Positions 1-64,000 of a stretch of 64,000 bases of DNA are shown here, in pieces; positions within the stretch are counted from its first letter, which is position 1, and each line of letters starts with the position of its first letter. The stretch is from a virus: the IMG/VR virus record IMGVR_UViG_3300032214_000528, positions 1 to 64,000 of that record; one strand, written 5' to 3'. Both the position numbers and the translations under genes were made by a program. Below the pieces are notes generated by a model. That model ran no database searches and was not told where the DNA came from. It saw nothing but the letters and a program-made list of their open reading frames with translations.

Positions 1-519
1 AGAAACACCGCTTGCAGTGAACCAGTTTATTTCTTGTACCCTACTACTTCCATTTGAATCTTGAAACTCTGGGTGATCTGCTTGAATTCCGCTATCAATA
101 ATAACTACATCTACACCAGTACCGTCTAATACATAGTCATATGTCCCACCTGGATCGGTTGTGCTTGTCCCAAAAACATTGGTTTCTGATATATGACGAA
201 GAAGGCCCCAGTTTTGTTTTTCTCCCGTTTGTGTAGTTGTTTTATTAAAATTACCACTTTGAAATGCAAATTTTCTAGGTATAAATTTATTTAAATCCAC
301 TATATCTTGAACACGGGGATCATTTTTTAACTTCTCTGCTTCTTCATTGGTCAATAGATAAGTTGTATTTCTAGCATTTAAGGATCGCTCGTCCGAGACT
401 TCTACAGATCTAGTAGGTATAGTTTCAGATGTAGATCCTGAAGCCACTAAGTCATCCCAGAGAGAATCAGTTGTGGCCAAATTCTCTGTAGTTATTGTGT
501 AGGGGACTAACTCGTCCAC
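1..519 (-). CDS. Subtilisin-like (S8) serine peptidase, N-terminal part (runs off the left edge of the window)
   Basis: Absent from the ORF track. Read manually from GTG at 519 (overlaps the TAG of the upstream gene): MDELVPY...KLKNDPRVQDIV...NWGLLRH...YDYVLDGTGVDVVIIDSGIQADHPEFQD. G-x-GVDVVIIDSG...HPEF is the S8 catalytic-Asp motif, preceded by a propeptide-like segment. Confidence 0.8.
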   Translation of the reverse strand, partial: MDELVPYTITTENLATTDSLWDDLVASGSTSETIPTRSVEVSDERSLNARNTTYLLTNEEAEKLKNDPRVQDIVDLNKFIPRKFAFQSGNFNKTTTQTGEKQNWGLLRHISETNVFGTSTTDPGGTYDYVLDGTGVDVVIIDSGIQADHPEFQDSNGSSRVQEINWFTASGVS

Positions 520-2203
520 TAAGAAATTACCGCTCTATCTGTAACTCTACGCCAATTAGTTCCATCAAAAAAGACAGGGACAGCTCCACCTGACTCGTTA
601 GTACAAAATGCAATAGAACCAACACTAGATACTGTAGATCCCAGTTGTAATACTGTTTTATTGACAAGCTGCATAGGTGTTGTATTAATGATTTCATCAA
701 CTGGGCTTAATGTAACTGTAGTCGGAGAAGAGATTGTATACGTTCCAACTAAATCACTAGGTGCAGAAATAGTGTCTGCCTCAACCTGAGTAACTTTTAA
801 AACCTCTGTAGTAGCGTTATATGTAATACCGCTACTTGTTTTTCCACCAATAGTTCCAGTTGCATCTTCGTACAGACCAACGAAGGTAGTTGTGTCTGTT
901 GTAGCAGCTACGGTAATAAATCCTGATCCTGTAGCACCCGTTGCACCTGTAGCACCCGTTGGTCCAGTCACTGAAGGACCTGTAGGTCCTAATAAACCTG
1001 GCAATCCTTCTGGCCCTTGTGCACCTGTTGCACCAGTTGGTCCAACTGGGCCTTGCGGACCAGTGGGTCCAACTTCAGTACTTGCTGCACCCGTTGCACC
1101 AGTAGCACCTGTAGCACCTGTAGGGGCTTGAACAAGCCCTACATTGGTCCAAGCAGAACCAGTCCAAACATACAGAACACTAATAGAGGTAACAAAACGT
1201 CCATCATTTAATGTATTGCCTGATGCAGGTAAATTTTCTACAGCAACTACACTTGCCTTAATATTAATAGATGTTCCTTGCGGTCCTGTGGGTCCTGTAG
1301 GTCCTGTAGGTCCTGTAGGTCCTGTTACAGTCGAGTCTGCACCAGTAGGTCCAGTCACTGAAGGACCTGTAGGTCCTGTACTTCCTGTCGGACCTATCAA
1401 ACCTTGCGGACCAGTAGGTCCCGTTGGACCTTGTGATGGACCCGTTGGGCCTACTTCGCCTGTTGCACCTGTAGGTCCAGTGGCTCCAAGAACTCCAGGT
1501 AACCCTGTTGGCCCTGTTGGTCCTAGAATTGGTCCAGCTAAAGCCCACTCTAAATTTAAATCACTCCACACATACAGATTAGGTCCAATTAAATAACCGT
1601 CTCCAATGTTTCCAATAGGAGTGTCTGCCTCTAAAAGCTCTAGAGATGCATAAGTACCAAGAATTGATACTCCATACCCAAAAGGACCAGTTGGACCAGA
1701 TGGGCCAGTTGGACCAGATGGGCCCGCTGGACCTGTAGGTCCCTGTTCTGCAGCGGTTGCAATAGTGTTAAAACCAGAACCGTTATAAAAATTTACATCT
1801 TCATTTGTACTATCGATCCAAATATCTCCTACTGAAGCAAAGCCTGGAGGCGCTGGTTGATATGTGATATTTGAAAGACCAGCTTGTTCATACATTCCTG
1901 ATGCTGAAAACGAGGCATTAGCTGTGGATGCAGATACAAATATTTTATCCCCTACTTCAAGTGCAAATCTAAAGGTTTCAAAAGACTGACCTACAGTTAC
2001 AATAAGATCACTTACAATATAAGCTCTTGCTTCTTCGGCTCCAGGAGAATCTACAGGCTCAACAAAAATAGTTGCGGTCATATCTACGTTTCCTTTATTG
2101 GAAACAATAACTGATGCGACACAGTTAATATCAGCCTCGGCTAGCTCTGTATAAGTAGATACAAATGCAGTAGGAGATACAACTCCGAGTCTTTTTACTG
2201 GCA

Positions 2204-2204
<1 letters not shown>
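519..2204 (-). CDS. Collagen-like (GPT/GAT repeat) fibre/virion protein
   Basis: 561 aa with several G-X-Y tracts. N-terminus is paralogous to 2455..4053 (SFETFRFA). Ends with a [18 protein letters not shown] tail-fibre-type terminus. Confidence 0.8.
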
Positions 2205-9856
<7,652 letters not shown>

Positions 9857-9898
9857 TTATGCTCTCCTTGTTTGCTAGTTTCTCTTTAGTAGACATTT

Positions 9899-12676
9899 TT
9901 ATAGCTGCGTAATAACTACGTAGCCATCTCCATCACGAGACACCGTGTTAGTTTGGTTAGATCCATTGTTATATGATCCACCGCCTCCACCAGCACCCCA
10001 TGTACACCATTCTCCAGCTGGACCACCTGTGTAGCCTCCAGCTCCGCCACCGCAAAGGCCAGCACCGCCGCCTCCACCAAATCCACCAGAAATTCCATAA
10101 TCGCCCCACTGGGTCCACATATAACCGCCGCGAGCACCGTTTGTGAAAGAAAGTGGTCCAAAGTTGGAACCATTTCCGCCGTTTCCATAGAAACCAGCTC
10201 CACCACCAGCGTTGTAATCTCCGCCAGCATACCCAAGGCTGTTATTGTTACCGCCGCCATTACCGCCGCCATAACCATTACCTAAACCAGCTTGACCAGA
10301 GTTAGCGTTAACGCCATAACGAGCAGGACCGCCACCGCAAGGAGGGTAAGCACCTGGACCGCCACCGCCACCAGCGATTACAAGAATATCTGATAAAGCG
10401 TTTCCAGAGTTTTTAACAACGAAAGATCCACCATTACCGCCACCAACTGCGTGAGATCCCTGAGAAGCAGAACGTCCGTAGCCTTTATGACCGACAACAA
10501 TACGAAGTACTTCCCCCTGTGTAAGAGAGAATGTTCCTTCGATCTGTGCACCATATCCGCCGTAGTATCCAAAGTACTGATCGTAGTTACGACCAGCTCC
10601 AAATGCGGCTACTCTATATGTACCAGTTTTAGGTACTGTCCACAACATCACACCGTTTGTTGTCATGTTCAAATATGAATTTGCCCAAGCTGGGTTACCT
10701 ACACCAGATCTTGCCTGAGAAATATTTGGTCCGTTATATGCATTAGAGTTGTATTGAGCCGCACCGCCTGGAGTAAATGTTGCAGAGGTGAATGCATATA
10801 GGAACGGTTGAAGATTGAACTGATATGTGTGAGTTTGAGATGCAGTACTTCCAGCAGCATCTGTTGCAGTAATAACAACTTGTCTTGTTGGTGTTCCAGC
10901 TGAGTCCGAAGGTGTTCCAGAAACTACACCAGTAGAAGTGTTTAAAGTAAGACCTGCAGGAAGTGTTCCGCTTGTTACAGCATAAGTAATTGGTAGCTGA
11001 GCACCAATTGCTGTTACTGTTGTAGGAACAATAGCTGTTCCAGCCTCTGTTCCAGTTCGTGTCTGAGTAAGAGGAGACAACTCAAGGAGAACTTGATTAA
11101 GTGCGAAGTTGTGCTGGTCATATCTTATAGATACAAAATAAAAATTCTTTTCTTGGTCTAGAGAAACTACCCCGAAACGTCCTCCCTCTGGGTAGTCATA
11201 CCTAAGCATGTCATATAAAACATAACCGTGATCCTTGATATGAAAAATATCTTTATCAAGAGATACACCAATTTTTGTAAAAGTCTGCGTACCAGTTCCA
11301 CCTGAAATTGTAGTAATAACGGTACCAGTGGGGGTTGCTTTTAAGCTGAATAGATAGTTACCGCCACCGACCGAGAAGAAGTCTCCAAGCCAATATGTAG
11401 TGTTGTTAACTAACCCGCTCGCTGCTACTCCAGTAGTAGAGTAAAAAACCATTGTTCCTGAGTACCATGCTGTCGAGATATCTGATCCACTTGTAGCTGT
11501 TACGTTTTGACCGTTATAGCTAGTTACTGTAGCTACCTGACCAGTGTTATTTGCAGCATCAATTGTTTTAGGTGCATCATTGACTATAGATAATGTTGTT
11601 TGTGTTGCAGGGTTTACGTTATTTCCAGCAAAAGTACGAGCTTGGTTTGCAAGCTGAAATGTTCCAGCCATGGAAGCTTGTATGTCAATTGTTTCCCCGT
11701 CTGGAGTTGCACTAACTGTAAATGTTGATGTAGAAGTCCCCAAGGTGCCGTTTGTTTTTAAGAAAACAACTCCTCTAGGATTGGTATTAAAATACCCTGA
11801 AGAAGTTATTACGTTATAGTAAAGAGGAGTTCCTACAGCTCTTCCATTAAAATTTTCTGTTCCATGCGACACTGTAATTGTGTCCTCAGATGTGTTAGTG
11901 CTGCTAATGTTGCTTGTAACTCCAGCAACAGTTGCACTGTTAGACCAATCAATATTAATGGATGATAAAGTATTAGATCCATCGAATGTCTGAGCAGTCG
12001 CTGAGTTAGATGAGTCAAATGATTTTGCTTCAGTGTTTGAAGCAGCAAACTCCTGAGAAATTGTAGAGTTAAGATTGAGGAAATAAAACGGAGTATCTAT
12101 ACCAAAACCATGTACTGAGTCAGTAGAAACTGTTAGTGTAGAAAGAGATGCTGCATCTGTAATAATACCAGCAGCATCAGCAATTCTTAGCTGAGATCCT
12201 TGAAAGAACTCTCCAGTAATAATAGAAGAATAGAGATCCTCAATAGAGTTATCTCCTGTCTGAATATCTTTACATAAATATGTAAAAGTAAAAGTATTAG
12301 GGATAGAGTTGATAATATAAGCACCATCTGCTGTAATAGATTTTGTTCCAGTTACGTTGATAGGAATACCTACTGCTAGCCCGTGCTCTAGGGATGTAAT
12401 TACTGTGATTTCACGAGTTCCGTCATTTGTAATAATAGATGTAATATTAGGGATTGTTGTATCACCGCTCTTAGAAAAGAACGATGGAGTGTTGTTAATA
12501 AGCTCAACTGTTTCCCACTTAGTAGGCTGTAGACCATACTCAAAGTCTGTATCGATCAGGTTCTGAGGCTGCGATACACGGAGTTTCGTTACTGGATCGA
12601 TAAACTCTTTTGGAAACGATACTTCTCCGCCTGTGCCTGAGCTGCTACCGCTGCTACCGCCTAAATACCCTGGCAT
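9899..12676 (-). CDS. Large virion structural protein with Ig-like (He_PIG-type) and Gly-rich domains
   Basis: 925 aa. ITYAVTSGTLPAGLTLNTSTGVVSGTP is an Ig-like motif. C-terminal WTVPKTGTYRV...GGGGG Gly-rich domain. Confidence 0.75.
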   Translation of the reverse strand: MPGYLGGSSGSSSGTGGEVSFPKEFIDPVTKLRVSQPQNLIDTDFEYGLQPTKWETVELINNTPSFFSKSGDTTIPNITSIITNDGTREITVITSLEHGLAVGIPINVTGTKSITADGAYIINSIPNTFTFTYLCKDIQTGDNSIEDLYSSIITGEFFQGSQLRIADAAGIITDAASLSTLTVSTDSVHGFGIDTPFYFLNLNSTISQEFAASNTEAKSFDSSNSATAQTFDGSNTLSSINIDWSNSATVAGVTSNISSTNTSEDTITVSHGTENFNGRAVGTPLYYNVITSSGYFNTNPRGVVFLKTNGTLGTSTSTFTVSATPDGETIDIQASMAGTFQLANQARTFAGNNVNPATQTTLSIVNDAPKTIDAANNTGQVATVTSYNGQNVTATSGSDISTAWYSGTMVFYSTTGVAASGLVNNTTYWLGDFFSVGGGNYLFSLKATPTGTVITTISGGTGTQTFTKIGVSLDKDIFHIKDHGYVLYDMLRYDYPEGGRFGVVSLDQEKNFYFVSIRYDQHNFALNQVLLELSPLTQTRTGTEAGTAIVPTTVTAIGAQLPITYAVTSGTLPAGLTLNTSTGVVSGTPSDSAGTPTRQVVITATDAAGSTASQTHTYQFNLQPFLYAFTSATFTPGGAAQYNSNAYNGPNISQARSGVGNPAWANSYLNMTTNGVMLWTVPKTGTYRVAAFGAGRNYDQYFGYYGGYGAQIEGTFSLTQGEVLRIVVGHKGYGRSASQGSHAVGGGNGGSFVVKNSGNALSDILVIAGGGGGPGAYPPCGGGPARYGVNANSGQAGLGNGYGGGNGGGNNNSLGYAGGDYNAGGGAGFYGNGGNGSNFGPLSFTNGARGGYMWTQWGDYGISGGFGGGGGAGLCGGGAGGYTGGPAGEWCTWGAGGGGGSYNNGSNQTNTVSRDGDGYVVITQL

Positions 12677-12760
12677 TAGTTAGCACCTTTCCTAGTCAAA
12701 CAAGAATTTAATAGTAGAATAGCATTATTTAGCGTAAGTGATTCTTTGAGTTGGAACAAG

Positions 12761-13411
12761 TTATACACCTAACCACCATGAAGCTGTTGTGGAGTAAGAC
12801 CCTCTAGATCCTGTTGCACCTTGTGGGCCAGTAGTTCCACCCTGAGTTTGAATATATACACCATCAACAAATACATATGTAATGGCTGTATTAGTGTCAA
12901 ACCAAGCATCACCATTAACTGAGCTTTCAATTGACGGTTGAGTAGCAGAAGCTGTAAATTTTCCAACAGGTCCTGTTGGACCTGTTGGACCAGGTACTTC
13001 TGAGTCTGCACCAACTGGACCTGTAGGTCCTGTTTGTCCTCTTGGACCAGTTGGGCCTTGCGGACCAGTTACATATGAATCTGCACCTGTAGGTCCTGTA
13101 TACCCGCGAACACCTGTTGGACCAGTTACACCTTGCGGACCAGTTACACCTTGCGGACCAGTTGGTCCAGTTATACCTTGCGGGCCCGCTACATCAGATA
13201 CTGGACCTGTTGGACCAGCAATACCTTGCGGACCAGTTACACCTTGTGCACCAGTGGCACCTGTTGGCCCTTGAATACCTTGAGGACCAGTAGGACCTGT
13301 AGGGGTAACACGCAGTGCATTCCAAACTGCCCCGTCCCACACCCAAGACTGACCACTAACAGTAAATACTTCGCCAACAATAACTGGCGTTGGGAAATCA
13401 ATAGCTGTCAT
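12761..13411 (-). CDS. Short collagen-like virion protein
   Basis: 216 aa. AIDFP...WVWDG N-terminus shared with 14553 and 16443, a G-X-Y tract, and a GDAWFDT module. Confidence 0.8.
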
Positions 13412-13446
13412 CTTATTAGGTCCTTTCTATCTTTAAACACATTTTA

Positions 13447-13614
13447 CTACTCTACTACTGGCTCAGAGATACCAGAATTAAGCTTATTTACATAAGCAGA
13501 TGCCCAGTTTATAGCGGCTGTTAGAGACTCCCAAGGGCCGCTTTCATCGATGACATTGTCACCATATAAAACTTGTACCAGAAGAGATTCTTCAACAATT
13601 ACATATGAAAACAT
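13447..13614 (-). CDS. Small hypothetical protein (55 aa)
   Basis: Manual read: MFSYVIVEESLLVQVLYGDNVIDESGPWESLTAAINWASAYVNKLNSGISEPVVE*, with an AAAGGA RBS. Fills the gap in a co-oriented operon. Confidence 0.6.
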   Translation of the reverse strand: MFSYVIVEESLLVQVLYGDNVIDESGPWESLTAAINWASAYVNKLNSGISEPVVE

Positions 13615-13630
13615 TATATCGTCCTTTTCA

Positions 13631-14551
13631 CTATACCGAGTATGCTAGTTTTCCAGAAGAGCCAACAGCAATGGCAGTGTCGTTGTCATTATAGACACCA
13701 TTGATATTAGATGTATCAAAAGTGCTTGTTCTTTGAATCCACCCAGTTCCGTCAAAAGATGTAGCAAGCTTTCCAGTTGCTCCCCCAGCGAGATATGTTC
13801 CATCTTCAGAAACAGAAACAGAACGAACACTTATAGATCCAAAAGTACTTATAGGAAATACTTGAGTCCAAGTAGTTCCATTACTGGAGTTTGCTATTTT
13901 TCCAGACTCTCCTACAGCAACAAATCTACCTCCACCAATAGTAGAGGTAACTGCATTTATAATACTTGTACCGAAAGATGACGTTCTCTGAGTCCAAACA
14001 GTACCGTTAGTAGATGTAGCAAGTTTCCCGTCATAACCTACCGCTACAATAGAACTATTTGTTGACCATATAGAGTTAATAAAGGTTGTACCAAATGACG
14101 ATGTTCTCTGAGTCCATGTGATTGCGTCTACAGAAGTAGCAAGCTTACCTGACCCACCTACTGCAATCCATAGAGAAGCTGATGTTGAGTATGTAAGTCC
14201 GAGAATAGTGCTAGCTCCAAAGGAAGAAGGTCTTAGAGTCCAAGTAACTCCGTCTGTTGATGTAGCAAGTTTGCCAGAGCTTCCACCTATTACAAATAGA
14301 TTATTTCCGTATGCCACGGAGTAAATATTACTTTCACCAAATTGACTATTTCTTTGCACCCAGTTTTGGGTGTCCGAAGAAGTAGCAAGCTTGCCAGAAT
14401 TTCCAACTGTTATGTATTTATTTAAATCTGCTGAATATCTAATTGCATTTATGTTAGTCAGACCGAATGAGCTATCAGCAACTTGTTGCCATGTCACAGG
14501 GGTGAATGGATAAGCTAATGTTCCATGCATTGCATGAGTAGAAATTAACAT
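13631..14551 (-). CDS. Beta-propeller repeat protein (BNR/Ycf48-like), probably virion-associated
   Basis: About 6-7 repeats of WT.R.SSFG.S.I......AVG.SGKLATS.DG. Confidence 0.75.
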   Translation of the reverse strand: MLISTHAMHGTLAYPFTPVTWQQVADSSFGLTNINAIRYSADLNKYITVGNSGKLATSSDTQNWVQRNSQFGESNIYSVAYGNNLFVIGGSSGKLATSTDGVTWTLRPSSFGASTILGLTYSTSASLWIAVGGSGKLATSVDAITWTQRTSSFGTTFINSIWSTNSSIVAVGYDGKLATSTNGTVWTQRTSSFGTSIINAVTSTIGGGRFVAVGESGKIANSSNGTTWTQVFPISTFGSISVRSVSVSEDGTYLAGGATGKLATSFDGTGWIQRTSTFDTSNINGVYNDNDTAIAVGSSGKLAYSV

Positions 14552-14552
14552 A

Positions 14553-16427
14553 TTAGACTGTCAAATTTCCACTAAGAAGCCAGCTATTAGCTCCAAGCTT
14601 AATTAAAGAAGCAACCGCGTATCTTGCTTTTGTAGTAGAACGTGATCCTTCTGTCAAAACTGATACGCCTATGGATCCATTAATTGAAACTTGTCCTACA
14701 CCAATTTGTGTAACTACAATTTGTGTTCCAGTAGGGAACGTATATCCGCTTGCTCCATCTAATGGAACTGTAACTGTTGTTGGTGTTGAAGAGTTCATTT
14801 TAACAATTGTTCCTGCATCAACTTCTGTTAATACTCTAGAAGATAAATACTGCGAACCAATCAATTCTGCGTTTGCAGGTCCAGTAGCACCAGTAGGTCC
14901 AGTCACTGAAGGACCTGTAGGTCCAAGATCACCTTGCGGACCTGTAGGGCCTTCAACAGTTGAAGCAGGACCAGTAGGGCCTGTTACTCCAGGACCAGTT
15001 GCACCCGTTGCACCTGTAGGACCAACAATTTGACCTACATTTGCCCAGTTAAGGCCGTTCCATACATAAAGATTTCCATTAGAAGTTACAACGTAAGCAT
15101 CATTGACGGTGTTTCCAGTTGATGGGAGATTTGATACCTGCGGAACACTTCCTTTAATATTAATAGATGTTCCTTGCGGACCAGTCGCACCAGTTGGACC
15201 TACCTCACCTGCACCTAAAACTAGGTTCCAAGAAGCATATGTATTTCCGTCTCCATTAATTTTATCTACATCAAGAGTGACAGATAAACCAGTAATGAAA
15301 GAAATAACACCTTCAACATAATTTGTAGGGAAAGACACGCTTGCTAAACGAGCTCTAGTTCCAATAGTAAATGCATCGATCTTATTTACAGTAAAGTTTT
15401 TAGACGCTAATTCAATAGTTAAATTACTTGTTGAAGTAACTCCAGTATAACTAGCTCCAGTAGGACCTGTAGGCCCTGTTATAGATGCACCTGCTGGGCC
15501 AGCAGGTCCCGGTACGGTTGAAGGTTCTGTAGATACAGGGCCTGTAGCACCAGTAGGACCTGTAGGTCCTGCAATAGTTGATGCTGATCCTGTTGCACCA
15601 GTTGCACCTGTTGCACCGCGAAGACCTGTTTCTCCTTGTGCACCAGTTGCACCAGTAGCACCAGTAGCACCCGTTGGTCCTGTAGGCCCTTGTGATGGAC
15701 CAGTTGGACCTACTGCACCTGTTGGACCAGTAAGACTTGCTCCTGTAGGACCAGTTGCACCAGCTGGGCCAGTAAATCCTACGAAACCTCTAGGGCCAGT
15801 AGCACCTGTTGGTCCTGCTACACCTTGTGCACCTGTAGGTCCAAGATCACCTTGCGGACCAGTTGGACCTGTAGCTCCAACTGCACCTGTTGCACCTACT
15901 GGACCTCTTTCTCCTTCTGGACCTATAACTCCTTGTGGACCAGTTGGTCCTACTGCACCTGTCGGACCTGTTACATCTAGACCTTGAGCTCCAGTTGGTC
16001 CAGTGTTTCCTTGCGGTCCTGTAGCACCTGTTGGTCCAGTGTTTCCTTGCGGTCCTGTTACGGTACTTGCTGCACCTGTTGCACCTGTTGGACCAGTAGG
16101 TCCTTCGGCACCGACTTGGCTAGAAGCAGACTCAACCCAATAGCTATCGTAATAAACATAGATTTTTCCATTTGAAGCGTTAAACCACGAGTCTCCAACA
16201 TCTGCAGATCCTGGCGGGGTATCAGCTACTACTGCAAAAACCCCTGTTGGACCCGTTGGACCTGTGACATTTGATGCAGAACCTGTTGGTCCTACTGGGC
16301 CTGTTGCTCCAACTACTGAAGATATTACTAAGTTCCAAACTAAACCATCCCACTCCCAAGTTTGAAGACCTGAAGTGAACTGTTGTCCTGGACCTGTTGG
16401 TGAATTAGGAAAATCAATGGCTGCCAT
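14553..16427 (-). CDS. Collagen-like fibre protein
   Basis: 624 aa. G-X-Y tracts alternate with globular modules. Ends [14 protein letters not shown]...WLLSGNL. Confidence 0.8.
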
Positions 16428-16442
16428 TTTTAGTCACTACTC

Positions 16443-17144
16443 CTAAACTATCGCTTCGTATGTAAATTGGATAAGGATTTTATCATTAGCGCTAAATAGG
16501 AATGGCGTACTTTCAGTAACAGCTGCTCCTTCTGCATACTGTGATACTTGAGTATGAACATAAAGTTCAATTTTATTAGTTACATTGTTGTTAAATACTG
16601 CTGTACCAAAATATGTAATACCAGGGCCTTCGTCACGAATAACTACTTGACCAACTGGCTGATAGTTTTCTACAATTCCATTAGCTGGTAGAGATACAGA
16701 ATATGTTCCAGATCCTCTAGAAAACCCAGACGTGCCAGCAATAATTCTAATTTCTCCAAAAATAGTAGCTCCAACAGTCATATATCTACCTGTAATACTT
16801 CCATTACCGATGACAGGATTAGTTGTGCTTCCAAAAAGTGTTGGTGTATATGTGGTCCAAGCATTAATTGCAAAACTTCCTGTTGGACCTGTAGCACCAG
16901 TTGGGCCTATCTGAGTACTTGGTAGGCCAATTGGACCCGCTGGTCCTGTAGGTCCAATCTCACCTTGCGGACCAGTTGCACCGATTGCAGTTGAATCCAA
17001 ACCTGCTGGTCCTGTGGGTCCTGTAGGGCCTACAGCACTTGTACGAACTAAACGCCAAGAGGATCCGTTCCAACGATATGTTTGTGTACCGCTTACATAC
17101 ACGTCATTAAGATTTGGGTTTGATGGAAAATCTAATGCTGGCAC
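16443..17144 (-). CDS. Collagen-like fibre protein with C-terminal globular tip
   Basis: 233 aa with a short G-X-Y tract. C-terminal WTTYTP...GRY...G.Y.VSLP domain resembles the C-terminus of 17178..22199. Confidence 0.75.
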
Positions 17145-17177
17145 GTTAGTTACCTCCTTTTTCTTTTATAGTTTTCA

Positions 17178-22199
<5,022 letters not shown>

Positions 22200-22310
22200 A
22201 TTGGCGCTCCATCACGAAAAAATTGAGTAAAAAGATGCACTGGTAACATCTCTTTGGACCAAGTCTTATTTTACGGTACTTTTTAAACATTGACCTTTAG
22301 AATGTTAAAT

Positions 22311-23549
22311 TTAGACTCGATATGTACGGATAATACTAAGGTCTTTTCTTGGATCGTAGTTTTCCCCAATTACCATCGTAAGCAATCCTGGGTGTGAATC
22401 TAAACCTTTTTTGTCCCTAAACCAGTTAGATCCTCCGTCTAGAGTCGGAGCTTGGACCCAAAAACGTTGTCCAATATCCATAGCACGATAGTGATGGAAG
22501 TGACCAGAAACCCATACATCGCACTGGCCTAAATCAGTCATACCTAAAGACTGACCTTCTAAATACTTAATTGGATTAACTCCGCCCATCTGGTGTCCAT
22601 GGAATAAGCCGAGCATTACGCCATTGATATTAATAGATAAGTTTTGATTTCCCTTAGCAGGGTATCTAAATTTAACATGAGAAAGGCTTTCTACCTCTGC
22701 ACAGATGTCTTGAACTGCGCTAGCAATCTCCGTATTCCATCCATCTGCTGGATCGGCTGCTACCTGACGAGTCGACTCGTCATGGTTTCCATTAACCACT
22801 GGAACAATTAGTTCCTCGCAAAGTGGGGCAAAAGCCTTAATTTGAGCAAGAAGAACTCTTCGTGCAACTCGCACCTGTTCTGTGATTCCTAGGTCAGAAG
22901 CTGCTTGACCTTGCAATCTTCCGTTCTGAGATACGTTTCCTTCAACGTGATCGCCGGGCAAGGCAAGGACAATAGTTCCTATCTGTCTTCCAATTTTGCG
23001 TAAATCTTTAAGTCTTTGAACTGCTTCTGATGTTGTATCTAAGATTCTCTGGATAATGTCGTCTGTTCCAGAATCCCCTACTTTTTTACCAATCTGCTGA
23101 TCGCTAACTACAACTAGGTAAGCAAGGGGGCCAGTAATTGACTCCATAGGCTTTTGTGGCTTCCATTTAGAGATCTCTTTACAGATAGCTTCTACATCTG
23201 CTTTATCCTCTGCCAGAGTAGCAAGAGGCACAAGCTTAAGTCGCTTTGACTCTAAAAGCTCTCCATCATATCTTTGCCACCGAGACATACCTAGATTGGT
23301 CACATGCCACTCATCGGGGTTAAGACCAAACTCGATTAGGAGGTCTCTAGCCTCTGGCATATTGTTTACTGGCTTTGCATTGGAAGTTAAGATTCCTCCA
23401 TCTGGAGTCATCTCTAGATTAGGGGTCCAATTCTCTGGAGTCTTAGTTGTCTTTCGGTCTGAGCCCGTTGCGCCGGGGCTGACAAGGTCGACTAGCTTTT
23501 GTGTGAGAGAGGCTTTTGGATCTTCTACTGGTTGTTTTTTCTGTGTCAT
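22311..23549 (-). CDS. Calcineurin-like metallophosphoesterase (phage)
   Basis: Metal-binding motifs SDQQIG, GDHVEG, GNHD, FHGH and GHFH. Confidence 0.8.
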   Translation of the reverse strand: MTQKKQPVEDPKASLTQKLVDLVSPGATGSDRKTTKTPENWTPNLEMTPDGGILTSNAKPVNNMPEARDLLIEFGLNPDEWHVTNLGMSRWQRYDGELLESKRLKLVPLATLAEDKADVEAICKEISKWKPQKPMESITGPLAYLVVVSDQQIGKKVGDSGTDDIIQRILDTTSEAVQRLKDLRKIGRQIGTIVLALPGDHVEGNVSQNGRLQGQAASDLGITEQVRVARRVLLAQIKAFAPLCEELIVPVVNGNHDESTRQVAADPADGWNTEIASAVQDICAEVESLSHVKFRYPAKGNQNLSININGVMLGLFHGHQMGGVNPIKYLEGQSLGMTDLGQCDVWVSGHFHHYRAMDIGQRFWVQAPTLDGGSNWFRDKKGLDSHPGLLTMVIGENYDPRKDLSIIRTYRV

Positions 23550-23836
23550 TTCTTGGCCTTAGCTTCAGCCGCTTGGCGAGCTTCTTGACCTATATAACAA
23601 CGACATCTCTGCCCTCTGTGAAGTCTTATTGAGGCAAAGGCAATGTCATGTCCTTCACCTAAAAGAAGCTCGTGGAGCTGGACATTGGAGATAGTCCCTT
23701 TAACTGACTTAGTGGAAAATACAATTTCTAAAGCCTCTCTGTCTTCTTCATTTACAGAAGCCATAAGCTTTGCTATACCGCAAGGGAGTCCCGGTGAGGA
23801 CCTAGTTGCTTCTTTTAACTTCTCCGCTAGACTCAC
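23546..23836 (-). CDS. Hypothetical protein (96 aa), possible Zn/HTH-like
   Basis: 4-nt overlap with the phosphoesterase gene. Contains PC...HRGQRCRC. Confidence 0.6.
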   Translation of the reverse strand: MSLAEKLKEATRSSPGLPCGIAKLMASVNEEDREALEIVFSTKSVKGTISNVQLHELLLGEGHDIAFASIRLHRGQRCRCYIGQEARQAAEAKAKK

Positions 23837-23994
23837 TATTTATCTCCTATAAAGTAGAGTTTGTACTAACCCTAAAGTAAAAGATAACTCGACAGGTTAG
23901 ATAGCAGATAACATTACCACTACTTTTAAGGTTTGACTATGAGAGATATGGCGTGTCGCACTTAAAATAAAAGTGCTTTAAAAAAGTATTATTT

Positions 23995-24330
23995 TTACTC
24001 TACGATATTTAAATTTGCTTTACGAGCCTTTTTTGGCTTAGGCTCAACCATTGCTAAAAGCAATCCCTCAATAACACCCATCTTTGCATTCATCTCTGTC
24101 TGGCACTTCTGTACGTCATTTACCTGATCTTTTAGTGAGCCCCCGCCATTTTCCCAAAGCTGGTGTTCTACTCTTGACATGCGCTCTGATAGAGTTTTTC
24201 CTTGAGCGTCTACGCCTATAGCCTGATCTACCCTTCTAGCAATTTTATAGATACTAAACATAAAAGCACCTACTGCTGTAATAGTTCCTATAACCAGCAT
24301 AGTGGTAGTCAATATAGACATATCAGTCAC
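23995..24330 (-). CDS. Membrane-anchored coiled-coil protein with NGGxSL motif (type seen in actinophage lysis cassettes)
   Basis: N-terminal hydrophobic helix followed by VEHQLWENGGGSLKDQV. Confidence 0.6.
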   Translation of the reverse strand: MTDMSILTTTMLVIGTITAVGAFMFSIYKIARRVDQAIGVDAQGKTLSERMSRVEHQLWENGGGSLKDQVNDVQKCQTEMNAKMGVIEGLLLAMVEPKPKKARKANLNIVE

Positions 24331-24522
24331 TAGGAGGGTCTCCGAATCATAGTAAGGTTTACTGTATAGTGTATAAATTATAACTGCTTCTGGGTATATT
24401 TAGATTTTTAAAGGTCTGTGCTGTATACTTGTATTTACGTCAGAAAACACTAAACCTCGGGTCCTTTACCTATTGCGGTTCTATTGATAAGGTGACGCCA
24501 TAGACAAAGGGAGGATCAATTA

Positions 24523-27180
24523 GTGACAACAAACGCCGATAGATTTAAGAAAGCTACTAGCTGGTATGCAGCAAATAGTTGGGAAATTCTCCCTTGCCAC
24601 GGCATCGTTGATGGTAGATGCACATGCGGTCAGTCTCATATGGAATCAAAAGATATTGGAAAACATCCAGCAATTAATGCTTGGAATATTGAGTCAAGTT
24701 CTGACATCGCAAAAGTACATACTTGGTGGGAAACGAATGCCGAATACAACATTGGCGTCAACTGTAAAGCTTCTGGTTTTCTTGTAATTGATATTGATCC
24801 ACGTTCTGGTGGCGATCTTGCGTATGACAAGTTTGAAGCTTATGTAGAAGGAGCGCTTCCTCCAACGGTTGAAGCTACTACTGGGCAATATGAAGTCAAT
24901 GGAAAAATTATTCGCGGTCGTCACTTGTTCTATAAGTGCAGTGAAAATGAAGATTTAATTGGAAACCTATCAAAGCTTGGTTTTAAAGGAATTGACGTAA
25001 AGCACAACGGGTACGTTCTTATAGCTCCGTCTCGTCACTTTTCTGGAATTACATATGAATGGGTAGAAGGCAAGGAGCCTTGGAGTATTCCAATGGCAGA
25101 AGCTCCAGAAGAATTACTTATCCCTTTAAGAAAAAATAAAAGATCTTTTGGTAGTAACAGATATCAAGGAGCAGACTGGGACTCACTTCTAGAAGACTCT
25201 GTTAGTCAAGGTGTAGATGTTGATGGAATTCTTAATGACGGTATTGAAGAAGGGGAAAGAGCTGTAAAGCTGTTTCAACTTGCTTGCTCTCTTGCTAATA
25301 AGTTTCCAATTAAAGAAGCAGTCGGTCGTGAAGCTCTTATCTCGTTTATGATTAGATTTAATGGAGAAAAAGTTAATCCTCCAATGCCGTTAGAAGGTCC
25401 GAACTCTGTAATCATGCATACAGAACGTGCTATTGATTTTGTTTTAAAAAACCCTATAAGTGAGAAGATTTGGCCAGGCGCTACAGAAATTGCAAACCGA
25501 ATGGTTGAAAATACCAAGCGGGAGCAGAATACAGAAGACATAAATAAACTAACTGCCTTAACTGGTGTTGTATATCCAGGAATTGATCAGAATGCAAATA
25601 TCTATTCCTCTACAGAAGATGACTACAGTTTGCCAGGAACTATCGGCGGTAATGTTTACGAATCTATTAAGCAAGGTATGTCTTTAGAAGAGGCTTCATC
25701 TAATTCCAATATGCAATCCGTAGTTGATCAGGATGCTATAGCTGTTGAAGATAGAGGCAAAGATTGGAAGGGAAGGTCCCTCACCGATACAGGCAATGGT
25801 CGTCGTTTAATTGATTCTTTTGGTAGAGCGATTCGCTACACTCCCGGACTTGGTTGGTTTGTGTGGAGTAATGGTTATTGGAAACCAGATGCGGAAAACC
25901 TACACATGCAAGAGATAGCTAAAAAACTTGGTTCTTTAATTGTTACTGAGACTCATGCTTACGAGGAGCCAGCTGATCAGCAAAAAATAATTGCGTGGGG
26001 TGCTCAAGCAAAATCTGAAGGAAGATTAGCTGCTGCTGTAAAGAATGCAAATTCAGATCCAAGAGTTAGAGTTGATGTTGACCAATGGGATTCCGATCCA
26101 AATTTAATAGGAACTCTTAACGGTGTTGTTGATCTTCGTACTGGAGAATTGCTTAAAGGTCGTCCAGATTTATATATTACAAAACGTGCCCCTGTTGCGT
26201 ATACCCGTGGGTTAACTAATATGCGTTGGCAACAGTTCCTAGATTTTGCTACAGACGGAGATAAAGAATTTCAAGACTGGCTACAACGTGCTGCTGGGTA
26301 TTCTATGACAGGTCATAATCAATATGACTTAATGTTTTTGGTATATGGACCAGCTGGTTCTGGTAAAAATACTTTAGTTGAATCTATTGTTAAATGTCTT
26401 GGAAGTAGCCAGTATGCATATGCTATGGACTCTGGGATCCTTGCAGCAGACGGATCTAACCACAACACCGATCTCTACCACTGGGCAGAAATGCGTGGAC
26501 GTAGACTTGCTTGGGCAGATGAGCTTCCAGATAACGAGCGTCTAAAAGAAAACTCGGTGAAGAAGTTAACTGGTTCTGAGGAAATTACTGCTCGTTCTCC
26601 TGGAGAAAAACCGTTTACTTTTAAGTCTCAGATTAAAGTTTGGATTACAACTAACCATAGACCAATCATTACTGATGATGCTATGTGGCGTCGTATCCGT
26701 CCTATCCCGATGCTAAAGACACCTGAGCACTCTGACCCTACTCTGAAAGAATTTCTCTTTGATCCTGAAGGAGGTCTTCCAGCAATCTTTTCTTGGGCAG
26801 TAGAAGGAGCTATAAAAGTTCTTGGATCTAGTCAAAGAGATGGTCTTGGTTGGTGCAAAGTTGTGTCTGAAGCTGCCGAAATGTATCGCAAGAACGAAGA
26901 TAGAATTGCTCTATTCTTAGATGAAGAGACTATTCAATCTGAAGGTACAAGTATCTTAGTTAAGGCTTTGTTCCTTCACTACCGTAATTGGAGCGAGGAT
27001 CGTGGAGAACGACCTCTCACTCAGATTGGGTTTGATCGTAAACTTCGTGAACGTAATTTTAAAGTAGAAGGTAGTGGTGCTAAAGCAACTGTCTACGGTA
27101 TGCATAGAGCTCCAGCCCCAGTGCCGACTGCGATTCATGGAGATGTCAACTGGATGGAAGCAACTAGGTTTCTCCACTAA
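24523..27180 (+). CDS. Bifunctional DNA primase-polymerase / D5-like SF3 helicase
   Basis: Prim-Pol motifs (GKHP, LVIDIDPRSGG, GRHLFY, GYVLIAPSRH), D5_N motif (LTDTGNGRRL...GWFVW), Walker A GPAGSGKNT, ADELP, and ITTNHRP. Confidence 0.92.
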   Translation: MTTNADRFKKATSWYAANSWEILPCHGIVDGRCTCGQSHMESKDIGKHPAINAWNIESSSDIAKVHTWWETNAEYNIGVNCKASGFLVIDIDPRSGGDLAYDKFEAYVEGALPPTVEATTGQYEVNGKIIRGRHLFYKCSENEDLIGNLSKLGFKGIDVKHNGYVLIAPSRHFSGITYEWVEGKEPWSIPMAEAPEELLIPLRKNKRSFGSNRYQGADWDSLLEDSVSQGVDVDGILNDGIEEGERAVKLFQLACSLANKFPIKEAVGREALISFMIRFNGEKVNPPMPLEGPNSVIMHTERAIDFVLKNPISEKIWPGATEIANRMVENTKREQNTEDINKLTALTGVVYPGIDQNANIYSSTEDDYSLPGTIGGNVYESIKQGMSLEEASSNSNMQSVVDQDAIAVEDRGKDWKGRSLTDTGNGRRLIDSFGRAIRYTPGLGWFVWSNGYWKPDAENLHMQEIAKKLGSLIVTETHAYEEPADQQKIIAWGAQAKSEGRLAAAVKNANSDPRVRVDVDQWDSDPNLIGTLNGVVDLRTGELLKGRPDLYITKRAPVAYTRGLTNMRWQQFLDFATDGDKEFQDWLQRAAGYSMTGHNQYDLMFLVYGPAGSGKNTLVESIVKCLGSSQYAYAMDSGILAADGSNHNTDLYHWAEMRGRRLAWADELPDNERLKENSVKKLTGSEEITARSPGEKPFTFKSQIKVWITTNHRPIITDDAMWRRIRPIPMLKTPEHSDPTLKEFLFDPEGGLPAIFSWAVEGAIKVLGSSQRDGLGWCKVVSEAAEMYRKNEDRIALFLDEETIQSEGTSILVKALFLHYRNWSEDRGERPLTQIGFDRKLRERNFKVEGSGAKATVYGMHRAPAPVPTAIHGDVNWMEATRFLH

Positions 27181-27212
27181 TCACCCCTTCCCGGCTGCTG
27201 TATCTTTATGGT

Positions 27213-27617
27213 ATGTATGAATACCGTGTAAAGAAAGTAACTGGCGTTGTTGATGGGGATACTATCGACGTTGAGCTTGACTTAGGTTTTAACATTTCTT
27301 ACTCTCAAAGAGTACGTCTTGCTGGGATTGACACTCCAGAGTCAAGAACTACAGATAAGAAAGAAAAAGCTTTAGGTCTTGAATCTAAGCAGCGTCTTAA
27401 AGATGTTCTCTCAAAGGCTCAGACTATTGTTATCCGTACAGAGCTACCTGATAGCTCAGAAAAATATGGCCGTATTCTCGGTTGGTTATTCTTAGATGGA
27501 GCGGAGCAGTCAGTTAATGAAGCTCTTGTTGCCGATGGCTATGCTTGGGGATATCTAGGAGATACAAAAGTTAAAAACTTTGAAGAGCTTGCTGCAAAAA
27601 GAAAAATATCTAACTAG
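27213..27617 (+). CDS. Thermonuclease (SNase-like) family nuclease
   Basis: VVDGDTIDV, RVRLAGIDTPE and KYGRILG motifs. Confidence 0.9.
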   Translation: MYEYRVKKVTGVVDGDTIDVELDLGFNISYSQRVRLAGIDTPESRTTDKKEKALGLESKQRLKDVLSKAQTIVIRTELPDSSEKYGRILGWLFLDGAEQSVNEALVADGYAWGYLGDTKVKNFEELAAKRKISN

Positions 27618-29023
27618 CCTTTAGGACTAAATACCCTAGCTCCACCTCCACCACCTCTAAATGGTGGAAGTCTTCTTGCGGATGGAGACTTTGCGGTGAT
27701 GCGGCCACCAGTAAAACCTTCAGGTGGTTTAATCATCAATGCGGTAAGTGCGTGCACTAATGCATCCACACGGTCTGGAGATTTTGAATCTCCTGGAATC
27801 CACGCTGTCATTTGCGACTCAAGATCAGCTAAATATCCAATATGATGAACACGACCTTGCTCGTATGCAAGGACTGTTGGCTCGGCACGCAATGCCTTGC
27901 CATACTTTGAGTGGACTTCTAAAACTTTAACATTTGGATCAATAGCATTAATTGCTTGACGAACTAGAGCTCCACCTTGATTAATTTCGGCAACCACTGG
28001 GCAACCCCAACGTCTAGCCATTTCAACAACTTTGTTTGCCCACACTTCTGGTGAGCCGAGAACAGATGCATCTTCAAGCACCCAAGCATGGCGCTTATAT
28101 AAATCTCTATCTGCAGTTGCAGCACAAACAACAATTCCACACTCATCTCGTGGGTTTTCTGCAACAGATGGGTCAACACCAATTACACGAAGTGGTGCTT
28201 GCGGTGGAAGAACTCCATGCCGTGATGCTTCAATCATTTCAATTGTCCACAATGCACCTTCAACATCTGAAAGCATTTCACCATAAAGTTCTTGAGCAGC
28301 AAGTCTAGTTCCTGCATATACACCAGTGATTGTGTCAAGATAAGTTGAGCTAAGGTTTCCAGCATTGTCCATTGTGCTACCACGGCTAATCACAACCTTG
28401 CCAGTCTTTTCTGCTTCAGCCATAAGTGAGTAAAGAAGTGGAACACGCTTTGGTGTAGTAGTAACCATAATCTGTGGAGATGCTCCAAGACGAGTACCCA
28501 CACGCAAGTTATCAAAAGCAGTCATACCAGCAGCATCTGGAGTCTGTCTCCATGCTGCAATCTCATCTCCCCACGCATGTGTAAATTGTGGACCACGGAG
28601 TGAGTCTGGTTCATCTGCGGTAAAACATGTTGCTGTATTTCCATTAGGCCAAGTTAATCGGCGCTTCGATGGTTCGTAAAGTGGACGCTCACTTGGTGGC
28701 GTCACATTCATAATTCCTGATTCACCTTCAACAATAACGTCACGCACATCTGCTGCAGTACGAGCAACTAATGCAAAGCGACGCTGACCTGTTGTTGTGT
28801 ATTTAGCTTGTTCTCTTACCCATTCGGACGCAGAGCGGGTCTTGCCCGCTCCACGTCCTGCAAGATAAATCCAAATATTCCAATCGCCTTCAGGAGCAAT
28901 CTGCTCTGGTCGACCCCACATGTTCCAATTCCATTTAACATCTTCCATGTTTAAGTCAGCAAGAACCGCATCACGTTCCTCTTCGGGAAGTGAAGCAAGT
29001 ATCTCCATCATGCTCTTAGCCAT
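27614..29023 (-). CDS. terL: Terminase large subunit
   Basis: Walker A AGRGAGKT, SLRGPQF, Walker B WGDEIAAW, TTTP motif III, nuclease VIGVDPS and SPDRVDA. Confidence 0.92.
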   Translation of the reverse strand: MAKSMMEILASLPEEERDAVLADLNMEDVKWNWNMWGRPEQIAPEGDWNIWIYLAGRGAGKTRSASEWVREQAKYTTTGQRRFALVARTAADVRDVIVEGESGIMNVTPPSERPLYEPSKRRLTWPNGNTATCFTADEPDSLRGPQFTHAWGDEIAAWRQTPDAAGMTAFDNLRVGTRLGASPQIMVTTTPKRVPLLYSLMAEAEKTGKVVISRGSTMDNAGNLSSTYLDTITGVYAGTRLAAQELYGEMLSDVEGALWTIEMIEASRHGVLPPQAPLRVIGVDPSVAENPRDECGIVVCAATADRDLYKRHAWVLEDASVLGSPEVWANKVVEMARRWGCPVVAEINQGGALVRQAINAIDPNVKVLEVHSKYGKALRAEPTVLAYEQGRVHHIGYLADLESQMTAWIPGDSKSPDRVDALVHALTALMIKPPEGFTGGRITAKSPSARRLPPFRGGGGGARVFSPKG

Positions 29024-29029
29024 TTGTGC

Positions 29030-29488
29030 CTAACCTATGCGTTGAAGACTTCTTTGTACTCCATAGTATAGAGGGGCTGCTGAACTTAGACCCATTGCTT
29101 TTGCAAGATTTGAGAGGGAGATACCAGACTGATATTCCTTAGCTAGTTGATCGTGATAAGCATCTACGCTTTCGCCTTTTGCATTAACTACACGCTTGGC
29201 TGCTTCTTGGACTTGTTCTGGTGTCAAACGAATAGATGTCTTTTCTCTTGATACTGCTACATCATCCATAACAACACGACGACGCACACCTGCGTATGCA
29301 ACTTTAAGTTCTTTTGCTAACTTTGGAAGGCTGCCACCACGCTTGTGAAACTCAATTAACAGTCTCGTATATTCACGACTTGCATCGTGAGCAGGGGTTT
29401 TTTGCTCTCTTGAGCCAAAAGCTTTTTTGGCCAAAGGTAGAATTGGTTCAATTTTTGCTTTGTATTCTTGTACAAGCTCTGCGTTCAT
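29030..29488 (-). CDS. Duplicated-HTH DNA-binding protein upstream of terL
   Basis: Two similar units: GGSLPKLAKELKVAY and GISLSNLAKAMGLSS. Confidence 0.65.
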   Translation of the reverse strand: MNAELVQEYKAKIEPILPLAKKAFGSREQKTPAHDASREYTRLLIEFHKRGGSLPKLAKELKVAYAGVRRRVVMDDVAVSREKTSIRLTPEQVQEAAKRVVNAKGESVDAYHDQLAKEYQSGISLSNLAKAMGLSSAAPLYYGVQRSLQRIG

Positions 29489-29526
29489 TATGTCTCCAAT
29501 TATGTCTCTGGCGTGTGTCAGAGTCT

Positions 29527-29556
29527 ATTCTAGACATAAGTAGTAGGATAAGTCAA
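29527..29556 (-). promoter_or_regulatory. SigA-type promoter for the HTH-terL unit
   Basis: Minus strand TTGACT-N18-TAGAAT, about 40 nt upstream of the ATG at 29488. Confidence 0.6.
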
Positions 29557-29562
29557 ATAGGG

Positions 29563-29739
29563 TTATTCGTCATCATCACGAGCGTTGCGGAGTGGGTATG
29601 TGGTCCACCAAACAACCATCGCAAAAATGATGGCATAGCCCACGATTGTCTTTGCAGATCCATCAAGGACTAGCCAAGCAATAAACATGCCTAGCAAGGT
29701 CCAGACCTGATCAATGACATCTCTTAGGAAGTCCTTCAT
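29563..29739 (-). CDS. Small two-helix membrane protein (58 aa)
   Basis: Manual read: MKDFLRDVIDQVWTLLGMFIAWLVLDGSAKTIVGYAIIFAMVVWWTTYPLRNARDDDE*. ATGA overlap with the stop of 29736..33389. Confidence 0.75.
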   Translation of the reverse strand: MKDFLRDVIDQVWTLLGMFIAWLVLDGSAKTIVGYAIIFAMVVWWTTYPLRNARDDDE

Positions 29740-32700
29740 GGCTTTCTCCTTCTTGTTGCTGATCCTCCAGACGGAGCTCCTCCGCCTGACCCGCCGCCAC
29801 TGCCACCACCGCTAGATGATCCAGTACCGCCTGTCGCTGTTCCTGCTACCGCCACAGCTGCTGCCACTGCTTGTCCTACAACGACTGTAGCTAAAACCAT
29901 CTTCTCTGCTTCTTCACGTTCTTCTTCAGACATATCTGCACCAAGACTTGTCAACGCAAGTAGCGCCTGTGCAGGGTCATTAAATAGTGCATCTACTAAT
30001 GCTCCTGGATCAGCAACTAATTCTAGCGCTGCTGCTACCTCAGCGATAATAACAATCTCATTGCCATTCTCATCTTGACGTACCTCTACAGGAGTCTCTG
30101 GAGGTAGGTCTTCGTACTGAATTCCAGCATCTTGAATCTGTTCTTTAGTTAGATTTTCACCAGGAGCAACTGACTCAATAAGAGCATCTGCAACAAGATC
30201 TTTTTCAGCTTCTGTCAGCTTTCCATCGGCAGCTAGAGCATCAGAAAGATTGTTAACTTCATCTTTAGTAATTTCTCCATCTGCATTAAGAGCATCGAGA
30301 ATCTCTTCAGCATCAGCAGCACTCAACTTGCCATCACTAATAACATCTTCTACAGCAGCATCAATTTCTTCTTCTGTAGTTTCTGCAGGTGGCTCTTCTG
30401 CAGGTGGTTCCTCTGCTGGAGGTTCTTCTGCTGGAGGTTCCTCTGCTGGAGGTTCTTCAGCAGGTGGTTCCTCTGCTGGAGGTTCTTCTGCTGGAGGTTC
30501 TTCTGCTGGAGGTTCCTCTGCTGGAGGTTCTTCAGCAGGTGGTTCCTCTGCTGGAGGTTCCTCTGCTGGAGGTTCTTCTGCTGGAGGTTCGATTGGAGGC
30601 TCTGGTTCAACAGGAGGTTGTTCTGGTTCTGGTTCTGGTTCTACAGGAGGTGGTGGAGGAGGTGGAGGAGTCAAGTCATCAACAAAAACTTGAGTAGCAA
30701 CTATGTCTGAATATTTAGCAAGAGAATCGTTATCTGATCTAACAGATATTTGATAAGTATTATCTAACCCGCCTGTACTTTCAAACAAAGCTGCTGAAAG
30801 AACAATGCTTGTGTTTAAAGCATTAACATCTCCTGCATTACCAGTTGCTACTCCCCAACCGCTACCTCCGATAGACCAAGAGATTGCGTAACGTTCTGGT
30901 GCAATTACACCTGTTGGTGGATCCCAAGAAACTTGAATATCACCGTTACTTAGTTGAGTAACAACAATATTTGTAGGTGGAGCAATAGGACTCTGAAGAA
31001 TGACTTCTTGAGCTACAACTGTTTGTGCAGTTTGTACAGCTGCAATTGCCTCAACTGTCTCTGTAATTGCTGTCTGAGCTAGGGTTACTGCAGTTTCCAT
31101 AGCTTGGACTGCTTGTTCTGCTACTACTAAATTCTGCTGTGCACCTACTAAATTTTGCTGAGCAGTGTCTTCTTCTAAGTCTAAAACTTCTAGTTCGTCT
31201 TGCTCTGCTTCAACTGTGGCTTCAGCAGTTGCTAGTGTTTGTAATTGCTGAGTGGTAGCTGACGACTGAGTAAATTCAGAACCAGGAGCTATAACATAGC
31301 CAGTTGCATCGCTGTAACGATAGAACCAGACACCAGCTCCTCCGCCGTTCTCGTAATACCACAACTCGAATTCCGTACTATCTCCAGCAGCTATTGCTTG
31401 CTCTACAACACTTCCTCCGCCACCTTTGTCGTACCAATCATTAATCACTAGCTGACCATCAAGATACAGCTTTACCCCGTCATCTGCTGGAGCATAAACA
31501 TGAGTTACTTCAACTGAAGGTGTCCAAGTTCCTGTGTACTTAACAATTACATCTTCGTGAAGATTTGATCCAGCAACGTAACCGCCACCCCATTGTTCGC
31601 TAATTCCATTAGTGTCAGTAGTTGTAAGAACTGGAGCTGCGTTTGTAGGTAATACTGGAGCGTTATTCTGACCCTGTACGTTGTAGACCTCAACTTTTAG
31701 ACCTTGAGCTGTGTTGGCATCTACAACTGCTTGAGCTGCTGCTTCTACTGTAACTGCAGCAGCAACGACGACTTCCTGAGCATCTACTGCTGCTTGCGCT
31801 TGAGCTAGAACTTCTGTCTTGTCTGCAACTACTGCTGTTGCTGCTTCAACTGTAGGAGCTGTCTCCGCTAAAGTTACTGCAGTTTCCATAGCAGTTTGCG
31901 CTGCTTCAACTGCTTCTTGGGCTTCAACTACTGCATCAACAGCAGCATCTACTACTGCAACTATTTCTGGTTTTTGTAGTGGCAAAGCATCTGATGATGC
32001 AACAACTGTCTGCAATGTGTTGGATACAGTTTCGACTGCTGCTGCAGACACAACGATCTGAGTCTCGGCAACGGCAACTACTGCTTCTGCTACAGCAGTA
32101 ACTGCTGGTTCTACTGATGCAACTGCAGTTGTAGTAGCAGTTGTAGCAACTGTTTCAGCTGTTGTTGCAGCTGTCTGAGCTGTAGATTGTTCTGTTTGAG
32201 CAGCAGTAAGAGTGGTTTGAGCTGTAGACAAAGCTGTAGTAGCAGTGGTTTCTGCTGTTTGTAAAGTTGTAAGAGTTGTTTGTTCTGTAGCTAAAGTAGT
32301 AGCTGCTTCCTGAGCTGCAGCCACAAGAGCTGGGTCAGAAGTAGTTTTTGTTACAGCAATATTGTCAATAATATAGTAGTCAGCATCTTTTGTAATTGTT
32401 AGTGTCTCAATAGATGAACCTGTTACTGTTTCAGTTGAGGTGTACCCGACCGCCTGTGTTTCAGCAGAAACGTTATTATCAATAATTGTTGTCGTGGTTG
32501 AGCCATCTGTATTTGTTGCTGTCATAGTTGTATCGCCATTTTTAGCGTATACGCCCATGGTCACAGAAGTGACAGTTCCAGTGTTGCTTGGGTTTACATC
32601 AATAACAACATCATTTGCTGGGTATTGAATTACAAGACCCGATCCTGATGTTTGAGCAGTATCCCAATTACCACCAATAGTTACACCAGATCCAGTAGTA

Positions 32701-33389
32701 ACTGTGACTACACTTGTGGTGTTATTAGCAAAAGTTTCTGTAACTGTTGTAGATGTGTTTGCTGCAGCTGCCTCTGCTTGAGCTGCTGTTGCAGTTGTTG
32801 CAGCTTGAGTAACCACTGCTTCTTGTATATCAACTGCAGTTGATGCTTGAGTTAAAGTTGTCTGTGCTGTCTCTACGACTGCTGTTTGGGTCGTAACTGT
32901 GGAGGTTGCTTGGGCCAAAGTTTGATTGGCAGCTTCCGATGTTGCAACTGCTGTCTCCGCCGCTGAGATTGTTGAACTTGCTGTTTGCGTAGCATTGTCA
33001 GCTTCTGTTACTGAGCTAGTTGCATTTTGAATAGATTCTGTGACGACTGGAGAAGGTTCGGATATTGATGCTGCTACCTCCGCAATTTGAGTGACTTTTG
33101 TTTCTAGTGTTGTTACAGTAGATTCTGCTGTTGCTACAGCAGTTGACGCTTCAGCTAGTGGACCTTGCGTTGGTTCCACTGAAGTGTCTGTTGGGATCAC
33201 CTCCGACGACGCACTGGATACTGCATTAGTTGTTCCAGTACCTCCTTGATCTTGAGGAGTTGCGTCCTCAGCGATAGCGGCTGATGGGTTAAGTATCCCA
33301 TAGATGACAGAAGTTATTGGGACAGCAAGAATGTAAGAGATGGCTTTAGCGCCAATCCTTACTTTAACTTTGCGTAAACGAGGACGCAC
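29736..33389 (-). CDS. Large secreted/membrane-anchored protein: signal peptide, Ala/Thr stalk, PA14, FnIII, (EEPPA)n, EF-hand-like acidic domain, C-terminal hydrophobic anchor
   Basis: Basic N-terminus, hydrophobic stretch and SAAIA cleavage-like site. PA14 motif ADDGVKLYLDGQLVINDW...YYENGGGA. FnIII motif PPTNIVV...VSWDPP. C-terminus VLATVVVGQAVAAAVAVAG...RRRKP. Confidence 0.75.
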   Translation of the reverse strand: MRPRLRKVKVRIGAKAISYILAVPITSVIYGILNPSAAIAEDATPQDQGGTGTTNAVSSASSEVIPTDTSVEPTQGPLAEASTAVATAESTVTTLETKVTQIAEVAASISEPSPVVTESIQNATSSVTEADNATQTASSTISAAETAVATSEAANQTLAQATSTVTTQTAVVETAQTTLTQASTAVDIQEAVVTQAATTATAAQAEAAAANTSTTVTETFANNTTSVVTVTTGSGVTIGGNWDTAQTSGSGLVIQYPANDVVIDVNPSNTGTVTSVTMGVYAKNGDTTMTATNTDGSTTTTIIDNNVSAETQAVGYTSTETVTGSSIETLTITKDADYYIIDNIAVTKTTSDPALVAAAQEAATTLATEQTTLTTLQTAETTATTALSTAQTTLTAAQTEQSTAQTAATTAETVATTATTTAVASVEPAVTAVAEAVVAVAETQIVVSAAAVETVSNTLQTVVASSDALPLQKPEIVAVVDAAVDAVVEAQEAVEAAQTAMETAVTLAETAPTVEAATAVVADKTEVLAQAQAAVDAQEVVVAAAVTVEAAAQAVVDANTAQGLKVEVYNVQGQNNAPVLPTNAAPVLTTTDTNGISEQWGGGYVAGSNLHEDVIVKYTGTWTPSVEVTHVYAPADDGVKLYLDGQLVINDWYDKGGGGSVVEQAIAAGDSTEFELWYYENGGGAGVWFYRYSDATGYVIAPGSEFTQSSATTQQLQTLATAEATVEAEQDELEVLDLEEDTAQQNLVGAQQNLVVAEQAVQAMETAVTLAQTAITETVEAIAAVQTAQTVVAQEVILQSPIAPPTNIVVTQLSNGDIQVSWDPPTGVIAPERYAISWSIGGSGWGVATGNAGDVNALNTSIVLSAALFESTGGLDNTYQISVRSDNDSLAKYSDIVATQVFVDDLTPPPPPPPPVEPEPEPEQPPVEPEPPIEPPAEEPPAEEPPAEEPPAEEPPAEEPPAEEPPAEEPPAEEPPAEEPPAEEPPAEEPPAEEPPAEEPPAETTEEEIDAAVEDVISDGKLSAADAEEILDALNADGEITKDEVNNLSDALAADGKLTEAEKDLVADALIESVAPGENLTKEQIQDAGIQYEDLPPETPVEVRQDENGNEIVIIAEVAAALELVADPGALVDALFNDPAQALLALTSLGADMSEEEREEAEKMVLATVVVGQAVAAAVAVAGTATGGTGSSSGGGSGGGSGGGAPSGGSATRRRKP
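30381..30590 (-). repeat. 14 tandem 15-nt repeats encoding (EEPPA)14
   Basis: (t/c)tc(t/a)gc(t/a)gg(a/t)gg(t/c)tc repeated 14 times, counted directly. Confidence 0.95.
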
Positions 33390-33461
33390 TTAGTAAACCC
33401 CCAGCGTAGGGCTAATAGTTCTGACAAGTTAGTGTCCGTAACCTGCAGAATTAATTATAAA

Positions 33462-34121
33462 CTAAGCGTTTTGCTTCCTTAAATAAACATGTCGTACAGT
33501 AGAGGCGTACCACTTAGCTCCACCTTGTACTGTTGGAATTGCTTCATTATTTAGGTTGTCAGCGATTGTTTTATAAGAAAGACCTGCATCTCTTTCTAAA
33601 AGTATTCTTTCTCTAATAGTTTCTTCTACTTGTGGAAGTGGTCCTAAATCAACTCCCCAAACCTTTTTATTGTCTCTTCTATCCTTATGAACATCCTTTT
33701 GACGCATGGAAATCATTCCACGTTCCATCTCTGCCATAGCAGACATAATTGTTACAACAAATCTTCCCTGATAAGTTCCTGTATCTAAACCTAGATCTAG
33801 TAATGCTAAACGCCACCCATACTTATGTGAGCGATCAACAATACTTAAAAAGTCACGAGTAGAACGAGCAAGTCGATCAAGACGAGTTACAAAAAGTGCT
33901 TTAGCTTTTCCTGTATCTAGGTCTTCTAAAGCTTGTCTTAAAACAGGACGACCAGTAATACTTTTACCAGAACGACCTTCTTCTCTAAGAATCACAGCTT
34001 CATACCCTGCTAGCTCTGCTGCAGCAATAAGTTGCTTTTCTTGAGCACCAAGACTCATGCCATCTTCTGCTTGCATCTGAGTCGAAACTCTTGCATAGCA
34101 GTAAGCAATGCCTTCACTCAT
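33462..34121 (-). CDS. Serine recombinase (resolvase catalytic domain plus short C-terminal DNA-binding domain)
   Basis: YARVST (catalytic Ser), EEGRSG, TRLDRLARS, AEMER, and C-terminal IADNLN...W. Confidence 0.9.
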   Translation of the reverse strand: MSEGIAYCYARVSTQMQAEDGMSLGAQEKQLIAAAELAGYEAVILREEGRSGKSITGRPVLRQALEDLDTGKAKALFVTRLDRLARSTRDFLSIVDRSHKYGWRLALLDLGLDTGTYQGRFVVTIMSAMAEMERGMISMRQKDVHKDRRDNKKVWGVDLGPLPQVEETIRERILLERDAGLSYKTIADNLNNEAIPTVQGGAKWYASTVRHVYLRKQNA

Positions 34122-34333
34122 ACAATCTTCCTAACGTCAAAGTCAGTGTGTCGTTTAATGTATCTAACAGCAAGACTCAAGATGACAATGTCATCAAGGT
34201 GTCCTATTACAGGGATAAAGTCTGGGATTAAATCGATAGGGTTGAGTAGATAAAGACCAGTTAAAACAATAACTATCTTCACCCTCATCGGGGTATCTAT
34301 CGATCTAACCTTCGACCACATCTGTCTAATCAA
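34118..34333 (-). CDS. YkvA/DUF1232 family membrane protein
   Basis: YLLNPIDLIPDFIPVIGHLDD motif. Confidence 0.85.
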   Translation of the reverse strand: MIRQMWSKVRSIDTPMRVKIVIVLTGLYLLNPIDLIPDFIPVIGHLDDIVILSLAVRYIKRHTDFDVRKIV

Positions 34334-35040
34334 GGAGCTACTCTTCCATTCTTAACGAAGGAATCGTAGGTAAGAGGCATAATCTCTTTGAAGATCTGCT
34401 CATACTTTTCAGCAACCATCTCGATCTCTCTTTGAGGGTAGCTTGGGAAGTGTGATCCTTCAGCAGTCATTCTTAAAGATAAGAAGTCCATTAAAGCTCT
34501 GGCATTCATAGTCACATAGGCGGAAGAGTAGATATTGACTGGGAGAACTCCTCTAGCAACTTCCCTAGCAACACCTGCTGCTAGCATGTCCATGTAGTTG
34601 GCATAAGCCTCTTTACAGGTTCTTCTATATGAAACCAAGGTAATAGCCATTTGTTCTGCACTGCCATCTTCAAATGTATAAGCTCCAGTCTTACCAACTT
34701 GGACCAGTTTGCGATCTGGACTCGGAACATAGAACTCTGGTTCCAAGACTCGATAGCGACCTGACTCTTCGTTGTAAGAAGCCATTCGATGGCGCATATG
34801 TTCACGCCAAACAAAGATGGGAGCTTTGACATAGAAGGTAAAGACAGAGTGCTCAAAGGGAGAGCCATGACGCTCTCTGGCTAAGAAGTTAATCAAGCCA
34901 GCAAGTTTCTCGTTCCCCTCAGTTGAGTTAAACGATCTTTCCCCTTGGGTAGATACCTTTGCAGCAAAAGCAACATCGTTATCTGAGGCACTGTGTTTTA
35001 CCAATTCGACAACTACATCTGATCGAAAGGTGAGGTCCAA
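34330..35040 (-). CDS. thyX: FAD-dependent thymidylate synthase
   Basis: HGSPFEH, ThyX signature RHRMASYNEESGRY, AREVARGVLP, and PQREI. Confidence 0.95.
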   Translation of the reverse strand: MDLTFRSDVVVELVKHSASDNDVAFAAKVSTQGERSFNSTEGNEKLAGLINFLARERHGSPFEHSVFTFYVKAPIFVWREHMRHRMASYNEESGRYRVLEPEFYVPSPDRKLVQVGKTGAYTFEDGSAEQMAITLVSYRRTCKEAYANYMDMLAAGVAREVARGVLPVNIYSSAYVTMNARALMDFLSLRMTAEGSHFPSYPQREIEMVAEKYEQIFKEIMPLTYDSFVKNGRVAP

Positions 35041-35253
35041 TTACTCCCCAGTCTTAACAGAACGAAGCTTTGCCTTTGCCTTGGCTTTTGCTGCTGCCTC
35101 ATCGCTTTTCTTGAAGAAGGTCATTGAAGCCTTAACAATAGCCAAAAAAGCAGCAAAAGTGATGATGCAGATGATTGCTACCAAAATCCAGCCAACTGCC
35201 CATAGTGAGATCTGAAATGCCAATTCGAATGGCAGTTTCCAATTGATGTCCAT
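35041..35253 (-). CDS. Small membrane protein
   Basis: One long hydrophobic segment with a basic tail. Confidence 0.6.
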   Translation of the reverse strand: MDINWKLPFELAFQISLWAVGWILVAIICIITFAAFLAIVKASMTFFKKSDEAAAKAKAKAKLRSVKTGE

Positions 35254-35365
35254 ATTTCCTCGTTTCTGGGGTAATTCCCCGTGTAAATAAGCCTACCATA
35301 TGTACAGACTTAGACTTAACTATGTACAGTTTTTAGGGCTGTTTTATAAGCTTCACATGCCTTTT

Positions 35366-35512
35366 TCAGCCTATAGATCGTACAATCATTACCTTTTCCC
35401 AAGCGGCGCCACAGGCGTAGCACCAGTCGTCCTTATCTAGGAACATTTTGTTGTTTACAACGCCTCTAGCACTTGAAGGGCATTCAGAGCAGAAATAAGA
35501 AAACTGGATCAC
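35366..35512 (-). CDS. Small CxxC...CxxC zinc-finger protein (48 aa)
   Basis: Manual read from GTG: MIQFSYFCSECPSSARG...WCYACGAAWEKVMIVRSIG*. 4-nt overlap with the upstream gene. Confidence 0.55.
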   Translation of the reverse strand: MIQFSYFCSECPSSARGVVNNKMFLDKDDWCYACGAAWEKVMIVRSIG

Positions 35513-35754
35513 TCTAACTCCTTCTCGATAGCCTGAATAGTTGGGCAGGGATACATTTGGCTAAATCCATTACTAGAACACTCTTTACATTGTTCTTCCC
35601 ATAATTCATTTTCTTCACCATCATACCCACCAGTAAACCCTAGAACTGGCTTATGCAATTCCACTACTGCACGAAGGGCAGGGTAAAACTTCCAATTGAC
35701 TGTATCATCGCCGCTTAACTCAATGATTCGTAAAGTTAACTCACTTTGGGTCAT
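35509..35754 (-). CDS. Hypothetical protein, ALRAVVELHKP...CxxC...YPCPT type
   Basis: The track ORF begins at 35826, but ATG 35754 has a GGAGG RBS and avoids overlapping the 39-aa ORF upstream. Confidence 0.65.
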   Translation of the reverse strand: MTQSELTLRIIELSGDDTVNWKFYPALRAVVELHKPVLGFTGGYDGEENELWEEQCKECSSNGFSQMYPCPTIQAIEKELE

Positions 35755-35860
35755 GCATTGTCCTCCAGTTTCTACCAAAGGCGATATAACACCCGACTCG
35801 GTTAAACCAATCTTCTTGATCTGCAATAAACCAAAATGGCTTGGCTAGTAACTTTCTCAT
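35741..35860 (-). CDS. Small hypothetical protein (39 aa)
   Basis: Manual read: MRKLLAKPFWFIADQEDWFNRVGCYIAFGRNWRTMHDPK*. ATGA overlap with 35857..36126. Confidence 0.4.
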   Translation of the reverse strand: MRKLLAKPFWFIADQEDWFNRVGCYIAFGRNWRTMHDPK

Positions 35861-36126
35861 TCGTCATCTCCCAAAAGCTCTCTCATAGCAGCAAGTGTGG
35901 TCTTGTTTGGTTTATTAATTGGACCTGCTCCAAAGTCTGAAATTACATGATAAGCAGTTTCTACATAAGAAAGAGTGTTAGAGATTAGATCCTCTGGGTG
36001 AGAGAGTTCACTAGTCCAACTACCTTGAAGATGCGCCTTCAAGCCGGGGATAAGCCTGTCCACGAACTCGTCAGGGGTCATATAACCTCTAGCCTTAAGT
36101 TCTTTATCAGTTGGTTGCTTTTTCAT
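35857..36126 (-). CDS. Hypothetical protein
   Basis: ORF coupled within the operon. Confidence 0.6.
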   Translation of the reverse strand: MKKQPTDKELKARGYMTPDEFVDRLIPGLKAHLQGSWTSELSHPEDLISNTLSYVETAYHVISDFGAGPINKPNKTTLAAMRELLGDDE

Positions 36127-36626
36127 TCTTTATGACTCTTTTTTGCTTTATCTACAGATTCTATTTGCTTCTCCAGACAAGGTACGCAGACATTTCCATG
36201 GATAATCATGGCGCCAGCACTCACCATATACTCTGAAAATATAGAATGCCCGGAGGTAGCGCAAAAGTCACACATATCTGGTGTTTCCTTTTTTGCCTTT
36301 TTTGCTTGCTCTAGACTATCTACAGGACAGGCAAAAAGGTTTGGCATCAGCAGATGAGAATAAACTATTGATGGGGTAAATGGGTCTAGGTGTTTGCAAG
36401 CAACCACCGAGCTAATACCTTCTTCTGTGTGAGTGAACCTATACTTTTCCCCGAAATAAGTATCTAAGAAATTATATGAGTCATCTTCGCTACTATTTAT
36501 CCCTTTTCCTTTTATAGTCTCTCCAGCAGTTTCAAGAATACTCCTAGCGTGGGCAGCTGCACCTTCTATTTGATCTTTAAAAAATATATCTCTAATGCGA
36601 TCTTCACTCATTCGTCGCACCCACAA
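36123..36626 (-). CDS. Hypothetical Cys-rich protein
   Basis: ACKHL...CDFC...CVPC. The start may lie a few codons later (MSEDR). Confidence 0.6.
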   Translation of the reverse strand: MWVRRMSEDRIRDIFFKDQIEGAAAHARSILETAGETIKGKGINSSEDDSYNFLDTYFGEKYRFTHTEEGISSVVACKHLDPFTPSIVYSHLLMPNLFACPVDSLEQAKKAKKETPDMCDFCATSGHSIFSEYMVSAGAMIIHGNVCVPCLEKQIESVDKAKKSHKE

Positions 36627-36799
36627 GGTTCTGTGTAGTCAAATGTGCAAAAGTAGCATCCCATAAACTCCCCGTGGGCTTTGCAGACATAGCGAAACTG
36701 CTGGGCATCGCAGCATATATGAATATCATCCATGATGTCGTAATACTTAGTTTGATCGATAGGTCTACTCACTTGGGTGCTCCTCTCGTGTTTTGGCAT
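36608..36799 (-). CDS. Small Cys-rich protein
   Basis: CCDAQQFRYVCKAHGEFMGCYFC...PCGC. Confidence 0.55.
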   Translation of the reverse strand: MPKHERSTQVSRPIDQTKYYDIMDDIHICCDAQQFRYVCKAHGEFMGCYFCTFDYTEPCGCDE

Positions 36800-36968
36800 C
36801 TAAAATCTCTTGCTTAGTCCAATACTCTGCATAGGCATACCAATGGATAAAGTTGATGGTAATTGCCCTTGAGTAGTGGCAATAGTCAAGACCGAAGCCC
36901 CAACTATCCCAAACGCCAGCTCCGACAAGGAACCTTCCAATCTTTTTATTTCTCGTCGAGTGCAACAT
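36765..36968 (-). CDS. Hypothetical protein
   Basis: ORF in a co-oriented run. Confidence 0.5.
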   Translation of the reverse strand: MLHSTRNKKIGRFLVGAGVWDSWGFGLDYCHYSRAITINFIHWYAYAEYWTKQEILDAKTREEHPSE

Positions 36969-37000
36969 TCTTATGTCCCTTCATATGGTTGGAAAGAGTT

Positions 37001-37025
37001 AGGTGTGCAAACTGAGAGCGCACCT
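37001..37025 (-). terminator. GC hairpin, putative terminator
   Basis: AGGTGTGC-N9-GCGCACCT, an 8-bp stem in an intergenic gap. Confidence 0.4.
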
Positions 37026-37081
37026 CTATCTCTGCTTTACAAACTGGACATATAACTACCTTGTTCTTCACCTTTACTCCG

Positions 37082-37279
37082 TTACTCACCTGTATCTCCC
37101 TTACAGTCGTGTCCGTCATTGAAATAGGTATCTGTGCGACCTTTTGAGTTATACCTAAGAAAAGCTGGTCTATTCCTCTGTCTTAGGTAGCGTGGGGATC
37201 TAGTCCAATGGTTTGCTCTGCGAAGCCCTACTTCTTGCGAGCATAGTGGGCAGGTTATATTTCTTATAGTAGTTGTCAT
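37082..37279 (-). CDS. Small Zn-ribbon-like protein
   Basis: CPLC...HDC. Confidence 0.5.
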   Translation of the reverse strand: MTTTIRNITCPLCSQEVGLRRANHWTRSPRYLRQRNRPAFLRYNSKGRTDTYFNDGHDCKGDTGE

Positions 37280-37467
37280 TCTTTTTCTAACCTTACTCTA
37301 GCGTTAGACAGTAACTCTTCTAAACTTCTAGAGTCTTGATCAAAGTTTGACCAATCTTGTGCGAGAGGTGTTCCAGTAGGGATTTCTTTTTCTGGTTCTA
37401 CTACTACTGTGATGCCTTTACTCTTTCCCAAGAGATAGGCAACTGCTAAACCTAAAACCATCGTCAC
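37276..37467 (-). CDS. Small membrane-anchored protein
   Basis: N-terminal hydrophobic VLGLAVAYLLG. Confidence 0.55.
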   Translation of the reverse strand: MTMVLGLAVAYLLGKSKGITVVVEPEKEIPTGTPLAQDWSNFDQDSRSLEELLSNARVRLEKE

Positions 37468-38171
37468 TCCTTCGGGGAGGCTGTCTTACCTCCTTTTCTT
37501 ATTGTAGAGGCTGCCTTCTGCTTTTGTCTAGTGTCAAAACGTGATTTTCCGGGCGCCCGCTCCGTTAAAGGCGGGACGAGAGTGAGGGGGGAGAGGGTTG
37601 TGGGTGTGGGTGTGTTTGCCTTGCGTCTGGCTCTATATGCCCTCTGGTAGGCAGCTTTTACCTCTTTGGGGATACGAGCAACATGTTCACGATGCTGTTG
37701 CAGGTGGCAGGTCTTGCAGAGAGGGTAAGTTCTCTTTACGCCATTTCTGTCTGGGTAGGATCGGTAAGTTGTATTTTCCGGGCTTCTTGTGTGGCCGTTT
37801 TTGCAAAGTTTCTTTTCACTTGGCTTACCAACAATCTCTCCAATGGATCTGGCAATGCCTCGCTTGATGGCATCATTCTGATTTTGCTTAGGAGTTCCAA
37901 GCTCAAGGTGTTTGGGGTTAACGCAACGCTTAACATCGCAGGTATGCATAATGTGCATAGATGGGTCTGACATCTTATTTTTGTTCTTTGCCATAGCCCA
38001 AGACATCTTGTGTGCGCTTTGGATACTATTCTTTTCATAAGCAAAGCATCCATATCCTCTGCTGTTTGCTGAAGCAAGCCACAGCCAGCACTCGTCTTCG
38101 CCTCTAATATCAACCTTGTCCCAGAAGCGCTTGAGGCGGTTCTCGTCCATCTTGAGCTTGGTGACTTTCAT
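37464..38171 (-). CDS. HNH homing-type endonuclease
   Basis: RFWDKVD...CWLW...GYG...AHKMSW...HTCDVKRCVNPKHLELGT..QN, followed by CKNGH...CKTC. Confidence 0.9.
   Translation of the reverse strand: MKVTKLKMDENRLKRFWDKVDIRGEDECWLWLASANSRGYGCFAYEKNSIQSAHKMSWAMAKNKNKMSDPSMHIMHTCDVKRCVNPKHLELGTPKQNQNDAIKRGIARSIGEIVGKPSEKKLCKNGHTRSPENTTYRSYPDRNGVKRTYPLCKTCHLQQHREHVARIPKEVKAAYQRAYRARRKANTPTPTTLSPLTLVPPLTERAPGKSRFDTRQKQKAASTIRKGGKTASPKE
37544..37618. repeat. Dispersed element, copy A (25-bp core plus G-tracts and GT tail)
   Basis: ATTTTCCGGGCGCCCGCTCCGTTAA (2 mismatches to copies B/C), then GGG/GGGGGG/GGG/GGG/GGG and GTGTGTTT. Confidence 0.85.
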
Positions 38172-38662
38172 TCTTCTATTACCTTGTCAAACTTTGATCT
38201 ATTGCATTTAGCATGCATAGGACGAATATTCTCAAGGGTGTCTGTTCCACCTTTAGACATGGGTATCCAATGGTCTGTTGTAAAACTATTAGCCCACTCG
38301 GGTTGTCCGGGTCTTCTATCCGCAGAAAGATCTATTGGAGAACTACATAAGTAGCAGTCGGAGCCATAAAGATTAATGACGTCTTCCTCTTTATAAAACT
38401 CATACTTAAGTCCAAGAGATCGAGCTCTAGCTCTATGGTTTTCTCTACGTTTTCTTTCTGTAGTTTTCTTTCTTTGTGTGGGATCTAAGTAATTCTTTTG
38501 ACGCCTCTCTTTTTCTTTTTCTGGATGTTTAGCTGCTTGATTACGCCTTTGCTCAGCGCTAGCTGCTTTACAGGGAGCACATCTCTCTTCTTTATTAGCG
38601 TAATGCTTTCTATAGCCAGCCATAGTTCCGCATATGTCACGAGTTATGATAGTAGTCTCCAT
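38168..38662 (-). CDS. HNH endonuclease with N-terminal CGT..GY..H...C..C finger
   Basis: CYLC...TTDHWIPMSKGGTDTLENIRPMHAKCN. Confidence 0.9.
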   Translation of the reverse strand: METTIITRDICGTMAGYRKHYANKEERCAPCKAASAEQRRNQAAKHPEKEKERRQKNYLDPTQRKKTTERKRRENHRARARSLGLKYEFYKEEDVINLYGSDCYLCSSPIDLSADRRPGQPEWANSFTTDHWIPMSKGGTDTLENIRPMHAKCNRSKFDKVIEE

Positions 38663-38719
38663 AGAAAAAATATACCTTAACAGTCGTGAAAAAGAAAGAT
38701 CTGGTGCTAGGATTTGGGT

Positions 38720-39250
38720 ATGACAACAATTATCGGGATCCAGAAAGAGGATGGGTGCATGATTGTTGCTGACTCAAGGACTAGCGACGCTAAGGGCAGA
38801 CCTTACTCGCATCCTGATATGAAGAAGATCTCGCAGGTTGGGGAGTATCTTGTTGCTGGGTCTGGGGATGCTGATGCCTGTGACTTGATTCAATACACTT
38901 GGGAAGCCCCTGAAGTTCCAGAGGGTGTTGATCTATATCGGTTTATGATTACTGAGGTTGCTCCAAGTATTAGAAAGTGTCTTAAGGAAGCTGGGTATGA
39001 GATTCCAAAAGACGACCCTGATGCTGGGTTCTTTTTCTTGATTGCTATCCGTGGGACATTGTTTGAGGTAGATGAGAGTTATACAGTCATGCTTCGAGAT
39101 GATGGCTTCTATGGAATTGGTAGTGGATCACGCTTTGCACTCGGTGCAATGATGGCTGGTGCAGATTGGAAGGTTGCGATGGACTTGGCAGTAAAGAATG
39201 ACATCTACAGTCATCCGCCATATATTGTGATGGAGCAACTAAAAGTCTGA
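38720..39250 (+). CDS. Proteasome beta-subunit/HslV-like Ntn hydrolase
   Basis: The leaderless ATG at 38720 gives M-TTIIG (N-terminal Thr nucleophile). Also VADSRTS, KKI, VAGSGD and GIGSGS. Confidence 0.8.
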   Translation: MTTIIGIQKEDGCMIVADSRTSDAKGRPYSHPDMKKISQVGEYLVAGSGDADACDLIQYTWEAPEVPEGVDLYRFMITEVAPSIRKCLKEAGYEIPKDDPDAGFFFLIAIRGTLFEVDESYTVMLRDDGFYGIGSGSRFALGAMMAGADWKVAMDLAVKNDIYSHPPYIVMEQLKV

Positions 39251-39330
39251 TTTTCCGGGCGTCCACTCCGTTAAGAGAGGGAGGGGAGGCAGATTATCCG
39301 GGGAGGGTTGTGTGTGTGTTTTGTGTTTGG
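39250..39330. repeat. Dispersed element, copy B
   Basis: ATTTTCCGGGCGTCCACTCCGTTAA, then GGG-A-GGGG...GGGG-A-GGG and TTGTGTGTGTGTTTTG. Confidence 0.85.
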
Positions 39331-39452
39331 TCTTCTGGCACGAGCTTGTCTAGCTCTTCCCAAAGGGTTTTGATATCTAGTTGATCTAGGTGGTTTTTAT
39401 AGTCTTGTGCTTCTTGTATGGTTTTATGGTCCAGTTGTTTATCTTTGCTCAT
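39294..39452 (-). CDS. Small hypothetical protein (52 aa)
   Basis: Manual read: MSKDKQLDHKTIQEAQDYKNHLDQLDIKTLWEELDKLVPEDQTQNTHTTLPG*. Confidence 0.5.
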   Translation of the reverse strand: MSKDKQLDHKTIQEAQDYKNHLDQLDIKTLWEELDKLVPEDQTQNTHTTLPG

Positions 39453-39460
39453 CTGCTTGA

Positions 39461-40699
39461 CTAAAGTAGATCGTGCCAGCCAAGTAAGGCTCTTATGCTC
39501 ATGGTGCCAGTCATTGTTCTAAAAGATAAAACGTATACATCTGAAACTGGATTATCTGAATTAGTACGACCTAGCTGAAGATCCCAAGTGCCTAAGTTAT
39601 CTGACTCTTGTATTGCAGCAGATTGATTAGTTGCATATAAGAATTGACGACGTGTTGGTGTGCCATCTTGACTCATTGCAGTTGCAGTAACGTTGTATTC
39701 TAGATTTCCAGTGTATGGGTCTGTAACCCAAGTTCCACCTGTAACTGAGCTTGGATTCTTAACTAATGCCCAGCCGCCTTCTCCAGCATTAGATGATGCA
39801 ACATCTACATATGTAGGAAGAATTACAGAATCTGTTCTTCCAGCTTTTAAACGAATAGCGATAAGTGGGTATCTATCAGTTCCAACTGATGCTGCCTGAT
39901 CACGCCATGCAGTGTGAATAACAGCTTCTTCGTGACTATATCCTCCATTAGAAATAATGCTTACACAGATCTGCTTTAGACTACTTGAAGAAGCAGTTGC
40001 TCCCGTGTTTTCTATTTCATATCTAACTGGAAGAGATGCTGTAGTTATATAGACAGATGTAGTGGTGTTTGCGTGGTTAAAAATATGAACTGGAACAAAA
40101 TAACCATCAATTGCAAAGCCTAGTCGTACAGAACCTACACCAAGCCATTCATATTCAGACCAGAAGATTTGAGCTTTAGATAGATCAAGGACTAAATCAC
40201 TTGGGCCATCTCCATTAAGTTGATCGATATTCCACTGGGATTGTGGTACTCGTGTCTCAACTACAGCTCCAGTAATATAACTACGCTTAACAAGATAAAC
40301 ATTTAAACCATCTACTTCTAGGTAGAAACCGTTTTGGCGGGAAAAATAACCTGCTCTTTGTCTGAGGTTTGCTTTAGGTGCTGCAAAGACAAATGTCTGC
40401 ATAACTTGTAAAGACTTGCCTGGCTGGTAAGGAAATACTCTGTAGCTTTCTAAAGTAACCTTATCCCCAGAAGCAGTGTTGACGTTAAGTGAAAGACTGC
40501 TTTCATTTACTAAATATGTTACTGAACCTGCACCAGCAACTTCCTCACTAAAATCATCGTTTCTTTTATAGCGATGAGATGAGTCAAAGAGTGTGTATGG
40601 CTCAGAAGTCTTTATGCGTCCAAAAAGATCTGTGCGAAAGCTTGAGAAGCCATGCTGGGAAACGTTAGGTACATTGCCCTGTCCATTGGTATTGGCCAT
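39461..40699 (-). CDS. Beta-rich virion-structural-type protein (stand-alone paralogue of domains in 4064 and 9899)
   Basis: DLFGRIKTSEP, YQPGKS, QNGFYLEVDG, VPQSQWNID, YEWLGVGSVRLGF and LPVRYEI. Confidence 0.65.
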   Translation of the reverse strand: MANTNGQGNVPNVSQHGFSSFRTDLFGRIKTSEPYTLFDSSHRYKRNDDFSEEVAGAGSVTYLVNESSLSLNVNTASGDKVTLESYRVFPYQPGKSLQVMQTFVFAAPKANLRQRAGYFSRQNGFYLEVDGLNVYLVKRSYITGAVVETRVPQSQWNIDQLNGDGPSDLVLDLSKAQIFWSEYEWLGVGSVRLGFAIDGYFVPVHIFNHANTTTSVYITTASLPVRYEIENTGATASSSSLKQICVSIISNGGYSHEEAVIHTAWRDQAASVGTDRYPLIAIRLKAGRTDSVILPTYVDVASSNAGEGGWALVKNPSSVTGGTWVTDPYTGNLEYNVTATAMSQDGTPTRRQFLYATNQSAAIQESDNLGTWDLQLGRTNSDNPVSDVYVLSFRTMTGTMSIRALLGWHDLL

Positions 40700-40700
40700 A

Positions 40701-41012
40701 TTAGATTAAGCCAAATTCATCCATGAGGATTCCTCTTGGCTTTGCTCCTGTAATTCTCTTAGTTTCTTTTCCATCTTCAAAAACGATAATGGTTGGGATA
40801 CTGCTGATCTTAAGCTCTGCAGTCAAGCCTGAGTTCTCGTCTGCATTTACCTTATAGATAGTAATTTGTTCTGGAAAATCTTCTGCAATAGCTTCTAGTA
40901 TAGGGGCAACCATCTTGCATGGTCCACACCAGTCTGCCCAAAAGTCAACGGCGACCTTACCCTTTGAGGTTAGGACATCTGTTGCAAAATCTTTAGATGA
41001 GGTCTCTTTCAT
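40701..41012 (-). CDS. trxA: Thioredoxin
   Basis: VDFWADWCGPCK and SIPT motifs. Confidence 0.95.
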   Translation of the reverse strand: MKETSSKDFATDVLTSKGKVAVDFWADWCGPCKMVAPILEAIAEDFPEQITIYKVNADENSGLTAELKISSIPTIIVFEDGKETKRITGAKPRGILMDEFGLI

Positions 41013-41326
41013 TACTCTTCATCTTTCTTAACTCCAGCTGCAGATGTTCCATTGAGCATGAAGCCTGAGATAACACCAACGAGAAACGAAACTGTGGTTG
41101 AAAGAAGGGTAAAGAAAGCCTTATCGTTTTCAGACTGGACTTCTCCTAGTGGCTGAGTTACAAAGGTAACGGCATAAATAATTGCCATTGTTGAGCCAAA
41201 GACAGTCAGAGCAAGCATGAGGCCAACATAGAAGCGCAAGCGAGCATTGATTTCATCTGTTGTGTAGCGTGGTCGTCTACTTGGCATTTGCATTTTCTGC
41301 AGCCTCTCTTTCAGAATCTTCATCAT
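41012..41326 (-). CDS. Two-TM membrane protein
   Basis: Two hydrophobic helices. The start may be ATG 41293 or 41287. Confidence 0.65.
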   Translation of the reverse strand: MMKILKERLQKMQMPSRRPRYTTDEINARLRFYVGLMLALTVFGSTMAIIYAVTFVTQPLGEVQSENDKAFFTLLSTTVSFLVGVISGFMLNGTSAAGVKKDEE

Positions 41327-41525
41327 AAAGCGGGGTTCCCCTCATTACATCTTTAGTGCAAACTCCATATGCTTCGCAGTTAGGAGGTAGACACTCTGGG
41401 CTTTCCCAGTTGGCTGGATCCTGACATGGATAGCGATAAATGTCCTCAAAGTTGTATTTGCCACAAGAGGTAAGCGCAAGGCATAGCCCTAGTACAGCAA
41501 CAAGTTTAGCGAGTGTCCAATTCAC
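41277..41525 (-). CDS. Cys-rich lipoprotein
   Basis: Lipobox LTS-C, then RYPCQDPANW..PECLPPNCEAYGVC. Confidence 0.7.
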   Translation of the reverse strand: MNWTLAKLVAVLGLCLALTSCGKYNFEDIYRYPCQDPANWESPECLPPNCEAYGVCTKDVMRGTPLYDEDSEREAAENANAK

Positions 41526-41529
41526 CTAT

Positions 41530-41763
41530 TCATTTTACAGGAAAGTTTTCAGCGTCATCTGCAAGAAGATTGTCATAAATGTCAGAAGGAACCCTGTGAC
41601 CTGCCTCTTCGTGCTCCTTGAGGTGGTCAATCATTGCTTGAGTGTTGGTAGCGCCAAAACCAGACTGCTCCAAACGAGGGTCTAGCCAGCAAGCGCAACA
41701 GTATAAATAATCAGATGCCATGAAGACATAGACATCTGCTTCGATGAATCGTGAGTAAGCCAT
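41530..41763 (-). CDS. Small Zn-binding hypothetical protein
   Basis: Leaderless ATG 41763 lies 6 nt after TATAAT. MAYSRFIEADVYVF...CCAC...HLKEH...GH. The longer track ORF (to 41976) would overlap the divergent 41882 gene. Confidence 0.65.
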   Translation of the reverse strand: MAYSRFIEADVYVFMASDYLYCCACWLDPRLEQSGFGATNTQAMIDHLKEHEEAGHRVPSDIYDNLLADDAENFPVK

Positions 41764-41786
41764 ATAGAGATTATAGCCGAAGTTGT

Positions 41787-41862
41787 ATTTTCCGGGCGTC
41801 CACTCCGTTAACTGCAGAGGAGGGAGAAATCCGGGGAAGGGGGTTGTGTGTTTTTTGTCTTG
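41787..41862. repeat. Dispersed element, copy C
   Basis: 25-bp core identical to copy B, then GG-A-GGG...GGGG-AA-GGGGG and TTGTGTGTTTTTTG. Confidence 0.85.
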
Positions 41863-41881
41863 TTTCGTGTAGTATCTGGGT

Positions 41882-42595
41882 ATGAGTAACTTGGTTAAGT
41901 TTGTAGATAGATATGGCAATACCCCTAAGCACTTATACCCTGTACCAGCTAAGGATATTCTGCCAGACTGGTACAAGGCAACTACTAGCCACTATCAAAA
42001 CAAAAAGAAGATCTACGGAAAAGATATGACTTCTGGTTTAACATCAGGCACAGTTAAAAAATGTATTCCTGTTTTTGATGCTCTTACAGCAGGATACATC
42101 ATTGTGACAACTGTAGACATAAGTGTTACAAGCAATTATGGAGAGAGCGAGTTTACTTGGTCTTCTGAAGGAGCAGCACTAGGCACTCATCCTATAGGGC
42201 AAGCAGACCTACACCCCTATGTCAGTGGTGATAAGAGAATTATGAAATTTGCTAATCCGTGGGGGATTCAAACCCCTAAAGGATATTCCTGTCTTTTTAT
42301 CCCCCCTGTTCATAGAGAGTCTGTTTTTAAAATTCTTGAGGGGGTTGTTGATACTGATACCTATTTAAATCCTGTAGAGCTTCCTTTTGTTTTGACTGAT
42401 CGTAATTTTAACGGGATTATCCCTGCTGGAACCCCTATGGCACAAGTGATTCCTTTCAAACGGGAGTCATATAGGATGGAGATATCTTTTGCACAAGAGG
42501 ATATAGAAAAGCAAAAAGGCATCTTTAGAGATATTAGATCAACGTTTTTTAATAGCTATAAGGATAGATTTTGGTCTAAGAAGAACTACAGCTGA
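41882..42595 (+). CDS. Cys-Pro/dUTPase-like uncharacterised protein, paralogue 1 (DUF6065-like)
   Basis: TVKKCIPVFDA, PWGIQTPKGYSCLFIPP, GVVDTDTY and GTPMAQVIPFKRE. Confidence 0.7.
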   Translation: MSNLVKFVDRYGNTPKHLYPVPAKDILPDWYKATTSHYQNKKKIYGKDMTSGLTSGTVKKCIPVFDALTAGYIIVTTVDISVTSNYGESEFTWSSEGAALGTHPIGQADLHPYVSGDKRIMKFANPWGIQTPKGYSCLFIPPVHRESVFKILEGVVDTDTYLNPVELPFVLTDRNFNGIIPAGTPMAQVIPFKRESYRMEISFAQEDIEKQKGIFRDIRSTFFNSYKDRFWSKKNYS

Positions 42596-42633
42596 GAAAG
42601 TAGGAGTTTCTTATTTAGGATAGAGTTTTACCT

Positions 42634-42879
42634 ATGAGTGAAGACGATATCCCAGAGGATAATTTGGATGACCTTGAGTTTGAGGGTATGACCCCTCTAG
42701 ACCAAGACGCTGCCAATATGCATGAAATGTTTGAGTCCTTGAAAAGAGCTGGGTTTACTGATCGTCAAGCTCTTCAATTAGTTGCTTTTCTTGTTGAAGA
42801 AAGTGGTAATGGAGGAGCCAATATTGAATTTGTCGCTGACCCAAATATGTTCCCAGACGACGAAGACGACGATCAATGA
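42634..42879 (+). CDS. Acidic hypothetical protein
   Basis: MHEMFESLKRAGFTDRQAL. Confidence 0.65.
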   Translation: MSEDDIPEDNLDDLEFEGMTPLDQDAANMHEMFESLKRAGFTDRQALQLVAFLVEESGNGGANIEFVADPNMFPDDEDDDQ

Positions 42880-43148
42880 TTGAACCGACTCCCGAAGAAG
42901 AAGCTCTAGTTGAAATGCTTTTAGAGGCTGGGGCTCTTTATATTGGTGGGGTTGATGAGAATGGTAAAGAACTTTATTTTATGGACCCTCCTGTGATGAA
43001 GGAGGTCTGTCCACCCTTTTATGATTTGTGGATGCGTGATTTAGATGATGGTCTTATGGAGCTATTTAAGCTGGGACTTCTAGATGTTAACTATGATGAG
43101 AGTTTGAAGCCACGGTTTTCTGTTAGGACTATGCCCTTAGAAGATTAA
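42876..43148 (+). CDS. Hypothetical protein (possible winged-helix)
   Basis: 4-nt overlap with the upstream gene. Confidence 0.6.
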   Translation: MIEPTPEEEALVEMLLEAGALYIGGVDENGKELYFMDPPVMKEVCPPFYDLWMRDLDDGLMELFKLGLLDVNYDESLKPRFSVRTMPLED

Positions 43149-43164
43149 ATGGTAGGGTTCAAGC

Positions 43165-44733
43165 ATGATACAGACAAGAAAACTTGAAAAAATTACCGTA
43201 GTAGGCGGTGGAACTGCAGGTTGGTTAACTGCACTATACGTCAAAACATGCTTACCTGATTCAGAAGTAACTCTTATTGAGTCAGAGGAAATTGGTATCT
43301 TAGGGGCTGGTGAAGGGTCTACTCCTCACCTAGTCTACTTATTAGATCTTGTTGGTATTCCTGTTTCTAGGGTTATCAAAGAAACTGGTGCGACTATAAA
43401 GACTGGTATTAAATTCACTAATTGGAATAATGATGGTGAATTTTATTATCACGGGTTTGCAATGAGAGAGGGTTTTGGATTTAACTCTGTACAGATAAAC
43501 CCCCTTGCTTTATCGACATTATCTACATATGTTAGCAATGCTGTAAAGAATGAAAAGCTTGGCTTAGTTGACATGTCAGAAAAACTAGGGGAAAGCAATA
43601 AAGTTCCGTTTACTGTTAATAGAGATGCTCCAGCAGATGTCTCTAACACTATATTTAAGTTTAATAACTACGGAGATTTTTCTCTGCACTTTGATGCAAA
43701 AAAGCTAGCAGAGCTATTGAGATCTATTGGAGAAGACCGTGGTATTAAAAGAATTGAAGGGATTGTAGCCTCGACAGAAGAAGACTCGTATGGTGATATA
43801 AAAACAATTACACTGGAGTCTGGTGAAAAGGGAGAGACTGATTTTGTTTTTGACTGCACTGGTTTTGCGAGATTCCTTATTGGAAAAAAGTTTAAGTCTG
43901 AGTGGGACAGCTACTCAGAATATCTGCCTGTAAATGCAGCAATTCCTTTTTTCTTACCTGCTAACGAAAACAACACTCCTCCATACACAGAAGCAATAGC
44001 TATGAAGTATGGTTGGATTTGGAAGATTCCTCTACAACACAGGTTTGGTTGTGGATATGTCTACGACTCTAGTTTAATAACTGAAAAACAAGCTATGGAA
44101 GAAATAGAAGACTATCTTGGTTTTGAACCAGAGTATCCTAGAAAAGACAAAGGTGGCTTTAAATTTAGCGCAGGGTCATATAAACAACCTTGGATTAAAA
44201 ATTGTATTGCTGTAGGACTATCTTCTGGATTTATTGAGCCACTAGAGGCAACTTCTATTTGGGTAAGTATTATGTCTCTTAGAGAAGCGCTCTCTAACGT
44301 AGAGCTTATGACACTTAAAGACGATAGAGTTTCAGATGAATATAACTCTTACATGCAAAAAATTAATGAAGAAGTTCGTAACTTTGTATACTTTCACTAC
44401 ATGTCTAATAGAAATGACACGGAGTTTTGGGAAAAGTTCTCTGACTATAATAAAGCTCCAGAAGGAGTTAAAACTATTGTGAATAAGTGGTCCTATAGAC
44501 CTCCTAGAGTAGAAGATAAGTACGGTATTTTCTGGACTATTGAAAGTTGGTACGCGGTAGGTTGTGGAATTAACTTAGTTGATAAAGAAGTTATAAAGCG
44601 ATCTTACACTCATGCAGATGTGAGTAAGTGGGCTTTTGGTCAATATGGAGATTTAAAAGCAAAACAAGATGATGCTGTTAAACATTTTATGGACCACTCG
44701 CAATTCATAGAAGAGCTTAAGCATGAAATTTAG
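43165..44733 (+). CDS. Flavin-dependent (tryptophan halogenase/PrnA-family) halogenase
   Basis: VVGGGTAGW (FAD), GAGEGS, GATIKTGIKFTNW (catalytic Lys position), WIWKIPL (WxWxIP), and GFIEPLEAT. Confidence 0.9.
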   Translation: MIQTRKLEKITVVGGGTAGWLTALYVKTCLPDSEVTLIESEEIGILGAGEGSTPHLVYLLDLVGIPVSRVIKETGATIKTGIKFTNWNNDGEFYYHGFAMREGFGFNSVQINPLALSTLSTYVSNAVKNEKLGLVDMSEKLGESNKVPFTVNRDAPADVSNTIFKFNNYGDFSLHFDAKKLAELLRSIGEDRGIKRIEGIVASTEEDSYGDIKTITLESGEKGETDFVFDCTGFARFLIGKKFKSEWDSYSEYLPVNAAIPFFLPANENNTPPYTEAIAMKYGWIWKIPLQHRFGCGYVYDSSLITEKQAMEEIEDYLGFEPEYPRKDKGGFKFSAGSYKQPWIKNCIAVGLSSGFIEPLEATSIWVSIMSLREALSNVELMTLKDDRVSDEYNSYMQKINEEVRNFVYFHYMSNRNDTEFWEKFSDYNKAPEGVKTIVNKWSYRPPRVEDKYGIFWTIESWYAVGCGINLVDKEVIKRSYTHADVSKWAFGQYGDLKAKQDDAVKHFMDHSQFIEELKHEI

Positions 44734-45007
44734 AACACAGTGGATAACCGCCTTAGGATCGATGAAGAAAAAAGAATATTGGAATTTACCTAATACAGTA
44801 GAATTTGCTGCTTTTATGACTAAAGCTGCAATTATTGTTCCCGGTCTTTTATTTGATACTCAACTGTGGTGGCTCTATATAGTTGCTCTTCTCACAAGCA
44901 TATCTTTAGTTTGGTCATCTACAGTCAAAACCTTGCCTACTATCATTTGGTTTAATATTTTATGGAGTGGTTTAGCTATTGCTGCTATCGCTAAGCATTT
45001 TATCTAA
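44723..45007 (+). CDS. Small multi-pass membrane protein coupled to the halogenase gene
   Basis: 11-nt overlap with the halogenase stop. About three hydrophobic helices. Confidence 0.65.
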   Translation: MKFRTQWITALGSMKKKEYWNLPNTVEFAAFMTKAAIIVPGLLFDTQLWWLYIVALLTSISLVWSSTVKTLPTIIWFNILWSGLAIAAIAKHFI

Positions 45008-45225
45008 GAGTCTCTAACTATTTTTGCAACATATTTTAAAACTTCGTCTGGTCTCCATGATGGATCTATCTTTGAATTTTCAATCTTATCTGCTAGGTCT
45101 TTTTTAAATTGAGCATGACCCCACCCAAACTTAGGCTCCAGCATATGAGTAACCTTGTCTCTAACTACCCCATTTACTCTTTCATACTCTTTTAACATTA
45201 CTGCAGCAAATCTAGGAGACAACAT
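45004..45225 (-). CDS. Hypothetical protein
   Basis: Convergent ORF ending with a 4-nt overlap. Confidence 0.55.
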   Translation of the reverse strand: MLSPRFAAVMLKEYERVNGVVRDKVTHMLEPKFGWGHAQFKKDLADKIENSKIDPSWRPDEVLKYVAKIVRDS

Positions 45226-45625
45226 CTGACTCCTCCATCTTCATAGTCTCGTGCTCGACGTCGTTGTTAGCAGAGTAAAGTTTATAGGTAGTTCCACCAT
45301 TATTAGAAAATGCGTCACGATTGCGAATGCTCTGCCATAGGTCATCGCCAATCTGTACCCACTCCCTAGGCTCATTTGTAAGTGGAGCAAGGTTCTCGTA
45401 GCGCAGTAAACGATTGAGAGTTCCTATGCAATGATCTGTTGCTTCTGGACCTAACTGCATAATGTTGAATGCTTCAATGACAGAGACGTACCAAAGAATA
45501 ATCTTTGCATCCTCTTGAATAAGACTTAGCTCGCCAATTGCATGCTTAGACAGATCCGATAAATTCGTGGGAATAACTCCACCTTTCGTTGTTGAGCTCC
45601 CAACGACTTTTCGTTGCTTTCCCAT
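45212..45625 (-). CDS. Hypothetical protein (HA..EL...LAPLT...W...WQ..R type); start uncertain
   Basis: ENLAPLTNEPREWVQIGDDLWQSIRNRDAFS. Overlaps the upstream gene by 80 nt. Confidence 0.55.
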   Translation of the reverse strand: MGKQRKVVGSSTTKGGVIPTNLSDLSKHAIGELSLIQEDAKIILWYVSVIEAFNIMQLGPEATDHCIGTLNRLLRYENLAPLTNEPREWVQIGDDLWQSIRNRDAFSNNGGTTYKLYSANNDVEHETMKMEESDVVS

Positions 45626-46622
45626 CTGTCCTCCTCATATGGTTCTTTGATGTTGGTTTCCACACTGATGATTGGTCTCGATACTCACCTAGTCGTGGAT
45701 GCGATGTCTTTGAAAAGAATCGCTTTCCATTCTCTGTGTAATGTCGAGCTACTGCTTCGGAGATGCGTGGTCCAAAACCGAAACCCTGATAGTCAGGATG
45801 TACGACAAGTCTATGCTCTCTGAAAGCATTTTGCACAGTACCAGAGGGATAGGCCATGACGGATGCAAAACCTACTAACTGTCCTTCCCAGAGAGCCATG
45901 TAGTTGTGTGAGGCTTTGTTGAGCGACTCGGAGAGATAGTGATGCTTAGCGAAGTAGCTCCAAAGTAAGTTTGAGCAAGGGAATATTTCGAGTACCAGTT
46001 CAGGTCGTTGAAGATACCTCCCCGAGGTCCACTCGCCACGATCAGTATCAATTACCCAATCTGGTTCCAGAAACTCAAGGATGTCACGATGCACTGTTGC
46101 AAGAACTATCCCCTTAATCTTATTCTTACGAACATAGCGAGCCATAGAAGTTGATGCTGCCTTTGCAACATTGCGATCAATTACTGATGTGTATTCATCA
46201 ATAACTGCTCCACTACGAAGTGAACGAGCAAGTCCTGCTCTAAACTGCTGGCCATTAGATAAAGCATGAAATGGTTTGATCCACTCTGGAACGCTCATAA
46301 GTCCTGCAGCAGAAAGTCTTTCATTTGCTTTTTCTGGTGTTCCAAAGTGAGATGCAATAGATTTCTTTGAGTCCCAGATAAGGGTTGATGGTGAACCAAA
46401 AGACTTAAGAAGTGTTGACTTACCTGTACCAGATGCTCCAACAATAACGCCAATACCGAAGTCTTTAGGTAAATCGTCTGGGATTAAATATGGATAGAAA
46501 ACCTCTGTACCAGTTGATACATAATCAAAAGGACGAATAAGATCTTGAGTAAGCTCATCCATTTCTACGCTTGATGTGAGAGGAGAATCTGATCTATTTA
46601 ATTTAAACCATTCCTCACTCAT
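45546..46622 (-). CDS. ABC-type ATPase fused to GNAT acetyltransferase (COG2401-like)
   Basis: Walker A GASGTGKS, signature LSNGQ, Walker B VIDE, HHYL, and acetyl-CoA motif RLVVHPDYQGFGFG. No TM domain. Confidence 0.85.
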   Translation of the reverse strand: MSEEWFKLNRSDSPLTSSVEMDELTQDLIRPFDYVSTGTEVFYPYLIPDDLPKDFGIGVIVGASGTGKSTLLKSFGSPSTLIWDSKKSIASHFGTPEKANERLSAAGLMSVPEWIKPFHALSNGQQFRAGLARSLRSGAVIDEYTSVIDRNVAKAASTSMARYVRKNKIKGIVLATVHRDILEFLEPDWVIDTDRGEWTSGRYLQRPELVLEIFPCSNLLWSYFAKHHYLSESLNKASHNYMALWEGQLVGFASVMAYPSGTVQNAFREHRLVVHPDYQGFGFGPRISEAVARHYTENGKRFFSKTSHPRLGEYRDQSSVWKPTSKNHMRRTDGKATKSRWELNNERWSYSHEFIGSV

Positions 46623-47397
46623 CTGGCACTAGGTTTTCTTTAATGATCTTTGCAACAATCTTATGTGTCTTTGTTTCTTTAAATTGTTTGTACCTATCTA
46701 CAAGAGGAGCGAAAGGACCAAATGTGTATCTATATGATCTACAAGCTGCTGTTATAGATTGAAGTTCATCATTAACAATAAAACGCTTAAGGACAACATT
46801 TCTTGTTGTATTGAACTTTGCATAAAATAGAGGATCATCTTTGTCAATTTTAAGTTCGTTCACGTTCTCCCAGAGCTGGATATCAGTATTGATCTCTCTA
46901 AACCAACCGCCAATATTAAAAGCACCACCAACAAAAGCACCTTGCTGCATATATGTTGCTTTATGGAAATACGGGGAAGTAACCTCCATTTGAAGATCTT
47001 CTTCACAGAAAAACAAATATGACAAAGAGTAATTAACAATCAATGACTTATTTAAACTTGGAGGTCTTCTTACAGATGCACCAATAGCGTTCTCGATCCG
47101 AGACATTAACTGTCCTCTGTAAGGATCCCAAAACAAATCAGCATCTCTAGAGTTATGAAATAGGTAAGTGTTCCTATGAAAATCAGACACAGCTGGGCAG
47201 TATAGGTAGCTATCTTGCTTAATCTCTTTATTTCTACGACTTTTAAGTTCCTCTAAACTATTTATAGGATCTCTATAAGACATATTCCAATTTACGTTGT
47301 GTGCCCAGTAGTCTGGGTCAGTTATCTCTGGTTCTGCGACTGGGAGTTTAAATGATGGCGCCCAGTAAACTATAAGGTCTTTTTCTTTTTTAGACAC
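46615..47397 (-). CDS. Cys-Pro uncharacterised protein, paralogue 2
   Basis: VYWAP, YLYCPAVSD, MEVTSPYFH, GAFNIGGWFR and DDPLFYAKF. Confidence 0.7.
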   Translation of the reverse strand: MSKKEKDLIVYWAPSFKLPVAEPEITDPDYWAHNVNWNMSYRDPINSLEELKSRRNKEIKQDSYLYCPAVSDFHRNTYLFHNSRDADLFWDPYRGQLMSRIENAIGASVRRPPSLNKSLIVNYSLSYLFFCEEDLQMEVTSPYFHKATYMQQGAFVGGAFNIGGWFREINTDIQLWENVNELKIDKDDPLFYAKFNTTRNVVLKRFIVNDELQSITAACRSYRYTFGPFAPLVDRYKQFKETKTHKIVAKIIKENLVPDE

Positions 47398-48170
47398 TAT
47401 CCCTCCAATAAATTCTTTTTAATTTCCTTCAAAACAATCTCTCTACTGCTTGTCTTATTAAACAGCTCGTATCGTTTTTCAAGAGACGGTTCGTTATGAT
47501 GACTATTGATTAAGTTTCTCGTAATCACGGAAAGAGTGTCTGTATATACAAAACGTTTTAATATGATGTCTCTATCTGTGTTAAAGCTAATATAGAACAA
47601 AGGTTCGTTGTCTTCAAAGACTAAACGTCCTTTAGGCTCCCAGAGTTGAAGTTCAAAGTTAAAAGGTCTAAACCAACTTCCAATGTCATATTGTCCTGGA
47701 ACAGGGGTAGCGTAGTTTAAATACTTGGGTCTATGAAACATTGGTGGAGTTATCTCTGCATTAATTGACTCTTCTGAGAAGAAAAGCCACCTTAGCTGCA
47801 TATCAACTGTTGGCTTATCCATCAAAGCGGGAGCTCTTCTTACTGCAAAGTTTAAATGCCTTTCTTGCTCTGGCATAAAAGTAGAATCATTCCTATCCCT
47901 AAGATCATATGTGTATGAGCATGCAATAGCATTATAGAAAACAAAAGTCTTTTTAAAAGTATTTTTTGCTGCTGGACAAGATAAATATGTTGTTGGACCA
48001 CGCTGAGGATTTTTCTCAGCCATAAGGTCAGAATGAAGACTTTTTGGATCTGAATAAATTAAATGCCCGTGAGTGTTGTTCCAGTCTTCTGCTGAAGCAT
48101 CCTCTACAGCACCGGGAGTCCAATAGATAACTAATGGCTTTTTTTCGTCATCTGTCTTTTTAAAGTCCAT
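47397..48170 (-). CDS. Cys-Pro uncharacterised protein, paralogue 3
   Basis: IYWTP, YLSCPAAKN, AEITPPMFH, GQYDIGSWFRP and NEPLFYISF. Tandem paralogue of 46615. Confidence 0.7.
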   Translation of the reverse strand: MDFKKTDDEKKPLVIYWTPGAVEDASAEDWNNTHGHLIYSDPKSLHSDLMAEKNPQRGPTTYLSCPAAKNTFKKTFVFYNAIACSYTYDLRDRNDSTFMPEQERHLNFAVRRAPALMDKPTVDMQLRWLFFSEESINAEITPPMFHRPKYLNYATPVPGQYDIGSWFRPFNFELQLWEPKGRLVFEDNEPLFYISFNTDRDIILKRFVYTDTLSVITRNLINSHHNEPSLEKRYELFNKTSSREIVLKEIKKNLLEG

Positions 48171-48232
48171 ATCTAGAGCATACTGGACTAGAAAAAGAAA
48201 AACAAGCGGTAGGTTGCATCTTTCTTAATTCT

Positions 48233-48991
48233 GTGTATGATAGAGATATGATTAATCAGGGAAACGACGTTCCAGAGAAGACAATTGCAGTCTTTATGAA
48301 GAAGCAAAACGGTCCTGTCAATGAAGAAAGAGTTCGTGGTATCTTACAAAAACCAGATAAGAAAAGGGATTGGTTTACCCCTAACTTTTATAGGTGTCTT
48401 CCACTTATTATAGGAAACACTTATGGGTATGTTTTAACTGCAGAATACGAGTTTAGCGTTGTGTGGGACGGTGGAGAAGGTCCCGAGTCTGTAAAAATTA
48501 CAACTCCTGATGAGGACTACCTTAAAAAGTTCCCTCTTGTTACTTCACACTTTGGATCTGGGATTGTCACTATAAGCGCTCCTTGGGTACTTAGAACCCC
48601 TCCGGGAGTAAACCTTATGACTATCAACCCACCTAACCATATTCTTCCAGCGATTACTGTTATGACTGGTGTAGTAGAGACAGATAACTCTCGTGTTGAT
48701 TTCACTTTTAATATGAAAATTCAGCTTCCAAATGTAGAAATAACATTCCCGGTTGGAGAACCATTAACGGGAATCATACCTATACCTAGATACTATGCTG
48801 ATGAGTTTGAGTTGAAGATGGCAGAAGATATTTTCTCTCAGGAACTGGTGCAGGAAGAAGCAGATGCTACTATTAGATCAGATATAAAAAGGTCTCAGCA
48901 TATACACAATGACCCTCCTATCTTTGACAAAGAGTATATGAGAGGTGTTGATACCTATGGAAATAAATTCCCCGACCATCAAAAGAAATAA
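48233..48991 (+). CDS. DUF6065-like protein, paralogue 4
   Basis: FYRCLPLIIGNTYG, PWVLRTPPGVNLM..NPPN, GVVETD and GEPLTGIIPIPR. Confidence 0.75.
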   Translation: MYDRDMINQGNDVPEKTIAVFMKKQNGPVNEERVRGILQKPDKKRDWFTPNFYRCLPLIIGNTYGYVLTAEYEFSVVWDGGEGPESVKITTPDEDYLKKFPLVTSHFGSGIVTISAPWVLRTPPGVNLMTINPPNHILPAITVMTGVVETDNSRVDFTFNMKIQLPNVEITFPVGEPLTGIIPIPRYYADEFELKMAEDIFSQELVQEEADATIRSDIKRSQHIHNDPPIFDKEYMRGVDTYGNKFPDHQKK

Positions 48992-49002
48992 AAGGTAGAA
49001 AA

Positions 49003-49305
49003 ATGAAATGCAGCTTTTGCTCTTATAATCATAAGCCAGATAATCCTCAGTTTCTAAAGGCTCACGCTGAACTTGATATTCTTGAAGGAAAGACAGGTGG
49101 AGTTGTTCCTGTAGTTGTTTGGAGAGATGGTGAGTTTTTATTGGTGTCAAAAGAAAATGATGGAGAAACTGTTTACTCTATTGGTTTAGTAGACCCTAGA
49201 CCTTTAGTGGAAGACGAAGAGACAATCAGAAAAAGAAGAGAATATGACGCTTCCGTCACTAAAGAAGAAGAAGAAGTGGTAGCAGATACTCCTAGCGAGT
49301 CTTAG
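49003..49305 (+). CDS. Hypothetical protein
   Basis: MKCSFC start; co-oriented with 48233. Confidence 0.55.
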   Translation: MKCSFCSYNHKPDNPQFLKAHAELDILEGKTGGVVPVVVWRDGEFLLVSKENDGETVYSIGLVDPRPLVEDEETIRKRREYDASVTKEEEEVVADTPSES

Positions 49306-49514
49306 TCTTCTATAAAATCTGACTCGTCAAAGATGTCAGTTGCTTTTTCCACAAGTGCATCTTCATACTTAACAAAGTGGTGGTTGCAAAAGAACAAGTC
49401 TCCATAAGGAAATTGAACTAAATAATAAGCTTTAGCTTGACAGCTATCGCAACGGTCTTGTGGTCCAATTGCTTTGATAGGTTCAAGCGTTGGAGTCGGG
49501 GTTAAAGGTTCCAT
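49302..49514 (-). CDS. Small Zn-binding protein (DRCDxC...FCxHH)
   Basis: QDRCDSCQAKAY...LFFCNHHF. Confidence 0.7.
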   Translation of the reverse strand: MEPLTPTPTLEPIKAIGPQDRCDSCQAKAYYLVQFPYGDLFFCNHHFVKYEDALVEKATDIFDESDFIED

Positions 49515-49722
49515 ACAACTCCTTACATGTAGGACAAATTGGAAACTTTTCTGGATCCCTAGACGGCACCCACTTCTTACCGCACAAAGCTATCACAGGT
49601 GTTCCTTCAACCATAGCTCTAACTGCTTCACCTTTTTCAACATAGTGAGCAAACCTCTCATGGTCACCATCTCCATAAGACAGTTGTGTATCGAGAATCG
49701 TGTCATAGAGAGGTTCGCTCAT
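49483..49722 (-). CDS. DUF3039-family protein (actinobacterial)
   Basis: HYVEK...VEGTPVIALCGKKWVPSRDPEKFPICPTC. Confidence 0.85.
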   Translation of the reverse strand: MSEPLYDTILDTQLSYGDGDHERFAHYVEKGEAVRAMVEGTPVIALCGKKWVPSRDPEKFPICPTCKELYGTFNPDSNA

Positions 49723-49731
49723 AGATATATT

Positions 49732-50667
49732 TTATCCCTTAATTGGTAGTAATGACTTTAATACTGTTTCCTGTGGCAGTATTGCTATATGAGATGAAAC
49801 ATCTTTACTTCCGTAACTAATAAGGAAATTATCTCCCTGTGTAGTTAAACCTGCTGCAAACTCTACGCCACGATTCTCGAATATAAAGCCTCGTGAAAGA
49901 GCGATTAGCTTGCCTTTTTCATCATACTTTGCAAAGTAATGAACATAAAATCTATGAGTATTATTTAATATAATTCTAGTAAATAATCTGTGAACAACTG
50001 CTAGATAACTTCCATCTTCTAACGGATAAAGATTACTATTACCTCTAAGGGATGCAATCTGTTGATTGTCAGTAAGATGTGTTGTCATCTTGTTTCCCTT
50101 AATAGTTGAATTTGGACCATAGATCCAATCAAAATATTCATTAGGTTCAGGAGATAACATCCAGTTTTTCTCTGGTTTGTTTGCGTCCATTCCTTCGAAC
50201 TTCTCGAGGGACTCTATTGATCTTAGGTTATTGCTAAGACGACAGATAGCCATACGAGCTTTTTCTGTATGACCCTTCTCCATAGTCACGCAGGTAAAGT
50301 GCCATGCACCATCACGATAGAAAAGCTTCGGGTCTTCTAAACCACGGCGTAACGGTCCTTGCTCTGAAAGAGCATCTACATCAAGAAGACGCAAGTCAGT
50401 AAGTTTGTAGGTTTTTGGGTCAATCTCGGATATGTAAATCTTGCTGCGAATAAAGTCACCAGAAACAACTTGATAAGCACCCAATGGGTTGATGACATAG
50501 TTGCCAGAGCGAAGCATTCCAACATATCCAGTGGACTCGTGATAGCCAATAGATAAGTTAGTAGCAGACCACTCTTTAATATTTGGGTCAGCTAATCGAC
50601 GAACATTCTTAATCTCTCCACCTAGCTGATGGATCGTGGGTGCACTCTTCTCATCTTCAATCTGCAT
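49732..50667 (-). CDS. GH130-like five-bladed glycosidase/phosphorylase
   Basis: RGLEDPKLF, EKNWM, and GVEFAAGL...LISYG. Confidence 0.65.
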   Translation of the reverse strand: MQIEDEKSAPTIHQLGGEIKNVRRLADPNIKEWSATNLSIGYHESTGYVGMLRSGNYVINPLGAYQVVSGDFIRSKIYISEIDPKTYKLTDLRLLDVDALSEQGPLRRGLEDPKLFYRDGAWHFTCVTMEKGHTEKARMAICRLSNNLRSIESLEKFEGMDANKPEKNWMLSPEPNEYFDWIYGPNSTIKGNKMTTHLTDNQQIASLRGNSNLYPLEDGSYLAVVHRLFTRIILNNTHRFYVHYFAKYDEKGKLIALSRGFIFENRGVEFAAGLTTQGDNFLISYGSKDVSSHIAILPQETVLKSLLPIKG

Positions 50668-51445
50668 AGATCACCTTTGGATGTCTATCAACTACACCAC
50701 TTACTTTCTTAGCAACTGCAAAGATGTTATCACCAGTGTGTTGGACTTTGATCCCTATCATCTCGAGGCGGAGAGCAATGCCAACATGTGGTTCTTCAAA
50801 TGAGTCTTCAGTCCAAGTTGATCCATCAAAGCCAGCAGCTTTAAGAACTGCTGTAAGTGAATGAATGCTGTATTCGTAGTTGTGTCGATAGAGTGATCGA
50901 TCATGTCGATACTGCATGTAAAAATATGGCTCGATGCCATTAAGTATTTTATGAATTGCCCAAGTGCTAGCGCAGTTAGGTGTTGTAACTAAAAGGGTTC
51001 CTCCGACTTTAAGAACTCTATTAATCTCTGAAAGCATGTACATGGGGTCGACCTCCATGTGCTCAATAACTTCCGAGAGGAGTATGAAGTCGAAGGAATT
51101 ATCGTCGAAGGGAAGTGGCTCATCTTCAATGTTTACACGACCAACTTTAAGATTAATAGATTCATCTTGAAGTGTGAATATGTCTTCGCCAAGTTTTGGT
51201 TTATCTAAGTTGAAATCAGTAACGGTTAAATCTAGCTCTGGTGCAAGCTTGCTAAGAACAAGTGGGATGAGAGAGGTTGTCCCTATCTCTAAAAACTTAC
51301 CTTGAGGTTTTTGATCAAGGATTACTTGTAGGGTTCTTGCCATTCGACGAGCGTGACCGTAATGGTAGTTGTCTTCTTTTTTAATTAAAGGTTTCATAGC
51401 ATTGACAATTTCTGGTGAAATATCTTTGTAAGTCTCTGTAATCAT
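50657..51445 (-). CDS. Class I SAM-dependent methyltransferase
   Basis: FLEIG, LPFDDNSFDFILLSEVIEH, and RVLKVGGTLLVTTPN. Start moved to ATG 51445 (ATGA overlap with the deaminase). Confidence 0.85.
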   Translation of the reverse strand: MITETYKDISPEIVNAMKPLIKKEDNYHYGHARRMARTLQVILDQKPQGKFLEIGTTSLIPLVLSKLAPELDLTVTDFNLDKPKLGEDIFTLQDESINLKVGRVNIEDEPLPFDDNSFDFILLSEVIEHMEVDPMYMLSEINRVLKVGGTLLVTTPNCASTWAIHKILNGIEPYFYMQYRHDRSLYRHNYEYSIHSLTAVLKAAGFDGSTWTEDSFEEPHVGIALRLEMIGIKVQHTGDNIFAVAKKVSGVVDRHPKVIYAD

Positions 51446-51843
51446 TCTTCTTCTCCCAAATATACAAAGCGCTCGATACCTGCAGACTGCATTATCTTCA
51501 TACAACCTGGACAAGGATGACCCGTGATGTAGATAGTTGAGCCTTGAAGCTCTTCCCAAGATGCACGAATAATTGCGTTAGCCTCAGCGTGAGTTGCCCA
51601 GCAAAGGTCGTATTGTCCTTCTGAATGTTTTGAATTAGGGTCAAGTGCCCTAGGACATTGACCTGTAGCTCCACAAGAGTTTTCACTTCCGGGAGGTGAT
51701 CCGTTATATCCTGTAGAAACAATCTTATGATTTTTCACAATAACAGCGCCATGTTGCGCTCGCACACAATCACCACGCATAGAAACCGCAACGGCTATAT
51801 TGAGATAGTAGGTGTCCCAATCTGGGCGTTGTAATTCTGTCAT
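51442..51843 (-). CDS. dCMP deaminase family
   Basis: STGYNG, HAEANAI and PCPGC zinc motifs. Confidence 0.88.
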   Translation of the reverse strand: MTELQRPDWDTYYLNIAVAVSMRGDCVRAQHGAVIVKNHKIVSTGYNGSPPGSENSCGATGQCPRALDPNSKHSEGQYDLCWATHAEANAIIRASWEELQGSTIYITGHPCPGCMKIMQSAGIERFVYLGEEE

Positions 51844-51871
51844 TGAGTCAGCCTATCAGAAAATAGTAAAG

Positions 51872-51900
51872 GAGCAGTTTGTCGACATGCTCAGGTCGCC
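51872..51900 (-). ncRNA. Compact H-type pseudoknot candidate
   Basis: Minus strand GGCGACCUGAGCAUGUCGACAAACUGCUC. P1 is CGAC/GUCG; P2 is GAGCA/UGCUC. Confidence 0.45.
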
Positions 51901-51903
51901 ATC

Positions 51904-51923
51904 CTAGGTAGTAGCGTACCTAG
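51904..51923. terminator. Hairpin downstream of the endolysin operon
   Basis: CTAGGTA-N6-TACCTAG, a perfect 7-bp stem. Confidence 0.4.
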
Positions 51924-51933
51924 AAATTTATTA

Positions 51934-52095
51934 TTACTTTACTTTACGCTCCCAACGGGTTCCTTCTTGGAGGATTCCGTCTTTGTCGCCATCTCTTGCA
52001 TTAGGGTTGTAGCCCTTTGCAATCTTGTCATCTTTAATTGCATAGTAAGAAATAAAGACAGCCATAGCTAAATAGACTGCTACTACTTCAATCAT
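51934..52095 (-). CDS. Membrane-anchored 53-aa protein with DGDxDG loop
   Basis: Manual read: MIEVVAVYLAMAVFISYYAIKDDKIAKGYNPNARDGDKDGILQEGTRWERKVK*. 4-nt overlap with the endolysin gene. Confidence 0.65.
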   Translation of the reverse strand: MIEVVAVYLAMAVFISYYAIKDDKIAKGYNPNARDGDKDGILQEGTRWERKVK

Positions 52096-52871
52096 TTGGT
52101 TAACGCTGCCCAAGTCTTAGGGCCAACTACGCCATTGGTTTCTTCAAGCTTGTTTGCCTTCTGGTACTCGATGACAGCCTTTTCAGTTGCTGGACCAAAA
52201 TCTCCATCAGCTTTTAACTTAAGAGCAATCTGCACCTTCTTGACATTAGAACCCTTAGATCCCTTTTTCAATGGAACAAATGCTGCTGGCTTCTTAGGTG
52301 CTGCAGGTTTTGATGTTGGAGCATCAGATGAACCAACCTTAGAAAGAAGTGGAAGGTTTTCTTCGCCAGCATAAACTGGACGACCCCAGCCAACGACTGC
52401 ATTCATAAGCTTTAGCTTGTTGTCCTTGACATATGCACGAGTCTTCTCGACACACATTCCGCCATTGCGCTGGTCTCCCTTTGCAGTTCCTGAAGTGTTG
52501 CCTTCGATAACTTGGATAGTTCCATTTCCGTTGTTCTTAATGCAAAGACCAACATGAGAAATACGATTGACACCATCATCTGGGAAATCAAAATAAATCC
52601 AGTCTCCTGCAGACGGGTCATCGTTACGAGCATCTGCCCAACGGTTTTCTTTCTTAAACTGATCTGATGCTGCAACTGTTGATGCTGACTTAGGGAACTT
52701 TGAAACCCCAGCTGTCATTGCACACCAAGAAACGAAAGACTGGCACCAAGGTTGGAAGTTTACCTTCATCCATGCGCCGTACTTTGTCTCGTTATCTTTT
52801 GGTCCTTCAATTGTTCCAAGTTCTTTTTTAGCAACCTCGATGATTGCCTCTACTGATCCTTTTACTGCCAT
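52092..52871 (-). CDS. Endolysin: CHAP domain plus peptidoglycan-binding domain
   Basis: PWCQSFVSW, SHVGL and IEGNT. C-terminal LKKGSKG..VKKVQ...DGDFGPATEKAV..YQ...GVVGPKTW. Confidence 0.9.
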   Translation of the reverse strand: MAVKGSVEAIIEVAKKELGTIEGPKDNETKYGAWMKVNFQPWCQSFVSWCAMTAGVSKFPKSASTVAASDQFKKENRWADARNDDPSAGDWIYFDFPDDGVNRISHVGLCIKNNGNGTIQVIEGNTSGTAKGDQRNGGMCVEKTRAYVKDNKLKLMNAVVGWGRPVYAGEENLPLLSKVGSSDAPTSKPAAPKKPAAFVPLKKGSKGSNVKKVQIALKLKADGDFGPATEKAVIEYQKANKLEETNGVVGPKTWAALTK

Positions 52872-52981
52872 TATTCGTCATCTCCTTCTAGATGTCTGTC
52901 TTCACAGTCTCGTGCCAGACTAGACACGACATAAAGTTTCTTGCACCAATCGCAACGCCATTGAGCAAGGTTGTCCTTCAT
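52871..52981 (-). CDS. Tiny CxxC protein (36 aa)
   Basis: Manual read: MKDNLAQWRCDWCKKLYVVSSLARDCEDRHLEGDDE*. Confidence 0.55.
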   Translation of the reverse strand: MKDNLAQWRCDWCKKLYVVSSLARDCEDRHLEGDDE

Positions 52982-52991
52982 TAAGACAATT

Positions 52992-53171
52992 CTAGCGTTT
53001 CCCTGCCCAGCCTGTTCCTTTGAAGATTGTTGGGTTAGCGGTAAAAACTCTAATCAAACTGCCTTTACAGCCTTCCTGAGCGCATGTAGAAGTGCTTGGG
53101 GCAGTTCCTATAGGAAACTCTAAGTCAGTCTCTTTTAGACAATTTTGGCACTTATATCCATATATAGCCAT
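52992..53171 (-). CDS. FmdB-like zinc-ribbon protein (59 aa)
   Basis: Manual read: MAIYGYKCQNC...CAQEGC...RVFTANPTIFKGTGWAGKR*. FKGxGW is typical of this family. Confidence 0.75.
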   Translation of the reverse strand: MAIYGYKCQNCLKETDLEFPIGTAPSTSTCAQEGCKGSLIRVFTANPTIFKGTGWAGKR

Positions 53172-53173
53172 AA

Positions 53174-53341
53174 CTACTTCTCTTCTTCTTCTTCTTCTTT
53201 AGATATACGATATGCAGTTCCTCCGCAAACGCCTCTACCCATTGTGCGGCGCTCACATGAGACGGTTTCAAAGCTTTTTAATGAATCGTCATAGTTATAA
53301 GAAACAATTTCATCGCAGAGAAAACATTTATATACGTACAA
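53174..53341 (-). CDS. Second zinc-ribbon-like protein (55 aa)
   Basis: Manual read from TTG: MYVYKCFLCDE...SCERR...VCGGTAYRISKEEEEEEK*. Confidence 0.45.
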   Translation of the reverse strand: MYVYKCFLCDEIVSYNYDDSLKSFETVSCERRTMGRGVCGGTAYRISKEEEEEEK

Positions 53342-53630
53342 CGTCATAAGTAATTCCTAATCTTTTTGCAAGTTCGTGTCTTCTTTCTTCGTTCATACCT
53401 CCCCAAACGCCATAGACTTCTGGAACTTTAAGAGCGTGGTCGAGACATGCTTGCTTTACAGGACATGTATTGCAAATTGCAATAGCACTTTGTTCCCTAT
53501 TTCTTTTAGTTTTGCCACGCATGTTTTCTTCAAGAAAGAAGCTATCTGTATCAACTCCATTGCAAGCTCCCTGATACTGCCACTCCCATTGGTCGTGAAC
53601 AGGTTTTAGAGCTTTGCTAACTACTGTCAT
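53328..53630 (-). CDS. whiB: WhiB-family Fe-S transcription regulator
   Basis: WQYQGAC...FF...AIC..CPV..AC...GVWGGMNEEER; four Cys. Confidence 0.92.
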   Translation of the reverse strand: MTVVSKALKPVHDQWEWQYQGACNGVDTDSFFLEENMRGKTKRNREQSAIAICNTCPVKQACLDHALKVPEVYGVWGGMNEERRHELAKRLGITYDVVRI

Positions 53631-53928
53631 TGTGCTCTCTTTCTAAAACCTCTAGGTGGTCTCTAACTAAGCCAATCGGTACAACAGGTTTTCCAACTAT
53701 CCCATGTTTACGTCTGTAGGCATCTCTTTCATTGAAAGTAGTTCCAGCCCATACTCCGTAAACTAAGTTATCTCTTGCATGTTCAAAACATTCATCTAAT
53801 GCTGGACAACTACTACACATTCGCTTAATGTGATTTAGATTCGTGTAATTAGCATTACCTGAATCATCTTCAACAAAAAACAAATTTATATCTAGTCCTA
53901 GACAAGATGGTGTGTTTTTAAAATGCAT
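53617..53928 (-). CDS. whiB: Second WhiB-family regulator
   Basis: PSC...LFF...MC..CP...EC...GVWAGTTFNER; four Cys. Confidence 0.88.
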   Translation of the reverse strand: MHFKNTPSCLGLDINLFFVEDDSGNANYTNLNHIKRMCSSCPALDECFEHARDNLVYGVWAGTTFNERDAYRRKHGIVGKPVVPIGLVRDHLEVLEREHNDSS

Positions 53929-53963
53929 AAGCTCCTATTAAGTTTTGGTTGAACAAATAACCT

Positions 53964-56009
53964 TTACTGGTTATTTGCGATTAGTTTAACCTCACAAGCG
54001 TCGGTTGTGCAATAAGCCTCGCCGATAGCATCGGCTGCCATTCCTGCATAAACTCCTGAGAAATCAATTGGGAAGAGTTTCATAACACCTTCTTCATTAT
54101 ATTCTTCCTGAGTTATTTGCGTGTAAGGCATTTGAGGATAAGTAAAGTTTCCTGAAGGTAGGAATGAAACAGTCTTTAGCTGACCATCATACATATGCAA
54201 TACAGTTCCAACATGTTCCTTCTCTGTTTCTGGATCAAATGAAATAGTTACAGATACAGAGTTATCTGACCAGTAGCGCTGTGCAGTTGCTGCAAGTGCC
54301 ATCTTCTCGAAGATAGTTACATCTTTCTCTGCACGCTCTGCCATTGACTCGATTGGAAAGAAAACAACTGAAGTTGTGTCAGGTGATTCTGATGCTGGTT
54401 CAACTCTGTAGTTTGCCATCTTGAAAAGTGGAAGCATTGGATCTGAATTAGCAAAACGAATTGCACGATTGAAATACTTTCCACCCGGAGTCCAGTGAAC
54501 TCCTGGAGACTCTCCAGCTAAGATTGAGACTGTGCCTGATGGCTTAACGGTTGTGGTCTTGATTGACTCACGAATACCAAGCCACTCTGAATAGGTCACG
54601 TCATAATTCTTAACTACGGTGTAGCCTTGGTCCATCCAGTCTTTAAGAACTGGCAATCCAATTCGATCTGCAAAGTTAGCAACTCCAGATATTGACGTGC
54701 CAATTCTGCGATTTCTTTGCATGATCGCATTGGTCTCTTCCCAGTGTGTTGGTAGAAGAGTGACAGTCTTAGCGTAGAGATATGCAAACTTAAGTGTGCG
54801 CTTGAAATCTTCCAAGTCATCGTGACGATTTAAATATGTTTCAACAAGAGTACACATTTCATATGACTCGAGTGATTGCTCAGCACAAGGGTTATAACCC
54901 ATGATGCGATGATCCTTATTGTTAATTGGATCTGCTAAGCGACCATACTTGCGTGATAGGTCAAGCCAAACAACTCCTGGTTCTCCGTTGAGTGCAATGC
55001 CTTCAACAATTCCTGATAAATCTTGTCCAACCTCAGCTGCGATGGAGTTGTTAGACATCCAAGCCCAGCCGGGATTCTCTGGGTCGTATGAGTTACGATC
55101 TGGAAATACTTCTGGATTTTTAAGGTTTAAGAATGTTTCGTCTCCTAGTCTTCCGATAAGGAGTTCAGCAGAGCGGCGCACATTGCCAGAAACAACGCAA
55201 ACGCCAATGAGATTACCAATATCGGCGATATCAGTACGAGTGACTTTTTCATTTTCACGATTGATAAATAGCTTTCTAATGTAGTTGTGAAGTTTAATAA
55301 GTGGGTCTGGACCTGCTGCAGTTCCACCAAAGATTTTAATTGGTGCACCAGCTGGACGAACTTCAGAGTAGTCATATTCAAATGTTGGCTGATCTGGCTT
55401 CAAGAATGAATTAATAAGTTGTGCAGTTGTGTTAACCCAACCTTCACGAGAGTCTTCTACAACTACTGTAACTACTTCATCCTTTGGCTTATAGATGGTG
55501 AAATCTTTATCAGCACCTAAGTCATCAAAGCCAACGCCAACACCAAGCATTGATGCTTCCATAAGGAATGCAAATGGCTTTGCTGGATCGTTCTTTGTCA
55601 TCTCTCGTGTTGAAACGAAAGCACAGTTTTGTAATGCTGCTGAGTTCTTTTGCTCGTTAACGAGCGGTGTACCCATTACCCAGAGTCCACGTCCCGGTGG
55701 AGTCCACTTCAAGTTGAAGAGACGGTCAAATGCTTCTTTTGCTGATGCTGCTGCACGAGTGTCAGACCAAGGAAGTCGTGAAGTTTTGCAGTGATCTTTT
55801 TGAATTGAATACATGCCATTGATTACTCGCTCGCAAACTTCAAGCCAAGTCTCTTTAGTTCCGTCTTCTTTCTTACGAGAATAAGTACGAAGAAAAGTAA
55901 TTTCACCTACTGAGTTGCCACCTGCATCTCTATATCCGAAAGGAGCCTTCTTATCCTTATAGGTTGCTAGAAAATCTTCGGATAACTTAAAAGAGAAAAC
56001 AAATGACAT
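53964..56009 (-). CDS. nrdJ: Class II (adenosylcobalamin-dependent) ribonucleotide reductase, monomeric type
   Basis: RTYSR, PPGRGLW, LQNCA, GNVRRSA, NPCAEQ, CTLVE and TVKPSGT. No partner beta subunit nearby. Confidence 0.93.
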   Translation of the reverse strand: MSFVFSFKLSEDFLATYKDKKAPFGYRDAGGNSVGEITFLRTYSRKKEDGTKETWLEVCERVINGMYSIQKDHCKTSRLPWSDTRAAASAKEAFDRLFNLKWTPPGRGLWVMGTPLVNEQKNSAALQNCAFVSTREMTKNDPAKPFAFLMEASMLGVGVGFDDLGADKDFTIYKPKDEVVTVVVEDSREGWVNTTAQLINSFLKPDQPTFEYDYSEVRPAGAPIKIFGGTAAGPDPLIKLHNYIRKLFINRENEKVTRTDIADIGNLIGVCVVSGNVRRSAELLIGRLGDETFLNLKNPEVFPDRNSYDPENPGWAWMSNNSIAAEVGQDLSGIVEGIALNGEPGVVWLDLSRKYGRLADPINNKDHRIMGYNPCAEQSLESYEMCTLVETYLNRHDDLEDFKRTLKFAYLYAKTVTLLPTHWEETNAIMQRNRRIGTSISGVANFADRIGLPVLKDWMDQGYTVVKNYDVTYSEWLGIRESIKTTTVKPSGTVSILAGESPGVHWTPGGKYFNRAIRFANSDPMLPLFKMANYRVEPASESPDTTSVVFFPIESMAERAEKDVTIFEKMALAATAQRYWSDNSVSVTISFDPETEKEHVGTVLHMYDGQLKTVSFLPSGNFTYPQMPYTQITQEEYNEEGVMKLFPIDFSGVYAGMAADAIGEAYCTTDACEVKLIANNQ

Positions 56010-56094
56010 TAACGTGCTCCGTTTCGATAAAAGGGGTTACAAATAAAGGTAAATAAAAGTACTGGATTACCCTAGGGGATTAAGTCTATCTTGT

Positions 56095-56319
56095 CTAGAA
56101 AAGCTCGTCTTGAAGTCTTTTGTCCACTTTATGAGATGTGATATCTAAAGTAAGCGCCTGAGCGCATTGCAAACCTGCAATAAACTCTTCTGGAAGTGCT
56201 TTGGATTTGCTTTCTTCAATTACATCTTGTATAGCAATATAAATCTTATGACGGATAGTGGATTCAATTTCTGTTTTATGTTGCTCGTAGTTACTCCAAT
56301 AAACTGCAACTTCAGACAT
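56095..56319 (-). CDS. Hypothetical protein
   Basis: ATG with a GGAGA RBS. Confidence 0.55.
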   Translation of the reverse strand: MSEVAVYWSNYEQHKTEIESTIRHKIYIAIQDVIEESKSKALPEEFIAGLQCAQALTLDITSHKVDKRLQDELF

Positions 56320-56327
56320 TGTCTCTC

Positions 56328-56555
56328 CTATATTAGATCAGTGGTCGGATGTAATCCATCTCCATCAAATAGTACGTCGAGTTCTTCAAGATGACAACTG
56401 TGAACTTCAACTAGAAGGTCATCTTCATCGCACTCGCCGCAAGCGATATATGAAACTGTGTAGCCAAGCTTTTCTAATGTATCGAAAGCTTCGTCTATAT
56501 CTTTAGCGGACATGCTGACCGGGGCAACCCTGAGTCGGGCAACGTGGGTTTCCAT
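56328..56555 (-). CDS. Hypothetical protein (CxxC)
   Basis: Start set at ATG 56555 (METHV) to avoid overlap with 56627..56824. Confidence 0.5.
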   Translation of the reverse strand: METHVARLRVAPVSMSAKDIDEAFDTLEKLGYTVSYIACGECDEDDLLVEVHSCHLEELDVLFDGDGLHPTTDLI

Positions 56556-56626
56556 TATTGCCTTGAGTCTCTGTTCGCTTTTGCTTACAGAATTTACATG
56601 TGTCTTGACTAGATAAAGGAAGCTTG

Positions 56627-56824
56627 TCAGCCATTGAGTTCTCCACTCACTAGGAAACTGGAAGGGAAACTTTGAGCATACCCTGCCAAACAATCTGTTG
56701 AATGAAAGTATCTCACCTTTTGAAGAGCCCTAGGCCAAGTAAGGACTATCGCATTGGATGGGTCAAAGCTTGTGTGAGAAGGGCAGTCGTCCCAACTACA
56801 TTCAACTAGTTGATTTCGGCCCAT
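56627..56824 (-). CDS. Small Cys/His protein
   Basis: Leaderless TAAAAT-N6-ATG. ECSWDDC...YFHSTDC. Confidence 0.6.
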   Translation of the reverse strand: MGRNQLVECSWDDCPSHTSFDPSNAIVLTWPRALQKVRYFHSTDCLAGYAQSFPSSFLVSGELNG

Positions 56825-56860
56825 GTGGTAATTTTATCTTCTTACTATAAAGTATGCACT

Positions 56861-57520
56861 ATGAGCGTACAACACTATGACGTGGCGATAGCCACCCCCG
56901 GACATTCCATGAAAGCTGAGTATGTCAGGGCTTTGGTGAAAACCTGTGCCAGATTGGATAGTGAGGGGATCTCCTATATCTGGCTAAATAAGTATTCATC
57001 CTTTGTTCCAAGTGCTCGAGAACTGACCGCTACAGACACCTACAGCCATAACTGGGAAACTCGGGTTATTGGTTCCGGGAACTTTACCTGCAGCAAGATC
57101 TTCTGGATTGATTCAGATATCGAGTGGGAGGTGGGTGATTTCCTGAAGCTGCTTGAGTCACCCCTAGATATTATTTCCGGGCTCTACCAGACGCATCCGA
57201 ATGGGACGGTTGCCGTAAATAAGCCTGACTTTCTGGGAAGACCCCTAAAGGTCAATAAAGATGAGTTTATGCTAGATGATGAGCCAGTTGAGGTAGGTGG
57301 GGTTGGGTTTGGGTTTGTGGCGATGAAGGCTGAGGTTCTGGAGAATATGAAGAGACCTTGGTTCCTGATTGATAGGGTTCGCTGGGACGATATGCCTTTT
57401 GACACTAATGTGGGTGAGGACTATTCTTTCTGCAACAATGCCAAGAAAGCTGGGTTCAAAATCTGGGTTGATCCTTTGGTGAGAGTGCTTCATCATAAGG
57501 AAACTGTCTACCAAGTTTGA
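56861..57520 (+). CDS. GT-A fold glycosyltransferase
   Basis: VAIATP, FWIDSDIEW (DxD), GVGFGFVAMK, PWF, and GEDYSFC...G..IWVDP...H. Leaderless ATG 56861. Confidence 0.8.
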   Translation: MSVQHYDVAIATPGHSMKAEYVRALVKTCARLDSEGISYIWLNKYSSFVPSARELTATDTYSHNWETRVIGSGNFTCSKIFWIDSDIEWEVGDFLKLLESPLDIISGLYQTHPNGTVAVNKPDFLGRPLKVNKDEFMLDDEPVEVGGVGFGFVAMKAEVLENMKRPWFLIDRVRWDDMPFDTNVGEDYSFCNNAKKAGFKIWVDPLVRVLHHKETVYQV

Positions 57521-57870
57521 CAGTATATAAATACATACTATACACTATAACGGTATAACAGACTATACTTTGAGTAAGGTCTTTTGATCTCTACTTTTCT
57601 ATGATACTATTGTTGCAGGAAGGTTGTAAAGTGAAAAGATACTATTGTGGAAAAAGTATTTTGGATTGGTTTTCTTCAATAGTGACACTATACAAGTATA
57701 CAGTATAGTATATATACTGTACTATAAATATTACTACATCATGTGTACACGCGTAGAGCTAAGGTGAAACATAGTCTTATATACCGTTATACTTTATAGT
57801 GTATAGTACAAGCTTAAATAAATAGATCTTGACTATAAAGTATAAGAGGGTATAGACTCTAGAATGAAAG
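57521..57870. other. AT-rich intergenic region with long imperfect inverted repeat (candidate replication origin or regulatory hub)
   Basis: Arms 57536-57566 and 57771-57808 share TACTATACACTATAA (inverted). Central palindrome TACAGTATA-N5-TATACTGTA. Many ACTATA/TATAGT hexamers. Confidence 0.5.
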
Positions 57871-57880
57871 CGAGGTTTCA

Positions 57881-58072
57881 ATGACGAAAGACGAAGAGAT
57901 TGCTAAGCGACTGACTCGAGTTGAGTTAGAGATCAAGCGAATGCAAAAGGATGTAAAAGATTTAACGGCTGAAAGTAAGAAGCTACGAACAGATGTGTAT
58001 GAGTTTGTTGGGGTCTTCAAAACTTTCTTAGAGCTAGTAAAGGAGACAGAAGATGACATTAACACCAAGTGA
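57881..58072 (+). CDS. Coiled-coil hypothetical protein
   Basis: GAGG RBS and a heptad pattern. Confidence 0.6.
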   Translation: MTKDEEIAKRLTRVELEIKRMQKDVKDLTAESKKLRTDVYEFVGVFKTFLELVKETEDDINTK

Positions 58073-58274
58073 CTTGATTGTGCTGGGTTCTATTGTAGGA
58101 GCCACCACTTCACTAACCACTCTTGTAACTCTTATTTTCTTTAGAGCATTGGAACGCAGAAGGAAGATGAGATTGATGGAAGAGTTTCTTATGCACATGC
58201 ATGACAAGATGGAGACTGACGAGAAGTTCGTTTCTATTATAAATCAACTTAAGCAGGAAGGTGAAGACCTGTGA
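58053..58274 (+). CDS. Small membrane-anchored protein
   Basis: One hydrophobic helix followed by a charged tail. Confidence 0.6.
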   Translation: MTLTPSDLIVLGSIVGATTSLTTLVTLIFFRALERRRKMRLMEEFLMHMHDKMETDEKFVSIINQLKQEGEDL

Positions 58275-58798
58275 CAGATGCAAAAGAGTTCTTTAATAAA
58301 CTAGGTGTCTCTATTGAGGACGTCGACAGTAAGGAAGATAGACAGAGGCGTAGAGGTCCGACAGATAGAAGAATTTGTATCTGTGGTCACGGAACTAATA
58401 AACACAAAAACCCCGAGATAGCAGACGAGACACGAAATCGCTATGTTGATGGTGTTGTAGCCGAGCGTACATATGCATGCAACCCCAATGCCCGAGTTGA
58501 GTGTCCATGTAGGCTGCCTCAACCTGTAATTGTTGTAAGCGACTCCCGATGGTTCCTTAGGAAAACTCAAGGTGGCGGACACCTTCATGCACTCGTTCGA
58601 GGTATGAGAAGTCTTCTAGAAATTGAAGGAGCCACGATTGACTGGCTAATTGAACCAACCTGCGCTAAATGCAATGAGTCAGGTTCAGATAAGAACATTC
58701 TTCCAGTACCATTAACTAAAGCTGGAAGACTAACCCACGATGGTCTGTCAGAAGGATACGACCGCCTTCTCTGTGAAGAATGTAGAAAGGAAGTTTAA
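58271..58798 (+). CDS. Cys/His-rich Zn-binding protein
   Basis: CICGH..H...C...CPC...CAKC...LCEEC. Confidence 0.65.
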   Translation: MTDAKEFFNKLGVSIEDVDSKEDRQRRRGPTDRRICICGHGTNKHKNPEIADETRNRYVDGVVAERTYACNPNARVECPCRLPQPVIVVSDSRWFLRKTQGGGHLHALVRGMRSLLEIEGATIDWLIEPTCAKCNESGSDKNILPVPLTKAGRLTHDGLSEGYDRLLCEECRKEV

Positions 58799-59130
58799 TG
58801 AGCCTAGAAGACGATATTGCAAACCCAATGATAGAGACAATCAACTCTATGATTGCTAACGAGCAGATCAATGTCGATCATGCTTCTGTTTTAATGACAA
58901 TTCTTAAATACTCTATCGATGAAGCAAGGTTTAATCTTAGAGCGCAGATAGACGACAAGATCCATTTATGGGAGTCAATGTATGGTGAGAGAGATAAGAC
59001 GCTTTATGCTCTTGGTTTACGCCATGCTTTAGATATGATAAATGGTGAAGTAGCAACAGATAAGAACGGCTTTAATGATAAGCCTTATGAAGAAGGCCAA
59101 GAGTTTATTATAGATGCAGAGGAAGTGTAA
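58798..59130 (+). CDS. Hypothetical protein
   Basis: 1-nt stop/start coupling with the upstream gene. Confidence 0.6.
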   Translation: MSLEDDIANPMIETINSMIANEQINVDHASVLMTILKYSIDEARFNLRAQIDDKIHLWESMYGERDKTLYALGLRHALDMINGEVATDKNGFNDKPYEEGQEFIIDAEEV

Positions 59131-59367
59131 ATGGAGTATTGGTCTTATCTGCTGGCAATTATAGGAGTGTCAGGAATCTTTCTAGTTGGCAGAAAGACCA
59201 TCTGGGGTTGGCTAATCCTTTGCGTTAATGAATGTATTTGGATTGCCTATGCTTTGGCAACTAAGCAATATGGTTTTATCATAATGGCAGTTGCATACGC
59301 AAGTGTGTATGTGAAGTCTTATATTGGTTGGAGACGAGATGAAGTTCAGGTTCAGCAAAACAGCTGA
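59131..59367 (+). CDS. Small 3-TM membrane protein (PnuC-like half-transporter type)
   Basis: WSYLLAIIGVSG...WGWLI...WIAYA...QYGFI. Confidence 0.6.
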   Translation: MEYWSYLLAIIGVSGIFLVGRKTIWGWLILCVNECIWIAYALATKQYGFIIMAVAYASVYVKSYIGWRRDEVQVQQNS

Positions 59368-59469
59368 GGAACTTAGACGACTAATGGATCTGAGAAGGTC
59401 TTCTGCAACCACCCCTACCAAAAATAAAAAGAAATACAATAGAAAAATTAAACACCCAAAAAGGGATAT

Positions 59470-59541
59470 GCCTTCGTAACTCAGAGGAAGAGTATTCGGT
59501 TTCTACCCGACTTGCCGCAGGTTCGAATCCTGCCGAGGGCA
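59470..59541 (+). tRNA. tRNA-Arg(UCU)
   Basis: Acceptor GCCTTCG/CGAGGGC, D stem ACTC/GAGT, anticodon loop TT-TCT-AC, T arm GCAGG-TTCGAAT-CCTGC. No encoded CCA. Confidence 0.9.
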
Positions 59542-59774
59542 CTTTCAAAAGCACTTTTATAGCATACTTTTATACTTCTTTCGTACAAAGACTTCTATAA
59601 TAAAACATCATTTAATGCCCTAATCCCTGCGTAGTTCTTTACGCTCAGAACATATGTTGTTTATGAAAGGGTAAAACAGCCTGTATCTCGTTGCACGGGC
59701 GCAAAAATCTTTTTACCCCTAACCGTGCTATTGTTCATGTGTCAAGTACCCTGCTTGACGATATGGAGTAATAG

Positions 59775-60068
59775 ATGAATAAAGCAATGATCGACTCCTA
59801 CTTACGAAACTTACTTGGTCAAGTCATTGGTGCAATTACCATTGTCAGCCAGACAAGCGGAGTAGGCAGTCCAACTGACTTCGGTTCAAGCGAATGGCTT
59901 CTAGTAGCCAATGCTCTCTGGGCATCCCTAGTTCCAGTTGTAATTAGGTACGCAAAGAAAAGTGACCCAGCCTTCGGTCTGATCGCTGAAACAGCGACGG
60001 CGGAAGTAACAAAGAAGATTTCCACAGCTGCGGCCGCAAAGAAGAAAGCCCCAGCAAAAAAGAAGTAG
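59775..60068 (+). CDS. Holin-like membrane protein
   Basis: Two hydrophobic segments and a Lys-rich C-terminus (AAAKKKAPAKKK). Confidence 0.55.
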   Translation: MNKAMIDSYLRNLLGQVIGAITIVSQTSGVGSPTDFGSSEWLLVANALWASLVPVVIRYAKKSDPAFGLIAETATAEVTKKISTAAAAKKKAPAKKK

Positions 60069-60084
60069 GGGTAAAAACGTCAGC

Positions 60085-60108
60085 CCCCTGGGGGTAAAAC
60101 CTCAGGGG
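60085..60108 (+). terminator. GC-rich hairpin after the holin-like gene
   Basis: CCCCTGGGG-N6-CCTCAGGGG, a 9-bp stem with no U tract. Confidence 0.45.
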
Positions 60109-60142
60109 TCTGTAAACCACATCTATCATAGAAAGGCACAAA

Positions 60143-60373
60143 ATGGAAGAACTAAATATCCCAGACACCTGCATCACAAATGAGCAAAAGGTTTTCTGGT
60201 TGAAGGAATTGATTGCAAACAACAAGTATGCAAACGAAGAACAGCGTCAACAGATTCAAGTCCTCTTGGCAACTTACTCTGTGGGTGGACGTCTACTTGT
60301 AGACGGACAACTTCCAGAGCACCCAGATCAAATCATCCCTCAAGAAGACGCAACTCCTAGAACATCAGAGTAA
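60143..60373 (+). CDS. Hypothetical protein
   Basis: GAAAGG RBS. Confidence 0.6.
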   Translation: MEELNIPDTCITNEQKVFWLKELIANNKYANEEQRQQIQVLLATYSVGGRLLVDGQLPEHPDQIIPQEDATPRTSE

Positions 60374-60379
60374 CTATAG

Positions 60380-61318
60380 ATGACAGACATTTCCCCCTTC
60401 GAAGCTGAAGATGGCCCGGAAGATACAACACCAGTTGTAGACACCCCCATCGACTACCGCCCTGACCTTTCGGCTCTTGGCATGCTCGAAGTTGAAAAGG
60501 GAGTTGTCGAAGACACCTACGAAAACAGAGCTGCCCTTCGAAAGGCGATGCTGAACTGGGATTCTGTTTATGACCAGTCAGGCGCCCCGACAGGGTTGAT
60601 TGCTGCCCGCTCACAAGAAGCCATCAAAGAAAGACGGCTAATGAGCTTGGCAGAGAAGAAACCGCTGTTGTTAGATCCAGGAAATAATAACTCAGATTTC
60701 CTAACGGGCCTCGAGCTCCTCCTAGACGATGACGCCATAAAGATTTGTCCACCTTGGGTTATCGGCGCAACCCGCACATGGCAAGCCGAACAAGAGACTG
60801 GCCCGAAATCATCTAAGCGAGCGCCAGCGGCTATGCCTCATCGCTGTACCAAAATTAAATCAGACGGCATCCGCTGCATGCTGTGGGGGTCAGGTCGTGT
60901 CAAAGATGACGGTTTGTGTCGAGTCCACCTCAAAGGCATTAGACGGCCGGGCGCAGATGTCGAACGGGCAAGAATCAAGATTATGCAATCGGCAAGCTAT
61001 GCTGTGGATAAGCTTGAAGAGTTAATGGAGAACGCAGTCTCTGAACCAGTCCAACTTAAAGCGGCAACGGAACTACTTGACCGTGCTGGAGTCCGAGGCG
61101 GGACCGAGCTGGATATCGGAGTTGATATTTCCGGGGAGAGGCCAGCTCACGTCATCGTGGCTGAACGTCTGCAACGGCTAGCGGCAGGTGCTGCACACAC
61201 GGCAAGCAACCTAGCTAACGACGGGGTAAAAATAATTGACGCCGAAGTATCGGATGTCTATGACATAACAACCGCAGCCAAAGAGGAAGACGGGCCAGAT
61301 CCAGATGACCGCAAATAA
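60380..61318 (+). CDS. Putative terminase small subunit-like protein with CCCH finger
   Basis: RCT.....G.RC...G...C.VH, then ELMENAVSEPVQLKAATELLDRAG, a helix common in phage TerS-like proteins. Confidence 0.5.
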   Translation: MTDISPFEAEDGPEDTTPVVDTPIDYRPDLSALGMLEVEKGVVEDTYENRAALRKAMLNWDSVYDQSGAPTGLIAARSQEAIKERRLMSLAEKKPLLLDPGNNNSDFLTGLELLLDDDAIKICPPWVIGATRTWQAEQETGPKSSKRAPAAMPHRCTKIKSDGIRCMLWGSGRVKDDGLCRVHLKGIRRPGADVERARIKIMQSASYAVDKLEELMENAVSEPVQLKAATELLDRAGVRGGTELDIGVDISGERPAHVIVAERLQRLAAGAAHTASNLANDGVKIIDAEVSDVYDITTAAKEEDGPDPDDRK

Positions 61319-61505
61319 TAATTCGGTTTCACTAGCTCAAGAGCTAGCCGCTAACCTCCATGCCGACATCGGCTTGGCAAAGACTAGAGAAGAACATATC
61401 CGAGTAACGGCACGGGCTAATGCAGCTGCCGCTCTTTTAGCGGAACTAAATATTCCACTTTACGAATTCGATCAAGCAACTTTCACAAGCGGCAAGGACG
61501 AGTAG
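61305..61505 (+). CDS. Hypothetical protein
   Basis: 66-aa ORF overlapping the upstream stop. Confidence 0.55.
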   Translation: MTANNNSVSLAQELAANLHADIGLAKTREEHIRVTARANAAAALLAELNIPLYEFDQATFTSGKDE

Positions 61506-61507
61506 GT

Positions 61508-61550
61508 TTATATAACCAATACGCTAACGGATAGCGTATTAGTTATATAA
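61508..61550. repeat. 19-bp near-perfect inverted repeat
   Basis: TTATATAACCAATACGCTA-ACGGA-TAGCGTATTAGTTATATAA, with 1 mismatch. Confidence 0.85.
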
Positions 61551-61823
61551 ACAAATGTCAAGCAAGCGGCAAGGGAATCGCACATTGTTATTTACTCACG
61601 AGTAGTTGAAGTTTCAACTAGCGGCGTGGGATAGGGACGCTCGAATATATAACGGATCGTTGTCACACGAGCTCGAGGAGTGCTAACGGATGTTGTTACT
61701 TCCGGGGTCTACAGCTGCAGATCCACTGAACGGTGGACAGACTTAATTCTAACCCTGTACGCCTGAACCAAATAGATGACGGATAGTTAACAGTTTCGCT
61801 GTCAAAGCGGAAAGGGCCCCTTA

Positions 61824-62695
61824 GCCCGGAAAATATAATACAAGACGCAGCGAAGACGAGGCAGCTGCCGCCGGGAACAAACAACTGTGAGCAATAAAAT
61901 CACCGGGTCGGCACGAGCGTGATCGGATCTAGATCTCCAGGAAATAACAAATTCAGAACGTGACAGCAGCAGCTGCAGTGAACCCCGGAACTAAATACTT
62001 GACTTGAGCACAGCGGCGTGCCAGGATGGATCCAGATCTCCGGGAAAAAACAATCTTTTTTGCCAGGGCCGGGATGGAGCTCCTCCAGCCGGGAAATAAT
62101 AATTTGACTACAGCGGCTAGGGGACCAACGGGTCCAACAGGACCAATCGGTACAACGGTGGCGGTGGAGGCGGAGGCGGCGTGCTTGCATCAAGCCCGGA
62201 AAATATAATACCGAGGAAGACGGATCCGGGTCCCTGGAAAATAAAACATCGGCTTGGGTATACAGCTGCAGCTTGACAACGGCTTGGGATTCAAAGAGCG
62301 GCATGGGATAGAGCGCTCGCAATATATAACGGTGTGAGTTGTGGGACGCAGCTTGTAGCTCGATGCTGGGAACTAATAACTTAACGGTGCGTGTAGCTTG
62401 ACAAGCATTTGACAGGGTGGTTACACTTTGCGTGCAAGTGCTCGCAAAGCGGACATAACGGTCCCCGGAAATAAAAACTCGACAGCGCATCACAGCTGCA
62501 GCTCCAGACGCTGGTCATCAACTTTAAACATATGCATGGTTGTCTACGTTGACTTTCGAAGTGACGGGGACCAGATCTGAATCCTGGAAAATAGAATGTA
62601 ACGTTAGGGCCCGCAGCTCCAGTGCGTCAGCCGGGAAAATATAATATCGAGGAAGACCACCCGGATGGCCGCCTCCTCCCGGAACTAATAATTTG
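61824..62695 (+). repeat. Array of 13 co-oriented CCNGG-AA-A-tract motifs in a non-coding region
   Basis: Copies at about 61825, 61871, 61937, 61984, 62040, 62089, 62195, 62233, 62366 (CTGGG variant), 62464, 62583, 62631 and 62678. Confidence 0.85.
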
Positions 62696-62748
62696 TTTGC
62701 CCATGACAGCTACAGGTCGACTCACGAAAACTTTCTTGCTGTTAGTGC

Positions 62749-62778
62749 TTGACACAAAAAGAAACTGTGCTCTATGAT
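62749..62778 (+). promoter_or_regulatory. SigA-type promoter
   Basis: TTGACA-N18-TATGAT. Confidence 0.7.
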
Positions 62779-62824
62779 AAATCCTGCAGCAGAAATTACT
62801 CTGCTAAATGACGAAGGGAACACC

Positions 62825-63268
62825 ATGGGTTACACGCACTACTACACAAAGACTGGCACATCAGTCGAAGACTCTCGCCTCTTTGAAATGTTTATGAATG
62901 GGGCTCGAACCATTATCGAGTACGCCACTACTGTGGACAAGATTCAACTCGCAGACGGAATGGGTGATCATCTCGGCCAGTGGGAATGCTCAAAAGAAAA
63001 TGTTTGGTTCAACGGCTACGGGCCAGATTCACACGAGACCTTTAACTGGTCCTTGGATTCCTCAGGCTTTGGATTTACAAAGACGGCACGCAAACCATAC
63101 GACGCCGTAGTAACGGCATGCCTCATACATCTCAAAGATGTATACGGAGACTTGGTCAGCATCGGCTCGGACGGCTCGTGGTCTGAGTGGCAAGACGGGG
63201 CAAGGCTTTACCGCAACGCAACGGGCTTGACGGCGAGCGCACCATTCGATTTGGAAGAAGCAATCTAA
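62825..63268 (+). CDS. Hypothetical phage protein (MGYTHY...F.F.KTARKPYD.VV.A.L type)
   Basis: ATG 62825 follows an AAGGGA RBS. The track start at 62774 overlaps the -10 box. Confidence 0.75.
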   Translation: MGYTHYYTKTGTSVEDSRLFEMFMNGARTIIEYATTVDKIQLADGMGDHLGQWECSKENVWFNGYGPDSHETFNWSLDSSGFGFTKTARKPYDAVVTACLIHLKDVYGDLVSIGSDGSWSEWQDGARLYRNATGLTASAPFDLEEAI

Positions 63269-63386
63269 AAAACAAATAGATATTACGGCGTGCCCTTTAA
63301 GCCTGTGCAGTGACACGGCAAGGGTGCGCCGTATCTTTTTAAACAACGGCATGGGATAGCCCCAGCCTCTACGAAAGGACACACGG

Positions 63387-63614
63387 ATGACACGCAAGAT
63401 AGTTACAACAATAGAAATCGAGTTCGACGAAGCTGTGATGCTCGAGGACCGGGAAAATATAATGACGGATGACGAACTTCAGATCTACGCAGCGGAGTTG
63501 TTCTGCGAGGATATCTACAACTTGGTGAAGTACAACGAACTTTATGATGTAGCGGTTGCACGCACAAGAATCGTTGATGCTGCAAATGACCAGTCCCCGG
63601 AACAAATAATTTGA
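63387..63614 (+). CDS. Acidic hypothetical protein
   Basis: GAAAGGA RBS upstream. Confidence 0.6.
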   Translation: MTRKIVTTIEIEFDEAVMLEDRENIMTDDELQIYAAELFCEDIYNLVKYNELYDVAVARTRIVDAANDQSPEQII

Positions 63615-63700
63615 CGACAGCGAAGACCACCAGGCCCTGGACCGGGAAAAAATAATTCGCTGTCGAGGCCTGGAGGAAATCTATCGCCGGGAACTCACAA
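63449..63700 (+). repeat. Four further CCNGG-AA motifs
   Basis: Copies at 63449, 63596, 63642 and 63687, in the same orientation as the main array. Confidence 0.75.
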
Positions 63701-63801
63701 CTTCATTTACCAAGATGTCTAGTGTCTGAAAACCTTAGGCTCAATGATGTCCTAATCTAGAAAGGTATGATAAGGTTTTCCTAAATGACGAAAGGGAAAA
63801 A

Positions 63802-64000
63802 ATGCAATACACATTTAGATTCAATGAAATTGCAATGAACCAAGTTTGGTTTGAGGCAAAAGATGATGAAGAGGCGAAGTCTCTTATGAAGCAACTAATG
63901 GAAGATGAAATCAACATCAACGACCTTCCTGAAGTTGGGGAACGCAATAGAGGAATTGACTTGGACTTCAGCGTTTCAATCTTGGAAGATGAAAACTTCC
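63802..64000 (+). CDS. Hypothetical protein, truncated by the window end
   Basis: Manual read: MQYTFRFNEIAMNQVWFEAKDDEEAKSLMKQLMEDEI..., with an AAAGGGA RBS. Confidence 0.65.
   Translation, partial: MQYTFRFNEIAMNQVWFEAKDDEEAKSLMKQLMEDEININDLPEVGERNRGIDLDFSVSILEDENF

Follow-up and report, generated by a model that had tools for sequence, protein, structure and literature searches.

Sites read by phage small terminases, among them the cosB R sites of lambda, pacL and pacR of SPP1 and the pac hexamers of P1, span at most 300 bp and contain three to seven repeats. Untranslated repeat regions of another kind, including the iss region, occur in the terminal repeat of phage T5 (Davison, bioRxiv 10.1101/866236). 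The stoperators of Cluster A mycobacteriophages are distributed over the genome and serve, in these temperate phages, as sites for the immunity repressor (PMC9283540, PMC6550527), and the clt loci of Streptomyces conjugative plasmids consist of direct 8-bp repeats read by TraB (PMC4447253). Here we describe an array of short, co-oriented sites in a lake phage and compare it with each of these systems.

The window, i.e., the whole 64-kb stretch of DNA that was analyzed, is the first part of a complete virus record of 135,031 bp with a GC content of 43%. The genome carries a siphovirus gene set (tape measure, major head and portal proteins, together with a 4200-aa polyvalent protein), and an actinobacterial host is suggested by protein matches to phages of Microbacterium, Arthrobacter and Gordonia. 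The large terminase gene (27614–29023, − strand) lies 32 kb from the array and has a small upstream ORF of its own, in which there is a weak hint of a helix-turn-helix. A serine recombinase is encoded at 33462–34121, with no known link to the array. Searches of the 135-kb genome found no phage RNA polymerase or sigma factor, no C5 or N4/N6 methyltransferase gene and no FtsK/TraB-like gene (best PF01580 match 10.5 bits, under the cut-off).

Seventeen same-strand copies of the word CCnGGAAnnnAnAA lie at 61825–63700, mostly in non-coding DNA (Table 1). The word consists of CCNGGAA followed by an A/T-rich octamer, and every copy is on the + strand, which is also the coding strand of the flanking genes. 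CCNGG is intact in 16 copies, the exception being CTGGG at 62366, and its center base may be C, G, A or T. The 17 copies, their common strand, the 16 intact CCNGG and the free center had been picked out by an earlier sequence-only reading and were all recovered here, as were the exact duplication of the 19-mer AGCCCGGAAAATATAATAC at 61823 and 62193 and the GAAGAC that comes after several copies. Words are spaced 38–147 nt apart from start to start, with a mode of 45–49 nt (seven of 16 intervals), and are separated by GC-rich spacers. Irregular spacing and degenerate words led us to reject a CRISPR array, in agreement with that reading. Four copies carry TATAAT, and 11 of the 17 fit xAxAAT.

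Allowing up to one mismatch, CCNGGAAMWNANAA matched the window 40 times, against 4.75 ± 2.06 times in shuffled sequence; 17 of these matches fall between 61825 and 63700, every one on the + strand. A stricter pattern, used to search the whole 135-kb genome, recovered 15 of the 17 array copies and six others, placing 15 of 21 genome copies within 1.9 kb. By this pattern, the only + strand copies outside the array are at 60677 (inside the upstream gene), 65162 and 72730, and the − strand of the entire genome holds three. CCNGGAA itself occurs 16 times on the + strand of 61800–63720 and not at all on the − strand, whereas local dinucleotide composition predicts 0.7 copies and first-order Markov simulation of the same interval gave 0.67 ± 0.84 (maximum 5 in 2000 runs). 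Local GC content, raised beforehand as a possible trivial cause, therefore does not explain the count.

Table 1. Coordinates of the features at the array locus (positions in the window).
Feature	Position	Strand	Remark
P0001, 312-aa conserved protein	60380..61318	+	candidate array reader
66-aa ORF, coiled-coil look	61305..61505	+	start overlaps P0001 stop (ATGA); conserved in relatives
Hairpin, 21-nt arms	61506..61552		directly 3' of the 66-aa ORF; inverted-repeat search
Word 1, CCCGGAAAATATAAT	61825..61839	+	pattern searches
Word 2, CCGGGAACAAACAAC	61871..61885	+	pattern searches
Word 3, CCAGGAAATAACAAA	61937..61951	+	pattern searches
Word 4, CCCGGAACTAAATAC	61984..61998	+	pattern search; retained in L005
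Word 5, CCGGGAAAAAACAAT	62040..62054	+	center G, vs. T in L005
Word 6, CCGGGAAATAATAAT	62089..62103	+	pattern search, L005 comparison
Word 7, CCCGGAAAATATAAT	62195..62209	+	pattern search, L005 comparison
Word 8, CCTGGAAAATAAAAC	62233..62247	+	pattern search, L005 comparison
Word 9, CTGGGAACTAATAAC	62366..62380	+	sole copy without CCNGG; CCTGG in L005
Word 10, CCCGGAAATAAAAAC	62464..62478	+	pattern search, L005 comparison
Word 11, CCTGGAAAATAGAAT	62583..62597	+	pattern search, L005 comparison
Word 12, CCGGGAAAATATAAT	62631..62645	+	pattern search, L005 comparison
Word 13, CCCGGAACTAATAAT	62678..62692	+	final word ahead of the first early promoter
Sigma-70-like promoter, TTGACA-18-TATGAT	62749..62778	+	11/12 consensus positions; kept in L005
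First early gene after the array, 147 aa, MGYTHY start	62825..63268	+	85.7% aa identity in L005
Word 14, CCGGGAAAATATAAT	63449..63463	+	within a small ORF
Word 15, CCCGGAACAAATAAT	63596..63610	+	overlaps the final codons of a 75-aa ORF
Word 16, CCGGGAAAAAATAAT	63642..63656	+	pattern search, L005 comparison
Word 17, CCGGGAACTCACAAC	63687..63701	+	~80 nt upstream of the next early promoter

Isolated words were found near other promoters. Those at 72730 and 63687 precede promoters of the AGAAAGGTATGAT type, which are located at ~72783 and ~63768 (the latter with a −10 of TATGAT) and are distinct from the array words, and a − strand copy at 41796 lies 6 nt before a TATAAT. Elsewhere, a 25-bp element is present at 37.5–41.8 kb, and two of its three copies include CCCGGAAAATACAAC on the − strand. 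The array is the genome's densest region for 6-bp palindromes (27 per kb, against 11 ± 4.8). CCWGG (42 of each form against 108–133 expected), CCGG (66 against 146) and likewise CGCG are avoided elsewhere in the genome, so that the 26 CCNGG sites of the array, out of 177 in the genome, stand out.

The earlier description of the stretch as largely non-coding holds for 61506–62748, a 1.2-kb segment without a conserved ORF that contains 13 of the 17 words; the remaining four (63449–63687) lie within or between small real genes. The sole long frame in the 1.2-kb segment is a − strand ORF, a by-product of the T-poor + strand. We compared it with L005, a contig whose upstream protein is 99% identical and in which 15 word copies can be paired with those of the window. 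Because this ORF is broken in L005 by indels that are not multiples of three, and shows 58% amino acid identity against ~76% nucleotide identity, we conclude that it is not under protein-level selection; a neighboring real gene has 86% amino acid and 84% nucleotide identity.

Across the 15 word pairs, identity was 93% at CC, 40% at the center, 100% at GG, 93–100% at AA, 100% at A11 and 87–100% at AA13–14, with 60–73% at positions 8–10, 53% at position 12 and 53–80% at the word positions outside the core as a whole. Orthologous words thus share the core CC.GGAA...A.AA, with drift elsewhere, and the intervening spacers are 76% identical, with insertions and deletions. The positions fixed between the two phages are also those common to the copies within the array. 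This pattern of word conservation is a selection footprint. The array is present in freshwater contigs from three other studies as well, including variants in which whole units are replaced; these contigs come from DNA runs, with no RNA run among the public runs listed, and in some lakes the phage attains a contig depth of several hundred-fold.

The upstream gene, P0001, was found on 112 IMG/VR contigs. Most relatives with enough downstream DNA have same-strand arrays of their own words, and at least 30 related lake-phage contigs carry such arrays at the homologous locus. CCNGGAA was found only in L005 among the relatives. Conservation, another point left by the sequence-only reading, therefore extends to the position of the array and not to the word, which by sequence comparison is lineage-specific; CCNGG is not conserved in the family.

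Several of the lineage words show dyad symmetry. The L010 word, GGAAATTATAATTTCC, is a perfect 16-bp palindrome in 12 copies, all of which fit TANNNT, and its array shows full synteny, with the same small ORF on one side and the same first early gene on the other. L070, with a word that is likewise dyad-symmetric, has a young array of ~50-bp tandem units around GCAACCTGCCTATAGG (core CCTATAGG). L018 and L053 carry the words ACATCCAAATAACTT and AACTTCCAAATAACTT; the L053 array has seven copies, and in the 136-kb complete genome that holds L053 the array contains six of the eight copies of the word. A similar long inverted repeat occupies the place of the post-ORF hairpin in L053. L062 carries 12 copies of AACTTCCAACGAA, often with a GAAGTT partner ~16 nt downstream, and the L072 word is AACTTTTAACGAA. 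In the window, L010, L062 and L070, the arrays end 35–250 nt before sigma-70-like early promoters, and the first early gene of the window also comes after the array in L009 and L010. The first gene product after the L070 array has, by eye only, the look of a winged helix with an AT-hook; no homologue of it was found in the 135-kb genome.

A further polar word, RCGGCNHGS, is family-wide. Over the first 2 kb after the gene (34 loci) the + strand contains 5.6 matches per kb; the − strand has 0.4 per kb, and upstream DNA 0.03–0.06 per kb. These 2-kb segments are GC-richer and are enriched 4–10 times in CAGCTG, CTGCAG, GAGCTC and GGATCC. A role for RCGGCNHGS as a hairpin arm was rejected (only 27%, vs. 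18% in controls).

The N-terminus of P0001 is acidic; the protein also has an alpha/beta domain, a zinc knuckle of the form C-x9-C-x13-C-x2-H, and C-terminal helices that carry LKAATELLDRAG. It has more than 1800 homologues, all unnamed, and we found no Pfam or PHROG family for it and no named family in an atlas look-up. A profile of 22 homologues gave a weak match to the helical core of small terminases (7joq, E 0.0011, over residues 201–252; 6w7t, E 0.16), around LKAAxxILDRAG. Relatives of 190–250 aa, retrieved from 1.8 billion representative proteins, have a short N-terminus, the C3H zinc knuckle and these helices; two of the ten short homologues scanned had weak matches to Pfam WRC (C3H), the better at E 0.0025. 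The predicted structure of P0001 is poor (pLDDT 59) and the model of a short homologue is better (72.5); Foldseek and a wide structural search on the family returned generic helical matches only, with no clear fold, and a related-locus search with the short homologue P0203 returned no loci. The 66-aa ORF directly follows P0001 in 23 loci (tblastn), and the layout of the two is that of genes 1 and 2 of phage Big4. Since the zinc knuckle hardly varies between lineages whose words differ, it cannot alone set word specificity, and P0001 would fit better as the reader of RCGGCNHGS than as the sole reader of the array words.

The strongest clue to the setting of P0001 is its homologue in 12 records of cultured phages, which begin at the physical genome end. 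There it is gene 1, 19–63 nt from the left end, and each record contains it twice, which places it inside the long terminal repeat. Gene-1 homologues occur in Microbacterium phages Big4, Zooman, Cece, Pumpernickel and A3Wally and in Arthrobacter phages Atuin, Mimi, Racecar and Talia1610; the Cece record annotates its copy as a terminase small subunit. The 17,669-bp terminal repeat of Big4 opens with gene 1, the overlapping small gene 2 and an endolysin, an order common to several lake relatives, and the 17.7-kb terminal repeats of relatives are full of small early genes. Big4 also has a polar word of its own, CGAACCGTG, with 11 of 15 + strand matches in the first 3.6 kb from the end (over 20 kb and both strands, 20 matches against 7.8 ± 2.9 expected). 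The homologue comes last in the gene order of 55-kb Microbacterium phages, 96 nt from the right end, and in Gordonia phage Forza the P0001 module forms the C-terminus of a protein adjoining DNA polymerase I. Three relatives' contigs start ~0.4–0.7 kb upstream of P0001 at a homologous site, too few for a terminus call. Position relative to the genome ends, which the sequence-only reading had flagged, is thus established for the homologous gene in cultured relatives, and by homology the end of this phage would lie nearby.

Against this background, the closest resemblance in overall architecture can be drawn to several described systems in turn. Like T5, the lake phage is a large siphovirus with a kb-scale untranslated stretch, rich in direct repeats and palindromes, that lies among early genes at a position conserved across relatives. 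Its cultured relatives have long terminal repeats, and by homology the phage may have a repeat of its own over the array. T5 differs in its conserved host DnaA boxes and large inverted repeats, of which this array has none: the DnaA box TTGTCCACA, with at most one mismatch, gave 18 matches against 19 expected and none among the array words. Here, each unit instead carries one short polar word that differs between lineages. As in pac and cosB, short phage-specific repeats lie beside a small-terminase-like gene that is putatively near a genome end, but there are 17 words over 1.9 kb, the large terminase gene is 32 kb off and the terminase identity of P0001 is itself putative.

The analogy with stoperators, also suggested earlier, is a partial one. 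Both cases concern an actinophage with many copies of a short asymmetric site; all 17 words are co-oriented with transcription, and their lineage-specific variation is as expected if sites co-evolve with a reader protein. Polarity and lineage specificity carry over, but the array sites all fall within 1.9 kb, whereas stoperators are scattered over the genome, and no repressor or integrase module is linked to them. The clt loci share with the array lineage- or plasmid-specific direct repeats that are non-coding, are found in Actinobacteria and mark (in the array putatively) DNA for a DNA-handling machine; here, however, the repeats belong to a phage without an FtsK/TraB-like gene and the words are longer. 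With regard to iterons or centromeres, spacing is irregular here and ~50-bp tandem in L070, and no ParA, Rep or replication genes adjoin the array. An RNA element was rejected, as the Rfam scan matched only a tRNA-Arg at 59470 and the array RNA folded no more stably than shuffled sequence (z −0.45).

We consider it quite probable, from comparative sequence evidence, that the array binds a protein of some kind. A multi-site platform is indicated by the footprint, the dyad-symmetric words, the fixed locus with changing words and the end-located neighbor gene, whose small-terminase likeness also fits the multivalent protein-loading platform proposed in the sequence-only reading. Because words differ from lineage to lineage, we take the array to be most likely a landing strip for a DNA-binding protein of the phage, rather than a restriction decoy. 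The ~17 sites would serve in cis as a platform for a phage-encoded, sequence-specific protein, each being read through CC.GGAA...A.AA, and would stand at the head of the early region beside the family's gene 1; homology would place them a short way in from the physical left end, or within the terminal repeat. Spacers vary, and the array may evolve by gain, loss and replacement of units. Our favored candidate reader is P0001, which would act as an oligomeric small-terminase-like zinc protein, perhaps with its coupled 66-aa partner, and the favored role would be to mark and orient the genome end for packaging or terminus handling, in the manner of a pac or cosB site. A nucleoprotein on the array would also sit right ahead of the first early promoters. 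We put this complete account forward tentatively, as the leading explanation at somewhat below even confidence, and regard a terminus or packaging role, taken by itself and judged from sequence, as possible but far from assured.

Several observations weigh against this account: the small-terminase likeness of P0001 comes from a single weak profile match, a long distance separates the array from the large terminase gene, which has its own small upstream ORF, the number and extent of the sites far exceed known pac and cosB sizes, the Forza module is part of a protein beside DNA polymerase, and same-strand genes precede P0001. The near-invariant zinc knuckle speaks against P0001 reading the words by itself. 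We favor packaging or terminus recognition only slightly over an operator cluster at the early promoters, and an operator or roadblock role is nearly as likely; the two roles could coincide. As an operator cluster, the words would be bound cooperatively by a lineage-specific phage regulator, possibly an early-gene product, and the occupied array would switch the adjacent early promoters or, stoperator-like, stop read-through from the upstream operon. Such a role is consistent with the arrays that end shortly ahead of early promoters in the window and three relatives, with the dyad symmetry of the L010 and L070 words, which is usual for dimer operators, with the isolated copies at 72730, 63687 and 41796 near other promoters, and with the appearance of the first protein after the L070 array. 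The regulator was not found in this genome, however, which lacks a homologue of that L070 protein; 13 sites in gene-free DNA are many for a single promoter, and the sites, unlike stoperators, are not genome-wide. On balance, we hold this role to be a serious but rather doubtful candidate.

A T5 iss-like role in DNA entry or end protection is a third option, suggested by analogy. As an untranslated repeat region in the leading terminal repeat, the array would hold up or tether DNA on its way into the cell, or protect it from nucleases of the host, for the time needed to make early proteins. The T5-like size of the phage, the terminal repeats of its relatives with their small early genes, the peak in palindrome density and the peak of the family-wide RCGGCNHGS at the array all agree with such a role. 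DnaA boxes are not enriched, though, two-step injection is not known for these phages, the mechanism is unproven even in T5, and lineage-specific words argue for a phage reader over a host reader; we consider this option improbable. We hold it a shade less probable still that the words are tandem promoters, each made of a −10-like TATAAT preceded by an extension private to the lineage, and used by host RNA polymerase and a phage factor to drive strong early transcription or short RNAs. The TATAAT and xAxAAT matches, the TANNNT of L010 and the shared direction of words and downstream genes are in its favor, but no −35 lies at a fixed distance, nothing upstream of the words is conserved, T-7 is absent from six of the 17 copies, other lineages have words (AACTTCCAACGAA, GCAACCTGCCTATAGG) that do not resemble a −10, and the real early genes have separate promoters of their own after the words (at 62749 and ~63768), so a sigma-70 promoter identity of the words was rejected. 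In addition, neither a phage sigma factor nor a phage RNA polymerase turned up in the genome, a 45-nt spacing is too short for transcription units and the RNA fold is no stabler than that of shuffled sequence. The least credible readings, to which we assign very little weight, are that clustered CCNGG and CCGG soak up host restriction enzymes, as the sequence-only reading had offered, or that the array is a functionless satellite whose units unequal crossing-over keeps uniform. Avoidance of CCWGG and CCGG outside the array, set against the sites inside it, would suit a decoy; yet the CCNGG is lineage-private, relatives use words without it (GGAAATTATAATTTCC, AACTTCCAAATAACTT, AACTTCCAACGAA), no methyltransferase gene was found, and clustered sites would attract multi-site enzymes and not protect against them. 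The young L070 array with its ~50-bp period and the unit replacement in contigs from other samples would suit a satellite, and the position-specific footprint amid diverging spacers argues against one.

Returning to the platform with P0001 as candidate reader, a more speculative extension, which we think unlikely, is that the terminal repeats of these abundant lake actinophages carry, in their words, a fast-evolving 'address code' on which P0001 would polymerize to select and orient its own genome for packaging. P0001 may simultaneously time the first early promoters, co-occurring lineages would diversify the word to avoid handling each other's DNA, and RCGGCNHGS would add a second layer, common to the family, for the invariant zinc knuckle to read. 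Packaging, entry and timing depend on cis-acting DNA signals, which have hardly been studied in uncultured phages. The signal defined here is strongly enriched and under visible selection, and it keeps its position while its sequence changes among the members of a very large family of lake actinophages. It yields testable sites, a candidate reader and a marker of the probable terminus in circular-looking metagenome assemblies.

A polar word, RCGGCNHGS, recurs across the whole family directly 3′ of the gene for P0001, a conserved 312-aa protein. It was followed through the first 3 kb 3′ of the P0001 homologue in loci L009-L083. Immediately behind the gene, in 34 relatives, its + strand density reaches 5.6 per kb; the − strand has 0.4 per kb, and the DNA upstream of P0001 has 0.03-0.06 per kb. 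The flanks of the word showed no conservation, and its association with hairpins was weak.

A second repeated box, (A/G)CGGC(A/G)TGGGATAG followed by TATATAACGG, may be a promoter or regulatory site; it is also recognizable in the array of L010, a relative with a palindromic word at the same locus. Isolated copies of GCCCGGAAAATACAACTT in the leftward-transcribed arm overlap a 25-bp element (three repeats), and the copy at 41796 has TATAAT 6 nt further on. Two hairpins lie 3′ of stop codons. Because their stems close only with G-U pairs, they would act at the RNA level, and the T run behind the hairpin in the window marks it as a terminator of the MGYTHY gene, the first early gene after the array.

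Array spacers, both here and in a close relative, L005, contain collagen-like Gly-X-Y coding fragments that match collagen repeats in tail-fiber genes of this same phage (0.5-4 kb and 16-19 kb). These look like captured gene scraps.

In the lineage of L070, whose array consists of ∼50-bp tandem units, the word may be read by a 206-aa protein, which on visual inspection resembles a winged helix plus AT-hook (KKRGRPLGSKNRP); no homologue was found in the genome of the window phage. A serine recombinase or invertase has a large PA14/fn3 protein on one side and thymidylate synthase on the other. Contigs of several relatives break inside tRNA genes at the same place as tRNA-Arg(TCT).

Features in the window phage and its relatives
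Feature	Location	Strand	Remark
RCGGCNHGS zone	window 60900-64000, on to about 75 kb of genome		
Second box	window 61613-61660, 62290-62335, 63338-63359		
Isolated GCCCGGAAAATACAACTT (n = 2)	window 37782, 41796	−	
Hairpins	window 63285-63340; genome 65180-65215		
Gly-X-Y fragments	window 62121-62160; L005 about 7790-7850		
206-aa protein	L070 8380-9000		first gene after array
tRNA-Arg(TCT) gene	window 59470-59542		in operon upstream of P0001
Small serine recombinase or invertase, 219 aa	window 33462-34121	−	

Across the whole genome, CGCG is strongly avoided (18 observed vs. 111 expected), as are CCWGG (42 of each vs. 108-133), CCGG (66 vs. 146), and ACGT, GTAC, and CATG, the last three at about 0.55 of expectation. 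This avoidance suggests pressure by several host restriction systems.
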